From: a virus
Reading direction: 5' to 3' (one strand)
DNA: 43,550 bases
UHGV virus genome: UHGV-0212646
The notes below the pieces were generated by a model, which was not told the DNA's origin, searched no databases, and saw nothing but the letters and a program-made list of their open reading frames with translations. Position numbers and translations under genes: made by a program. The stretch's first letter is position 1. Each line of letters begins with the position of its first letter. Below are positions 1-43,550 of this stretch, piece after piece.

Positions 1-135
1 TTGGGCCACTGCCATGACCTGTTCCTGCATGGCGTATGCGACCTTCTTAAGCTCCTCAGGGCTGAGGGAATCCATTGGGACATCCTGCCCTGTATTTCCT
101 ATGTCGATGTAATTTGTGAAGCCGTATTCCCTCAC
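1..135 (-). CDS. hypothetical protein, 5' part only (gene runs off the window start)
   Basis: GTG at 135 is preceded by a GGAGGTG SD (rc of 142-148). The frame stays open to position 1. The + ORF 1..432 is its antisense artefact. Confidence 0.3.
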   Translation of the reverse strand, partial: MREYGFTNYIDIGNTGQDVPMDSLSPEELKKVAYAMQEQVMAVAQ

Positions 136-198
136 TATAACCACCTCCTTCCTGATTCTATGCCTTATGGGCTGTACAACTTACGTTGTCCACCCTAC

Positions 199-933
199 CT
201 AAGCTACTCCAAAATTCATTTGGGCATTGGCTATTTCAATCAGTTCTTCCAAAAATGTAGGAGCCTCGTAGCAGTCAATCAGTTCATGGGCATCCGCTAT
301 GTACTTCCGTTTCAGCGCCTTATAAGACTTCGGCCGTCCGCTGTCATCATAAATACCGAACTCCCTCTTGATCTGATCGTAAATATCCCGGTACACCTTG
401 GAACGGATTTCTGTATCCTTATAAGCTTCTGACTGCTTTCCGCCTAATACAGACACGCCTTTGCGCTTAACATGACTGGACAGCTCGTCCGCTTCGGAAC
501 CATACAGAGGAATATCATATTCCAGCTTATCCATACGCTGCTCCATCTTAACCTGCTTCTGATCGATCATCAGAATGGCTTTCATTTCAGTGGACATATT
601 AGGCATTTCATATGTACCAGTCTTGCGCAGTGTCGGAAGGACCTCGGATGTTACCCAGTGCTTAAAGCGTTTGGCAGATTCCAGCTTGCTGCCGAAGATT
701 AAGGCGTAGAGGCCGGATTCGTTGATGATAGTCATTTGTTGAGTTCCCGAAGGGGTGTCCACGGAATGGACTCCCTTGTCTTCATCTGCTACATTTGTTG
801 CCAGTCCCTGCCTTGGATTTTTAAATCCCAGCGCTTCCGCAACATCCTTCCCCACGAACCACGGCTCGCCTTCAATCACCACTGTCCGGACTTCTCCGAA
901 CTCCTCATTGTTAAAAATTTGTAACTCGTGCAT
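199..933 (-). CDS. phage antirepressor, Bro-N N-terminal domain + KilA-C/ORF6C-type C-terminal domain
   Basis: The N-terminus (EFGEVRTVVIEGEPWFVGKDVAEALGF...SGLYALIFGSKLESAKRFKHWVTSEVLP) is a typical Bro-N region. The C-terminal ~110 aa is antirepressor KilAC-like. Confidence 0.8.
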   Translation of the reverse strand: MHELQIFNNEEFGEVRTVVIEGEPWFVGKDVAEALGFKNPRQGLATNVADEDKGVHSVDTPSGTQQMTIINESGLYALIFGSKLESAKRFKHWVTSEVLPTLRKTGTYEMPNMSTEMKAILMIDQKQVKMEQRMDKLEYDIPLYGSEADELSSHVKRKGVSVLGGKQSEAYKDTEIRSKVYRDIYDQIKREFGIYDDSGRPKSYKALKRKYIADAHELIDCYEAPTFLEELIEIANAQMNFGVA

Positions 934-960
934 TTTATGTGTCCTCCCTCCTAAATTTTA

Positions 961-1010
961 AACCAAGCTTGTCTTTCCTTCTCCTCTGTCCTATACTGTA
1001 CTCACAGGCG
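961..1010 (+). promoter_or_regulatory. promoter TTGTCT-N17-TATACT plus conserved 5'UTR/RBS, copy 1 of a duplicated ~75-bp unit
   Basis: cttgtctttccttctcctctgtcctatactgtactca ... caaaagaaaggaca-ATG. The unit recurs almost identically at 1948-2015. Confidence 0.5.
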
Positions 1011-1044
1011 TGCCAGCGCCGAGTACAAAAGAAAGGACATTATT

Positions 1045-1869
1045 ATGAACACTAATCACCAATCTTTCATAGCCGCAATATCTGCATTTCAAAGTTCTTT
1101 AGAAAAGATGAATGCAGATTTGACCGCCGCCTACTCTCCCATTATTCAATCTACTTCACAAATACAAAGTATACTTGCTTCTGCCATGTATCCACAGGCA
1201 ATCTTAACCACTCAAATGCAAGATATGCTGGATACTTTGTTGGCACCTATTCATGAAATGCAGTGTTCTATGAGTACGTCAATTACAAAAGAAATTGCTA
1301 ATTCTCTAGCCGCTAACAACTCTGTTATCCAAGATTTGGCAAAAGATATTCAAAACAACCTTGTTGATTTTAGTTCCCATATTTCAACTGTCTTTTCTTC
1401 GATATTGGAAAATATTTCGTTTCAGCAAGAATATGTGGAAGTACCTGAATACCTATACTCTTTTGTTGCCCATGAGAATGAAAATCCACAAGAAATTCCT
1501 CTTACCGTTGAGACCCCGCTTCCAAAGCGACGCATAACGCTGGAATTCTTTTTAAGTTGTATATTACCAAATATAATTGCTTTATTCGGCGTGTGGCTGA
1601 CCATCTACTATCACAACATAGATGCATCTTCTCAAAATACCGCCGCACAAGCTGAAGCCGCTATGTTCGAAAGTTACACTGAATCGTTGAATCGCCTTAA
1701 TGACTCTGTGTCTGCACTCAACGATTATTTAGTATCTCAGTCAAAGTTGTCTCCAGATTCATGTTCAACTGTTGCAACAAGTTCAAATGCTGTTCCTGTA
1801 GCAGCTGAATCTGATTCCGCAACTGCTGGTGAATCCGAAAATCTTGATATGCCCCAACAGCCTGATTAA
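1045..1869 (+). CDS. hypothetical membrane-anchored protein (P1), AT-rich
   Basis: ATG with AAAGGA SD. Single predicted TM helix (FFLSCILPNIIALFGVWLTIYY). Ser/Thr/Gln-rich low-complexity tail. GC well below the structural genes. Confidence 0.55.
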   Translation: MNTNHQSFIAAISAFQSSLEKMNADLTAAYSPIIQSTSQIQSILASAMYPQAILTTQMQDMLDTLLAPIHEMQCSMSTSITKEIANSLAANNSVIQDLAKDIQNNLVDFSSHISTVFSSILENISFQQEYVEVPEYLYSFVAHENENPQEIPLTVETPLPKRRITLEFFLSCILPNIIALFGVWLTIYYHNIDASSQNTAAQAEAAMFESYTESLNRLNDSVSALNDYLVSQSKLSPDSCSTVATSSNAVPVAAESDSATAGESENLDMPQQPD

Positions 1870-1939
1870 TTGATATAACCGCTATTGCTATCCAGACCAT
1901 AGTGATATGCGGTTTATTTTTTTCTTCCACCTCTCTCAC
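1718..1939 (-). CDS. possible small membrane protein overlapping P1 3' end on the opposite strand (doubtful)
   Basis: GTG start inside the repeated element tcttccacctctctcac with an upstream GGGAGG. One TM segment. Overlaps P1 by 150 nt, so likely spurious. Confidence 0.15.
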   Translation of the reverse strand: MREVEEKNKPHITMVWIAIAVISINQAVGAYQDFRIHQQLRNQIQLLQEQHLNLLQQLNMNLETTLTEILNNR

Positions 1940-1947
1940 CTCCCTTC

Positions 1948-2015
1948 CTCTTGTCTTTTCTTTCCCTCTGTCCTATACTGTACTCATACTAAATACAAAA
2001 GAGAGGGAGATTTCT
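1948..2015 (+). promoter_or_regulatory. promoter TTGTCT-N17-TATACT plus conserved 5'UTR/RBS, copy 2
   Basis: cttgtcttttctttccctctgtcctatactgtactca ... caaaagagagggaga-N6-GTG. Confidence 0.5.
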
Positions 2016-2588
2016 GTGTCTAACATAAAACCATTTTTACATCCTGTCCGTCCTAAAGAGGTTACTGATTCAGAACCTCAATCTGCTTTGAATTTATTTG
2101 TCAATTCCGGATTCACTCAGGCAGCTACTTTAAACACAGCTCCAAATACGAAGTTACCTGGCCTATCAGAAGAAGATAGACAAGCAATGCATGAATCCCT
2201 GAAGTCTGATTCGCAAAGAAGCATTGAATATTTCGGTCCAAAACTGCAAGAACATCAAACAGCTCTAATACAGCAAATAGAAGTTATTGAGAAAATCGCT
2301 CAATCAGCGATACTCCAGGCCGACCAGGCTATCAAGCAGACCCTTGCTTCCGAGGAAAGTCTCGCCCTATTTAAAGAACAGGTCGAATCTCTATCTTCCA
2401 TAGCTAAAGATGCAAAATCTCAAGCTGTAACTACCTGCAAAGAACTCGATGCCATGAAACAGCAACTGGACTTTGCTAAGTCTGAGGCCGAAAGCGCCAA
2501 GAACGACACCCTATGGACAAGAGGTATTTCTATTGTTGCGGTCATTGTTAGCATTGTTGCGATTATTGCGCCATTACTATACGGATAA
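2016..2588 (+). CDS. hypothetical C-terminally membrane-anchored coiled-coil protein (P2)
   Basis: GTG at 2016 sits 6 nt after a GAGGGAGA SD. Coiled-coil-like central region. C-terminal TM (ISIVAVIVSIVAIIAPLLYG). Confidence 0.55.
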   Translation: MSNIKPFLHPVRPKEVTDSEPQSALNLFVNSGFTQAATLNTAPNTKLPGLSEEDRQAMHESLKSDSQRSIEYFGPKLQEHQTALIQQIEVIEKIAQSAILQADQAIKQTLASEESLALFKEQVESLSSIAKDAKSQAVTTCKELDAMKQQLDFAKSEAESAKNDTLWTRGISIVAVIVSIVAIIAPLLYG

Positions 2589-2748
2589 TCAATGCAATTA
2601 CACTTAAAACCAACGCTATTGCCGAAAGAACCTTTGACTGTGAGTTATATTTGCGCGCAGATTTTAAATTCTCTTCTATTTCTTTGAAATCTGCACAAAA
2701 TTCCTCATAGTCTAATTGTTTTGTATTCTTATCTTCCACCTCTCTCAC
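2563..2748 (-). CDS. putative small tail-anchored membrane protein (57-61 aa)
   Basis: GTG start with an upstream GGAAGGGG SD. Charged N-terminus and a C-terminal TM (VLSAIALVLSVIALIIRIV). Start overlaps the stop of the upstream 55-aa ORF in a GTGA arrangement. Overlaps the P2 3' end by only 26 nt. Confidence 0.35.
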   Translation of the reverse strand: MREVEDKNTKQLDYEEFCADFKEIEENLKSARKYNSQSKVLSAIALVLSVIALIIRIVMAQ

Positions 2749-2912
2749 GCCCCTTCCTGCTCTGGCTCTCTCATTGCCTTATCCATGTCACACCTTGCCT
2801 TGAGCATATCCAAGCCAGTCTTTGCGATCACCAGACTCTGGGGATCGTTCTCAGCCAAATACTTCGCTGTTTTGACCATTTCCTGGATATCCCGTTTCTC
2901 TTTTTCACTCAC
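2745..2912 (-). CDS. hypothetical 55-aa protein, first gene of the operon divergent from the XRE repressor
   Basis: GGAGGTG SD (rc 2922-2928), 9-nt spacer, GTG at 2912. Falls below the ORF-track length cutoff. Product: MSEKEKRDIQEMVKTAKYLAENDPQSLVIAKTGLDMLKARCDMDKAMREPEQEGA. Confidence 0.4.
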   Translation of the reverse strand: MSEKEKRDIQEMVKTAKYLAENDPQSLVIAKTGLDMLKARCDMDKAMREPEQEGA

Positions 2913-2954
2913 TGCGATAATCACCTCCCATCTGTGTTTATGAGACTATTTTAA

Positions 2955-3040
2955 GTCCTAAAATCACATTTGTCAAGCACTTTTTTGTTGACAAACGCAC
3001 ATTATTGTATTATGATATTAACAGACAGGAGGTGACAACT
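2955..3040. promoter_or_regulatory. face-to-face divergent promoters (lysogeny-switch-like)
   Basis: Plus strand: TTGACA(2985-2990)-N17-TATGAT toward XRE. Minus strand: TTGACA (rc of tgtcaa ~2960)-N17-TAAAAT toward the 55-aa ORF. The two -35 boxes form an inverted repeat tttgtcaa/ttgacaaa. Confidence 0.5.
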
Positions 3041-3439
3041 TTGAAAGATAGGTTAAAGCTATTAAGAAAAGAATTAGGCATGACTCAGGAGAAATTTGCA
3101 GAACGTCTAAATATTAAGAGAAATACCCTTGCCAATTATGAAATAGGGCGAAATGAACCTATTGATGCCGTTATAGCACTAATTTGCAGAGAATATAATG
3201 TAAATGAAACTTGGCTCCGCACAGGAGAGGGAGAAATGTTTAGGCAGCTACTTCCTACTGATGAAGTAGCAGTTTATGTAGAAGATCTGCTTGAATATGA
3301 TGGGCACGGAAATGCTTTCTACGATATGATTATAGAAATGATGAAAGCCTACCACGGTATTGATGATAAGTCCAAAACTGTAATTAGGGACTACTTTGGA
3401 ATGATCAGGGAATCCATAAAAGAAAAAAAGGAGGATTAA
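3041..3439 (+). CDS. XRE-family helix-turn-helix transcriptional regulator (phage repressor-like)
   Basis: AGGAGGTG SD, then TTG start at 3041. HTH region LGMTQEKFAERLNIKRNTLANYEIGRNEP. No peptidase S24 domain. Confidence 0.85.
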   Translation: MKDRLKLLRKELGMTQEKFAERLNIKRNTLANYEIGRNEPIDAVIALICREYNVNETWLRTGEGEMFRQLLPTDEVAVYVEDLLEYDGHGNAFYDMIIEMMKAYHGIDDKSKTVIRDYFGMIRESIKEKKED

Positions 3440-3456
3440 ATCCTCCCCCTCTTTTC
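3430..3456 (+). terminator. palindrome GGAGGATT-A-AATCCTCC followed by a T-rich run, overlapping the XRE stop
   Basis: An A-run precedes it and ccctcttttct follows. Could work as a bidirectional terminator. Confidence 0.4.
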
Positions 3457-3692
3457 TAAATAGCGCAGCAGTAATGTATAAATGCGTCGTATGAATTGAA
3501 TGTCATCCTTATTTAATTTACTGCACATGAGATTTATTTCTTTTATGTATTCGTCCATATAGCACCCCTTTGAACATACGTTTGCTTTTGTTTGATTCAA
3601 TAATAGCACACAAGGAAATAAATATCAAGCAATTTTAGAACAAATGTTCTTTATTATATTGGCTTTGTAATAAAAGAGATGAGGGAATACAC

Positions 3693-4343
3693 ATGAGTAG
3701 CAAAATGAAAACTAAAATATTGTTTTTAATAATTTTTACATTTTTGGATATAGGTTTTCTTCCACGTTTTTCCAAATATAATACTGCTAATAAAATCACA
3801 GCAATTATTTCTTTTCTTATTACGCTTTGGCTTGTATTAGCTATAGTCAAAGAAAATAAGAAAAAGAGTCTTGAAGTTGCTCAACAGCAAGAACGTGTAC
3901 AGACATTGATTGCTAATATCCGATCTGGAGCAATTCCGAAGATAGAAAATTGTTCTCTGATCTTAAAAGATGGTGAGTTCGCCTGTAATGAAGTTCAGAC
4001 CTACATATCTGAAACCAAAAATAAAGTTGTTGGAAGTACAGGCTCTGGAGGCGGAGTTAGTGTCCGAGTTGCTAAGGGAGTCCGTGTCCATTCTAGTTCA
4101 GGAGGAAACAAAAAGGTTTACAGAGATGTTACAGAAAAATATTTCGGTAGCTTCATTATCACAAATCAGAGAATCGTATTCTTGAATAATCAAAAAGGAT
4201 TTGAGATTCCTTATATGAATCTGACCGGACTGTTTTCGTCGGGAAAAGATTTAATTGTACAATCAAAAAATAAATCTTATATAATTTTTGCAAATACTCC
4301 TACTGTATACGAAGAGTTGATTCGGGCAGTAGCAAAAAATTAA
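3693..4343 (+). CDS. AT-rich moron: membrane protein with two N-terminal TM helices and a C-terminal bPH (YdbS/YdbT)-like domain
   Basis: TM helices ILFLIIFTFLDIGFLP and ITAIISFLITLWLVLAIV. C-terminal beta-rich segment ...FIITNQRIVFLNNQKGFEIPYMNLTGLF...SYIIFANTP is typical of bacterial PH-like domains. Roughly 30% GC. Confidence 0.5.
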   Translation: MSSKMKTKILFLIIFTFLDIGFLPRFSKYNTANKITAIISFLITLWLVLAIVKENKKKSLEVAQQQERVQTLIANIRSGAIPKIENCSLILKDGEFACNEVQTYISETKNKVVGSTGSGGGVSVRVAKGVRVHSSSGGNKKVYRDVTEKYFGSFIITNQRIVFLNNQKGFEIPYMNLTGLFSSGKDLIVQSKNKSYIIFANTPTVYEELIRAVAKN

Positions 4344-4487
4344 ATAATAGAGAAAAACCAGCCCCTGCGCCAACAGGAACGGCTTTAAATTAAAGAAAGT
4401 AATCGGAAAAGTAATGTATTGAATCGCCTCTGGCGTTTTAATAAAGTAAACCAACGATTAGTGTTTTTACAGAATGGTGGTGACCTA

Positions 4488-4724
4488 TTGGAAATACAAT
4501 ATTCTAAACAAGCAATCAAATTTTTAAAGAAACAAGACCTGCCGACCAGAAAGCGTATCATAACTGCGATCAATGCACTTCCTGCCGGAGATGTAAAATC
4601 TTTGCAAGGACGCTCTGGATACCGCCTCCGGATTGGCGACTATAGAGTAATTTTCGATAAAGAAGGAAATATTCTCTATATTGAAAAAATTGATAACCGC
4701 GGACAAGTTTATAAAGGAGTGTGA
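4488..4724 (+). CDS. type II toxin, RelE/ParE family
   Basis: GGTGGTGA SD, then TTG at 4488. Product MEIQYSKQAIKFLKKQ...SGYRLRIGDYRVIFDKEGNILYIEKIDNRGQVY matches RelE/ParE core motifs. Confidence 0.8.
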   Translation: MEIQYSKQAIKFLKKQDLPTRKRIITAINALPAGDVKSLQGRSGYRLRIGDYRVIFDKEGNILYIEKIDNRGQVYKGV

Positions 4725-4729
4725 TTTAT

Positions 4730-4975
4730 ATGACTGCAATAAAAGAGCGTATTATAGGTGCTGTCTCCCTGATGAGTGATCAGGAGGCTGCTGTATTTTG
4801 GAAGTTAATCCAGAACCGCTATATTATCACTCCCAAGACCCAAGATGCCTGGGATAGTATTGAGGAAATCGAACCTGACGAATTTGATCTGGCTATGCTC
4901 AGAGAAATAGAAAATGATCCTGATTGCCACGAGTTTGTTTCCTCCAAAGATGTTATGGATGAGCTTGGTTTGTAG
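4730..4975 (+). CDS. putative cognate antitoxin (unclassified, acidic C-terminus), encoded after the toxin
   Basis: AAAGGAGTG SD, then ATG at 4730, 5 nt after the toxin stop. Acidic C-terminus EEIEPDEFDLAMLREIENDPD. Confidence 0.4.
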   Translation: MTAIKERIIGAVSLMSDQEAAVFWKLIQNRYIITPKTQDAWDSIEEIEPDEFDLAMLREIENDPDCHEFVSSKDVMDELGL

Positions 4976-4993
4976 TTGATTTTCAAAACAAAT

Positions 4994-5032
4994 AAAAACC
5001 GCCCGGTGTTACCAGCACCGAACGGCTTTCAC
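4994..5032 (+). terminator. imperfect hairpin after the TA operon
   Basis: aaaaaccgcccggtgttaccagcaccgaacggctttc. Confidence 0.3.
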
Positions 5033-5167
5033 ATAGATTCTCTTGCCGGATACTCCAGCCATGATAAATCCAGACCAAACATCTGAATTATATCATTTCT
5101 GGTACATCCTGGCAAGGGGTGTATTTTTTACACCCATTTTTCATACAATCCACAAGGAGATGATATA

Positions 5168-6646
5168 ATGCCGCCATTATCCACCAGTAATTCACAGACT
5201 TTGGAGATCGGCGCCGCCTACATCCGCGTCAGCACCGACGATCAGACAGAGCTTTCCCCGGATGCCCAGCTGCGTGTCATTCTTGATGCCGCCAAAGCGG
5301 ACGGGTTCGTGATCCCTAAAGAATATATCTTTGAAGAGAAGAAAGGCATATCCGGCCGGAAGGCTGACAACCGCCCGGAGTTCCAGCGTATGATCGCTAT
5401 TGCCAAGTCTCAGAAACCCGCTCCCTTCAAACGGCTGTACCTCTGGAAGTTTTCCCGATTCGCCCGGAATCAGGAGGAAAGCACCTTCTACAAGGGGATC
5501 TTACGAAAAAAGTGCGGAATCGAGATCAAAAGCATATCAGAGCCCATTATGGACGGAATGTTCGGCCGACTGATTGAAACGATTATCGAATGGTTTGACG
5601 AATACTATTCTTTTAACCTGTCCGGGGAGGTCATGCGCGGCATGACAGAAAAAGCCCTCCGGGAAGGCTATCAGACCTCCCCTTCTCTGGGATACAAGGC
5701 CGCCGGCGAGGGCAAACCATTTCTCATTGACGAGATGACTTACCCGATTGTGGAGTATATCTTCCGTACCTATCACGATGGCCGGGATATGACTGCCACT
5801 GCAAGGGCCGCCAACGCCATGGGCTACCGAACCCGCCACGGCAATCTCTTTGATCGTCGGGCAGTTTACCGCATTTTAACGAACCGTTTTTACAATGGAG
5901 AGGTTGTCTGGAACGGGATCACCTTTCAGGGATCGCATGAAACCCGCCCCGCCGTAACCTCCATTTACGAGAACGTCCAAAATCGGATAACATCTGAATA
6001 CCGCCCCCTCAAGCGCCGCGAGGCCTCTGCTAACGCGCATTGGCTGTCAGGGCTTTTAACCTGCAGCGTCTGTGGCAGCAGTCTGGGCTTTAACCGCTCC
6101 AACAATCAGAAAAAGCGTCCTGACTTCTTTCAATGCTGGAAGTACGCCAAGGGCGTCCACCCTGGTTCCTGCTGCGTATCTGCCCGGATTGCAGAGCAAA
6201 CCGTGCTGAGTTCGTTGGAAAATGCTATGGGGCAGAACTATCTTGAGTATGAATATATCCCGAAAACAGCTGTGGAAACACACGGAGAGGAGCTGGCTTT
6301 AAAAGAGGCTTTGGATCGGATCGCCATCAAAGAGCAGCGCATCCGGGAGGCATATGAAAATGAAATTGATACCCTGGAAGAATATAAGCAAAACAAAATC
6401 CGTCTGAATGTCGAACGGGAGCAGCTGACCGCCGCACTGGAACAACTTCGTCAGAAGATCCAGCAGTCCACATCCGCGCCGCCCAGTCAGGCCGAGGTCA
6501 TGGCCAAAATCTCCTGTGTGTATCAGGTGCTTTCTGATCAGGAAGTCGATAACGAAACCAAAGCCAATGCCCTCCGAGCCATCTGTAAACAGATCGTTTT
6601 TGACCGTGAAACCAGACGTTTTATCTTTTATTACTACACATCATAA
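5168..6646 (+). CDS. int: large serine recombinase (phage integrase type)
   Basis: Resolvase catalytic N-terminal domain (AAYIRVSTDDQ...), recombinase domain, Cys-rich zinc ribbon (CSVCGSS...CWKYAKGVHPGSC), and a C-terminal coiled coil. AAGGAGA SD. Confidence 0.9.
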   Translation: MPPLSTSNSQTLEIGAAYIRVSTDDQTELSPDAQLRVILDAAKADGFVIPKEYIFEEKKGISGRKADNRPEFQRMIAIAKSQKPAPFKRLYLWKFSRFARNQEESTFYKGILRKKCGIEIKSISEPIMDGMFGRLIETIIEWFDEYYSFNLSGEVMRGMTEKALREGYQTSPSLGYKAAGEGKPFLIDEMTYPIVEYIFRTYHDGRDMTATARAANAMGYRTRHGNLFDRRAVYRILTNRFYNGEVVWNGITFQGSHETRPAVTSIYENVQNRITSEYRPLKRREASANAHWLSGLLTCSVCGSSLGFNRSNNQKKRPDFFQCWKYAKGVHPGSCCVSARIAEQTVLSSLENAMGQNYLEYEYIPKTAVETHGEELALKEALDRIAIKEQRIREAYENEIDTLEEYKQNKIRLNVEREQLTAALEQLRQKIQQSTSAPPSQAEVMAKISCVYQVLSDQEVDNETKANALRAICKQIVFDRETRRFIFYYYTS

Positions 6647-6682
6647 GTTATTGCATTACGGGCCACCGGATAGCAATAACTT
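6645..6682. repeat. perfect 10-bp inverted repeat AAGTTATTGC-N18-GCAATAACTT abutting the int stop
   Basis: Seen directly in sequence. The AT-rich arms and 18-nt spacer are atypical for an intrinsic terminator, and the scale fits a serine-integrase att/binding site. Confidence 0.35.
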
Positions 6683-6728
6683 ATAGTGTTGTGAGTAAGT
6701 GGAGACAAAAAAAGGTTTTTATAGAATA

Positions 6729-6757
6729 TTGCATTTAGGAATTGCGTATGATATAAT
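6729..6757 (+). promoter_or_regulatory. promoter TTGCAT-N17-TGaTATAAT for sRNA-A
   Basis: Near-consensus -35, 17-nt spacer, extended -10. Confidence 0.6.
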
Positions 6758-6764
6758 GCCTGTA

Positions 6765-6840
6765 GGCAATAAAGGATATAGTTGTTCCATAGTGAGCGAC
6801 AACAAAAAACCCGGAGGTGTGCAAGACCTTCGGGTTTTTC
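6765..6840 (+). ncRNA. candidate antitoxin sRNA-A (RNA II-like) of a par/Fst-like type I TA locus
   Basis: Runs from its own promoter to the shared bidirectional terminator. Carries the direct-repeat segment ataaaggatata...ttccatagt, which is complementary to the toxin start region. Confidence 0.5.
6810..6839. terminator. bidirectional intrinsic terminator shared by sRNA-A and toxin-A mRNA
   Basis: cccggagg-tgtgcaaga-ccttcggg with T-runs on both strands. The stem covaries with copy B. Confidence 0.7.
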
Positions 6841-6891
6841 TATTCCTATTTTTCGGAGTGGGAAGGCTTAACCCCACAGGCTAGTTACCGA

Positions 6892-6978
6892 TTACTTATC
6901 GCCGTTTAACCATTTGATGATGTAGTGGCAAGCTACACCAGCCGCAACAGCGACGATAAAGGATATAATAAATTCCAT
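6892..6978 (-). CDS. 28-aa hydrophobic peptide, Fst/Ldr-like type I toxin candidate (copy A)
   Basis: GGGAGGTG SD, 6-nt spacer, ATG. Product MEFIISFIVAVAAGVACHYIIKWLNGDK: a TM helix followed by a charged KWLNGDK tail. The 5'UTR contains CGCCTCCCT, which can pair with the SD. Confidence 0.6.
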   Translation of the reverse strand: MEFIISFIVAVAAGVACHYIIKWLNGDK

Positions 6979-7212
6979 AGTAAGCACCTCCCTTCCTTAC
7001 CAGTATAGGAGGCGGTAACATCAGCATTATAGCACACTCATATCATCTCTGCTACTTCTTTTTCGACAATCTCCCCTATTTTTTACTTTCCCAGCCCCGG
7101 CCACAGCAGCGCCCCGTCCTGACTGGGCGTCAGTCTAACAGAATAAATCGACATCTAGATTCAAAGGATAACAATACATTCTTCCTTCTGTGGCGGAAGC
7201 TCCCACAGTACC

Positions 7213-7875
7213 TTAACCCGCCAGCATCTTCGTCGAGTTCTCCTGGATGAATCCCTTGATCTGGTCATATCCCCAACCGCAGCTTATAAGGCTACTCACC
7301 AGCATCTCCATGGATTCAATCTGTTTCAGTTCATCCGCTGTCACATATTCCCGAATACTTTCTTTCCTCTTCACCCCATACTGCTCCTGCAGTTCCTTCA
7401 TGGTCTTTCCGAAGATGGTCTTGTAGATAAGCTTGGTGTAATTGGGATACATGAATTTCTTATGGGGACTGTCAGTCACTTTCATTTTTATGGTATCGGT
7501 CAGGATATGGCGGACAATAATTCCCTTGTCCCTTTCAATCTGCCACTGTTGCCGTTCTGTATAGATTCTCTTGAGTTCTTTTTCCATAGCATTGAAAGCT
7601 TTGATATAGTCCAGTTTCCATCTTAAAGCTTTCTCGCCTGTAAATCCCATAGCAAGTAATGAAAATCCATCTCTGTCCATTTCATACATAGGATATTCTT
7701 TTCCACGGTTTTTGTATGTAGTCAGGGTGAAAAAACTGGCTGCCGAATTTTCGGCCGTGAGATTTCTAATAGCGTCCAATACATGCCTGTGTTCTTTCTC
7801 AAAATGTTCTGCCACTTTAAGGCTTGTGGTAATCAATCTTTCTTCATATCTTTTCCCGGTAATTTCTACTAACAT
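7213..7875 (-). CDS. phage regulatory protein Rha
   Basis: N-terminus TSLKVAEHFEKEHRHVLDAIRNL is the Rha family signature. GGAAGGA SD. Confidence 0.8.
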   Translation of the reverse strand: MLVEITGKRYEERLITTSLKVAEHFEKEHRHVLDAIRNLTAENSAASFFTLTTYKNRGKEYPMYEMDRDGFSLLAMGFTGEKALRWKLDYIKAFNAMEKELKRIYTERQQWQIERDKGIIVRHILTDTIKMKVTDSPHKKFMYPNYTKLIYKTIFGKTMKELQEQYGVKRKESIREYVTADELKQIESMEMLVSSLISCGWGYDQIKGFIQENSTKMLAG

Positions 7876-7971
7876 AAACTACATCCTTCCTATGCGTTTA
7901 TTTTTCGTACAATAAAAGCCCTGGGAAACATCCCAAGGCTGAACATTCCATATTCACTTGTTTGATCCGGT

Positions 7972-8763
7972 TTAAAACTCGCCCGGCCCCTGTACCCCGC
8001 TGGCGTCAGTTACATACAAGGCGCATTCCAACGGGTGGCCTGCCGCCGGCTCAAAGTAATACCATTTCCCATCGATCTGATGCCAGTCCGTTAATGCGTA
8101 GCCATCCTGGTTAAAATAATACTTGTGATGGTTAATCACCTGCCAGCAGGACTTATAATAGGTGTGGGGCGTGTCTGCGTACCACCATCCGTTACTGTCA
8201 TGGTGCCAGCCTAATACGTATTCTGATTGGCTGACAATCGACCAGTCCGGCAGCCCGTAGCCAAGAATTTTCCCATAAGACCGGCTGTAAGCCTTCCGGC
8301 ACACCCCGCCGCCGTTTTCAATCACACCGGATGCACCGGACGTATTGCCCTCAATGGTCTTGATCCGCGTTGCCGTCACCTCTGTAACGATCCCTGTATG
8401 ATAGGCTCTCTGGCCGTTGGTAAAGAAGATCACTGCCCCAGGCTCCGGCACCGCGGCCCACCGGCCTGCCTTTTTAAACTGGTTGACCCCTGTGGGGCAA
8501 TAATGGTACAGGCTGCCTCCCAGAAGTTTCTTAGCCTCCTCAAGCCCAAATGCCTGCACAAATACCTCTGATACGAACATGGCGCACCAGGGCTGGGCCT
8601 GCAGGTTCTGACCGGTATGTATCTTATAGTCCCTGGCAAAGCAGGTGAAATTGCCGCTGCCGGCATTGGCCGTAAAATCATCCAGCTGGGCGTTGCTTTT
8701 CTTTTCCAGATAGCCGTCCCAATGGGCGGTCTGATCAATGAGTTTCTTTACTGCGTTTTCCAT
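7972..8763 (-). CDS. endolysin: CHAP/NlpC-P60-type peptidase domain plus C-terminal cell-wall-binding (choline-binding-type) repeats
   Basis: ATG at 8763 follows a GGAGG SD. Catalytic Cys (PWCAMFVSE) and His (AYHTGIV). Repeats GWHHDSNGWWY..., KYYFNQDGYALTDWHQIDGKWYYF. Confidence 0.8.
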   Translation of the reverse strand: MENAVKKLIDQTAHWDGYLEKKSNAQLDDFTANAGSGNFTCFARDYKIHTGQNLQAQPWCAMFVSEVFVQAFGLEEAKKLLGGSLYHYCPTGVNQFKKAGRWAAVPEPGAVIFFTNGQRAYHTGIVTEVTATRIKTIEGNTSGASGVIENGGGVCRKAYSRSYGKILGYGLPDWSIVSQSEYVLGWHHDSNGWWYADTPHTYYKSCWQVINHHKYYFNQDGYALTDWHQIDGKWYYFEPAAGHPLECALYVTDASGVQGPGEF

Positions 8764-8826
8764 ATGTCTTTGCCTCCAAATAAAAAAGCCCGGTACAAAA
8801 CCGGACAAAAATCATTTTCAGGTATC

Positions 8827-8855
8827 TTGCTTTTAAAATCTGCATATGCTATAAT
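8827..8855 (+). promoter_or_regulatory. promoter TTGCTT-N17-TGcTATAAT for sRNA-B
   Basis: Same architecture as the copy A promoter. Confidence 0.6.
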
Positions 8856-8861
8856 GCCAGT

Positions 8862-8937
8862 AGGCTAAACGATAAAAGTTGTCCATTTCAGACAGCAAAA
8901 ATGAAAACCCCAAGGACCGCAATTCCTTGGGGTTTTC
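8862..8937 (+). ncRNA. candidate antitoxin sRNA-B
   Basis: Carries the direct repeat aaacgataaaagttgtccatttcagaca, whose near copy (rc) spans the SD/start of toxin-B. Ends at the shared terminator. Confidence 0.5.
8908..8936. terminator. bidirectional terminator, copy B
   Basis: ccccaagg-accgcaatt-ccttgggg plus T-run. Two compensatory base-pair changes relative to copy A. Confidence 0.7.
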
Positions 8938-8980
8938 TATTCCGTTTTTATGGTGGCTTAGACCATAGGCTGGTTACCGA

Positions 8981-9067
8981 CTATTTGTCGCCGTCCAACC
9001 ATTTGTTGATGAGGTGGCTAACCACACCAGCCGCAACGGCAACAATAAACGATAAAAGTGTATCCAA
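8981..9067 (-). CDS. 28-aa hydrophobic peptide, Fst/Ldr-like type I toxin candidate (copy B)
   Basis: GGGAGGTG SD, 6-nt spacer, TTG. Product MDTLLSFIVAVAAGVVSHLINKWLDGDK. Confidence 0.55.
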   Translation of the reverse strand: MDTLLSFIVAVAAGVVSHLINKWLDGDK

Positions 9068-9183
9068 TTCAGACACCTCCCTTCTGTCACCAGATTCGGA
9101 GGCGGTAACGTTAGCATTATAGCACAGCTGCAGTTATGCCGCAATCAAAATATAGACCTCAGGAATCCCCTGGGGCCTGTCTG

Positions 9184-9200
9184 CGTTGCGACGTCGCACG
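9184..9200. repeat. GTTGCGACGTCGCAC palindromic motif (copy 1 of 2; second copy at 27306-27322)
   Basis: Identical 15-17-nt palindrome seen in two late-region intergenic gaps. Confidence 0.4.
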
Positions 9201-9203
9201 ACT

Positions 9204-9428
9204 CTACTCCTGACTGTCATCTACACCGTTGTTATTACGATCAGATGGGCCACCTACGCCGCTCTGATGCTTGTCTGGATGCGGTACATCACATGGTGCA
9301 TCATGCAGATATGGGGTCGGCTCCTTAGGCTGCAGATCTGGCCCTGCGTTTACATAGCCTCCCATTCCAGGGATTTTATCCTGATGTTTTCCTGTTAATT
9401 TTGCCATAAATTTTGTCCTCTCTTTCAT
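9204..9428 (-). CDS. hypothetical Gly/Pro/Asp-rich hydrophilic protein (67-74 aa), doubtful
   Basis: Weak SD. Sits between the holin and toxin-B. The overlapping + ORF 9186..9398 is Trp-rich and unlikely to be real. Confidence 0.25.
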   Translation of the reverse strand: MKERTKFMAKLTGKHQDKIPGMGGYVNAGPDLQPKEPTPYLHDAPCDVPHPDKHQSGVGGPSDRNNNGVDDSQE

Positions 9429-9499
9429 TTTTATTATGTAATGGTAGTTGCTCCGGCTCTAACCCTGGCCGGACCGGGAGATAGATGGATCACCTCCTT

Positions 9500-9679
9500 C
9501 TATTTCTGTCTGCTTTTCTCTGTTTGAACGCCAAAGTAGAACCCCACAATCATCGTGAAGATTGTAAGGTATTCCTGCCCGGAAATTTCCCCAGTGCAGG
9601 TCAGACCCACGAATCCCGCAGTCAGCGCCAGAGTCATGATCGACTTAACATCGATCAGCTTAGCCAGTTTCTCTTTCAT
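9500..9679 (-). CDS. holin (59 aa, two TM helices)
   Basis: GGAGGTG SD, 6-nt spacer, ATG at 9679. Product MKEKLAKLIDVKSIMTLALTAGFVGLTCTGEISGQEYLTIFTMIVGFYFGVQTEKSRQK. Below the ORF-track length cutoff. Confidence 0.7.
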   Translation of the reverse strand: MKEKLAKLIDVKSIMTLALTAGFVGLTCTGEISGQEYLTIFTMIVGFYFGVQTEKSRQK

Positions 9680-9694
9680 TTATGTCACCTCCTT

Positions 9695-9976
9695 TCAAAA
9701 AAGCATTGAGGCCGCCGCACTCACGACCGCCCCAATCAACGCCCCGATTAGCATTTCCCACTGCCGCCCCGGCTTGGCTTTCAGTTCCGTCACATCGTCT
9801 GTCAGCTGCCGGATGGAGCTATTCATGTGCTTAATCTCCTCCGTCTGCCGGGCCATCTCCAAAGCAAGTGTGTGTACGGCATCCACAATCTTCCCTACAC
9901 TGTCCATGCGATGTTTCAAAGATGCTATTTCATGCTTATAGCCTTCGAGCACTACCACAATTTCTTCATCCGTCAT
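9695..9976 (-). CDS. XhlA-like hemolysin/holin-associated protein
   Basis: Coiled-coil N-terminus plus C-terminal TM (MLIGALIGAVVSAAASMLF). Position matches PBSX xhlA. Confidence 0.65.
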   Translation of the reverse strand: MTDEEIVVVLEGYKHEIASLKHRMDSVGKIVDAVHTLALEMARQTEEIKHMNSSIRQLTDDVTELKAKPGRQWEMLIGALIGAVVSAAASMLF

Positions 9977-10260
9977 GCCTGTTCCTCCTTAATCAGCATA
10001 GGTTCATCCATCAGTCCTGAATCCGCCGGCGGTTCATATACGCTGCCGTCATTGCTCAGGTAGATTGTCTGGCCGTCAGTGCGGTACAGTGTATCGTATC
10101 CGCTTATATTGCCTGCCTCCAAGCCTCCGATTGTAAATGTGGTAATATCCCCCCATTCCTTTGGGATATTATCTGCAAACACAATCTGCAGCACGTTGGG
10201 GGCAGCTGGCATGATACGGATAATTTCATACTCAGTATCCTGGATCTTGATTTTTTCCAT
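9973..10260 (-). CDS. XkdW-like hypothetical tail-associated protein
   Basis: AAGGAAGGA SD. A YEPP motif and a position between the fibre and lysis genes, as in PBSX. Confidence 0.45.
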   Translation of the reverse strand: MEKIKIQDTEYEIIRIMPAAPNVLQIVFADNIPKEWGDITTFTIGGLEAGNISGYDTLYRTDGQTIYLSNDGSVYEPPADSGLMDEPMLIKEEQA

Positions 10261-10283
10261 TTTGCATCCTTCCTTTCTAATAA

Positions 10284-10676
10284 TTTGTATTTTTATGTAT
10301 TATAAAAGGCCCTTTCAGGCCCGGAATTTTCTTACATATTGTGCGCAATACCAACTCCTCAAAAATCGGCCACGCTCATGATGAACGATACTATACTGAG
10401 GCTGAGGTAAATAATCTTTTCAATACTTATCAGGGACTTCCTCAATATAGTATGGATCTTTTCAATATACAGAGCGGCGGCCGTCTGCTATATTATGATG
10501 CCAATACGAAAAACACGCCATACAAGGCTGGTATTACACAGGCATCTGAAGGTGTGGCTATTACAGTAGGTGACTGGGGGAACTTTATTACGTCTTTGGC
10601 AATACCGAAAGGCGATTCAAGACTATACATATACAGCCGCGCAAACAGTATAATCACAGACTGGAAAATGCTTTAA
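10284..10676 (+). other. promoterless, RBS-less alternative tail-fibre C-terminal cassette (convergent with the fibre gene)
   Basis: Frame open from 10284, with no SD. Encodes (LHIV)RNTNSSKIGHAHDERYYT..., mirroring LYTVLNTKSSKIGHTHDDRYHT in the middle of the fibre gene. The downstream ~95 aa diverge. Confidence 0.5.
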
Positions 10677-11383
10677 GTCCTACCAGAAATTTCCTTCCAT
10701 TCTCCATAGGATACTCCTGGAGTATGGAGTGACACAAACAGCCGCAGATCGTTGCTGATGGCAATCCGTGTTGTCCACATCTTGAGGAAACCAAATGTCA
10801 GGATAACACCGCCGTTTCCTTCTCCCTCTACTGGCCTGTGTGTAGCGTTATCCGCATAGATGTATATTCCTGGCGAGTTTGTATCCACGAGGCAATCCGA
10901 GACACTGGTTGCATTTTTAGCATAGAAAAGTTCGCTATCCTCCTGCTTTGTGTGATACCTGTCATCATGGGTATGTCCAATCTTAGAGCTCTTGGTATTG
11001 AGCACAGTATAAAGATCCATCAATACCTTTCCCTGAGCCGCCGACAGGGGCAGATCTGTCCGGTCAGTAACACAGTTGTTTACGATCTGTCCGATCAGGC
11101 AGACGCCGGTCATCCAATTCCTAAAATCTTCCGTAAACTTCTTCATCTTCCCCCAGCGTGTCCGGGCCTTTTCTTTTGCGGCCGGTACCGGGAAACTGTC
11201 TGATGATGCATCAAAGGCAGAAACCAGAGTGTCCGCGGTGTCGCCTCCAATGGAATCTACCTTATCTTTGTCCAATTCTTTCATGGTCTTATCAACGGTA
11301 TCCATATTTTCATTGATGACCTCTATCGAAATATACTCATTACTTTCTGGCTTTTTCAGGCCATAATTTTCTGTTGTATTCAT
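10673..11383 (-). CDS. tail fibre / receptor-binding protein
   Basis: XkdV position in the tail module. ATGA overlap with the upstream gene. The C-terminal ~105 aa are the variable part. Confidence 0.6.
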   Translation of the reverse strand: MNTTENYGLKKPESNEYISIEVINENMDTVDKTMKELDKDKVDSIGGDTADTLVSAFDASSDSFPVPAAKEKARTRWGKMKKFTEDFRNWMTGVCLIGQIVNNCVTDRTDLPLSAAQGKVLMDLYTVLNTKSSKIGHTHDDRYHTKQEDSELFYAKNATSVSDCLVDTNSPGIYIYADNATHRPVEGEGNGGVILTFGFLKMWTTRIAISNDLRLFVSLHTPGVSYGEWKEISGRT

Positions 11384-11913
11384 AAACCCACCGTCCTTAT
11401 CCCTTCCCAGGTGTATGCCGAAGCCTGCTTCCAGGTCAACGCCGCCACATCACCCCATGTGTTATAAATATATTCATACTCCACCGCCAGGTGGGCAGGC
11501 TTGATTTCTTCTATTGTCAGTTTCAAATCTGCCACATTACCTGGAATCCCCAGCGTTCCGACAAAGCGGATTACAAAACGATAATTGGCCGCATCCTCGA
11601 TCACTTCCACTTCGCCATTAGAATAACTGCCAGCCACATTTTTCACCATTTCCTTGGTAGTAGTACCCACCCCTGATATCTTCGCCCTGATTCGTTCCCT
11701 CCGAAAGTCATCAGGCTTTGATACGTCCACCTCCAGCCCTAAAAGCTGTTCGTATCGTGACAATAGACCCGACGCTGTAGATGCAAAACATTCCGAAATT
11801 GTACTGCTCAATCCGTTTTCCAGATCATCCGTCACTTCGGACAGAAGCGTCTGCAGAGTTTGCATAGTCACATTTTTATCATAATAATCCGGGAGAAGCT
11901 TAATCAGTTCCAA
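11380..11913 (-). CDS. phage tail protein, DUF2313 (XkdU/YmfQ-like)
   Basis: Sequence family and gene order. Confidence 0.6.
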   Translation of the reverse strand: MELIKLLPDYYDKNVTMQTLQTLLSEVTDDLENGLSSTISECFASTASGLLSRYEQLLGLEVDVSKPDDFRRERIRAKISGVGTTTKEMVKNVAGSYSNGEVEVIEDAANYRFVIRFVGTLGIPGNVADLKLTIEEIKPAHLAVEYEYIYNTWGDVAALTWKQASAYTWEGIRTVGL

Positions 11914-12928
11914 GTGTATTCACCTCCGTCAAATCAATAGTCCCTACTATAGGAATCTGCCTTTCCCCGATTACAACGTTTCCAGTTCCTTCATTCAGGA
12001 GAAACCCTTCAAAATCTTCTATACCCTGAACATCTAACAGCAGGCTGCCAAGTTTTGCATAGCTGATCTTATAGGTAATAAATACCGTTTCGCGCAGGAA
12101 CATCTGCACTGCCGTTTTATATGCCTTCAAGATATCTGCCAGCGTCTTGCTCCCATCCCTTAAGACTTTGGCCTTGATATTGATCTTAACCGCCTCAGGG
12201 CTTTTGACTGTCACTGCAGCGCCGATCGGACGCACGGTTTCAATATACGCCGCCACCATATCTGGCAAAGAAGAAGATATCTGTTTATTGCTGTCCACGA
12301 CCAGCACCGTAACAGTACCGGGACCATCCGCCAAAGGGAATACTTTAACAGCACCAGTGCCCGAAACCTCCAGAGCCCACTGTTGGTAATGATAGACGTT
12401 CCCGGATGTAGCCGGTAACCGAATCTTGGTGTATAAGCGTTCCCTCAGCGCTTCATCCGTTTCTTCATCCGTGCCAAGCGTAACAATGTCACCCAGTGAT
12501 GCTGTCACGCCTGTGATGTTTGAAACAGGCTGCATGGATCCGCTGTACTGATTCCCGATCACTCCGTATGTTTCGCACTTTGCACAGTATTCCGTGTCGC
12601 TCCTTTTTTCCGTCACCACATAAACCAGATTATTTATTCCCCACCGGGTCCCGTTTTCTACCGGGCCTGACGTTGTCATCTTACGTACAGCCCTGGTGGC
12701 GGGTTTGCGGTAAATATTATAGGCATCTGCTGCCCGGTCCAGATACTCACCAAGGGCTGTATCAGGAAAGACCAGATCCACAAAATTGTCAAGTTGGAAG
12801 TTCTGTTGGGTCAGAAAATATGCACATGGTGCCAGAGCGTCATAAATAACACTGCCTTCCCGCTTGTCCACATCGTTTGGCACCTTATCAAGCATGGCCC
12901 GCAGCAATTCTTCATATGTCATTTTCAC
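11900..12928 (-). CDS. baseplate J-like protein (XkdT-like)
   Basis: Size, gene order and Baseplate_J-like sequence features. Confidence 0.75.
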   Translation of the reverse strand: MKMTYEELLRAMLDKVPNDVDKREGSVIYDALAPCAYFLTQQNFQLDNFVDLVFPDTALGEYLDRAADAYNIYRKPATRAVRKMTTSGPVENGTRWGINNLVYVVTEKRSDTEYCAKCETYGVIGNQYSGSMQPVSNITGVTASLGDIVTLGTDEETDEALRERLYTKIRLPATSGNVYHYQQWALEVSGTGAVKVFPLADGPGTVTVLVVDSNKQISSSLPDMVAAYIETVRPIGAAVTVKSPEAVKINIKAKVLRDGSKTLADILKAYKTAVQMFLRETVFITYKISYAKLGSLLLDVQGIEDFEGFLLNEGTGNVVIGERQIPIVGTIDLTEVNTLGTD

Positions 12929-13311
12929 ACCGTCATCTCCTTTTCTATCTGCAATTCCCCGTAAATACTTGATACATCAAAGGTACACCGGCATGTATCC
13001 CCGGAAAATTCAAACTCGAAGCCATCCACCTCGCGGATCCGGTCATCCTGCTGAAGCGCTTCTTCTACCATTCGCCGCAGTTCTGCCCTTACATATGACC
13101 GTTCCTCTCCGAGCAGTTCCTTCCAGGCAATCCCATACTTAAAGCTGTAGATGGGATATTCATACTGCTCTGTAGACAATATCTTGTAAATGGCCTGTTT
13201 TAAAGCCTCTAACTCATCCACAAATCCTTCTATTTTTGTATCTGACAGTTTATATGTCCTGGTCTCATATGTCTGCTCCTGAACTGCCAGATCGGTTGTT
13301 AGTCCTGCCAT
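12925..13311 (-). CDS. DUF2634 tail protein (XkdS-like)
   Basis: Gene order and size. Confidence 0.55.
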   Translation of the reverse strand: MAGLTTDLAVQEQTYETRTYKLSDTKIEGFVDELEALKQAIYKILSTEQYEYPIYSFKYGIAWKELLGEERSYVRAELRRMVEEALQQDDRIREVDGFEFEFSGDTCRCTFDVSSIYGELQIEKEMTV

Positions 13312-13313
13312 GG

Positions 13314-13589
13314 TCAGCCTCCTGTCTGGTACGGTTTTCCGATGATTTCCAAAATATAGTATTCCTTCCCCCGGTCATTGCGCAGGATCCGCACCTTATC
13401 CCCCGACACCAGACGGTCTTTCATATTTCCTGTAACCATACTCATTGGAACCGGGATCTTTCCAATCACAACCGCGCTTCCCGTGTATGTCCCCATAAGC
13501 ACCGCAGCCGGTTTCCGGCATTTCATATAGTTATCTACCACCGTCTTTACGAGATCAAAAAACTCCTGATACGCCCCTTTATCATTCAC
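13314..13589 (-). CDS. DUF2577 tail protein (XkdR-like)
   Basis: Gene order and size (~90 aa). Confidence 0.5.
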
Positions 13590-14559
13590 CCGTCATCACC
13601 TCCACCGACATTGTATGTGTGGGAAGAAAATCGTGCGTGACCTTTTTAACGATCAGTCTCTGGTTTAATGCAATATTCCCAATACTGCCATATATGCTAT
13701 TCCCTGCCCGCACCCGAAGATCACCCAGACAGTCCAGTTTCATAGTTTCCTTCTCATGGTTATACAGTTTCAATAGATTATTAGCCCGCTCCTGGGCTTT
13801 GGCCGCATTATCAATACCCGATGGGGATGTTTCCAAATACTGAAGCAGTCCATATCGATTCACCGCGTCCTGATCGTGGGCGGCTCCCACGTCAATCTGC
13901 CCGCCGCTTTCGTTCTTCCACACCACCTTGATCTGATTGTAATAATCATCGTCTATGGACTTTTCCCAGCTGTATCCTGTACATAGGCTATTATCACCCA
14001 GAATCAGCGGTAGCTGGAGGTTTCGCATATTCCACAGACACACCTTCCCATATTCATCACGCAGGCAATATTTCTCCTGCGTCCCAATCAGGGTATCCGA
14101 TGCTGCCTGTACAATATGATCCAACCATGATTTTTCATAGTCAGCAATCGTGGGAATGATAAAGCCGGGATCCTCGATGGTTCCCGGCGTCATACTCTGA
14201 AATGTACACATATTTTCCACTAAATTCTTCAGTGTTCCATTCTCCAGTACAATGATATCCTTGTTTTTTGCCCTCCGCAGTTGGTCGTATGCCTTAATAG
14301 TTATGGTCTGCCCCTCTCCGCCATCCCGGCTGTCCCCGGATACCTTATAAACGGATCCGAAGAAAATACCATCCACCTGGTTGTTTTCCGTCACGCGAAC
14401 AACATCCCCATTTTGCAGTACCAGCCCGTCACTGATATAGGAGATGTCCAGGCTGCTGGCTCCCTCATTCAGCGTTTCTGACCAGGAAACCTCTTTGCAC
14501 ATTTCCGAAATATCATAAATATATCCCTGGCTTTCTGCCAGAATTTCCATTCGCAACAC
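13582..14559 (-). CDS. XkdQ/YqbQ-like tail protein (late control D-like)
   Basis: Gene order, size, family-like sequence. Confidence 0.6.
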
Positions 14560-14562
14560 CTC

Positions 14563-15225
14563 CTATGCCGGGATCGTAAGCACCTGTCCAGGATAGATCA
14601 AGTTGGGGTTCTTGATTCCTGGATTAGCTGCCGCAATTTTCTTGTATTGGCTGCCATTTCCATAATACTTCTTTGCAATCCCCCAAAGGGTATCGCCAGA
14701 CTGGACGGCATGGGTCTTGTTTTCTGTCACTGCGGGATTGGTTTCTGCAGACGCAGACGTATCTTCCTGCTTTACTGTAGCTGCTGCCGTCTGTACCGCT
14801 ACATACCGTTTTCCCGGTGCCTTGTATTCCAAAAGCTTGATCGTCAGGTACTTATCCCCCTCTTCTCCAGCTTTTTCTACAGCCTCCACGCTTTTTACCA
14901 GTACCATAATACTGATATCATCTGTAATATCGTTAGAGGCAATAAAGCGGATTGGCTTTAAGTCCTTCTGGGCCTTACGAAACATTTTTTCATAGTAATC
15001 CGCATCGGCCTTTGCACCGGGGTTCATATAGTGATAATCCTGACTGGGAAATTCCGCTTCAAAACTAAATTCTTCCAGGCCATAATAAGATGGGACAGAA
15101 ACCTGTCCTGTCCCAAGTACCTGGTAAGTCTCTATATTCAATTCCCGATTCCTCTTGATCTCCTCTGGATTGACGGGGAGCTTGTATTTCTTATTCCCAT
15201 ATTTAAAATAAACTGAATATGACAT
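14563..15225 (-). CDS. LysM-domain tail protein (XkdP-like)
   Basis: C-terminal LysM: HAVQSGDTLWGIAKKYYGNGSQYKKIAAANPGIKNPNLIYPGQVLTIP. Confidence 0.75.
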   Translation of the reverse strand: MSYSVYFKYGNKKYKLPVNPEEIKRNRELNIETYQVLGTGQVSVPSYYGLEEFSFEAEFPSQDYHYMNPGAKADADYYEKMFRKAQKDLKPIRFIASNDITDDISIMVLVKSVEAVEKAGEEGDKYLTIKLLEYKAPGKRYVAVQTAAATVKQEDTSASAETNPAVTENKTHAVQSGDTLWGIAKKYYGNGSQYKKIAAANPGIKNPNLIYPGQVLTIPA

Positions 15226-17201
15226 TATCCCGGCACCCCCTCTGGAGCTGTGGCGATCACCTCTTTTAGACGATCAATCATATGACCCACCACACCGTCA
15301 GTGTCAGCTTCTTTTGTGATAGGACCGGTAAATTCCACCTTGATATTAGGCGCAAGGGTATTTTGGGCGATCCGGGCCACGTAATCCCGTTCTGCCAGTT
15401 TCCGCATCCACTCGATGTCCTCTTTATCTGTCTCAACCTTTACGGCACCGCCTTTACCTGTACCTTTTACAGTGGCAGGACTACCAGCAGTAGCAAACTG
15501 TGAAAGATCAATGCCGGATCCGCCAGCCCCATCCAAATTTGGATTGAAACCTGAAAACAGGTTTGAGGCTTTGTCCGCCAGACCGCTTCCTATCTCATAT
15601 CCTTTGTTGGCAAAATCAGCGCCATTAACAAAATCCTTTTTCTTCACGACTTCATTCCAGTCAGAAGCGGTTTTTGCAGAAGCTGCTGCTTTTTCAATTC
15701 CTGCCTTAAAATTATCCAATCCTGCTGAAATCTGAACCTCTACTCCTGGAATACGATTTATAATAGCTTCAACCGACCGGGCCATTTCTGTCATATATCC
15801 AACCACGGTTATGGCCAGATCATAAAAGAGGATTTTAACGGCAGCAACAGGGTGATTCCAAACATTGGCAAAGAAATTGACTACCTCTGCAATAACATTG
15901 TAGATGAATATAAAGCTATTTGTTGCAGATGCCGCAAGCGCGCCTAATGCTCCGCCAATTATTCCTGTTCCTGAAAGGGTTGCTCCCGTAAAATGATTGA
16001 CTGCTGCAACTCCGGCATAGAAAGCAGCTGCAAGTACTAAAACCAGCCCTACAATCCATACAATAGGGCACGCGTATAATGCAGAATTAAGTCCTAACTG
16101 CGCTGTTGTTTCTGCCCAAGTTGCTCCAGTTGTTGCCCACAATGATAATGCATATAACCCTGCACCTATTGCCTGAGCCCCAAATCGAGCCGCTGATATA
16201 AGTGCCAAACCATTTAAAGCCAACTGTGCTCCTGCATAAATTCCCAAAGCCACAGCCGCCGCCCAAATAAACGGTGATACCATCGGCCAGGCAGCAATGC
16301 AAAAATCTATAAATCCTTCTGTTGCTTCCCCTGCCAGATAAATCAAACCAATAAAGTTATTTAAGGCGGTTTGTACGCCTGCTGAATTCAAAGCGGTATT
16401 TACCTTTTCAAACACCTCTGCAAAAGCCTGTGTGCCTGCATTCTTAATTTTCTGCCAGGTATCTGCAAACGTAGGCGTCATCTGCGAAAATTTTCCATTA
16501 ATCTCATCTGCGGCTTGGAACATCGCCCCTTTGATGATATCTGCCGTAATTGCGCCGTCTGAGGACAGTTCTTTTAATTCTGCCTTAGTCTTTCCCATAT
16601 ACTGAGCGATTGCATCAGCTACCATAGGGGCGTTCTCCATTACGGCAACAAATTCATCACCTTGTAGTCTTCCAGACGTCATAGCCTGCGTCAGCTGGAG
16701 GAAAGCGGAGTTCTGTTCAGCCGTACCTGCCCCTGACACCTTGAGGGATTTGGTAAGCAGTTCTGTAAACCCTACTGCTTCCAGATTGCTCCCAAAGGTA
16801 TCGCCTGCCAGCATTTTAAGCTTTGCTGTCGCATTGGCCATCTCTGTATAATCGCCGCGAGATCGGTCCGCTGCCGCAAAAATATCTTTTTGGAGAGTCC
16901 TCTGTTCTTCCAGGCTTCCAGTGATCATAGCCAGTCTGGCGTTTGTATTGGTGTATGTATCTGTCAGGTCCATTCCCTTTTTTACCGCCGCCAGACTCAC
17001 TACTGTTTTAACGAGCCTTGATAGGCTTGAGTTGGCTACATCGGCAGCGGCTCCCGTACGTCCTAAAGAACCATTGAATCCATCCGTGTTTTTACTGGCT
17101 CCTAAAATAGCCTTAGCTGCCTTATCGGTGTTTTCAACAATCTTCTTGATCTGGCTGCTGTAACCATCCATCAGACGAAACATTGCGTTTAAAGTCGGCA
17201 T
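15225..17201 (-). CDS. tail tape measure protein
   Basis: 658 aa, Ala/Gly-rich hydrophobic central segment, position after the chaperone. GGAAGGTGGG SD. Confidence 0.8.
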   Translation of the reverse strand: MPTLNAMFRLMDGYSSQIKKIVENTDKAAKAILGASKNTDGFNGSLGRTGAAADVANSSLSRLVKTVVSLAAVKKGMDLTDTYTNTNARLAMITGSLEEQRTLQKDIFAAADRSRGDYTEMANATAKLKMLAGDTFGSNLEAVGFTELLTKSLKVSGAGTAEQNSAFLQLTQAMTSGRLQGDEFVAVMENAPMVADAIAQYMGKTKAELKELSSDGAITADIIKGAMFQAADEINGKFSQMTPTFADTWQKIKNAGTQAFAEVFEKVNTALNSAGVQTALNNFIGLIYLAGEATEGFIDFCIAAWPMVSPFIWAAAVALGIYAGAQLALNGLALISAARFGAQAIGAGLYALSLWATTGATWAETTAQLGLNSALYACPIVWIVGLVLVLAAAFYAGVAAVNHFTGATLSGTGIIGGALGALAASATNSFIFIYNVIAEVVNFFANVWNHPVAAVKILFYDLAITVVGYMTEMARSVEAIINRIPGVEVQISAGLDNFKAGIEKAAASAKTASDWNEVVKKKDFVNGADFANKGYEIGSGLADKASNLFSGFNPNLDGAGGSGIDLSQFATAGSPATVKGTGKGGAVKVETDKEDIEWMRKLAERDYVARIAQNTLAPNIKVEFTGPITKEADTDGVVGHMIDRLKEVIATAPEGVPG

Positions 17202-17204
17202 TCT

Positions 17205-17805
17205 TTCCCACCTTCCTAAGACAGTTTAGCCGCCTGTCTCTTTTCTTCTTTAATCCGTAGATCAATGCTCGCATAAATAAATGCCCGCTCCCTGGGGTCT
17301 ACCGGATCATCTGCCCCGCAGATTCCGGCGAGCACCCCGGGCCTGATATGAAGTCTTTGCAGGGCGAAATGAGCGTAATTCATCTCTCCATCGCCCTGCT
17401 CAATCAGTTTTTTGCCTCTTCGATATCCTCGTTGATATCTTTATCCAATCCAGAGAGGTCAAGAGCCGCCTGCATCAGAGTCGCGAACTCACCCACATAG
17501 AGCATTTTTGCCAGGGTTTTGGGAGCGCCTAAGGTTCCCCATCTTTTCTGAAGATCTGCATTGTTTAAGTCTGGCTCTACTACTGCTGTAGCCGTCAACT
17601 CACGATTGTAATTGATCCGGTCAAACACTTCATTACCCTTCTTATCCCTTTTCGTATGTTTCCGGATAAACTCCTCGTTTTCCTGCTGAGTAATGGGCCG
17701 GATTACAAAGGGAACCGGCTTGCCATTCTCCTGAAAACGGTTTGATACAATCACCTCTCTGTTTTCTGCCTGTACTGGGTGCAAAAATGCATTTAAACTA
17801 CTCAT
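17205..17805 (-). CDS. tail assembly chaperone; short form 17404..17805, long form via a -1 frameshift at A_AAA_AAC followed by TGA
   Basis: Slippery heptamer rc(17407-17413) sits directly before the stop. The -1 frame stays open for 66 more codons to 17205. Confidence 0.65.
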
Positions 17806-17821
17806 AATCTGTTTTCCTCGC

Positions 17822-17852
17822 TTTCTTAATTTTTGTATAAAAAGAACGCCCC
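17822..17852 (-). terminator. intrinsic terminator between the accessory block and the chaperone gene
   Basis: aagaacg-tcctccgggg-cgttctt then tttttataca on the minus strand. Confidence 0.6.
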
Positions 17853-17871
17853 GGAGGACGTTCTTTTAGGT

Positions 17872-18126
17872 TTATGCAGTTCTTCGTTCTTCATAGCCAC
17901 GAATAAAACAATATAACATTCTATTTAATTTCGGATCATTCATCCTTAAGACCTTCAAGACAAGCGACGCCTGTTCAAGTTCCAATTCTGACAATTCAGA
18001 AAATCTTTTACTATCATCCATCTTAGCGCAAATGTTAACTAATAGGCTAATATGCTCTAAAACCATTTTCCGTCGTACCCTGCGACAATTTTGAGTTATT
18101 TCCTCTCGTATTTCCATCATTTTCAT
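17872..18126 (-). CDS. small putative regulator (84 aa), translationally coupled to the antirepressor gene
   Basis: AGGAGGTG SD. TAATG stop/start overlap with the upstream gene. Confidence 0.4.
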   Translation of the reverse strand: MKMMEIREEITQNCRRVRRKMVLEHISLLVNICAKMDDSKRFSELSELELEQASLVLKVLRMNDPKLNRMLYCFIRGYEERRTA

Positions 18127-18956
18127 TACGCCACCTCCTGATAACAAACCCGGCACTTATTAACACTGCCATTTGCAAGCCGGAACTCGATCAATGAGGG
18201 ATAGCCGTTCTCTTCCAGCCATTCCTGAACCTTTTCGAGAACACTTTCTTTGTACTGAACGGTCACACCGTCATGGCCGTTCCGGCTGTAAGCTGTCTTT
18301 ACAATTTCATCTGTAAAAAGGTCGATTTTCTGGATGATGGCGCTTACTGCTTTATCATGTGGTCTACCGGACTCAGAATAGATGCCGAGTTTCTTTGCCA
18401 TAGTAGTGCAGTCCCATAACGTCTGTGTAGTGCTGTCTGTAATCAACGGAATCTGAATGTCAATGTCGGCCTGTTCCTTGTAAAGCCGTTTCGCCTCTGC
18501 CGCGATGAACATCGGGTCAACTCCTGCATCTTTGAAAATGCCGCTGACGGTCTTCACAAGCATGTTGGCGGCGGAGAGGTTCTTTTTCTTCTTTTCGGGC
18601 TTCTGGGTGATGCCCTCTCTGATCGTTTTCTCCTTATACTTCTTTTCCACCTGGATGAAGTAACGGCGTACTTGCTTGCCTTTCTCATTACGCTCCAACA
18701 TGGCCATTTCCTTGGCTGTATCAAGTTTAATGATATGGTCTATTTTAGTCTGTCCGGAAGGTGCTAAAATTTTAGCGGCTTCATAATCCTCTTTTTCTAC
18801 TGCCTCACAATCGCCCAAACGGTTGCGAATCCAATCGCGATAATTACTCTTTACTTCCAAAACTGAATGAAGTTCTGAACCATAAACTACTTTCTCGCCG
18901 GTGCTGGTTTCGTATACTGGTACTAACTCATTTTCAATTACTTTTAAATTCTGCAT
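18126..18956 (-). CDS. phage antirepressor, AntA N-terminal domain + KilA-C domain
   Basis: AAAGGAG SD, then ATG at 18956. LVPVYETSTGEKVVYGSELHSVLEV...RRYFIQVEKKY is AntA-like. Confidence 0.7.
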   Translation of the reverse strand: MQNLKVIENELVPVYETSTGEKVVYGSELHSVLEVKSNYRDWIRNRLGDCEAVEKEDYEAAKILAPSGQTKIDHIIKLDTAKEMAMLERNEKGKQVRRYFIQVEKKYKEKTIREGITQKPEKKKKNLSAANMLVKTVSGIFKDAGVDPMFIAAEAKRLYKEQADIDIQIPLITDSTTQTLWDCTTMAKKLGIYSESGRPHDKAVSAIIQKIDLFTDEIVKTAYSRNGHDGVTVQYKESVLEKVQEWLEENGYPSLIEFRLANGSVNKCRVCYQEVA

Positions 18957-18981
18957 AATAAAAACTCCTTTCAAAAAATAC

Positions 18982-19011
18982 TTGCCAAAAGGAGAAATAC
19001 AGTGCTATTAT
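18982..19011 (+). promoter_or_regulatory. promoter TTGCCA-N18-TGcTATTAT for the convergent sRNA-b
   Basis: Extended -10. Confidence 0.45.
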
Positions 19012-19017
19012 TTATAT

Positions 19018-19082
19018 ACTCCTTTTGGGGTGTGGAGCAACCATTTCACTTTGGTCGGTGGGGTTGCTCCTCTTTTTTTATT
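19018..19082 (+). ncRNA. candidate cis-antisense sRNA-b ending in the terminator hairpin ggagcaacc-N19-ggttgctcc-T9
   Basis: The + strand hairpin plus U-run overlaps the stop codon of RHH gene b on the minus strand. Confidence 0.4.
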
Positions 19083-19254
19083 TTAGGTCATCCTCCAGTT
19101 TTTTAATTCCCCGTCTTATTGCTTCTGTCTTTGCCACTTTTTCCTGTTCACAGTATCGTTCAAGAATATTGTTACTTTCAATATCAAGCCTTACATGAAT
19201 AGGTTTTGACTTTGGATTCTCTACTGGTGGTCTTCCTGTTCTTGGGCTCATCAT
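19078..19254 (-). CDS. ribbon-helix-helix (CopG/Arc-like) small DNA-binding protein with an RTGRP AT-hook-like N-terminus, paralogue b
   Basis: MMSPRTGRPPVENPKSKPIHVRLDIESNNILERYCEQEKVAKTEAIRRGIKKLEDDLK. Upstream TTGACT-N17-TATATT promoter on the minus strand. Confidence 0.55.
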   Translation of the reverse strand: MMSPRTGRPPVENPKSKPIHVRLDIESNNILERYCEQEKVAKTEAIRRGIKKLEDDLK

Positions 19255-19334
19255 ATCACCCACTTTCTGTAGCCCATAAATATAATATAATTGATGTAGC
19301 CCAATAAGTCAAGCACTGTTTTCTCAAATTCTTC

Positions 19335-19363
19335 TTGAAAGAGGCTTCCTTTGCTGATATACT
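19335..19363 (+). promoter_or_regulatory. promoter TTGAAA-N17-TATACT for the convergent sRNA-a
   Basis: Near-consensus. Confidence 0.5.
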
Positions 19364-19369
19364 ATATTT

Positions 19370-19441
19370 ATCAGAGAGAAACCTCTTTGGTGTATTAGAG
19401 ATTCGTGATACTTGGTAGGTGGAACGAATCTCTATTTTTTT
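19370..19441 (+). ncRNA. candidate cis-antisense sRNA-a ending in the terminator hairpin agagattcg-N19-cgaatctct-T7
   Basis: Overlaps the stop codon of RHH gene a. Loop ACUUGGUAGGUGG is conserved with sRNA-b, and the stems covary. Confidence 0.4.
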
Positions 19442-19605
19442 ATTTTGGCATATACTTCACGGATTCCTTGACGAATTACATCGGATTTTGACATTCCTGT
19501 TTCTTTACAGCAATACTCTAAAATCTCTATATCTTCATCTGACATTCTGATTCTAGTCTCGTGCTTTTTTGGATTATCCGTTGGTCTGCCTGTTCTTGGC
19601 GACAT
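19432..19605 (-). CDS. ribbon-helix-helix small DNA-binding protein, paralogue a (57 aa)
   Basis: GGAGGAGGG SD, then ATG at 19605. Product MSPRTGRPTDNPKKHETRIRMSDEDIEILEYCCKETGMSKSDVIRQGIREVYAKIKK. Below the ORF-track cutoff. Confidence 0.55.
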   Translation of the reverse strand: MSPRTGRPTDNPKKHETRIRMSDEDIEILEYCCKETGMSKSDVIRQGIREVYAKIKK

Positions 19606-19703
19606 TTTCTACCCTCCTCCTAATATATAAGTGTAGGGTTTCAGTACCCAACAGCCAGTTGGGACTTAATCCTCTCATTGTTTAAGCTGTATAATGATTA
19701 GGC

Positions 19704-19898
19704 ATTGGTATGACGACACCTCCTAGGACCACTTTAGGTGTCCGCAAGAAAGCCAGTCAGCCAGCCTATCATTTGCAGCCGTTCGATTTATGCAGGTTGG
19801 ACTGTCCTTGTACATGTCCGTTTGATACCCCAGGAGATTGAATAAGCAGTGAGGAATGCTGGATACCATGCAAATTCATTTTCAGGAGGTACATTAGG
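19704..19898 (+). ncRNA. candidate IS110 bridge/guide RNA region (5' flank of the transposase), downstream of a TGtATAAT -10
   Basis: Structured ~190-nt leader, e.g. gacacctcctaggaccactttaggtgtc. Assignment rests on knowledge of the IS110 family, not on homology. Confidence 0.3.
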
Positions 19899-21113
19899 AT
19901 GTACAACGCTGTCGGTATTGATGTCTCAAAGGGCAAGAGCACCATCGCAGTCCTGCAGCCCGGAGGCGTCATTGTCAGGAAACCCTTTGATGTTTTTCAC
20001 ACTTCCCAATCCTTAAAAGAACTATCAAATTATCTGGCTTCACTTGAAGGGGATACAAGGATTGTAATGGAGTGTACTGGCAGATACCATGAGTCCATGG
20101 CTAACTCCCTCTCTAATGCCGGGTTTTTTGTAACTGTCGTCAATCCGCATCTGATTAAAAACTTTGGTAACAATACGTTGCGCAAGGTCAAATCTGACCC
20201 TGCTGATGCTAAAAAGATAGCACGCTATACCCTTGACAACTGGGCTGAACTGCGGCAGTATTCATGTATGGACAATACACGTAACCAATTGAAAACCTTA
20301 AATTCACAATTCAGCTTCTTTATGAAGCAAAAGGTTGCCGCAAAGGCAAACCTGATTGCACTGTTGGATAATACATACCCCGGTGTAAATAAACTGTTCA
20401 ACAGCCCTGCCCGTGAAGATGGCAGTGAAAAATGGGTCGATTACGCTTACTCATTCTGGCATGTGGACTGTGTCCGTAAAACCGGCTTGAAAGCTTTTAC
20501 AGTGCGCTATGAAGCTTTCTGCAGGAAACACCATTATATTTATCAGCCTTCCAAACCAGAAGAACTGTTTAACGCCTCTAAAGAGCTTGTTGCCGTGTTC
20601 CCAAAGGAGACGTCCTATAAGCTTCTGATCCAGCAGAGTATCCAGCAGCTCAATCTTGCCTCTGCCCATATCGAACAGCTCCGCAGGGAGATGAATGCAC
20701 TTGCTTCCACGCTCCCAGAATACGAGGTTGTCATGGGCATGTATGGCGTGGGCAAAACTTACGGTCCCCAGCTCATTGCTGAGATTGGCGATGTTTCAAG
20801 ATTTACCCATCGGGAGGCAATCACTGCTTTTGCAGGTGTCGATCCCGGTGTGGAGCAGTCAGGGCAGCACAACTCAAAGAGCAACAAAGCTTCCAAATGT
20901 GGAACCGGCAGGCTCCGTAAGACCCTGTTCCAGGTCATGACCACCCTGCTCCAGAATGCCCCGGAGAATGAACCTGTCTACCAGTTTCTGAACCGGAAGC
21001 GTTCCGAAGGAAAACCTTACTATGTGTACATGACTGCTGGTGCGAATAAGTTCCTCCGCATCTACTACGGCAAGGTAAAAGCACATCTGCGCAGTCTGGA
21101 ACAAAACGAATAA
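19899..21113 (+). CDS. IS110 family transposase (DEDD N-terminal domain + Transposase_20 C-terminal domain)
   Basis: N-terminus AVGIDVSKGKSTIAVL. C-terminus GVGKTYGPQLIAEIGDVSRFTHREAITAFAGVDPGVEQSG. Confidence 0.9.
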   Translation: MYNAVGIDVSKGKSTIAVLQPGGVIVRKPFDVFHTSQSLKELSNYLASLEGDTRIVMECTGRYHESMANSLSNAGFFVTVVNPHLIKNFGNNTLRKVKSDPADAKKIARYTLDNWAELRQYSCMDNTRNQLKTLNSQFSFFMKQKVAAKANLIALLDNTYPGVNKLFNSPAREDGSEKWVDYAYSFWHVDCVRKTGLKAFTVRYEAFCRKHHYIYQPSKPEELFNASKELVAVFPKETSYKLLIQQSIQQLNLASAHIEQLRREMNALASTLPEYEVVMGMYGVGKTYGPQLIAEIGDVSRFTHREAITAFAGVDPGVEQSGQHNSKSNKASKCGTGRLRKTLFQVMTTLLQNAPENEPVYQFLNRKRSEGKPYYVYMTAGANKFLRIYYGKVKAHLRSLEQNE

Positions 21114-21367
21114 TCATTCCGTCTATTACGGCTTTCTTTTTGACCGGCTGATGAGGCGGTCTTAGAGTTGTGCCATAAAATCACTTCACAAAAATTTTCA
21201 AAAAGTGCTTGACTTTTTATTAGCAGGCTTTCTTTTGGTGACACATATATGATATTATATGGTGACACAAAAGTCAAGAGGTTTTTCATCTTCTTCACGC
21301 CTACCTCGTGAAATCAAAAAGGCCCAGCCTTTCGCTGAACCTCTTTCTCATTAAATATAATTGATTT

Positions 21368-22108
21368 TTATAATCCTAACAGCTGTTTCTTTTTTATTTC
21401 AAATTCCTCCTGCGTGATAATCTCCTCATCTAATAATTTCTTATACTTTAGTATTTCATCAGCTCCAGATACTACTTCTACATGATCCCCTTGTTTTTGT
21501 TCATTTTGGATTAATGTCAATTCTGTTAATATTTTCTGTAATGTCCCATAATAAACAGAATGCATCATACTTCCAGATTTTATATTCCCATTTGTTATTA
21601 TATTGATATATATTTCAGGATAAAGAGGGCTTTTCGTAATAAATTTTACTCTCAGTTCTTTTGTAACGCTTTTACTTCTTTTTTCTCCTGTAATTCCACC
21701 TACAATAGCCCCGACTCCGCCAAATAAAGCTCCCCCTACAACAGCACGTCCTATTCCCCCTTTACTTACTGTATCGCCATTCTCGATCACTTCATATCCT
21801 ACCATTTCATCAAAGGAAAACACTGTTCTATATGCTGGAATCTGCCATAAGTGATTCGCATAATCAATATATAAATATTTTTCTACCTTTTTATCTGGTA
21901 AAAATATTTTTGTGTATTCCTCTGACTTTTTTATTGCTTCTATGCATCTTCTAATTCTGTCAGACGAAACTTCTTTCCAATTGAGAAGAATTAAACCACT
22001 TCTCATTCGACAGTCTTTGCACACAAATCCATCTGCAATTTGCTTATCTCCCTTATGGCTTCCACAAATGCAACAAACTCCGCTCTTTGAAAATAATCCC
22101 ACACCCAT
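21368..22108 (-). CDS. AT-rich moron: zinc-ribbon + glycine-zipper + C-terminal SHOCT-domain protein
   Basis: CCICGSHKGDKQIADGFVCKDCRMRSG zinc ribbon. GGALFGGVGAIVGGITG glycine zipper. C-terminal ADEILKYKKLLDEEIITQEEFEIKKKQLLGL is SHOCT. Roughly 38% GC. Confidence 0.6.
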   Translation of the reverse strand: MGVGLFSKSGVCCICGSHKGDKQIADGFVCKDCRMRSGLILLNWKEVSSDRIRRCIEAIKKSEEYTKIFLPDKKVEKYLYIDYANHLWQIPAYRTVFSFDEMVGYEVIENGDTVSKGGIGRAVVGGALFGGVGAIVGGITGEKRSKSVTKELRVKFITKSPLYPEIYINIITNGNIKSGSMMHSVYYGTLQKILTELTLIQNEQKQGDHVEVVSGADEILKYKKLLDEEIITQEEFEIKKKQLLGL

Positions 22109-22110
22109 TT

Positions 22111-22162
22111 CCTCCTCTTATAAGATACAAGCATTATACTGCAAGAGGAGGAAAACAGCAAG
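22111..22162 (-). promoter_or_regulatory. TTGCTG-N17-TATAAT promoter embedded in a 10-bp-stem hairpin whose 3' arm is the moron SD
   Basis: tcctcctctt / aagaggagga arms, with -10 in the loop. Read-through transcripts from the tube gene would sequester the SD, while promoter-initiated ones would not. Confidence 0.4.
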
Positions 22163-22163
22163 C

Positions 22164-22643
22164 TTATCTCATATTCTCCGGCAATGTATAACTCTCCAGA
22201 TCGTCCAGGTCATCAAACGTAAAATCCGTATCCGTCGTGTTCAGATCCTCACTTCCATCCTCCAGATACGCAACAGGTACCTTTGCCAGGATACAGTCAC
22301 GCATTACCACCACACGCCGGCCAATGGTAGACGCCGGATCCTCATTTGTGGTCTGGATGCTGATCGTGGGAGTCTTCCCCTCTTTGACGTACTGCTGGTA
22401 AATCGCCAGAGCAGCCGGGCTTACATTATACATAGTTATGCTTCCCTTTCCCTCTGCCGCAACTACCTTATGCTGCTTCATCCGGTGGCCCAGAAGTTTC
22501 TTGCCTGTCACCGTAAATTCAATATTGGATTCAATCTTAGAGAGTTCAAAGAAGTACCGGTTCTGTCCGTCTACCGTGATGTAGGCGCTGCCCTCACTTC
22601 CAGTCACCAGGTCTTTGATTTTTGTGTAGTTCTTTCCTGACAT
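22164..22643 (-). CDS. tail tube protein (XkdM-like)
   Basis: Size and position after the sheath. Acidic C-terminus. Confidence 0.7.
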   Translation of the reverse strand: MSGKNYTKIKDLVTGSEGSAYITVDGQNRYFFELSKIESNIEFTVTGKKLLGHRMKQHKVVAAEGKGSITMYNVSPAALAIYQQYVKEGKTPTISIQTTNEDPASTIGRRVVVMRDCILAKVPVAYLEDGSEDLNTTDTDFTFDDLDDLESYTLPENMR

Positions 22644-22657
22644 ATTCTTTTCACCTC

Positions 22658-23707
22658 CTATGACAGATTTACGGTGATGTAAATCTTTTCTACACTGTCC
22701 ACTGGCTGAGTGAATACATCTACCACCACAGCATCGGAATCTGTTCCTGCATTCACTGTGATATCATCTGTTTCAAAATTCTGGATAGCAGCCATATTCT
22801 GAAGTGTGGTAAAATAATCCACCAATGCAGCTTTCAGCAGGGACCGTCCATCTGCGTTGTTATTGACTTTTCCCACATAGTTGCTTTCAAAGATAGTGGA
22901 GATATCGTTAGCAATATTATCGATCGTCCTGATAACCCGGTTCTTGGTGAACATCTTGCCTTTTTCTGCCGTTACTGTAGTCAGGGAATTGATATCATAC
23001 ACCACAGTTACGTTCTGGGCGCTGTCCGCTTTGAAGATCAACTTACCCGCTTTGACCGCATTCTCCATCTCTGCCTTTGTCATACGGGGATCCACATCGA
23101 TAGCACCCACATACTTCATGCCTGTGTTGGAAGTTGTAATGCTGGCCCCCGCTGTAGCTCCTGCTACCCACGCTGTAGTCTCCGCTGCAGTTAGGACTGT
23201 GCCGTCTGTCATGACAATCCCCTGTACCACATTGATGATTCCCTCTGAATCCGCCACATGGTTTGCCAGTACTGCCTGACACTTGACACCCTCGTCATCT
23301 CTCATAGCCTTAATCCATGTTGTAATCGCAGTCTTATTAGCAGACGCCGTTTCCGGCTCTGTATCGTAAGGGTAGCACAGTGTATTAAACTGCACTGTCT
23401 TCAGTTTCTCCAACGCCGTATTGACGGCTTCCGTATTGTGTGTTTCCGGCAGCTTGTAGATCAATACAGTTTTTGCCTTTTTAAGGGCCTCTGTAGCCAG
23501 TTTCTTATCATCCGCCGTAGCTTTTTCCGGATATGCCTGTTCTGTGGCTGTGATGGTATACATCTTTCCATCCTCGCCCACAGACATCTCCTGTAAAATC
23601 ACCACAATACCTCTGTCTCCCGGAGTGATCGACAAGGGCTCGTTTGTCTGGATGTTGATATAGGCCCCGGGTAGTACTTTGTTCTGAGATTCCCATGTGC
23701 CTGCCAT
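22658..23707 (-). CDS. contractile tail sheath protein (XkdK-like)
   Basis: 349 aa, PBSX-type sheath sequence features, position. Confidence 0.75.
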   Translation of the reverse strand: MAGTWESQNKVLPGAYINIQTNEPLSITPGDRGIVVILQEMSVGEDGKMYTITATEQAYPEKATADDKKLATEALKKAKTVLIYKLPETHNTEAVNTALEKLKTVQFNTLCYPYDTEPETASANKTAITTWIKAMRDDEGVKCQAVLANHVADSEGIINVVQGIVMTDGTVLTAAETTAWVAGATAGASITTSNTGMKYVGAIDVDPRMTKAEMENAVKAGKLIFKADSAQNVTVVYDINSLTTVTAEKGKMFTKNRVIRTIDNIANDISTIFESNYVGKVNNNADGRSLLKAALVDYFTTLQNMAAIQNFETDDITVNAGTDSDAVVVDVFTQPVDSVEKIYITVNLS

Positions 23708-23710
23708 AGG

Positions 23711-24166
23711 TTATTCCTCCTTTACATCTGCATTCTGAATCATGGACTGCATCTGCGGTGTGGAATCCTCTCTAAACTCCCGGTAATCCACATCAAACTG
23801 AAAATGCAGCACATTATCCTCGATTTTTAAGTTTCTATTTTTAATTTTAAAGCCAGGAGCCATAAATTTTCTTGTCAGCTCCTGGCCCACGCTCCAGCAT
23901 TCCTCCTGGAGTTCTGCCCGCCCCCCATTCTCTGGGAAATAGAGAACATCCAGGCTGACCGTATTTTTCAGTCGGCCATTGATACCGCGGGAGGGTTCCT
24001 GGTCATAGATTGTTACCATAAAACTGGGAACCTTAAAGTTCTGAGGAACATCTTCACGATATACCCTGCAGTTTTTTACTTCCTTTAGCCCCTCAGCAAT
24101 GGCTTTATACAGTTCACTGATCATGTCGATTCTGTACCGCCTCCACTTCTCTCTTAAAGCATTCAA
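23711..24166 (-). CDS. hypothetical phage structural protein (tail completion/terminator position)
   Basis: Gene order. Start uncertain (24166 or 24124). Confidence 0.4.
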   Translation of the reverse strand: MNALREKWRRYRIDMISELYKAIAEGLKEVKNCRVYREDVPQNFKVPSFMVTIYDQEPSRGINGRLKNTVSLDVLYFPENGGRAELQEECWSVGQELTRKFMAPGFKIKNRNLKIEDNVLHFQFDVDYREFREDSTPQMQSMIQNADVKEE

Positions 24167-24542
24167 TTAACCTTTTGGAAACATAGTTCTGCGTCTTTTC
24201 CAGCAGATGATCTCCCTGTTTGCTTTTAACGTACCCTGTAGTATTTCCATCCTGATCCACAGTGCGATGCCCGTAATTGACATAAGAGGCATAATCCGCA
24301 CTGTTGACAAGATTTTTAGTAACTCCTCCATCTTTAGAACGCACAGCCGGAGCCGATCGCCAGTTTTTTCGATAAAATCCCGTAATCACCGGTGAATTTT
24401 TCTTGGCATACCGCATCCCTTCATTGACTGCCTGATTTAAAACTCGGATGTCAATCTCTCGGATATCGTCCACCATACTCATCAGTTCTTTGCGATACTG
24501 GTCAATAAACGCTTTATTCCTTCTGTAATTACTGCTGCTCAT
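24114..24542 (-). CDS. HK97 gp10-family phage protein
   Basis: Family-like sequence (…YVNYGHRTVDQDGNTTGYV…). Confidence 0.6.
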   Translation of the reverse strand: MSSSNYRRNKAFIDQYRKELMSMVDDIREIDIRVLNQAVNEGMRYAKKNSPVITGFYRKNWRSAPAVRSKDGGVTKNLVNSADYASYVNYGHRTVDQDGNTTGYVKSKQGDHLLEKTQNYVSKRLIECFKREVEAVQNRHDQ

Positions 24543-24874
24543 GCATTATCATCCCTCTTCACTTCGCACTGCCACTGATAGGTATATGGATGGCACTCTC
24601 CCAAGGAGACCTCGACTGTCTTTCCAGTTCTCATCGTGATCACCAACTGATCGCCTTCCTGCACATCCTCATCCAGACCGCAGAAAAGCTTATAACTGTT
24701 CTGTATGGATGGGTTCGGTGTACCAGTCTGAACCTGTCCGGAAGAACTGTAGCGGCATGGGCGGCCCTCTGCCACCAGAAACAGTTCACTTCTGGTATAA
24801 CCGTCCTTTTCTACTTCGTGCCAGCGTTTCACTGTCATTTTTGCATCATACATCACTGCATATGGATTAAACAT
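24539..24874 (-). CDS. head-tail adaptor / head closure protein
   Basis: Size and gene order. Confidence 0.55.
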   Translation of the reverse strand: MFNPYAVMYDAKMTVKRWHEVEKDGYTRSELFLVAEGRPCRYSSSGQVQTGTPNPSIQNSYKLFCGLDEDVQEGDQLVITMRTGKTVEVSLGECHPYTYQWQCEVKRDDNA

Positions 24875-25220
24875 AGCCCCTCAACCTCCTGTGGCGCCTC
24901 AAGGCTGCTTTATCACTGTCAGACAGTCCATAAATACTGGCTTTTGTATTTCCATCCGTCTGCGCCCAGGTAATGCTCCCATCCCCTTCCTTGATGCTGG
25001 CTACCTCCGGCTGATATCCGGTTCCATTGGCCGCTTCATAATCCAGGATACCTTTTACCTTTCTTCGTATAATCGGTTCCAGGATATCTGGGATACATTC
25101 GCGAGGCAGGTTACAGTAATCACATACCATCAGGACCATATCAGAAATTAAAATAGTGTGCTCCCCTGAGCCTAAGGCCAGATTCCTTTCCACTGCCCCC
25201 AACATCTCAGAAAACGTCAT
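24867..25220 (-). CDS. gp6-like head-tail connector protein
   Basis: AAGGAGG SD, then ATG at 25220 (MTFSEMLGAVER...). The longer upstream extension in the ORF track is unlikely. Confidence 0.55.
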   Translation of the reverse strand: MTFSEMLGAVERNLALGSGEHTILISDMVLMVCDYCNLPRECIPDILEPIIRRKVKGILDYEAANGTGYQPEVASIKEGDGSITWAQTDGNTKASIYGLSDSDKAALRRHRRLRGYV

Positions 25221-25230
25221 GGCAGCCTCC

Positions 25231-25422
25231 TTATTTTGCAATGATCCCGGCATCCCGGAGAGACTTAAGCAAGGCATTAAACTCTGTCTGGGTCGGAGCG
25301 GCAGCCGCATCTGCCACAGCAGCTCCCTGTTTCATCCCGGATGCAGGGATCCTTCCATCAAAATCTTCCAGGATCTCCCGCACTTTTGGCGGGATCCCGG
25401 ACATATCAAAATTCTTCTTCAT
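25231..25422 (-). CDS. hypothetical small phage protein (63 aa)
   Basis: Compact ORF between capsid and connector with an Ala-rich linker. Confidence 0.4.
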   Translation of the reverse strand: MKKNFDMSGIPPKVREILEDFDGRIPASGMKQGAAVADAAAAPTQTEFNALLKSLRDAGIIAK

Positions 25423-25431
25423 GTGCTCACC

Positions 25432-26382
25432 TTATCCTTTCAGGCCAGTGATCGCACCATGCATAAATGCAGGGCCATGATCCAGACCAAACTGCCCAAA
25501 AATCTGGCCTTCCTCAGACGCGCCCGTCTTGGCCAGCTCCTCATAGAAAAAGTTGCCTTTCCCTGGAACTGGCTGGAATACAGGAGCAAGCACGGACATC
25601 TCAGCTGCCAACACCGCTGTCTGAGGCATAAAACGATCAAGAGCAATACCAATGTTGCCAAAATCTGTTTCAATCTGCTTGATATTGGTGCCGCCCACGT
25701 TCCGATCCTCTGGAGCATAGGAATAAATATCGGTAATGATCTGCTTCTGGGTACTGCCTACATACAGAACCATGTTAGAGAACACAGCGCCAGCATCATA
25801 CATAGCCTTAAAAAGCTGCTGCATCAGTGCCTTGGTAAGAGCTGCGTTCTTACCATCAACCTTAGTACCACCATCGCCGCCGCAAAGGGCCAGAAGACCG
25901 CGGGTTTTATTGGCGGTTGCCGCACTGTCCGCTTTCTGATACACACCGTTGATAATGGTGTATTCAACATCACGGGCAATCTTCTCCAGTTTCCTCGCAA
26001 TCTGCCAGTCCTTCTCCGTAGTCTGGACATTGCTCTGCTGTCCGGCAGTATTCAGGCCGCTCATCCGACCGCGGTTACTTTCCCTCACATAGGAGATAGA
26101 TACCTTCTCGTGGAAGATCTGGGTCACATTAGTGTTCTGCGTCCTGACGATCTCCTCTGCCGTCGGAGCTGTCAAAGATGCCGTCTCTGTAATTTCCGGC
26201 TGCTTCGCCTCCGGAAGGCTGTACTGAGAGTCCGTAGAAAATTCAAAGTTTTCCGTCTGCACGCCTCCGGTCAGTCCGCCAATGGCGCTTAAAATAGGGG
26301 TATTGGTGGAATCAGCGGTAAAAAGGTCTCCCGCGTAATTAGGAAGATTCCACACTGTTCCTGTTCCACTTACATTTGCCAT
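25432..26382 (-). CDS. major capsid protein
   Basis: 316 aa, directly after the scaffold gene. Confidence 0.7.
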   Translation of the reverse strand: MANVSGTGTVWNLPNYAGDLFTADSTNTPILSAIGGLTGGVQTENFEFSTDSQYSLPEAKQPEITETASLTAPTAEEIVRTQNTNVTQIFHEKVSISYVRESNRGRMSGLNTAGQQSNVQTTEKDWQIARKLEKIARDVEYTIINGVYQKADSAATANKTRGLLALCGGDGGTKVDGKNAALTKALMQQLFKAMYDAGAVFSNMVLYVGSTQKQIITDIYSYAPEDRNVGGTNIKQIETDFGNIGIALDRFMPQTAVLAAEMSVLAPVFQPVPGKGNFFYEELAKTGASEEGQIFGQFGLDHGPAFMHGAITGLKG

Positions 26383-26385
26383 AGA

Positions 26386-27015
26386 TTATTCCTCACTTCC
26401 TGCCTGTTCCAGGCTAAATAATTCATTTCTTGCTGCGATACGATCCGCAAGACGGGTCTTCGGATCATTGATCAACTTTTCCAGTTCTGCCTTTCGGTCG
26501 GCGCCGGCCGCACCCTGGGGAGGAGTCTTGCCGTTGTTGGGTGGGGTCTTGCCGGATACCGGCGGAGTAAAGAGCTCCTTGTAGGTCTCCTTCACCGTCT
26601 TAAGCTGCTCTGTCAATCCGGACACGCTGCCATCTTCTGCCAAGATCAGCTTAGACCGGTCGAACTTGTCAGCCATTAGATCCGGATATTTGCAGTCTGT
26701 CAGCTGATTCTTAATGGCACTGGTCAACTTCATATCACGGATTTTTGCCTCGTACTCCTTTTTCGTCTGCTTATTGGCCTCCTCCAGCTCCGTGATCTTG
26801 TTCTGAAGGGCCTCACTGTCCTTGGCCTCATCCTTTAAACTTTTCAGCTGCTTGTCCCGGTCGGCCACCTGTTTTTCCAGATCAGCTTTAGCCGTATTCA
26901 CTTCATCAAAACGGCTCTTGGGAATAAATCCCTTCATTTCCTCTGTGTAGATGTCAATGACGGACGTAGCCTGCTCTTCGGTCAGCCCTTTTGCCACTAA
27001 CTCTTCCTTCTTCAT
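26386..27015 (-). CDS. scaffolding protein (GP20-like)
   Basis: Coiled-coil, Lys/Glu-rich, position. Confidence 0.7.
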   Translation of the reverse strand: MKKEELVAKGLTEEQATSVIDIYTEEMKGFIPKSRFDEVNTAKADLEKQVADRDKQLKSLKDEAKDSEALQNKITELEEANKQTKKEYEAKIRDMKLTSAIKNQLTDCKYPDLMADKFDRSKLILAEDGSVSGLTEQLKTVKETYKELFTPPVSGKTPPNNGKTPPQGAAGADRKAELEKLINDPKTRLADRIAARNELFSLEQAGSEE

Positions 27016-27305
27016 ATTGCTGCTCCTTTCGTTTCATCTTCGCTTGTTATCCCGGTCGCGCCCGGTGATGTCCCGTTCTTTTTCGCCTGCGGTACCGGAA
27101 AGGCGAAAAAAAAATAACACCCAGGCCCCGCCTGCGTGCTTATGACTAATTCTATAACTTGCTATGACTTATTCGATTTTTCCACACCTCACGCACCGCC
27201 ACACATACCCGCCAGCCTCCCGGCTCCAATGCTTACGGTACCTGTGCTGACAGCGCCTCTGCCGAAACCACCGAATCATACATTCAATCAATTGCCTCAC
27301 CTCCC

Positions 27306-27322
27306 TGTTGCGACGTCGCACA
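27306..27322. repeat. GTTGCGACGTCGCAC palindromic motif (copy 2)
   Basis: Identical to 9184-9200. Lies in the 480-bp noncoding gap between the minor-head and scaffold genes. Confidence 0.4.
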
Positions 27323-27496
27323 ACCTAAAAATGCGTACAAAAAACCACCGGCCATTACTGACTGGTGGTTTTAAATGCGTCCTTCTTTTTTTAACTGTTC
27401 TATTTCTTCTGCTGTTAACTTAAATGCTTTTATCTGTTCCTCTCTCCACGCTTTTTCACGTTCTTCTAAGTCCTTATCGTAATCTGTTTTTGTCAA

Positions 27497-29188
27497 TCAG
27501 ACCACCTCCAATTCAATGGTATTCCCTTTCCTTGATAATACTCTATAAATACATTCCTTGTCAAGCAATAGCTCTCTTTGTTTTTCAAAATGACTTAGCT
27601 TTTCAATATATGCTGCGTTAGCTCCCTTTTTCACATAAATAACAATTCTATATTTTGCATTAAATGAACGATTCTCAATAACTGACGTACTAAAAAACTG
27701 CTTCGGTCTAAATAGGCCATTTTCTGCTATACCTGAAGATGGGTCTATATCCATTCCTCTATATGCAATAACATCATACTTTAGCCTATTTTTCTTCAGT
27801 CCTCTTGATATAGCTTCGGCATATTCTTGTAATTTCGCATTTTCTGGAGCATCTCCCCGGAGCATAGCATTTAATCTCTCAAAGAAACGATTCGGCTTTT
27901 TATCCCCAGAATTATATGCATACTTCTGGATTGCTCTCTTTTCCTTATCTGTTAGCTCTTGAATCCACCCTTCTGAATCTTTTCTTAATATCTGTACTAC
28001 CTGTCCTGATGGTACAGCTTTAAAATTTGCAAGTGGCCTCTTTGAATCTACATATTCTCCACTGGTCATTCCGCCAGTCTTGAATCTGAGATTTTTCCAT
28101 TTCCTTGCCTTTATTCCATATTTTTTCTGGTTTTCTTCATCCAACGAATGCTCTGCCAATCGCTCATACTTCTCTGCCTGTCGCTGTACATACTGCTGTC
28201 TCCATTCCTTCCAAGTCATACCTTCCGAAACCTCAATAGGATTTCCATCCGTATCTCTGGCTGCCCGGGTCAAATCTTCTGTAGGAGTATCATCATAGTG
28301 CGGGACTGTTGTACATCGGCACAGCGGATGGAATGGTGGCATATTTATCCCGATAATTTCTTTCCCCACCTCGTACACCTTATTGTCCAGTTCCCCACAG
28401 ACACCGCAGGTCTTGCTGTCCAATGTGGCGAGGATCTCATATTTTTCTACGCCGTCCTCTTTATAGCCTGCATGGGCAGCCTGACTCATCAGGAAGGAAC
28501 TCTCTGTATGCAGGAGTCGGTACGCATCAAACTTCTTCGAGTTCATTTTCTTGGCAAACTCATTCGTCAGCATAGATGGATGCTTGCCCTGAATCAGCAT
28601 CGTGGTCACCGCCTCCATCAGCTGGGCCTGCAGGTGATCCTTCTGTCTCCACAAACGCTCTGAAAATACCGCACCGTTGAATGGATATTCCAGCAGTTTT
28701 TCCACAACTGTAGGGTTGATTTGTGCAAACGCCGCGTGAAAACCGTGATACTGGTCAATATTGTACCAAGTACGGTAATACGCCTCCCCATAGACCTCAT
28801 ACATGGTCTTTTCTGCCTCTGCCTGATAATCTGTGACATACAGCTGCCTGAGAAGAGCATCTATCTGGGCCTCCAGGGCCTGGTAGCGGGTAATCCGAGC
28901 CTTGATGGACATATTATTGACCGTCTGGTTGTACCTGCCAATATTTTGCATTACCAGATTGATATACTCTTTCAACTCCCCCACCTGCTCCGCGTCCAGC
29001 TTTTTCTGGGCTGAGGCATAGGAGAGGCCGTTTTCCTCTGCATAGCGGAAATAGAACGCCTCAATGATCTTCTGCAGTTCCCGCCTCGTCTGATTAAATG
29101 CCTTTTCCAACCGGGTGAAATACTGATTCATCTTCATTTCCCCCGCTTGGTACATGAGTTCCTGACGTTTCTGCCAATAATTCGCCAT
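27497..29188 (-). CDS. SPP1 gp7 / Mu F-like minor head protein fused to a C-terminal ADP-ribosyltransferase (exoenzyme-type) domain
   Basis: N-terminal ~340 aa are Phage_Mu_F-like. The C-terminal ~220 aa carry the ART triad: R (VIAYRGMD), STS (FFSTSV), QxE (EKQRELL). Confidence 0.7.
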   Translation of the reverse strand: MANYWQKRQELMYQAGEMKMNQYFTRLEKAFNQTRRELQKIIEAFYFRYAEENGLSYASAQKKLDAEQVGELKEYINLVMQNIGRYNQTVNNMSIKARITRYQALEAQIDALLRQLYVTDYQAEAEKTMYEVYGEAYYRTWYNIDQYHGFHAAFAQINPTVVEKLLEYPFNGAVFSERLWRQKDHLQAQLMEAVTTMLIQGKHPSMLTNEFAKKMNSKKFDAYRLLHTESSFLMSQAAHAGYKEDGVEKYEILATLDSKTCGVCGELDNKVYEVGKEIIGINMPPFHPLCRCTTVPHYDDTPTEDLTRAARDTDGNPIEVSEGMTWKEWRQQYVQRQAEKYERLAEHSLDEENQKKYGIKARKWKNLRFKTGGMTSGEYVDSKRPLANFKAVPSGQVVQILRKDSEGWIQELTDKEKRAIQKYAYNSGDKKPNRFFERLNAMLRGDAPENAKLQEYAEAISRGLKKNRLKYDVIAYRGMDIDPSSGIAENGLFRPKQFFSTSVIENRSFNAKYRIVIYVKKGANAAYIEKLSHFEKQRELLLDKECIYRVLSRKGNTIELEVV

Positions 29189-30687
29189 TATTCTTCACCA
29201 CCTTGGCCGTCCTCTCCCGCATTCTGCTCTGGGAACATATCGGAGAGTTCTTTCTGCGCCGCTTCTTCCTGGGCTTTCAAACGCTCCAGTTCCTCATCGG
29301 CATCTTCCACCCACGGATGGTTCTTCACAATTGTTTCGTCAGAGATCACCCCTTTACTGTTCTGGCAGTCTGTAATTGCTTGGCTTTCATTGATCGCAAT
29401 ATCCCTGTTAAAGGTAACATCAATCTCCTGGTCATAGAAGCTGCCGGTCCCGGTCAGTTCCAGATAGCGGTTGACGAACCAGAACAGCTGATCCATACCA
29501 TCCTTGAATGCATTCTCCATCCGGTTGCATTTCAGATCCAAGCCGGAATAAATAAATTTAAGGGCAATTCCAGAAGGGCTGTTTCCCAGCTTGTCACTGT
29601 TCTTGTCCACACCCTGGCCAAAGTCATAGATATCCTTTTTCAGGGTTTCAAAGTCATCCTTTGCTGCAGCGATATCTATCGGGGCCGTAATCGCCTCCGC
29701 CCCGCCGTCCTCATCCAGGGAAATAGCACGGAAGTAGTTCAGCTCCTGCATGAACTCTCCCAGATCATGCCCCCCATAACCTTTCAAAGCATACACGATG
29801 GAACGTGCCTCGTCCAAGAAGTTCGCCACATCTGATCGGGCCTTGTCATACCCATCAATCAGAGTTTTCACAAATTTCAGATCTGGAAGTTCATAATCGT
29901 TATTTTTAAAGGCTATGAATGGCACTTTCCCCCAGTTTCCCGGAGCATTTCCTACCTGAAAATGCTCCATAAACTCACTATCTTCGTCTACCGCAGCGTC
30001 CAGATACCGCTCTGAATCCAGCCGTAGGTCCTGTCCCTCGCCCTCTGAATCTGATGTGTAATAGGCCACTCCCTCCGGCGTCCAGTATTCCACCTTCGTG
30101 ATGATCTTCTGTTCTTGGCCTTCGATGGTATCCACATCGTAGAACCAGATAAAACCATTCATATCTTCATGGTCATTGTCTGTCCACAGAGGAATCCCCT
30201 GCCCCGGCTTAATGATCATAGTCCGAAATGCTCCATTCTCATCGATGTACGGATGCAACCAAGAGAGTCCTCCGTTAGATGCATCCACACCCAAGCGCAT
30301 CAAGCGCTTTGCCTGGAATGTCTTTCCAATCGCATCCTTTACCATTTGCAAGTAATCTTCTGAACCCTCGCACGATAATGTGAACGGCTTTGAAAGAAGG
30401 TAGTTGACCTTATCCTCTACCAGGATATGCATAAACCCATGGGCCCGGCGGTTGTTGGGTTTCGCCAGATCCAGAATACGATCGATCCTGCCTGTAGCTT
30501 TGTTCTCCTGGTATCGGTACATTTTCCGGTTCATGATTGCTGGATTGTCCACTGCATAGTAGGCTTCTCCGTCCAGCATCCACTTCCGCTCCCTGGACTT
30601 TATGAACTCGTCCATATACAACCGGCACAGCTGCATATGGGTCATTCGATTTTTGTTGGGATCAAAAATAATATCCATCTTCCTCAC
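29188..30687 (-). CDS. portal protein (SPP1 family)
   Basis: 499 aa, position between TerL and the minor head gene. Confidence 0.8.
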   Translation of the reverse strand: MRKMDIIFDPNKNRMTHMQLCRLYMDEFIKSRERKWMLDGEAYYAVDNPAIMNRKMYRYQENKATGRIDRILDLAKPNNRRAHGFMHILVEDKVNYLLSKPFTLSCEGSEDYLQMVKDAIGKTFQAKRLMRLGVDASNGGLSWLHPYIDENGAFRTMIIKPGQGIPLWTDNDHEDMNGFIWFYDVDTIEGQEQKIITKVEYWTPEGVAYYTSDSEGEGQDLRLDSERYLDAAVDEDSEFMEHFQVGNAPGNWGKVPFIAFKNNDYELPDLKFVKTLIDGYDKARSDVANFLDEARSIVYALKGYGGHDLGEFMQELNYFRAISLDEDGGAEAITAPIDIAAAKDDFETLKKDIYDFGQGVDKNSDKLGNSPSGIALKFIYSGLDLKCNRMENAFKDGMDQLFWFVNRYLELTGTGSFYDQEIDVTFNRDIAINESQAITDCQNSKGVISDETIVKNHPWVEDADEELERLKAQEEAAQKELSDMFPEQNAGEDGQGGEE

Positions 30688-30688
30688 C

Positions 30689-32137
30689 TCACTTTAATAT
30701 CCGGATCCCCGGTTTCATCCTGATAATTGTCATACAAAAATACCGGAGCGCATCCAGCGCATGGTCATGTTCCTTTACTGGCTTGTCCTCGCCCTTATCT
30801 GCCGCCTTCGCATCCCAGATATAAGACGCAAACTCCTTGATCAGATTTTCGCAAGAATTATCTATAAAAATAGAACCCGTAAGCAGCAGCGTAGCTACAA
30901 ATCGGATTCCATCCAAAACATCATTTTTTGCTTTTTTGACTTTGAAGCCGTCTTTTTCTAACTGCGCCTTAAAGGATGCGGCAGCAGGATCCAGGATTAC
31001 AGCTCTGATTTCGGTATTTCCCAGCCAGCTTTTCAGATCCGCAGAATACTCCGCATCTGTCTTTTGTCGACCTTTGTCCCGACCAGAGTAGTAATACTCC
31101 CGCCGGCAGTACCATTTTTTATCATCTCCCTGTTGACACAGGAGGAAAGCCGTGGGGTTTTGGGTACCATAATCACAGCTGACATACTTATCACCAGTCC
31201 AGAAGTCATGCCCTGTCTGTGCTTTATATGCAGCAGCCAGAGACTCCGTATCAACGGTGTGCTTGTCTGGATCAAACATATCATAGATAACACCCTCGGC
31301 CATCGCCCAAAGGCCCATGATATAGCGCTTGAAGAATACGCCGGTATACATACTCCGGTACCTGGCTTTGATTTCTTCCGATAAACTCAGGTTATCGTCC
31401 ATGGTAAAATGGACGTACAGCAGCTTTTTAAGATCCGGTTCCTTCCCGGCGGCTTTGGATTCCTCCCGGAGCTTCGCGACCTTTTTCTTTCCCAGGTAGC
31501 CGATAGCCTTATCAATCCAGTTGACCTTAAACCAGTGATAGGGGCCATCTGGGTTGCAGTTAAACCAATATTTTGATCCAGTTACAGAACAGCGGCCGGT
31601 TGCCTGGTTCACAAAGCTCTCCGGCATCAGTGCAACCTCATCGCAAAAAAGCCCCGCCAGAGTGATACCCTGAATCAGGTCCTGACTGCGCTCGTCCTTG
31701 CCGCCGAAGATGTAAAAGTAGTTAGTAACCTGACCGCGGCTAATCTCCACCATATTGTCGGCGCGGTGGTCTGACACGCGGTACCCCCGGCTTTTTAACA
31801 TCAGCTTAAGCCAAAACAGGACATTACGCCGGAAAGAGCCGATGGTCTTGCCGCACATGGCAAAGTTCTGTCCAGAGAAGGTTGACATGGCCCACATCAC
31901 AAAGGATAAAGACATACAGACCGTTTTACCGGATCGGATGGCCCCATCTGCGATAATGCCGTCATAATACTTTACAGGACTGTTCGGCACCCACCATGTA
32001 AGAATCTGCTTTTGCTTGCGAGAGAAGGGCTGAAACTTAAAGATCTGGACCTTTGTCAGGATATTCCGCTGGCTTTTCAGTTTCTCCAGTTTCTGCTTGG
32101 TTTGGCTGATCCGTTCCTTAATCGTCATTGGAACCAC
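30689..32137 (-). CDS. terL: terminase large subunit (PBSX family)
   Basis: Walker A GAIRSGKT, followed by a nuclease domain. Confidence 0.85.
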   Translation of the reverse strand: MVPMTIKERISQTKQKLEKLKSQRNILTKVQIFKFQPFSRKQKQILTWWVPNSPVKYYDGIIADGAIRSGKTVCMSLSFVMWAMSTFSGQNFAMCGKTIGSFRRNVLFWLKLMLKSRGYRVSDHRADNMVEISRGQVTNYFYIFGGKDERSQDLIQGITLAGLFCDEVALMPESFVNQATGRCSVTGSKYWFNCNPDGPYHWFKVNWIDKAIGYLGKKKVAKLREESKAAGKEPDLKKLLYVHFTMDDNLSLSEEIKARYRSMYTGVFFKRYIMGLWAMAEGVIYDMFDPDKHTVDTESLAAAYKAQTGHDFWTGDKYVSCDYGTQNPTAFLLCQQGDDKKWYCRREYYYSGRDKGRQKTDAEYSADLKSWLGNTEIRAVILDPAAASFKAQLEKDGFKVKKAKNDVLDGIRFVATLLLTGSIFIDNSCENLIKEFASYIWDAKAADKGEDKPVKEHDHALDALRYFCMTIIRMKPGIRILK

Positions 32138-32864
32138 CCCACAAATCTCCGGACTCGGTATTCAGTGCCTCTAAAAATCCATCCTCTTCCACTTCCGTCT
32201 CCTGTCCGCCCAGTTTCAGTGCTGCCATATCCAGTTTCATGATCTCAATCTCCAGACGAGCATCATCCACGCCAAACCGATGCAGAGAATCAATGGCAGC
32301 CTGCTTTCGGGCCTGTACCCGAGTCAGGGCATCCTCAATGGCCTGGATCTGTCCAAGCGTTGCGTGTTCCTCATTCAGATCCGTCCATTTATCCTTCTCG
32401 GTTCCTTTTTTCTTTTTTACGGTGGTGAAATCCGCCTGCCGCAGGTTCTCAATACGCCGTAGCATTCGGCGTTCCCTGACAGTCAGCAGCTGAATCTCCT
32501 GGAAGAGAAGCTGCTCCTTATCCTTCGGGACTGTCTCGGCTAACCGGCGCTCATCTGAATCCAGACAATCAAAAAGGAGAGTCTCGAACTCTCCCGTGGT
32601 GACTGCGTTTTTATTTCCCGGTGGGCCTGTACCACCATGGCCTACAGCATTTTGATTGCCTGGCTGACCGCCTTTTGCTTTCGCAACGTTGCGTTTTTTC
32701 TTTTGCAACGCTGCATTACAATTCTCATCCCAGTTATATCGGTTCTTCCAGCTCCGGATCGTCCCTACAGGAACTTCCAAAGCCTTTGAAATATCAATCA
32801 ATTTCGTGCCTTGCAGGAACAGTTCCTTTGCCTGCTCCTGACGCTCATCTGGTGCTCTTGCCAA
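32118..32864 (-). CDS. terS: terminase small subunit
   Basis: N-terminal HTH (LFLQGTKLIDISKALEVPVGTIRSWKNRYNWD). Overlaps the terL start. Confidence 0.75.
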   Translation of the reverse strand: MARAPDERQEQAKELFLQGTKLIDISKALEVPVGTIRSWKNRYNWDENCNAALQKKKRNVAKAKGGQPGNQNAVGHGGTGPPGNKNAVTTGEFETLLFDCLDSDERRLAETVPKDKEQLLFQEIQLLTVRERRMLRRIENLRQADFTTVKKKKGTEKDKWTDLNEEHATLGQIQAIEDALTRVQARKQAAIDSLHRFGVDDARLEIEIMKLDMAALKLGGQETEVEEDGFLEALNTESGDLWGGSNDD

Positions 32865-32894
32865 GCCTCACCACCTCTCATTCGTTTCGTTTTT

Positions 32895-32925
32895 TGGGTA
32901 TAGAAAAAGAGCCGCACGGGGCGGC
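32895..32925 (-). terminator. intrinsic terminator after the ParA-like gene
   Basis: agagccgccccgtgcggctct followed by tttttct on the minus strand. Confidence 0.5.
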
Positions 32926-32942
32926 TCTGATAAAATGACTTT

Positions 32943-33971
32943 TTAATCAATTTTGTTTGTAATTTCTTTAATTGTGTCTCTACAATTTTCCAAATAATCT
33001 TTTTTTACAACAACACGACGACCTTGAATTACATACGTTCTGCTTTCAAGTATATAAAATGGACATCCTCTCGCTGTGGAAACGATACCTGTAGTCTGAA
33101 AATCTCTTGCCTCTACTATTAAACTCTCTTTATCCAATGTTGAAAAAATATACTCATTTTCTTTGTCAGATAACAAACTTTCAACGACTCCATCTATCGT
33201 TCTCAATACCGCGCCATACGCAGAAGCAGCCCCCATATACTGTGTCAATCTATTTTTTATAATACAATGAATAACCGGTAACGATTTCCCTGCTTTTCTC
33301 ATTTTAGTAGAAAATGCAAATTCCTGATAAATCGGATGGGGCAATTTAAAACCATATATTAACGAGAAAGCATTCTGAATAGCTCTTCTAGAAGAATCAT
33401 CTGCCATGACAGGAAGAATTAATCTGTTTGATGCTGCTAACGCCATTTGAGTAAATATGGAAAAACTGGGGTTCATATCAAAAAAGGCCGTATCGTACTG
33501 ATTTTTTCCAGATTTCATTAACTCATCAATCCATTCAATTACTCTAATCCATGTGTCTGTTCCAGGAATTTGAGTATTTGCCAATGTAGATACAGCATTC
33601 GATTGCAATTCTAACATTGGGTCTCCACAAATCAATAAAATATTTGATGGTATATTTTCATTATATTGATTTGGTATTGTTACATAATCAAAAAAATTAA
33701 TATTTAAGCTAGAATACGGATTTGGTAATTTGTCTTGAATATATCCGCCGATCGTTGCCCTTTTGGCTTGCCCTTGAATTTTCATTAGATTGTCACTTCC
33801 AGATCCAACTAATCCACCAAGCAAAAGCTCAGATAAGTTAGCCTGCGGGCATACATCTACCACTAAAACTCTTTTGTCTGGATGATCTATTGCATACTGA
33901 CATAATAACTGAAAACACAAGGTCGTCTTCCCTGTTCCACCTTTATTGTTCCAAAAAGCATATTTATTCAT
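32943..33971 (-). CDS. AT-rich orphan ParA/MinD-like P-loop ATPase (342 aa)
   Basis: Deviant Walker A KGGTGKTT, Walker A' VLVVDVCPQAN, Walker B AFFDMNPS, extra C-terminal ~100 aa. Own promoter TTGACA-N17-TAAAAT. No ParB partner. Confidence 0.7.
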   Translation of the reverse strand: MNKYAFWNNKGGTGKTTLCFQLLCQYAIDHPDKRVLVVDVCPQANLSELLLGGLVGSGSDNLMKIQGQAKRATIGGYIQDKLPNPYSSLNINFFDYVTIPNQYNENIPSNILLICGDPMLELQSNAVSTLANTQIPGTDTWIRVIEWIDELMKSGKNQYDTAFFDMNPSFSIFTQMALAASNRLILPVMADDSSRRAIQNAFSLIYGFKLPHPIYQEFAFSTKMRKAGKSLPVIHCIIKNRLTQYMGAASAYGAVLRTIDGVVESLLSDKENEYIFSTLDKESLIVEARDFQTTGIVSTARGCPFYILESRTYVIQGRRVVVKKDYLENCRDTIKEITNKID

Positions 33972-34049
33972 TTCAATTTCCCCTTTCCTCTAAATTTTAT
34001 GGTATTTTTTTTACTTTGTCAAGTAATTTTTTTACCTGTTTCATCATTA

Positions 34050-34078
34050 CAAAAAGACACCCTCTATCAAGGATGTCT
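34050..34078 (-). terminator. intrinsic terminator downstream of the tRNA
   Basis: agacatcc-ttgataga-gggtgtct followed by ttttt on the minus strand. Confidence 0.5.
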
Positions 34079-34114
34079 GGAACGTCTGGGTGGAGATCCC
34101 TAAACCAGGCTAAC

Positions 34115-34186
34115 GGATCCTACAGGAATCGAACCTGTGACACGGTGGTTAACAGCCACCTGCTCTGCCAGCTGAGCTAAGGATCC
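34115..34186 (-). tRNA. tRNA-Asn (anticodon GTT), phage-encoded, no encoded CCA
   Basis: Cloverleaf hand-folded: acceptor GGATCCT/AGGATCC, D-stem GCTC/GAGC, anticodon stem GGTGG/CCACC with loop CTGTTAA, T-loop TTCGATT. Confidence 0.8.
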
Positions 34187-34348
34187 ATAAGGGGAGCGTC
34201 CAGCCCTGATCCGGAACCAGAGCCAGACGATCCGGCCGCGGGGCTGTGACACCCGGCGGCCGACTGGGGCTAAGTGCAAGCCGTCGGCTGTATGCCTTTG
34301 GCTTCGGATTTTATTATAAAACGACTTTTCCGACATAAACGACCTTTT

Positions 34349-34756
34349 TTACTTAATTCCACAACTTTTTAGATACTTATCTCGGATATGTAACCTCGGA
34401 TAGTCTGGGTTATCCCGATACCCCAGTCTTTTTGCAACCTCTTTCCATGGCAGCCCATCCAGATAGAAATATTCAAATACTTTCCTGGTAGCCGTATCCT
34501 CGATTGCCTCAACCCACTTTCTAATTTCTTCTGCTTCTGCCTCTTTCTGATCCAGAAGCCGGCGCTTTCTTCTATATCGTTCATCATCAAAGCCCACCAC
34601 TGCCTGCGGACGTTCAAAGCCCTTACTATAGTCTTTTATGACGCTGCTCCCCAGCCCTGCATCTGTTGTATTCATTTCATTCAGTTCCCACCTCAGGATC
34701 GCAATTTCCTGCATCAGTCTCTTGTAGCTTTCCAAGCGCTTTATTGTCATTTCCAA
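34349..34756 (-). CDS. phage late transcriptional activator (sigma-70 region-4-like; RinA/ArpU-class)
   Basis: AGGAGGTG SD, then TTG. C-terminus KVFEYFYLDGLPWKEVAKRLGYRDNPDYPRLHIRDKYL. Located upstream of terS. Confidence 0.5.
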   Translation of the reverse strand: MEMTIKRLESYKRLMQEIAILRWELNEMNTTDAGLGSSVIKDYSKGFERPQAVVGFDDERYRRKRRLLDQKEAEAEEIRKWVEAIEDTATRKVFEYFYLDGLPWKEVAKRLGYRDNPDYPRLHIRDKYLKSCGIK

Positions 34757-34855
34757 CGGTATCACCTCCTGTATCTCTCATCCGGGCATAATGACGTATA
34801 CGCATAGGCCGGCATCCGGGCTGACCACTCGTCCAGCCTCGGCCCCCGGATCGCC

Positions 34856-34999
34856 TCTGCGTCACTGGCCGCTACTGCCCGCTCTCTCCGCAGCCGGTTC
34901 GCCTTCCTTTGGGCCTCCGTTTTTACAATCCCCATTATGTATCCCTTCTTTCTGGCCCCGCAGCAGGGCTATGGCGTATTCCAGGTATGGATTTTTCTT
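34856..34999 (-). CDS. possible 47-aa ORF in a GC-rich spacer (doubtful)
   Basis: Strong AGGAGGAAACA-ATG, but the composition is atypical. Confidence 0.2.
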
Positions 35000-35034
35000 C
35001 TGCCACATTGTTTCCTCCTGGGCTATATGTCAGT

Positions 35035-35265
35035 TTAGTCAGCTTCATATTCGACAACAGTACCACTGGTATCTTTTATAAATTTTACATTCGCCTCCCC
35101 AAATGCCTCTTTAAACTTCCTTAAAGCCATATCTGTTCCATCATCACAACCAGCATACATTTCTTCAGCAATGTCCTCCGTAATTTCCTCAAACAACTCT
35201 TCATCTTTTGTATCTACTTCGATGCTGTGATTAAATCCCACTTTTTCCATATAACTAAATACCAT
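35035..35265 (-). CDS. hypothetical acidic protein (76 aa)
   Basis: GGAGGTG SD. Confidence 0.5.
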   Translation of the reverse strand: MVFSYMEKVGFNHSIEVDTKDEELFEEITEDIAEEMYAGCDDGTDMALRKFKEAFGEANVKFIKDTSGTVVEYEAD

Positions 35266-35287
35266 TTTCTCACACCTCCACTAAGTT

Positions 35288-36085
35288 TTAATTTTCGTGT
35301 CTCAACTCTACTGGAAATTCCTGTATCAACGGTTCTCCCCAAATATCCGCAAGACTAGATTTCATAAAAACAGGAATGTTAAACTTTCGGCACTCATTCG
35401 CAATGTCCCCAATCCATTTCCTTTCCGGCACAACTCGGTTCTTTCTGCGCCCGGTTTCTGCGCCGATAATCACCCAATCAATACCTCTGATATGGAATTC
35501 TTTGAATGGCTCCAGTAAAGGCTCAATGCTGATAAAAGTCTTTATGGAATGGTGTGTTGTAAAGTCACATTTATTCCCCATTGGGCCGGTTTGCGACCAT
35601 CCAAACCACATATTCGGCGGCATGTACCGGTCAATAACTTTTTCATATCGTTTCGGATTTTTCGTAAGAAACAAGTAATTGTGCTGTGGCGCATTATCAC
35701 AAGCCTCAAACACTTCCTCTATCCATTCATCAGGCACCCATTCACCAAATAAATCCGCCATGCTACACACAAAGATATTTCTGCTTTTCTTATTCTGGTA
35801 TTCATTTAGGCGGTATTTATGGAATGTTGGCATGAATCCGAACGGATACGGCACTCTCTTTCCGTCAATTGTATCCACAGGATAACGAAGAACACGGTTC
35901 CCTGCTCCGCTCCTTACTGAATCCATAATCCATCTTCTTTGCAATTCCGGTGGAGCATCAAGCGTTGTTCCCTCATACGAAAATCGTTTTGCAATCCCTC
36001 TGGCATAGCAGTATTCGCACCCATGCAGGCAACCTGTTACTGGATTCCATGTACTGTCACACCAATCTATCTTTGTTTTATCCAT
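35288..36085 (-). CDS. phage Gp37/Gp68-family protein (DUF5131)
   Basis: N-terminus MDKTKIDWCDSTWNPVTGCLHGCEYCYA is the family hallmark. Confidence 0.7.
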   Translation of the reverse strand: MDKTKIDWCDSTWNPVTGCLHGCEYCYARGIAKRFSYEGTTLDAPPELQRRWIMDSVRSGAGNRVLRYPVDTIDGKRVPYPFGFMPTFHKYRLNEYQNKKSRNIFVCSMADLFGEWVPDEWIEEVFEACDNAPQHNYLFLTKNPKRYEKVIDRYMPPNMWFGWSQTGPMGNKCDFTTHHSIKTFISIEPLLEPFKEFHIRGIDWVIIGAETGRRKNRVVPERKWIGDIANECRKFNIPVFMKSSLADIWGEPLIQEFPVELRHEN

Positions 36086-36099
36086 ATTCCCTCCAAATC

Positions 36100-36288
36100 T
36101 CAATTTTCTTCATTCAGCCAGTCACGTATAAAATCCCGGCCAGCATCATGCGTACACGTTCCAAGGCAGCCATTCCCAAAATTAGGACATCTTTCCGCAC
36201 AATCAAATGGAATTTCATGAAATAATTCCGTCAGCTCTTCTTCGCTCATGCTTTTTATGCGATCTATGTTTTTCATCTTCTCCTCCAA
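36100..36288 (-). CDS. small Cys-rich hypothetical protein
   Basis: GGAGGAG SD. Cys motifs CAERCPNFGNGCLGTC. Confidence 0.45.
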   Translation of the reverse strand: MEEKMKNIDRIKSMSEEELTELFHEIPFDCAERCPNFGNGCLGTCTHDAGRDFIRDWLNEEN

Positions 36289-36344
36289 AGGCTAAATTTG
36301 TTCTATCCATGATATCAACACATATACTGTCCTGAGGTGATATC

Positions 36345-36515
36345 ATGGATTCTTGTGAACTTACAGTAACGATTTCTGCTCTGGCCTGCTGTATCGCGGA
36401 TGGCAAGTCTCCGGAAGAGATCGCCCTGCTCAGTTCCATTTTTATGCAGCTTGGTGACTCTCTGGCCACTATGGCTGCACATCAGGCCCTCTGTGCTCCC
36501 AAGGATACCAAGTAA
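36345..36515 (+). CDS. small + strand hypothetical protein (56 aa) in an otherwise minus-strand block
   Basis: GAGGTGA SD, 5-nt spacer, ATG. A perfect 13-bp inverted repeat (36305-36317 / 36338-36350) encloses the -10, SD and start. Confidence 0.35.
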   Translation: MDSCELTVTISALACCIADGKSPEEIALLSSIFMQLGDSLATMAAHQALCAPKDTK

Positions 36516-36530
36516 TTCCTTGGGAGAAAC

Positions 36531-36935
36531 TCACTCCTCTGGCCGGTATGGCTCCGGCAGCGGCTGCCAGGCGGCAATATCTTCATGAATCATGCACGCA
36601 TCTGATAGCGCTATATGCCACCTTTTTCCCCTAGGGCCATACCATGCTACCAAAATCCACCCCTTTTTCGTGCAAACCAAAACATCTTCTCTATCTTCCG
36701 GCAGCCTCTCCTCCACTGGGATCCAGCGGTGCTCCGATGTTTTTCCGTTCGCGTTTAACGCCTTGATTTCTTCCGGCGCCAGACCGGTATCCTCATACTC
36801 CATCAACTTCCAGAGAGCTCCATACAGCCGCTCCCGTAAATACTTGGTGATTACCTGTCCTTCATGCAGCTGTTCCCATGGCACTCCCTCCAAGCACCAA
36901 TTTCCCTGCTCATCTTTCTGTGTTAATCTCTTCAT
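36531..36935 (-). CDS. DUF551-domain phage protein
   Basis: C-terminal WQPLPEPY. GGAGGAAGG SD, then ATG at 36935. Confidence 0.6.
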   Translation of the reverse strand: MKRLTQKDEQGNWCLEGVPWEQLHEGQVITKYLRERLYGALWKLMEYEDTGLAPEEIKALNANGKTSEHRWIPVEERLPEDREDVLVCTKKGWILVAWYGPRGKRWHIALSDACMIHEDIAAWQPLPEPYRPEE

Positions 36936-37065
36936 TCTCGCCTTCCTCCTCCCACTCAAGTGCCTCGCCGCATATCTGGCAGTATTTCTGCCCCGGCTCA
37001 ATCCTCTCATTCTCACATACAGGGCACATAAATCTTTCTTTTCCCTGCATCAAAATCTTAGCCAT
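36910..37065 (-). CDS. small zinc-ribbon protein (51 aa), missed by the ORF track
   Basis: MAKILMQGKERFMCPVCENERIEPGQKYCQICGEALEWEEEGENEEINTER. CxxC-N12-CxxC. Overlapping ATGGCTAA start/stop with the upstream gene. Confidence 0.45.
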   Translation of the reverse strand: MAKILMQGKERFMCPVCENERIEPGQKYCQICGEALEWEEEGENEEINTER

Positions 37066-37309
37066 ATCTATTCTCCTTCCTCTCACTCTTCAAAACACCA
37101 TCATCATTCTGGTGTCTATATTGATCCTTCGGCAGCCTCTGGATCTTAAACCTGTATTTTCGGGCATCGTCTCCTATTCGCTGAAACAATCTGGCTTCGG
37201 CCAGCATCGGCGTATCCTCGCAGATGCCAAACTGGAATTCCCGGCGGACACTATTCCAGACGCCATATTTTTCTCCCTCACAACCATAAATCCATTCAAA
37301 ATGCTTCAT
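37058..37309 (-). CDS. hypothetical phage protein
   Basis: ORF in the operon. Confidence 0.45.
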   Translation of the reverse strand: MKHFEWIYGCEGEKYGVWNSVRREFQFGICEDTPMLAEARLFQRIGDDARKYRFKIQRLPKDQYRHQNDDGVLKSERKENRYG

Positions 37310-37332
37310 TCTGTATCCTCCAACATCTCTAT

Positions 37333-37614
37333 CTATTCAATCCCATCTATTTTCTTATTCTCCCACATCTGACGAAAACGTTCCCCTGCTGCTACCCGCT
37401 GCTCCTCTGAAACCTTCCTTGGAGGACTGCATTTAATCCAGGCAACTGGTACATGAAAAAATGCTGAACCATCTTCATTAACCGCTATAATCTTTACATC
37501 CTCTGGATGTGATTCTGCATATCGGAGGAGTTTCGTTTTCCAAGCTGTACCACTGGGAACCGTCACACCTGCATAGTCCCGATCCTTTGTCCATTCAATC
37601 GCATATTCATTCAT
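37333..37614 (-). CDS. hypothetical phage protein
   Basis: ORF in the operon. Confidence 0.45.
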   Translation of the reverse strand: MNEYAIEWTKDRDYAGVTVPSGTAWKTKLLRYAESHPEDVKIIAVNEDGSAFFHVPVAWIKCSPPRKVSEEQRVAAGERFRQMWENKKIDGIE

Positions 37615-37750
37615 GACTCTTTTCCTTTCCTCGGCCTTATCAGTGCAATAATCTTTCCTGTCGCACTCAAATTTTTGTAATACACATTTGTCCCATAATA
37701 ATAAAATCCTCTTATTCCCGGGCGGCCTTCATTGCGTATGTATTTTATCT

Positions 37751-38017
37751 TCATCGCTGCCCCTTTCTGCTTCTGGCCTCCAGTTCATCCATAACAAAAT
37801 TAACAAGTGGAGACGCTACCGGCTCTTCCTCCGTTGTAGGGGATGTACCTTCCCACTTCCGAACCATATGGTTCCCATACTTTTCCTTGATTGCATCCGC
37901 TTCCGCTCTCAGTACATCCCATTCCCCTGAATCTTCTGGCGGCACACGGTCGCGCCATTTCATCCAGAACCGGTTATAGACATCCACGAAGATATTTGAT
38001 ATAGTTTTATTATCCAT
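37751..38017 (-). CDS. hypothetical phage protein
   Basis: AGGAGGAAAA SD, then ATG at 38017. Confidence 0.45.
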   Translation of the reverse strand: MDNKTISNIFVDVYNRFWMKWRDRVPPEDSGEWDVLRAEADAIKEKYGNHMVRKWEGTSPTTEEEPVASPLVNFVMDELEARSRKGQR

Positions 38018-38039
38018 TTTTCCTCCTGTCGTCACAATG

Positions 38040-38336
38040 CGTTACAGCTTCATGTAACCAAATGATAGGTCTCAAACCTGCATAAATACTGGTTTTTTTA
38101 TGACCGGTTACAAGGTTACAAGGTTACAACACTTTTTTCCCTATACGCGCGAGGCACATAGATGATTAAATTGTCTGACTTCTTTTACATACATATGCCT
38201 TCCTATAAGCTTATAAAAAACCTGTAACTTTTGTAACTTTGTAACCGCACCCCTCAAACCCGCATAAACACTGGATTTTTCGGTTACAAAATACGCTTTT
38301 TAAATTGTAACCCTGCCTCAGGATTCTGTAACGGCT
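38040..38336. repeat. putative replication origin: GGTTACAA/TTGTAAC iterons plus two ~28-bp direct repeats
   Basis: ggttacaaggttacaaggttacaa, ctgtaacttttgtaactttgtaacc, cggttacaaaa, ttgtaacc, ctgtaacgg. ctcaaacc(t/c)gcataaa(t/c)actgg at 38069 and 38253. Confidence 0.55.
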
Positions 38337-40178
38337 TCATTTAAACGGCAGTTCGCCGTCCTCCACAGGGATAAATTCTTCCTGCGGGTAAATCTTCTCA
38401 GCCATGTTGATACACGCACACCGGGCCGCCTTTCCGTTGACCTTGGCAGATTTATACAGGTTATCCTTCCCTTTTGACAGCCTTCCCGCCTGATCCAGCC
38501 ATGACAGCAACGCTCTGGGATTGTATCCCCCTTCTTCACAGATGCGCTCAAACACGCTCTTGATTATACGCACCTCATCACCGGATACAGAGCCGTAGCA
38601 GGGATCTGCGCTGGGGTCAAACCTGGCAGCATTGCTGACATAAAAATCCTGGATATATTCATATCCGCGGGCACCGATATCTACCGCCTCCCTGGAATGG
38701 AGGTATGGTTCTATATCCCCAACCGTCAAACCCCTGCCATCGCAGAAGATCCATTCCGTAGCCAGCGCATCGGCTGTCAGCAGGATTGCAGCTGCCATGG
38801 TCTGTTTTTCCGTGCTGGATGTCCCTATATCACGGTAAAACTGCTTATAGAGGCCGGCTGCCTTTTCTTTTGCCTGATCGGTGGACATAAATGCCATGAA
38901 CAGTTTCCCGGCATACCCATAGTTAGACCGGATCACATCCAATACCTCAACTGCATCCTCAAACAGCATCTCCCTGCACTCAATTTCTATGATACGGTTT
39001 ACCGCACCCGCACCGGATGCAGCATGGGTAATGGGGGATTCTCCTGATGTAATAGTGCAGTTCTTCCATGTAGGGGTCTTCTGTAAGCCTCCGGCTTTTG
39101 CCCCTCTTGTCTTCCCAATTCCTTCACACAGCATATATACGGTTTGTTCAAAGGATTTTTTATCTTTCACAAGCTGGAATTCATCCAGTATCAGGGGCAG
39201 GTTGTTCACAAAACCGGCCAGCTGCTCCAGGCCTACAAGGGTGCCGTTAAATGTCTGGAGATACCCGGCCCCGTCATTTGGGTCAGCCCATACAGAAACT
39301 GCCAGAAGCTGTGCCACTGTCTTTCCTGTTCCAGATCCGCCCCACAAATGCAGGAGGAAATTCAGCTTTCCAATGGCTTTAATGACGATTGATGCAAAGG
39401 CTGCTGCCAGAGCGATCCTCGCCGCCGATCCTGCCTGCCTGACTTTTCTTGCCATGCCGAGCCATTTCTCATAATCTCCATAAGGGTGCACCGATTCAAA
39501 CACTTTCCGAAAGTTCTCCAGGCCGTCAAACTCCAGGTTTTCCATATACGGACTGAACAGCCCGTTGGATGTCCATCCCAGATGGCTCACGGACTGGGCC
39601 TCCGGGATGGTGTTATGGTTCAGATCCTCCAAGTCCTGAAGGTATTCCACCAGGAAGGCTGCATTCTTGTCCGAGACCGAAATGTCCTTATCTGCCAGCT
39701 TCTTGATCTCCCTGGAACTGAAAAGGGTGCTTTTATTGGCAATCACCTCCCGCCAGCCGCGGAAATCCCTCCGAAACATAATCCGCAGCCGCACGGTCCC
39801 GTCATCAATATTTACCAGGCGCTGCACGGGCAGGATCGGGTGCACACAGGCAACATCCATCCCCTGTTCGCCGTTCCTCCGGAGGATCCCGTCATCATTG
39901 GCAATCCAGTCTCCGGTCAGCAGTTCAATGGGCTGGTCCTTAAAATCCGTCAGGTTATTTACCACGCTGCTCAGCCCGCTCCTGCGTTCTTCGTGCTGTT
40001 TCATATATGCCTTTACCATGGTCCCGAAACGCCTGAACCCGACACGTTCTGCGTTTGCATTCAAGTCATTATAAAGCTGCAGGTATGCAAACCCATTGTC
40101 CTTATGTTCAAACAGGAGACGGTATGGCTCTTCTGTATTAAATTCTTCCCTGCTGTACTCCTTCCTGATCTCATCCAT
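38337..40178 (-). CDS. DNA primase/helicase (DUF927 / D5-VirE-like, SF3 helicase Walker A)
   Basis: HLWGGSGTGKTVAQLL, 613 aa. Confidence 0.75.
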   Translation of the reverse strand: MDEIRKEYSREEFNTEEPYRLLFEHKDNGFAYLQLYNDLNANAERVGFRRFGTMVKAYMKQHEERRSGLSSVVNNLTDFKDQPIELLTGDWIANDDGILRRNGEQGMDVACVHPILPVQRLVNIDDGTVRLRIMFRRDFRGWREVIANKSTLFSSREIKKLADKDISVSDKNAAFLVEYLQDLEDLNHNTIPEAQSVSHLGWTSNGLFSPYMENLEFDGLENFRKVFESVHPYGDYEKWLGMARKVRQAGSAARIALAAAFASIVIKAIGKLNFLLHLWGGSGTGKTVAQLLAVSVWADPNDGAGYLQTFNGTLVGLEQLAGFVNNLPLILDEFQLVKDKKSFEQTVYMLCEGIGKTRGAKAGGLQKTPTWKNCTITSGESPITHAASGAGAVNRIIEIECREMLFEDAVEVLDVIRSNYGYAGKLFMAFMSTDQAKEKAAGLYKQFYRDIGTSSTEKQTMAAAILLTADALATEWIFCDGRGLTVGDIEPYLHSREAVDIGARGYEYIQDFYVSNAARFDPSADPCYGSVSGDEVRIIKSVFERICEEGGYNPRALLSWLDQAGRLSKGKDNLYKSAKVNGKAARCACINMAEKIYPQEEFIPVEDGELPFK

Positions 40179-40713
40179 CCCTGTTTCTCATTTCCTCCTG
40201 TTCCTGTTTCGTTCCAAATGCCAGTATCTCGTAATAATAGCGGTTCCTCTCCCTCAGGCTGACTGCTGCCTCCCAGACCTCCGAATACGGCTCCATACCA
40301 GGGATCAGCCTGTCCAGCATCCGGAGGGTCCGGCAGACTTCGCCCAGACGGCTCCATTTCCAGGCGGTTCTTTCCCGCTCCGCCTCACGCTGCTCTTCCC
40401 GTTCCCTTTTTATCTGTTCCCTCCGCCTCTGGGATGCAATCCGGCTGCAGGGCCGGTATGTGCCTCCCAGGCTCAGGAATGCTTCTTTGAATGAAACGCC
40501 CTCCATTTCCTGAACAAATGTAAAAATATCCCCGTTTGCCCCGCAGGCATGGCAGTGGTAGTCTTTTTCATACACCTTCAAGGACGGGGTTCTGTCCCCC
40601 TGGTGGAATGGGCAGCTGATAAAGCCGGCCCGGTTCGGATGGAACCCATAACGCTCCACGATATCGCGCATACTGTATGTATTCTTAATCTCACTGCAAT
40701 CCACATCTATCAC
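40171..40713 (-). CDS. DnaG-type CHC2 zinc-finger protein (primase-associated)
   Basis: CPFHQGDRTPSLKVYEKDYHCHACGANGD. GTG start chosen to limit overlap with the upstream gene. Confidence 0.55.
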   Translation of the reverse strand: MIDVDCSEIKNTYSMRDIVERYGFHPNRAGFISCPFHQGDRTPSLKVYEKDYHCHACGANGDIFTFVQEMEGVSFKEAFLSLGGTYRPCSRIASQRRREQIKREREEQREAERERTAWKWSRLGEVCRTLRMLDRLIPGMEPYSEVWEAAVSLRERNRYYYEILAFGTKQEQEEMRNRDG

Positions 40714-41203
40714 CGCCCAAAAGCTCAATGATCCGTTTTCCCGTATCCTTCTTATCGCAGAACAGAAAAAGGCATCCATACTTTTCCTGGAATGTGCGCA
40801 ATATCTTATACAGCTTGTCCCCTGTGATTGCTTTTGTCTCACGCTCCGTCCACTGGCCTGTCTCTGGATCTACAAACCGCTTATGCCGGCGTGGATTATC
40901 CCACCATATCACATCCTCCAGCTGTTCAATCCCTTTCCCATGTTCACACAGGATTATCATTTGTATTCCATGCTCCTGTGCCCGCAGTATTTCATTCCGA
41001 AACCGGCTGTGTCCCTGGCACACATTGCTGCACAGCTCTGTCAGGTTCTGTTTCCTGTCTATAATCAGACGGGGATTATCATAATTCATATAATCCCCCA
41101 CATACAGCTTTGATACGAAATGATCCACGCCCCGGCGGTCAAATTCCTCTACAATCACTCGGATTGCCCTCGCTTTTTCCCTTGAGTCAATCTGTATATT
41201 CAT
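40691..41203 (-). CDS. ERCC4-type nuclease (possible Holliday-junction resolvase)
   Basis: IQIDSREK...LYVGDY ERCC4 motifs. Confidence 0.6.
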   Translation of the reverse strand: MNIQIDSREKARAIRVIVEEFDRRGVDHFVSKLYVGDYMNYDNPRLIIDRKQNLTELCSNVCQGHSRFRNEILRAQEHGIQMIILCEHGKGIEQLEDVIWWDNPRRHKRFVDPETGQWTERETKAITGDKLYKILRTFQEKYGCLFLFCDKKDTGKRIIELLGGDRCGLQ

Positions 41204-41213
41204 GCAGCCACCT

Positions 41214-41639
41214 CTAGTTAAACGGCAATTCTTCGTCTTCTACATCATCCGGAATATCCATGAACCCATCTCCTATATCTTTTCCCTGGGATTGGGCCTG
41301 CCTGTCCCCCTGTTTACTGGATCCACTCCTGCTTTCTACAAATTCTGCTGTGTCCACCACAACATCTGTTGTATAGACTTTTTTTCCTTCCTGATTTGTA
41401 TAAGATCCTGTCTGTATCCGGCCAGTCAGGCCCAGCCGCTGGCCTTTAAAGAACCATTTTTCCAGAAATTCCGCTGTTTTTCCAAATGCTACACAGGAAA
41501 TAAAATCAGCGTTTTCTCCCCCTTCCTTTTTTATTCTTCGGTCCACTGCAAGGGTAAATCTTGTTACTGTAGATCCATTGTCCAAGTAACGGACTTCCGG
41601 GTCTCTGGTCAATCTCCCGACCAACTGAACATTATTCAT
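41214..41639 (-). CDS. ssb: single-stranded DNA-binding protein
   Basis: OB-fold sequence and an acidic C-terminal tip DEELPFN. Confidence 0.85.
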   Translation of the reverse strand: MNNVQLVGRLTRDPEVRYLDNGSTVTRFTLAVDRRIKKEGGENADFISCVAFGKTAEFLEKWFFKGQRLGLTGRIQTGSYTNQEGKKVYTTDVVVDTAEFVESRSGSSKQGDRQAQSQGKDIGDGFMDIPDDVEDEELPFN

Positions 41640-42291
41640 TCTTTGGCTCCTCCCTCTTTTTCGTATAACTTCAACTTTTCCATGCAGTCCTTATACTGCT
41701 CTGTATCCATATCCGTAATTGCAGTCAACTTATACATGGAAAGGATTTTATCCATCTTAAGGCCCTTGGCACTGTAACGTTCTGTCATAGACTGCAACGT
41801 ACGTATCATAGCTTCCGTAACCTTTCCTGCCTGTCCCTGGACTTTCCGTGTGTCATTTTTCCTGCTGCCCTTAGATGTCCCTTTCCCCGTTCCCCCGGAG
41901 GCATTATTCTGATTATCTGCATCCTTTACATCATCAATACAAAACAGGCCATTCAGTGCATATTTCCTGGCATAGCTGCTCGTACTGCCAGTAACCTGTG
42001 AAACGTCCATACCTTTTTTTCCTGTTCTTCACGGGCATATGCCGTATTTTCCACAGTTTCTCCAGATTCGCAGTCTATGAACCTAGCAGTGGCCTTTATG
42101 TAATACCGATCTCCAATCAATACTAACTCATCCCCCACCACCAGCGCCGCCTTCACTGCTTTCAGGAGCGGCTTCACTGCCTCCTGGATATCTTCACAAT
42201 TCCGATAATTATAACCGCCAAATTTGTTGTACTGGTTCTTGGGAGCCTTCAAATCGGATTGTACCTGCTGCAGTTTCTCATGTATGTTCAT
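41636..42291 (-). CDS. ERF-family single-strand annealing protein, split by a frameshift at an A7G tract (N part 41953..42291, C part 41636..42010)
   Basis: N part: LQQVQSDLKAPKNQYNKFGGYNYRNCEDIQEAVKPLL. C part: TGSTSSYARKYALNGLFCIDD. A -1 slip on A_AAA_AAG joins them in frame. Confidence 0.6.
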
Positions 42292-42506
42292 TCCATATCC
42301 TCCTCAATCTTAATGATTGTGTCATTGGACGCATATTTAATCATGCTGGATGCCAGTTCCTTTACTGACAGGCTTCCCCGCGCTTCACGGAGGAGCCGCT
42401 CCAGGGTATCCGCCGCTTCTGAGTTGATCTTTATCACTGCATCCCCGTGTACATCCCGATTGATTTTCACGCCCTTGGGCTTCCTGACCATAATCACGTT
42501 AGGCAT
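42288..42506 (-). CDS. hypothetical early protein
   Basis: ORF with a 4-nt overlap to its neighbours. Confidence 0.4.
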   Translation of the reverse strand: MPNVIMVRKPKGVKINRDVHGDAVIKINSEAADTLERLLREARGSLSVKELASSMIKYASNDTIIKIEEDME

Positions 42507-42699
42507 TTTCCACTACCTCCACAATCTCTTCCGGCTCCAACGCCAGGGTTGTATATATGCTGCCTGCGTGGCAGTCCACATTGATATATCTTCCATCCGG
42601 TTTTACCGCATCTATCTGGAACTTAACCCAGTTCCCGTAATCACCATACTCCACCCGGATCGTCTGCCCTGAGATCAGTTCTTTTGCCTTTACTTTCAT
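42499..42699 (-). CDS. hypothetical early protein
   Basis: ORF. Confidence 0.4.
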   Translation of the reverse strand: MKVKAKELISGQTIRVEYGDYGNWVKFQIDAVKPDGRYINVDCHAGSIYTTLALEPEEIVEVVENA

Positions 42700-42893
42700 T
42701 CTGCTTTTCCTCCCTGTTCGTTGTCTTTATTCTCAGCCAGTTCAAAGCCCAGCGCCGCCGCAACCACTTCACGGTCAACGAAATACTTGCTTGCCTGGAT
42801 AATCCCTGCCAGCGCATTGACCCGGCCCATAAGCATCAGGGCCTCCTCATACTGATTTTCAGCGCAAAATACATCATTTTTTCGATTTGCCAT
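42696..42893 (-). CDS. hypothetical early protein (start taken at internal ATG)
   Basis: Avoids a 50-nt overlap with the upstream gene. Confidence 0.35.
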   Translation of the reverse strand: MANRKNDVFCAENQYEEALMLMGRVNALAGIIQASKYFVDREVVAAALGFELAENKDNEQGGKAE

Positions 42894-42906
42894 CTTGTTT
42901 CCTCGC

Positions 42907-43263
42907 TCATTCTCCCTTATAATAAGGGTGGATTGTATTTGTTTTGGACCCGTCACAGTTCCCGCTGTGCAGGTCCTTTTTCAGTTGCTTAAGATCCTTG
43001 AACAGCTTGTCCATCTGGCCTGGGCTGTCCAGATATGCATCAAGGTACTTACCTACATCCATACCAGGCTCCCAGCCAGTCGCATAAGTTTCCACCGTCA
43101 CCCCTGCGACATGACCGTTAAAAAGAAAGAACGCTGTAGGGTGATCCCCTGTAAGCTCCCGCTTACTTTCCTGCAGCCCGTTGATCTGCAAGCACAGATC
43201 CAAGGCCTCACATATCTGCTGCCTCCTGCGTTTCTCTGCCTTACGCTTCAATCTCTGATTCAT
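42907..43263 (-). CDS. hypothetical early protein
   Basis: ORF. Confidence 0.4.
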   Translation of the reverse strand: MNQRLKRKAEKRRRQQICEALDLCLQINGLQESKRELTGDHPTAFFLFNGHVAGVTVETYATGWEPGMDVGKYLDAYLDSPGQMDKLFKDLKQLKKDLHSGNCDGSKTNTIHPYYKGE

Positions 43264-43279
43264 CCTTCCTCACCTCCCT

Positions 43280-43501
43280 TCACAGCGCGATCACGCCATA
43301 TGCCACCAGAAACAGCACCACTGATTCCGCTCCCAGCAGGAACGCCATCGCCGTGGCCAGGTTCCACGCCCAGCGGTTATCCTGGCGGTATCTCTGAAGC
43401 TCATCCCCTACCAGGCCGCCCAGTGCCAGGATGTCGTCATATTCCTCCGGGGTGATGGTGATGGGGGCCTCTGGCTGGGGGTTATGTTTGATTACTTCCA
43501 T
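43280..43501 (-). CDS. hypothetical protein with a C-terminal TM helix
   Basis: AAAGGA SD. AFLLGAESVVLFLVAYGVIAL. Confidence 0.4.
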   Translation of the reverse strand: MEVIKHNPQPEAPITITPEEYDDILALGGLVGDELQRYRQDNRWAWNLATAMAFLLGAESVVLFLVAYGVIAL

Positions 43502-43550
43502 AGCTTGTCCTTTCTGACCGCTCTCAGGCGGTCTTAGCCTTTTTTCTCAT

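Follow-up and report, generated by a model that had tools for sequence, protein, structure and literature searches.

Two small genes on the minus strand of the 43,550-nucleotide viral genome UHGV-0212646 (the window, as the whole analysed stretch of DNA is called here) each encode a protein of 57 residues of the ribbon-helix-helix (RHH) type, and each is faced by a predicted small RNA on the plus strand, with a near-consensus promoter and a predicted terminator within which the stop codon of the RHH gene falls. A sequence-only reading of this DNA had proposed this pairing of an RHH gene with a convergent promoter, hairpin and terminator in each unit, with which the list of open reading frames, the promoter scan and the inverted repeats all agree, and had offered control of the RHH pair as one possible role. 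The question raised by this locus is what such RNAs would regulate. The most likely target of the countertranscript (ctRNA) is the cargo gene downstream, not the RHH pair, and in unit b this gene encodes an antirepressor of the AntA type. Antirepressors decide between prophage silence and induction, and their control in phages of gut Firmicutes is largely unknown.

Organisation of the two units

The RHH-b gene (19078–19251, minus strand, counted from its MSPRTGRP start in the list of open reading frames) and the RHH-a gene (19432–19605, minus strand) encode paralogues with 40% identity, both of which match PHROG 876, annotated as 'transcriptional repressor' (E = 3e-16 for RHH-b). RHH-a lies above the cut-off of Pfam RHH_1 (PF01402; 25.6 bits versus 20.5) and has a weak precomputed match to PF10723 RepB-RCR_reg, with RHH-b, which falls under the Pfam cut-offs, assigned to the RHH class through its identity to RHH-a and the shared PHROG. 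The RHH homologues number 87, with residues G6, R7 and P8 of the N-terminal GRP motif invariant in the RHH alignment, and the family profile matches solved RHH structures, namely chains of SvtR, ParG, CopG and VapB, with CopG among the distant ones. Aligned with MAFFT, units a and b show a mean column identity of 73%. Whilst the description of the locus as tandem duplicated units holds insofar as the two are related, a recent tandem duplication is ruled out by the low identity of the RHH proteins, and the units are better regarded as diverged paralogous cassettes.

The limits of unit a also require correction. Of the stretch 19370–19720 originally ascribed to it, positions 19613–19720 are the left end of an IS110-family insertion sequence (19613–21229, plus strand; Pfam DEDD_Tnp_IS110 and Transposase_20), which lies outside the cassette, contains the transposase gene (19899–21113, plus strand), and shares 78% identity with MT836121 across 1630 nt; a megablast search of the element against plasmids gave no match. 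The boundary at 19613 abuts the Shine-Dalgarno (SD) sequence of RHH-a, with the native promoter of RHH-a cut off from its gene by the element.

Two further features had been left out of the initial description of the units, a second inverted repeat around each plus-strand promoter (18985–18994/19019–19028 in unit b, and 19338–19348/19378–19388 in unit a), and the antirepressor gene 3' of unit b. The latter (18126–18956, minus strand), the cargo of cassette b, encodes a protein of 276 aa with an AntA domain (Pfam E = 3e-16; PHROG anti-repressor Ant families), which would inactivate a repressor. Its start codon lies 121 nt past the RHH-b stop codon, and the gene is directly followed by an open reading frame of 84 aa (17872–18126, minus strand), with near-identical contigs having the same gene calls at the antirepressor region.

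The genes are ordered RHH-a, RHH-b, cargo, with the promoter of cassette b coming after hairpin 1 of unit a, and the same RHH-to-RHH-to-cargo series is found in the related loci L005, L006, L016, L019, L040, L066, L078, and L081. In the window, the cassette sits within the tail operon, in the same orientation, between the genes for the tube and the tail assembly chaperone. When the tube, tail assembly chaperone, SHOCT, and tape-measure proteins of the window were compared by tblastn with 80 viral loci, none was found near the cassettes, indicating that the insertion site is not conserved. Matches in a nucleotide search against phages were confined to the antirepressor gene and the end of the insertion sequence, and Ruminococcus gnavus phages with the same ant gene are without the RHH cassette.

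A putative operator at the RHH-b promoter

The promoter scan places the RHH-b promoter (TTGACT-17-TATATT) at 19284–19312 on the minus strand, and the box TGGGCTACA stands as a direct repeat on either side of its -10 element (19268–19276 and 19295–19303 in plus-strand numbering). Nowhere else in the 43.5-kb window does an exact copy of this box occur. Relatives share the layout TTGACTttt-box-TATAAT-box-AAAGTGAGGTGA-ATG, with the sequence of the box varying by locus. Judged by its sequence, the promoter with its two boxes looks autoregulated, an anatomy consistent with that of an autorepressor, and we infer that the RHH protein binds both boxes as its putative operator.

Predicted countertranscripts

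The promoters of the two ctRNAs, TTGCCA-18-TG-n-TATTAT in unit b (18982–19011, plus strand) and TTGAAA-17-TATACT in unit a (19335–19363, plus strand), each agree with the consensus at 10 of 12 positions in the promoter scan, which bears out their description as good sigma-A promoters. With its 5' end placed from the position of the promoter, ctRNA b is predicted to be ~62 nt in length (19018–19079, plus strand), and comprises a 5' hairpin (19018–19031), a 3' hairpin (19034–19070) with the loop AUUUCACUUUGGUCGGUGG, and a U-tract (19071–19079). The corresponding RNA of unit a is predicted to be ~74 nt (19370–19443, plus strand), with a 5' hairpin at 19370–19391, and a 3' hairpin at 19396–19434 with the loop GAUACUUGGUAGGUGGA.

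Both 3' hairpins have perfect arms followed by a T-run. A stem of 9 bp, as had been stated for both units, is present in hairpin b (19034–19042/19062–19070), whereas that of hairpin a is 11 bp (19396–19406/19424–19434). The overlap of a 3' arm or U-run with the RHH stop codon is as the sequence-only reading described it, with the TAA of RHH-b overlapped by the final two T's of the T-run in unit b, and the TAG of RHH-a positioned within the 3' arm in unit a, where the T-run is the complement of Lys-Lys codons. The overlap between ctRNA and RHH coding sequence comprises the stop codon only in unit b, and the stop codon and last two codons in unit a.

The predicted folds have z-scores of -4.3 for ctRNA b and -5.7 for ctRNA a. 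Model R1 scores ctRNA a at 54 bits and ctRNA b at 39.2 bits, and covariance model R2, trained on bacterial-genome relatives only with the window left out, gives ctRNA a 57.6 bits (E = 4e-8) and ctRNA b 39.4 bits (E = 1e-4). The loop motif ACUU(U)GGU.GGUGG is common to units a and b and their relatives. The predicted ctRNAs are probably made.

The possibility had also been raised that the hairpins are bidirectional terminators without loop conservation. The loop motif is kept in relatives, and a plain or bidirectional terminator is ruled out by the conservation of the antisense promoter across relatives and by the sense strand, on which the hairpin is preceded by an A-run but not followed by a U-run.

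Recurrence and covariation among relatives

Over 100 phage and Clostridia/Streptococcus loci contain the cassette in a recurrent order, consisting of a promoter with two operator boxes, the RHH gene, the two-hairpin ctRNA, a leader hairpin with the SD, and a U-tract. In 58 non-redundant relatives, an antisense promoter is followed by a spacer of 19–36 nt, a hairpin of 9–18 bp, and a T-tail, and 48 different stem sequences occur among them. Relatives keep the antisense promoter at the matching position, where it scores 10.7 on average compared with 8.3 for the best sense-strand site. A structure-aware search for the hairpin in other phages, proposed at the outset as a check, was carried out with model R1 and returned 63 matches in IMG/VR loci (viral contigs), with 62 more in one-genome-per-species loci; all of the matches lie opposite the RHH strand, and most lie on the RHH stop codon.

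Compensatory changes are present in 17 of 17 pairs in the viral set, with 87.4% of cells paired compared with 64% in shuffles and 40–55% in slid controls, and 91.5% paired in the independent genome set compared with 62.6% in shuffles, these pairing percentages being inflated by the fitting of the structural alignments to the covariance model. The helices contain 70 G·U/U·G pairs compared with 19 A·C/C·A mismatches, an excess which points to selected helices on the antisense (ctRNA) strand. The earlier suggestion, drawn from compensatory changes between the two units, that the RNA hairpin itself is under selection is thus upheld by covariation in both sets and by the strand bias towards the antisense RNA. 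An alignment of 20 ctRNAs with MAFFT and RNAalifold placed the stems out of register and gave a weak consensus, and was replaced for the final structures by a hand-specified structure and covariance-model alignments. A skipping-rope RNA was noted in the relative L028 in an Rfam scan by E-value.

The cargo of the relatives is varied, with an RHH-to-cargo gap of ~110–135 nt whatever the cargo. Of the long cargo proteins scanned, those with a family match are all of the antirepressor type (AntA, ANT/KilAC, Bro-N, Rha, ORF6N or ORF6C), one cargo protein of 171 aa has no Pfam match, and small cargo proteins scanned against PHROG and Pfam matched no family. No description of the cassette was found in the literature on antirepressors, antisense RNA, RHH/CopG proteins, the pT181 ctRNA, and prophages.

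Alternative folds of the antirepressor leader

The leader of the antirepressor mRNA (18957–19028, minus strand) contains hairpin 1 (19028 down to 18985), which encloses the ctRNA-b promoter. The 3' arm of this hairpin, CUCCUUUUGG (18994 down to 18985, minus strand), has the SD GAAAGGAG (18972 down to 18965) as an alternative partner, with the resulting SD hairpin followed by UUUUUAUU (18964 down to 18957, minus strand) and then by the AUG (18956). In predicted folds of unit b, blocking the part complementary to the ctRNA raises the pairing probability of the SD from 0.39 to 1.00. Across the cassettes overall, the SD has a mean pairing probability of 0.63, and of 0.88 once the ctRNA target is blocked, with the SD already paired in the fold of the free leader in some loci.

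Within the portion of the leader that the ctRNA leaves uncovered, 96% of cassettes have a paired SD (41% of control genes), 77% a stable hairpin (20% of control genes), and 43% a terminator-like hairpin (4% of control genes). In 79% of leaders the stem of hairpin 1 runs uninterrupted for at least 8 bp (6% of shuffles), and the alternative pairing extends over at least 7 bp in 66% of leaders (13% of shuffles). With ~43% of the SD hairpins being terminator-like, transcription attenuation and pure SD occlusion are indistinguishable. Hairpin 1 in the sense RNA of unit a (19338–19388, minus strand), identified from the inverted repeat and the fold, similarly encloses the ctRNA-a promoter, with no cargo gene directly after it and no U-tract after the alternative stem.

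Proposed mechanism

We consider it likely that the antirepressor is controlled by ctRNA-driven attenuation or SD occlusion, together with autorepression by the RHH protein. The RHH protein would repress its own promoter via the two short boxes flanking the -10 element, resulting in low sense transcription, and the strong convergent promoter in the intergenic leader would produce a two-hairpin ctRNA of ~60–75 nt with its terminator overlapping the RHH stop codon. The ctRNA would pair with the nascent sense leader, the conserved CUUUGG loop probably making the first loop-loop contact, and would cover hairpin 2 as well as the 5' arm of hairpin 1, so freeing the 3' arm of hairpin 1 to pair with the SD region of the next gene, ahead of the U-tract and AUG. 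Formation of the SD hairpin would then cause the sense transcripts to terminate, or the ribosome site to be hidden, or both; we infer this consequence of ctRNA pairing from the modelled folds. With an AntA antirepressor as the cargo of unit b, the module would govern prophage induction or anti-immunity in a manner similar to P22 immI, with unit a perhaps acting as a second cassette in series upstream, the 'cargo' of which would be cassette b. An efficient attenuator inside the tail operon would also affect late transcripts, which falls outside the account given by the proposed model.

Comparison with the pT181 family of countertranscripts

At the Rfam gathering threshold, the 43.5-kb window contains a tRNA alone. 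Among the antisense-RNA families, a scan of 18900–19900 at E ≤ 10 gave matches to none beside ctRNA_pT181 (RF00242), which matches over its full length at 39.7 bits in unit a (E = 7.8e-4) and at 27.1 bits in unit b (E = 0.33), both short of its gathering score of 56 bits. A 66-kb scan of 13 relatives gave no match to ctRNA_pT181 at E ≤ 1. The similarity is reciprocal, with model R2 picking out five ctRNAs of the pT181 family, each exactly in place and on the right strand (22.8–33.7 bits, E 0.0012 to 0.13), and giving 0 off-target matches in 69 kb. Model R1 also recovers ctRNAs of this family, again with site and strand correct.

The resemblance extends to the arrangement of the RNA and its target. 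The pT181 ctRNA has two hairpins and a U-tail, with the loop ACUUUGGUCAGGG in the 3' hairpin, as do the RNAs of units a and b, and the 3'-hairpin loop is near-identical between pT181 and the cassette, ACUUUGGUC(A/G)G(G/U)G. In both, the RNA is antisense within the leader of the gene that it controls or, in the cassette, would control, and the pT181 leader likewise has a hairpin, its attenuator, with the SD as the 3' arm, followed by a U-tract and AUG; the mechanism of pT181 attenuation is reviewed in PMC5703833. The two systems differ in that pT181 controls repC of a rolling-circle plasmid and does so without a Cop protein, whereas cassette b lies in a prophage tail-gene region with AntA downstream. 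Furthermore, the partner of the pT181 pre-emptor is the 5'-proximal arm of the terminator stem-loop (PMC5703833), whereas the competing arm of the cassette is separate, belonging to hairpin 1, which encloses the ctRNA promoter.

Comparison with P22 immI and plasmid dual control

By analogy, the arc-sar-ant region of P22 is the closest functional precedent. In P22, an RHH repressor gene (arc) is directly upstream of, and co-transcribed with, the antirepressor gene, and a convergent antisense RNA of ~69 nt has its terminator over the arc stop codon (sar 15021–15090, arc end 15022, and ant start 15091 in the P22 annotation), an arrangement also predicted for cassette b. Two RHH repressors are a further point of likeness. 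The P22-type module has been described as an 'ant moron' within the late operon (PMC2629481), comparable with the tube-to-tail-assembly-chaperone site observed here and the capsid-to-scaffold site in the Streptococcus phage MismyG.

In contrast to P22 sar, which runs across the entire arc-ant spacer and over the ribosome site of ant, and has its promoter inside ant, ctRNA b has a predicted 5' end at ~19018, and is not complementary to the SD (18965–18972) or AUG (18956). Starting ~45 nt upstream of the SD, it would have to act via leader refolding. Additionally, P22 mnt is divergently transcribed whereas the RHH genes here are in tandem, and the hosts here are Gram-positive, unlike that of the Salmonella phage P22. 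The Rfam sar family gave no sequence or structure match at E ≤ 10 in 18900–19900.

Joint control of one downstream gene by a small repressor and a countertranscript is established for the plasmids pMV158/pLS1 (CopG and RNAII) and pIP501 (CopR and RNAIII), and RNAI of pSK41, which has two stem-loops, induces SD sequestration at a distance (PMC5703833). The cassette resembles pMV158 in having an RHH repressor as the first gene of the operon, whereas CopR of pIP501 is an HTH protein and not an RHH protein. Plasmid dual control acts on replication initiators, whereas the cassettes would act on phage antirepressors and small proteins without known function. From these comparisons, the best reading of the cassette is as a functional analogue of P22 immI assembled from plasmid copy-control parts.

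Alternative explanations

Rather than acting on the cargo gene, the small RNA could act mainly on the RHH mRNA, with pairing at the 3' end leading to RNase III cleavage or a change in stability that tunes the repressor, as is seen in toxin-antitoxin pairs overlapping at their 3' ends; this corresponds to the cis-antisense control of the RHH pair suggested by the sequence-only reading. Such a role would suit the position of the ctRNA terminator over the RHH stop codon in nearly every locus, and the lack of a directly following cargo gene in unit a. However, the overlap with the coding region amounts to just 0–3 codons, the conserved alternative pairing uses the SD of the downstream gene, the RHH-cargo gap remains constant at ~110–135 nt for any cargo, and in the pT181 and pSK41 precedents it is the downstream gene that is controlled (PMC5703833), which together make control of the RHH mRNA unlikely. 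We also doubt strongly that convergent transcription alone is responsible, through interference or polymerase collision, with the hairpin a mere terminator and the RNA product functionless. While the strong, conserved convergent promoter is located inside the sense leader, and interference from a convergent promoter is known from pIP501 (PMC5703833), interference needs neither a conserved loop, nor a covarying 5' hairpin, nor pairing of the SD with an arm outside the ctRNA, all of which are found here, and the likeness to a trans-acting ctRNA family is reciprocal.

The sequence-only reading saw in this locus a mirror of the type I toxin-antitoxin layout. The convergent small RNA is indeed arranged as in type I loci, but the comparison fails, since the region contains no ORF for a small hydrophobic toxin and what the RNA overlaps is the gene of an RHH DNA-binding repressor. 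Plus-strand ORFs across the ctRNAs are not credible, since the predicted RNAs of 62 and 74 nt end at terminators, and the long cargo proteins matching a family are all of the antirepressor type, making a type I-like or addiction module with the small RNA as antitoxin very improbable. The anti-defence module that the sequence-only reading also suggested may still apply to relatives whose small cargo genes have no known function. It is equally hard to credit the locus to ordinary terminators or chance palindromes combined with chance promoter matches in AT-rich DNA. Although promoter-like sites are common in the region (10 found compared with 5.1 expected), the 125 model matches come from two independent locus sets and are all on the antisense strand, the covariation is strong, the spacing between promoter and hairpin is conserved, and the sense strand is without a U-run after the hairpin.

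A possible portable control cassette

More tentatively, and as a possibility to which we incline less than to attenuation of the antirepressor itself, a widespread and portable control cassette may exist in phages of Clostridia and streptococci, in which a CopG-like RHH autorepressor is combined with a pT181-type attenuator. The cassette would occur in many specificity variants, differing in operator boxes and ctRNA stems and perhaps non-cross-reacting, and would hold off antirepressors as well as dozens of uncharacterised proteins of 40–116 aa. It could be chained in series to form cascades, and would link plasmid copy control and phage immunity-I evolutionarily. If so, it would constitute a common switch in phages of Lachnospiraceae, Oscillospiraceae, Ruminococcus, Clostridioides, and Streptococcus, including the cultured phages phiCD211 and MismyG, and would connect P22 immI and pT181 copy control, two textbook systems. 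The small cargo proteins without known function would become candidates for new antirepressors or anti-defence factors. The pT181 attenuator is already a building block of synthetic RNA circuits, for which the diverged attenuator/repressor pairs of the cassettes could serve as a natural library.

Plasmid-borne homologues were found only on plasmids of Clostridioides and Clostridium. In the C. difficile plasmid locus L173, the sole plasmid homologue for which the flanks were read, an antirepressor gene lies downstream.

Two paralogous cassettes within the tail module

The window represents a contractile-tailed prophage of Clostridia type, with the majority of its genes on the minus strand. Its minus-strand tail module comprises the sheath (22658-23707), tube (22164-22643), XkdN-like tail assembly chaperone (17404-17805), and tape measure (15225-17201) genes, with a block inserted between tube and chaperone in the minus-strand order SHOCT protein, IS110-family element, RHH-a, RHH-b, antirepressor, and 84-aa ORF. 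The ribbon-helix-helix (RHH) genes RHH-a (19432-19605) and RHH-b (19078-19251) are both on the minus strand, and the sequence-only reading, which described tandem duplicated units of an RHH gene met by a convergent promoter and hairpin, had located both ORFs, both plus-strand promoters, and both hairpins correctly. Hairpin a has a perfect 11-bp stem (arms 19396-19406 and 19424-19434), with the TAG stop codon of RHH-a within its 3′ arm and a U-tract that is the complement of two C-terminal lysine codons. Hairpin b has a perfect 9-bp stem (arms 19034-19042 and 19062-19070), with a U-tract extending into the TAA stop codon of RHH-b. The predicted countertranscripts (ctRNAs) fold far better than shuffled sequences (z-scores of -4.3 and -5.7), and the two-unit observation is real and far beyond chance. 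The RHH proteins are only 40% identical, so the two cassettes are old paralogues rather than newly duplicated units.

The stretch 19613-19720, previously assigned to unit a, belongs instead to the IS110-family element (19613-21229), which lies on the plus strand, opposite to the RHH genes, and carries its transposase gene at 19899-21113. Its left end adjoins the GGAGG Shine-Dalgarno (SD) sequence and ATG of RHH-a, which has therefore lost its native promoter; unit a is a second cassette in series, its own promoter displaced by the insertion. The element is 78% identical over 1630 nt to a copy in MT836121 (L002 946-2563), which likewise lies directly against the GGAGG and ATG of a minus-strand gene. 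As both copies abut such a sequence, their positions hint at a target preference for ribosome-site-like sequences, and a bridge RNA could be encoded in the ~250-nt untranslated stretch that precedes the transposase gene.

Directly after unit b lies a gene absent from the sequence-only reading, encoding an AntA-domain antirepressor (18126-18956, minus strand), whose stop codon is overlapped by the start of the 84-aa ORF (17872-18126, minus strand). No family match was found for this ORF, which is probably co-expressed cargo, since near-identical contigs keep it alongside the antirepressor. The SHOCT-domain protein (21368-22108, minus strand; 246 aa; PHROG 888), encoded between the tube gene and the IS element, looks like another moron; its SHOCT domain is C-terminal, a zinc-ribbon-like motif lies at the N-terminus, and it also has a glycine-zipper region. 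The prophage also carries a tRNA gene (34114-34186, minus strand; Rfam tRNA, 66.6 bits).

Conservation of the predicted countertranscript

A scan of viral contigs with RHH-b as the query gave 80 loci, in nearly all of which the region 3′ of the RHH stop codon is built alike. A long hairpin begins at the stop codon, or the stop just precedes it, with stems that vary by locus (48 distinct, 9-18 bp) and a loop of ~11-20 nt bearing a CUUUGG(U/C)-type motif. A second inverted repeat follows, around a near-consensus promoter pointing back to the RHH gene (typically TTGAAA or TTGACA, 17 nt, TATAAT), and then an SD sequence, the next gene lying 110-135 nt past the RHH stop codon, a nearly constant distance. 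The mean best promoter score in these relatives is 10.7 on the antisense strand versus 8.3 on the sense strand.

The compensatory covariation from which the sequence-only reading argued that the RNA hairpin is under selection is strong in both viral and genome sets. The structure-aware search of other phages that it proposed, performed with a covariance model built from 20 ctRNAs with two hairpins specified (R1), gave 63 matches in the window and viral loci, with a further 62 in an independent bacterial set of one genome per species (Oscillospiraceae, Lachnospiraceae, Ruminococcus, Blautia, Flintibacter, and others). All matches run antisense to the RHH gene, the majority of them at an RHH stop codon. 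Compensatory changes occur in 17/17 pairs of the viral set, where 87.4% of cells are paired compared with 64% in shuffles and 40-55% with slid partners, and the genome set shows 91.5% compared with 62.6% in shuffles, though these percentages lean high because the alignments were fitted to the covariance model. The slid controls and the independent genome set, in which double changes number 296 against 78 in shuffles, nevertheless argue that the signal is real. The excess of G·U/U·G pairs (70) over A·C/C·A mismatches (19) points to the antisense strand, plus in the window, as the one on which the helices are selected.

Of 54 distinct hairpins, 35 carry the loop motif on the antisense strand and at least nine on the sense strand. 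In L013, L014, L018, L033, L047, L058, and L067, for example, the CUUUGG loop is inverted and hence on the sense mRNA. Either loop-loop recognition tolerates both arrangements, as a contact between two complementary RNAs would, or loops have been flipped between the arms of an inverted repeat. Such a contact would also fit the YUNR U-turn idea known from other antisense systems.

Similarity to pT181 and possible refolding of the leader

In a permissive Rfam scan of 18900-19900, both units match ctRNA_pT181 at full length on the plus strand (unit a 39.7 bits, E=7.8e-4; unit b 27.1 bits, E=0.33), with no match to other antisense-RNA families. As both scores fall below the gathering score of 56, and a larger scan gave no ctRNA_pT181 match in 13 relatives, membership of this family is not established. 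Conversely, a model from bacterial-genome cassettes only (R2), which scores the window units at 57.6 and 39.4 bits, picks out the pT181 ctRNA and those of four related plasmids, each at its exact position and on the correct strand (22.8-33.7 bits, E 0.0012 to 0.13), with no off-target match in 69 kb, so that the resemblance is reciprocal.

The pT181 ctRNA controls RepC synthesis, and the plasmid leader has the same design as the cassette, with a target hairpin (loop GCCCUGACCAAAGUUU) and, beyond it, a stem CGAUUCCUUAA/UUAAGGAGUCG with the SD as its 3′ arm, followed by AUUUUUU and AUG. In pT181, ctRNA binding allows this stem to form as a terminator, which is blocked by a pre-emptor sequence when ctRNA is lacking (PMC5703833). 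After RHH-b, the sense RNA of the window contains hairpin 2 (complementary to the 3′ hairpin of the ctRNA), then hairpin 1 (19028 down to 18985) with the ctRNA promoter inside it, the SD GAAAGGAG (18972 down to 18965), UUUUUAUU, and AUG at 18956. Two partners are possible for CUCCUUUUGG, the 3′ arm of hairpin 1: the SD or the 5′ arm of the same hairpin, CCAAAAGGAG, which lies inside the ctRNA-complementary part of the leader.

In folds of 47 leaders, blocking the ctRNA-complementary part raises the mean SD pairing probability from 0.63 in the free leader to 0.88, and that of the window from 0.39 to 1.00. Within the 62 nt preceding the start codon, 96% of cassette leaders have a paired SD versus 41% of the 227 control genes taken from these loci; hairpins of -8 kcal/mol or better occur in 77% versus 20%, and with a U-rich tail in 43% versus 4%. 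An uninterrupted hairpin 1 stem of 8 bp or more is present in 79% of leaders versus 6% of shuffles (38 distinct arm sequences), and the alternative pairing with the SD reaches at least 7 bp in 66% versus 13%. This anatomy, as modelled, supports ctRNA-induced refolding of the leader. By analogy, the outcome may be transcription termination as in pT181, SD occlusion as the countertranscript of pSK41 brings about, or both.

RHH repressor and comparison with P22

In our alignment, an N-terminal G-R-P motif is invariant across the RHH family, whose profile matches the solved RHH proteins SvtR, ParG, CopG, and VapB. RHH-a and several homologues also have a weak precomputed match to PF10723, a replication-regulator family of rolling-circle plasmids. 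Almost every RHH gene is preceded by a stereotyped promoter consisting of TTGACTttt, an 8-10-nt box, TATAAT, the box again, AAAGTGAGGTGA, and ATG, with a box sequence that varies by locus and a second copy that is direct in most loci and inverted in some. The window box, TGGGCTACA, lies at 19268-19276 and 19295-19303, its sole exact copies in 43.5 kb. Such paired boxes are how an autoregulated RHH operator would be expected to look, with binding by the protein presumed.

The most likely function of the cassette is dual negative control of the antirepressor, in which the RHH protein would autorepress the operon promoter and the pT181-like countertranscript would switch the leader to an SD-burying, terminator-like fold. 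Judged by its anatomy, the cassette would be akin to P22 immI in function and to plasmid copy control in its parts. In the annotated P22 genome, arc ends at 15022, sar RNA, encoded on the other strand at 15021-15090, has a terminator that covers the arc stop codon, and ant starts at 15091, with the sar promoter inside it. P22 and the window share the order RHH, antisense RNA, and antirepressor, an RNA terminator that overlaps the RHH stop codon, a pair of RHH repressors, and moron placement in a late operon (PMC2629481). Unlike sar, to which it had no similarity in the Rfam scan of 18900-19900, the window ctRNA falls short of the ribosome site, and it appears in our folding models to act via leader refolding. 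A 2025 review of phage small RNAs gives sar, c4, and 24B_1 as the antirepressor-acting RNAs, the terms "attenuat" and "Gram-positive" being absent from its text, and we found no description of the RHH-ctRNA cassette in the open-access literature searched.

Cargo and distribution of the cassette

The long cargo proteins scanned among relatives, encoded downstream of the RHH gene and leader, carry AntA, ANT/KilAC, Bro-N, Rha, ORF6N, or ORF6C domains, all antirepressor types, save one of 171 aa with no match in the domain scan. Many other cargoes are only 40-116 aa, with no PHROG match and no Pfam match above threshold (e.g. L007 2152-2358, L036, L043, and L073), and are candidates for small antirepressors or anti-defence proteins. 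The motif F-x-(L/F)-G-(Y/F)-x-Q-G-x-K-A recurs at the end of several small cargo proteins.

As in the window, a second RHH cassette takes the place of the "cargo" in eight loci. Named phages also have the cassette. The RHH and antirepressor genes of C. difficile phiCD211 and related phage-plasmids adjoin the RepR repressor gene. Streptococcus phage MismyG has the cassette, with all parts present in the sequence, between the minor capsid gene and the scaffold gene, and the loop of its ctRNA, UCAACUUUGGCGAGGGAG, closely resembles the pT181 loop. The bacterial genome loci L095, L143, and L167 hold up to three ctRNA cassettes in series within 3 kb, an arrangement that suggests regulatory cascades or arrays. 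In one viral contig, an RHH cassette is closely preceded by a skipping-rope RNA (L028 2272-2367; RF02924, 56 bits, gathering score 36.7).
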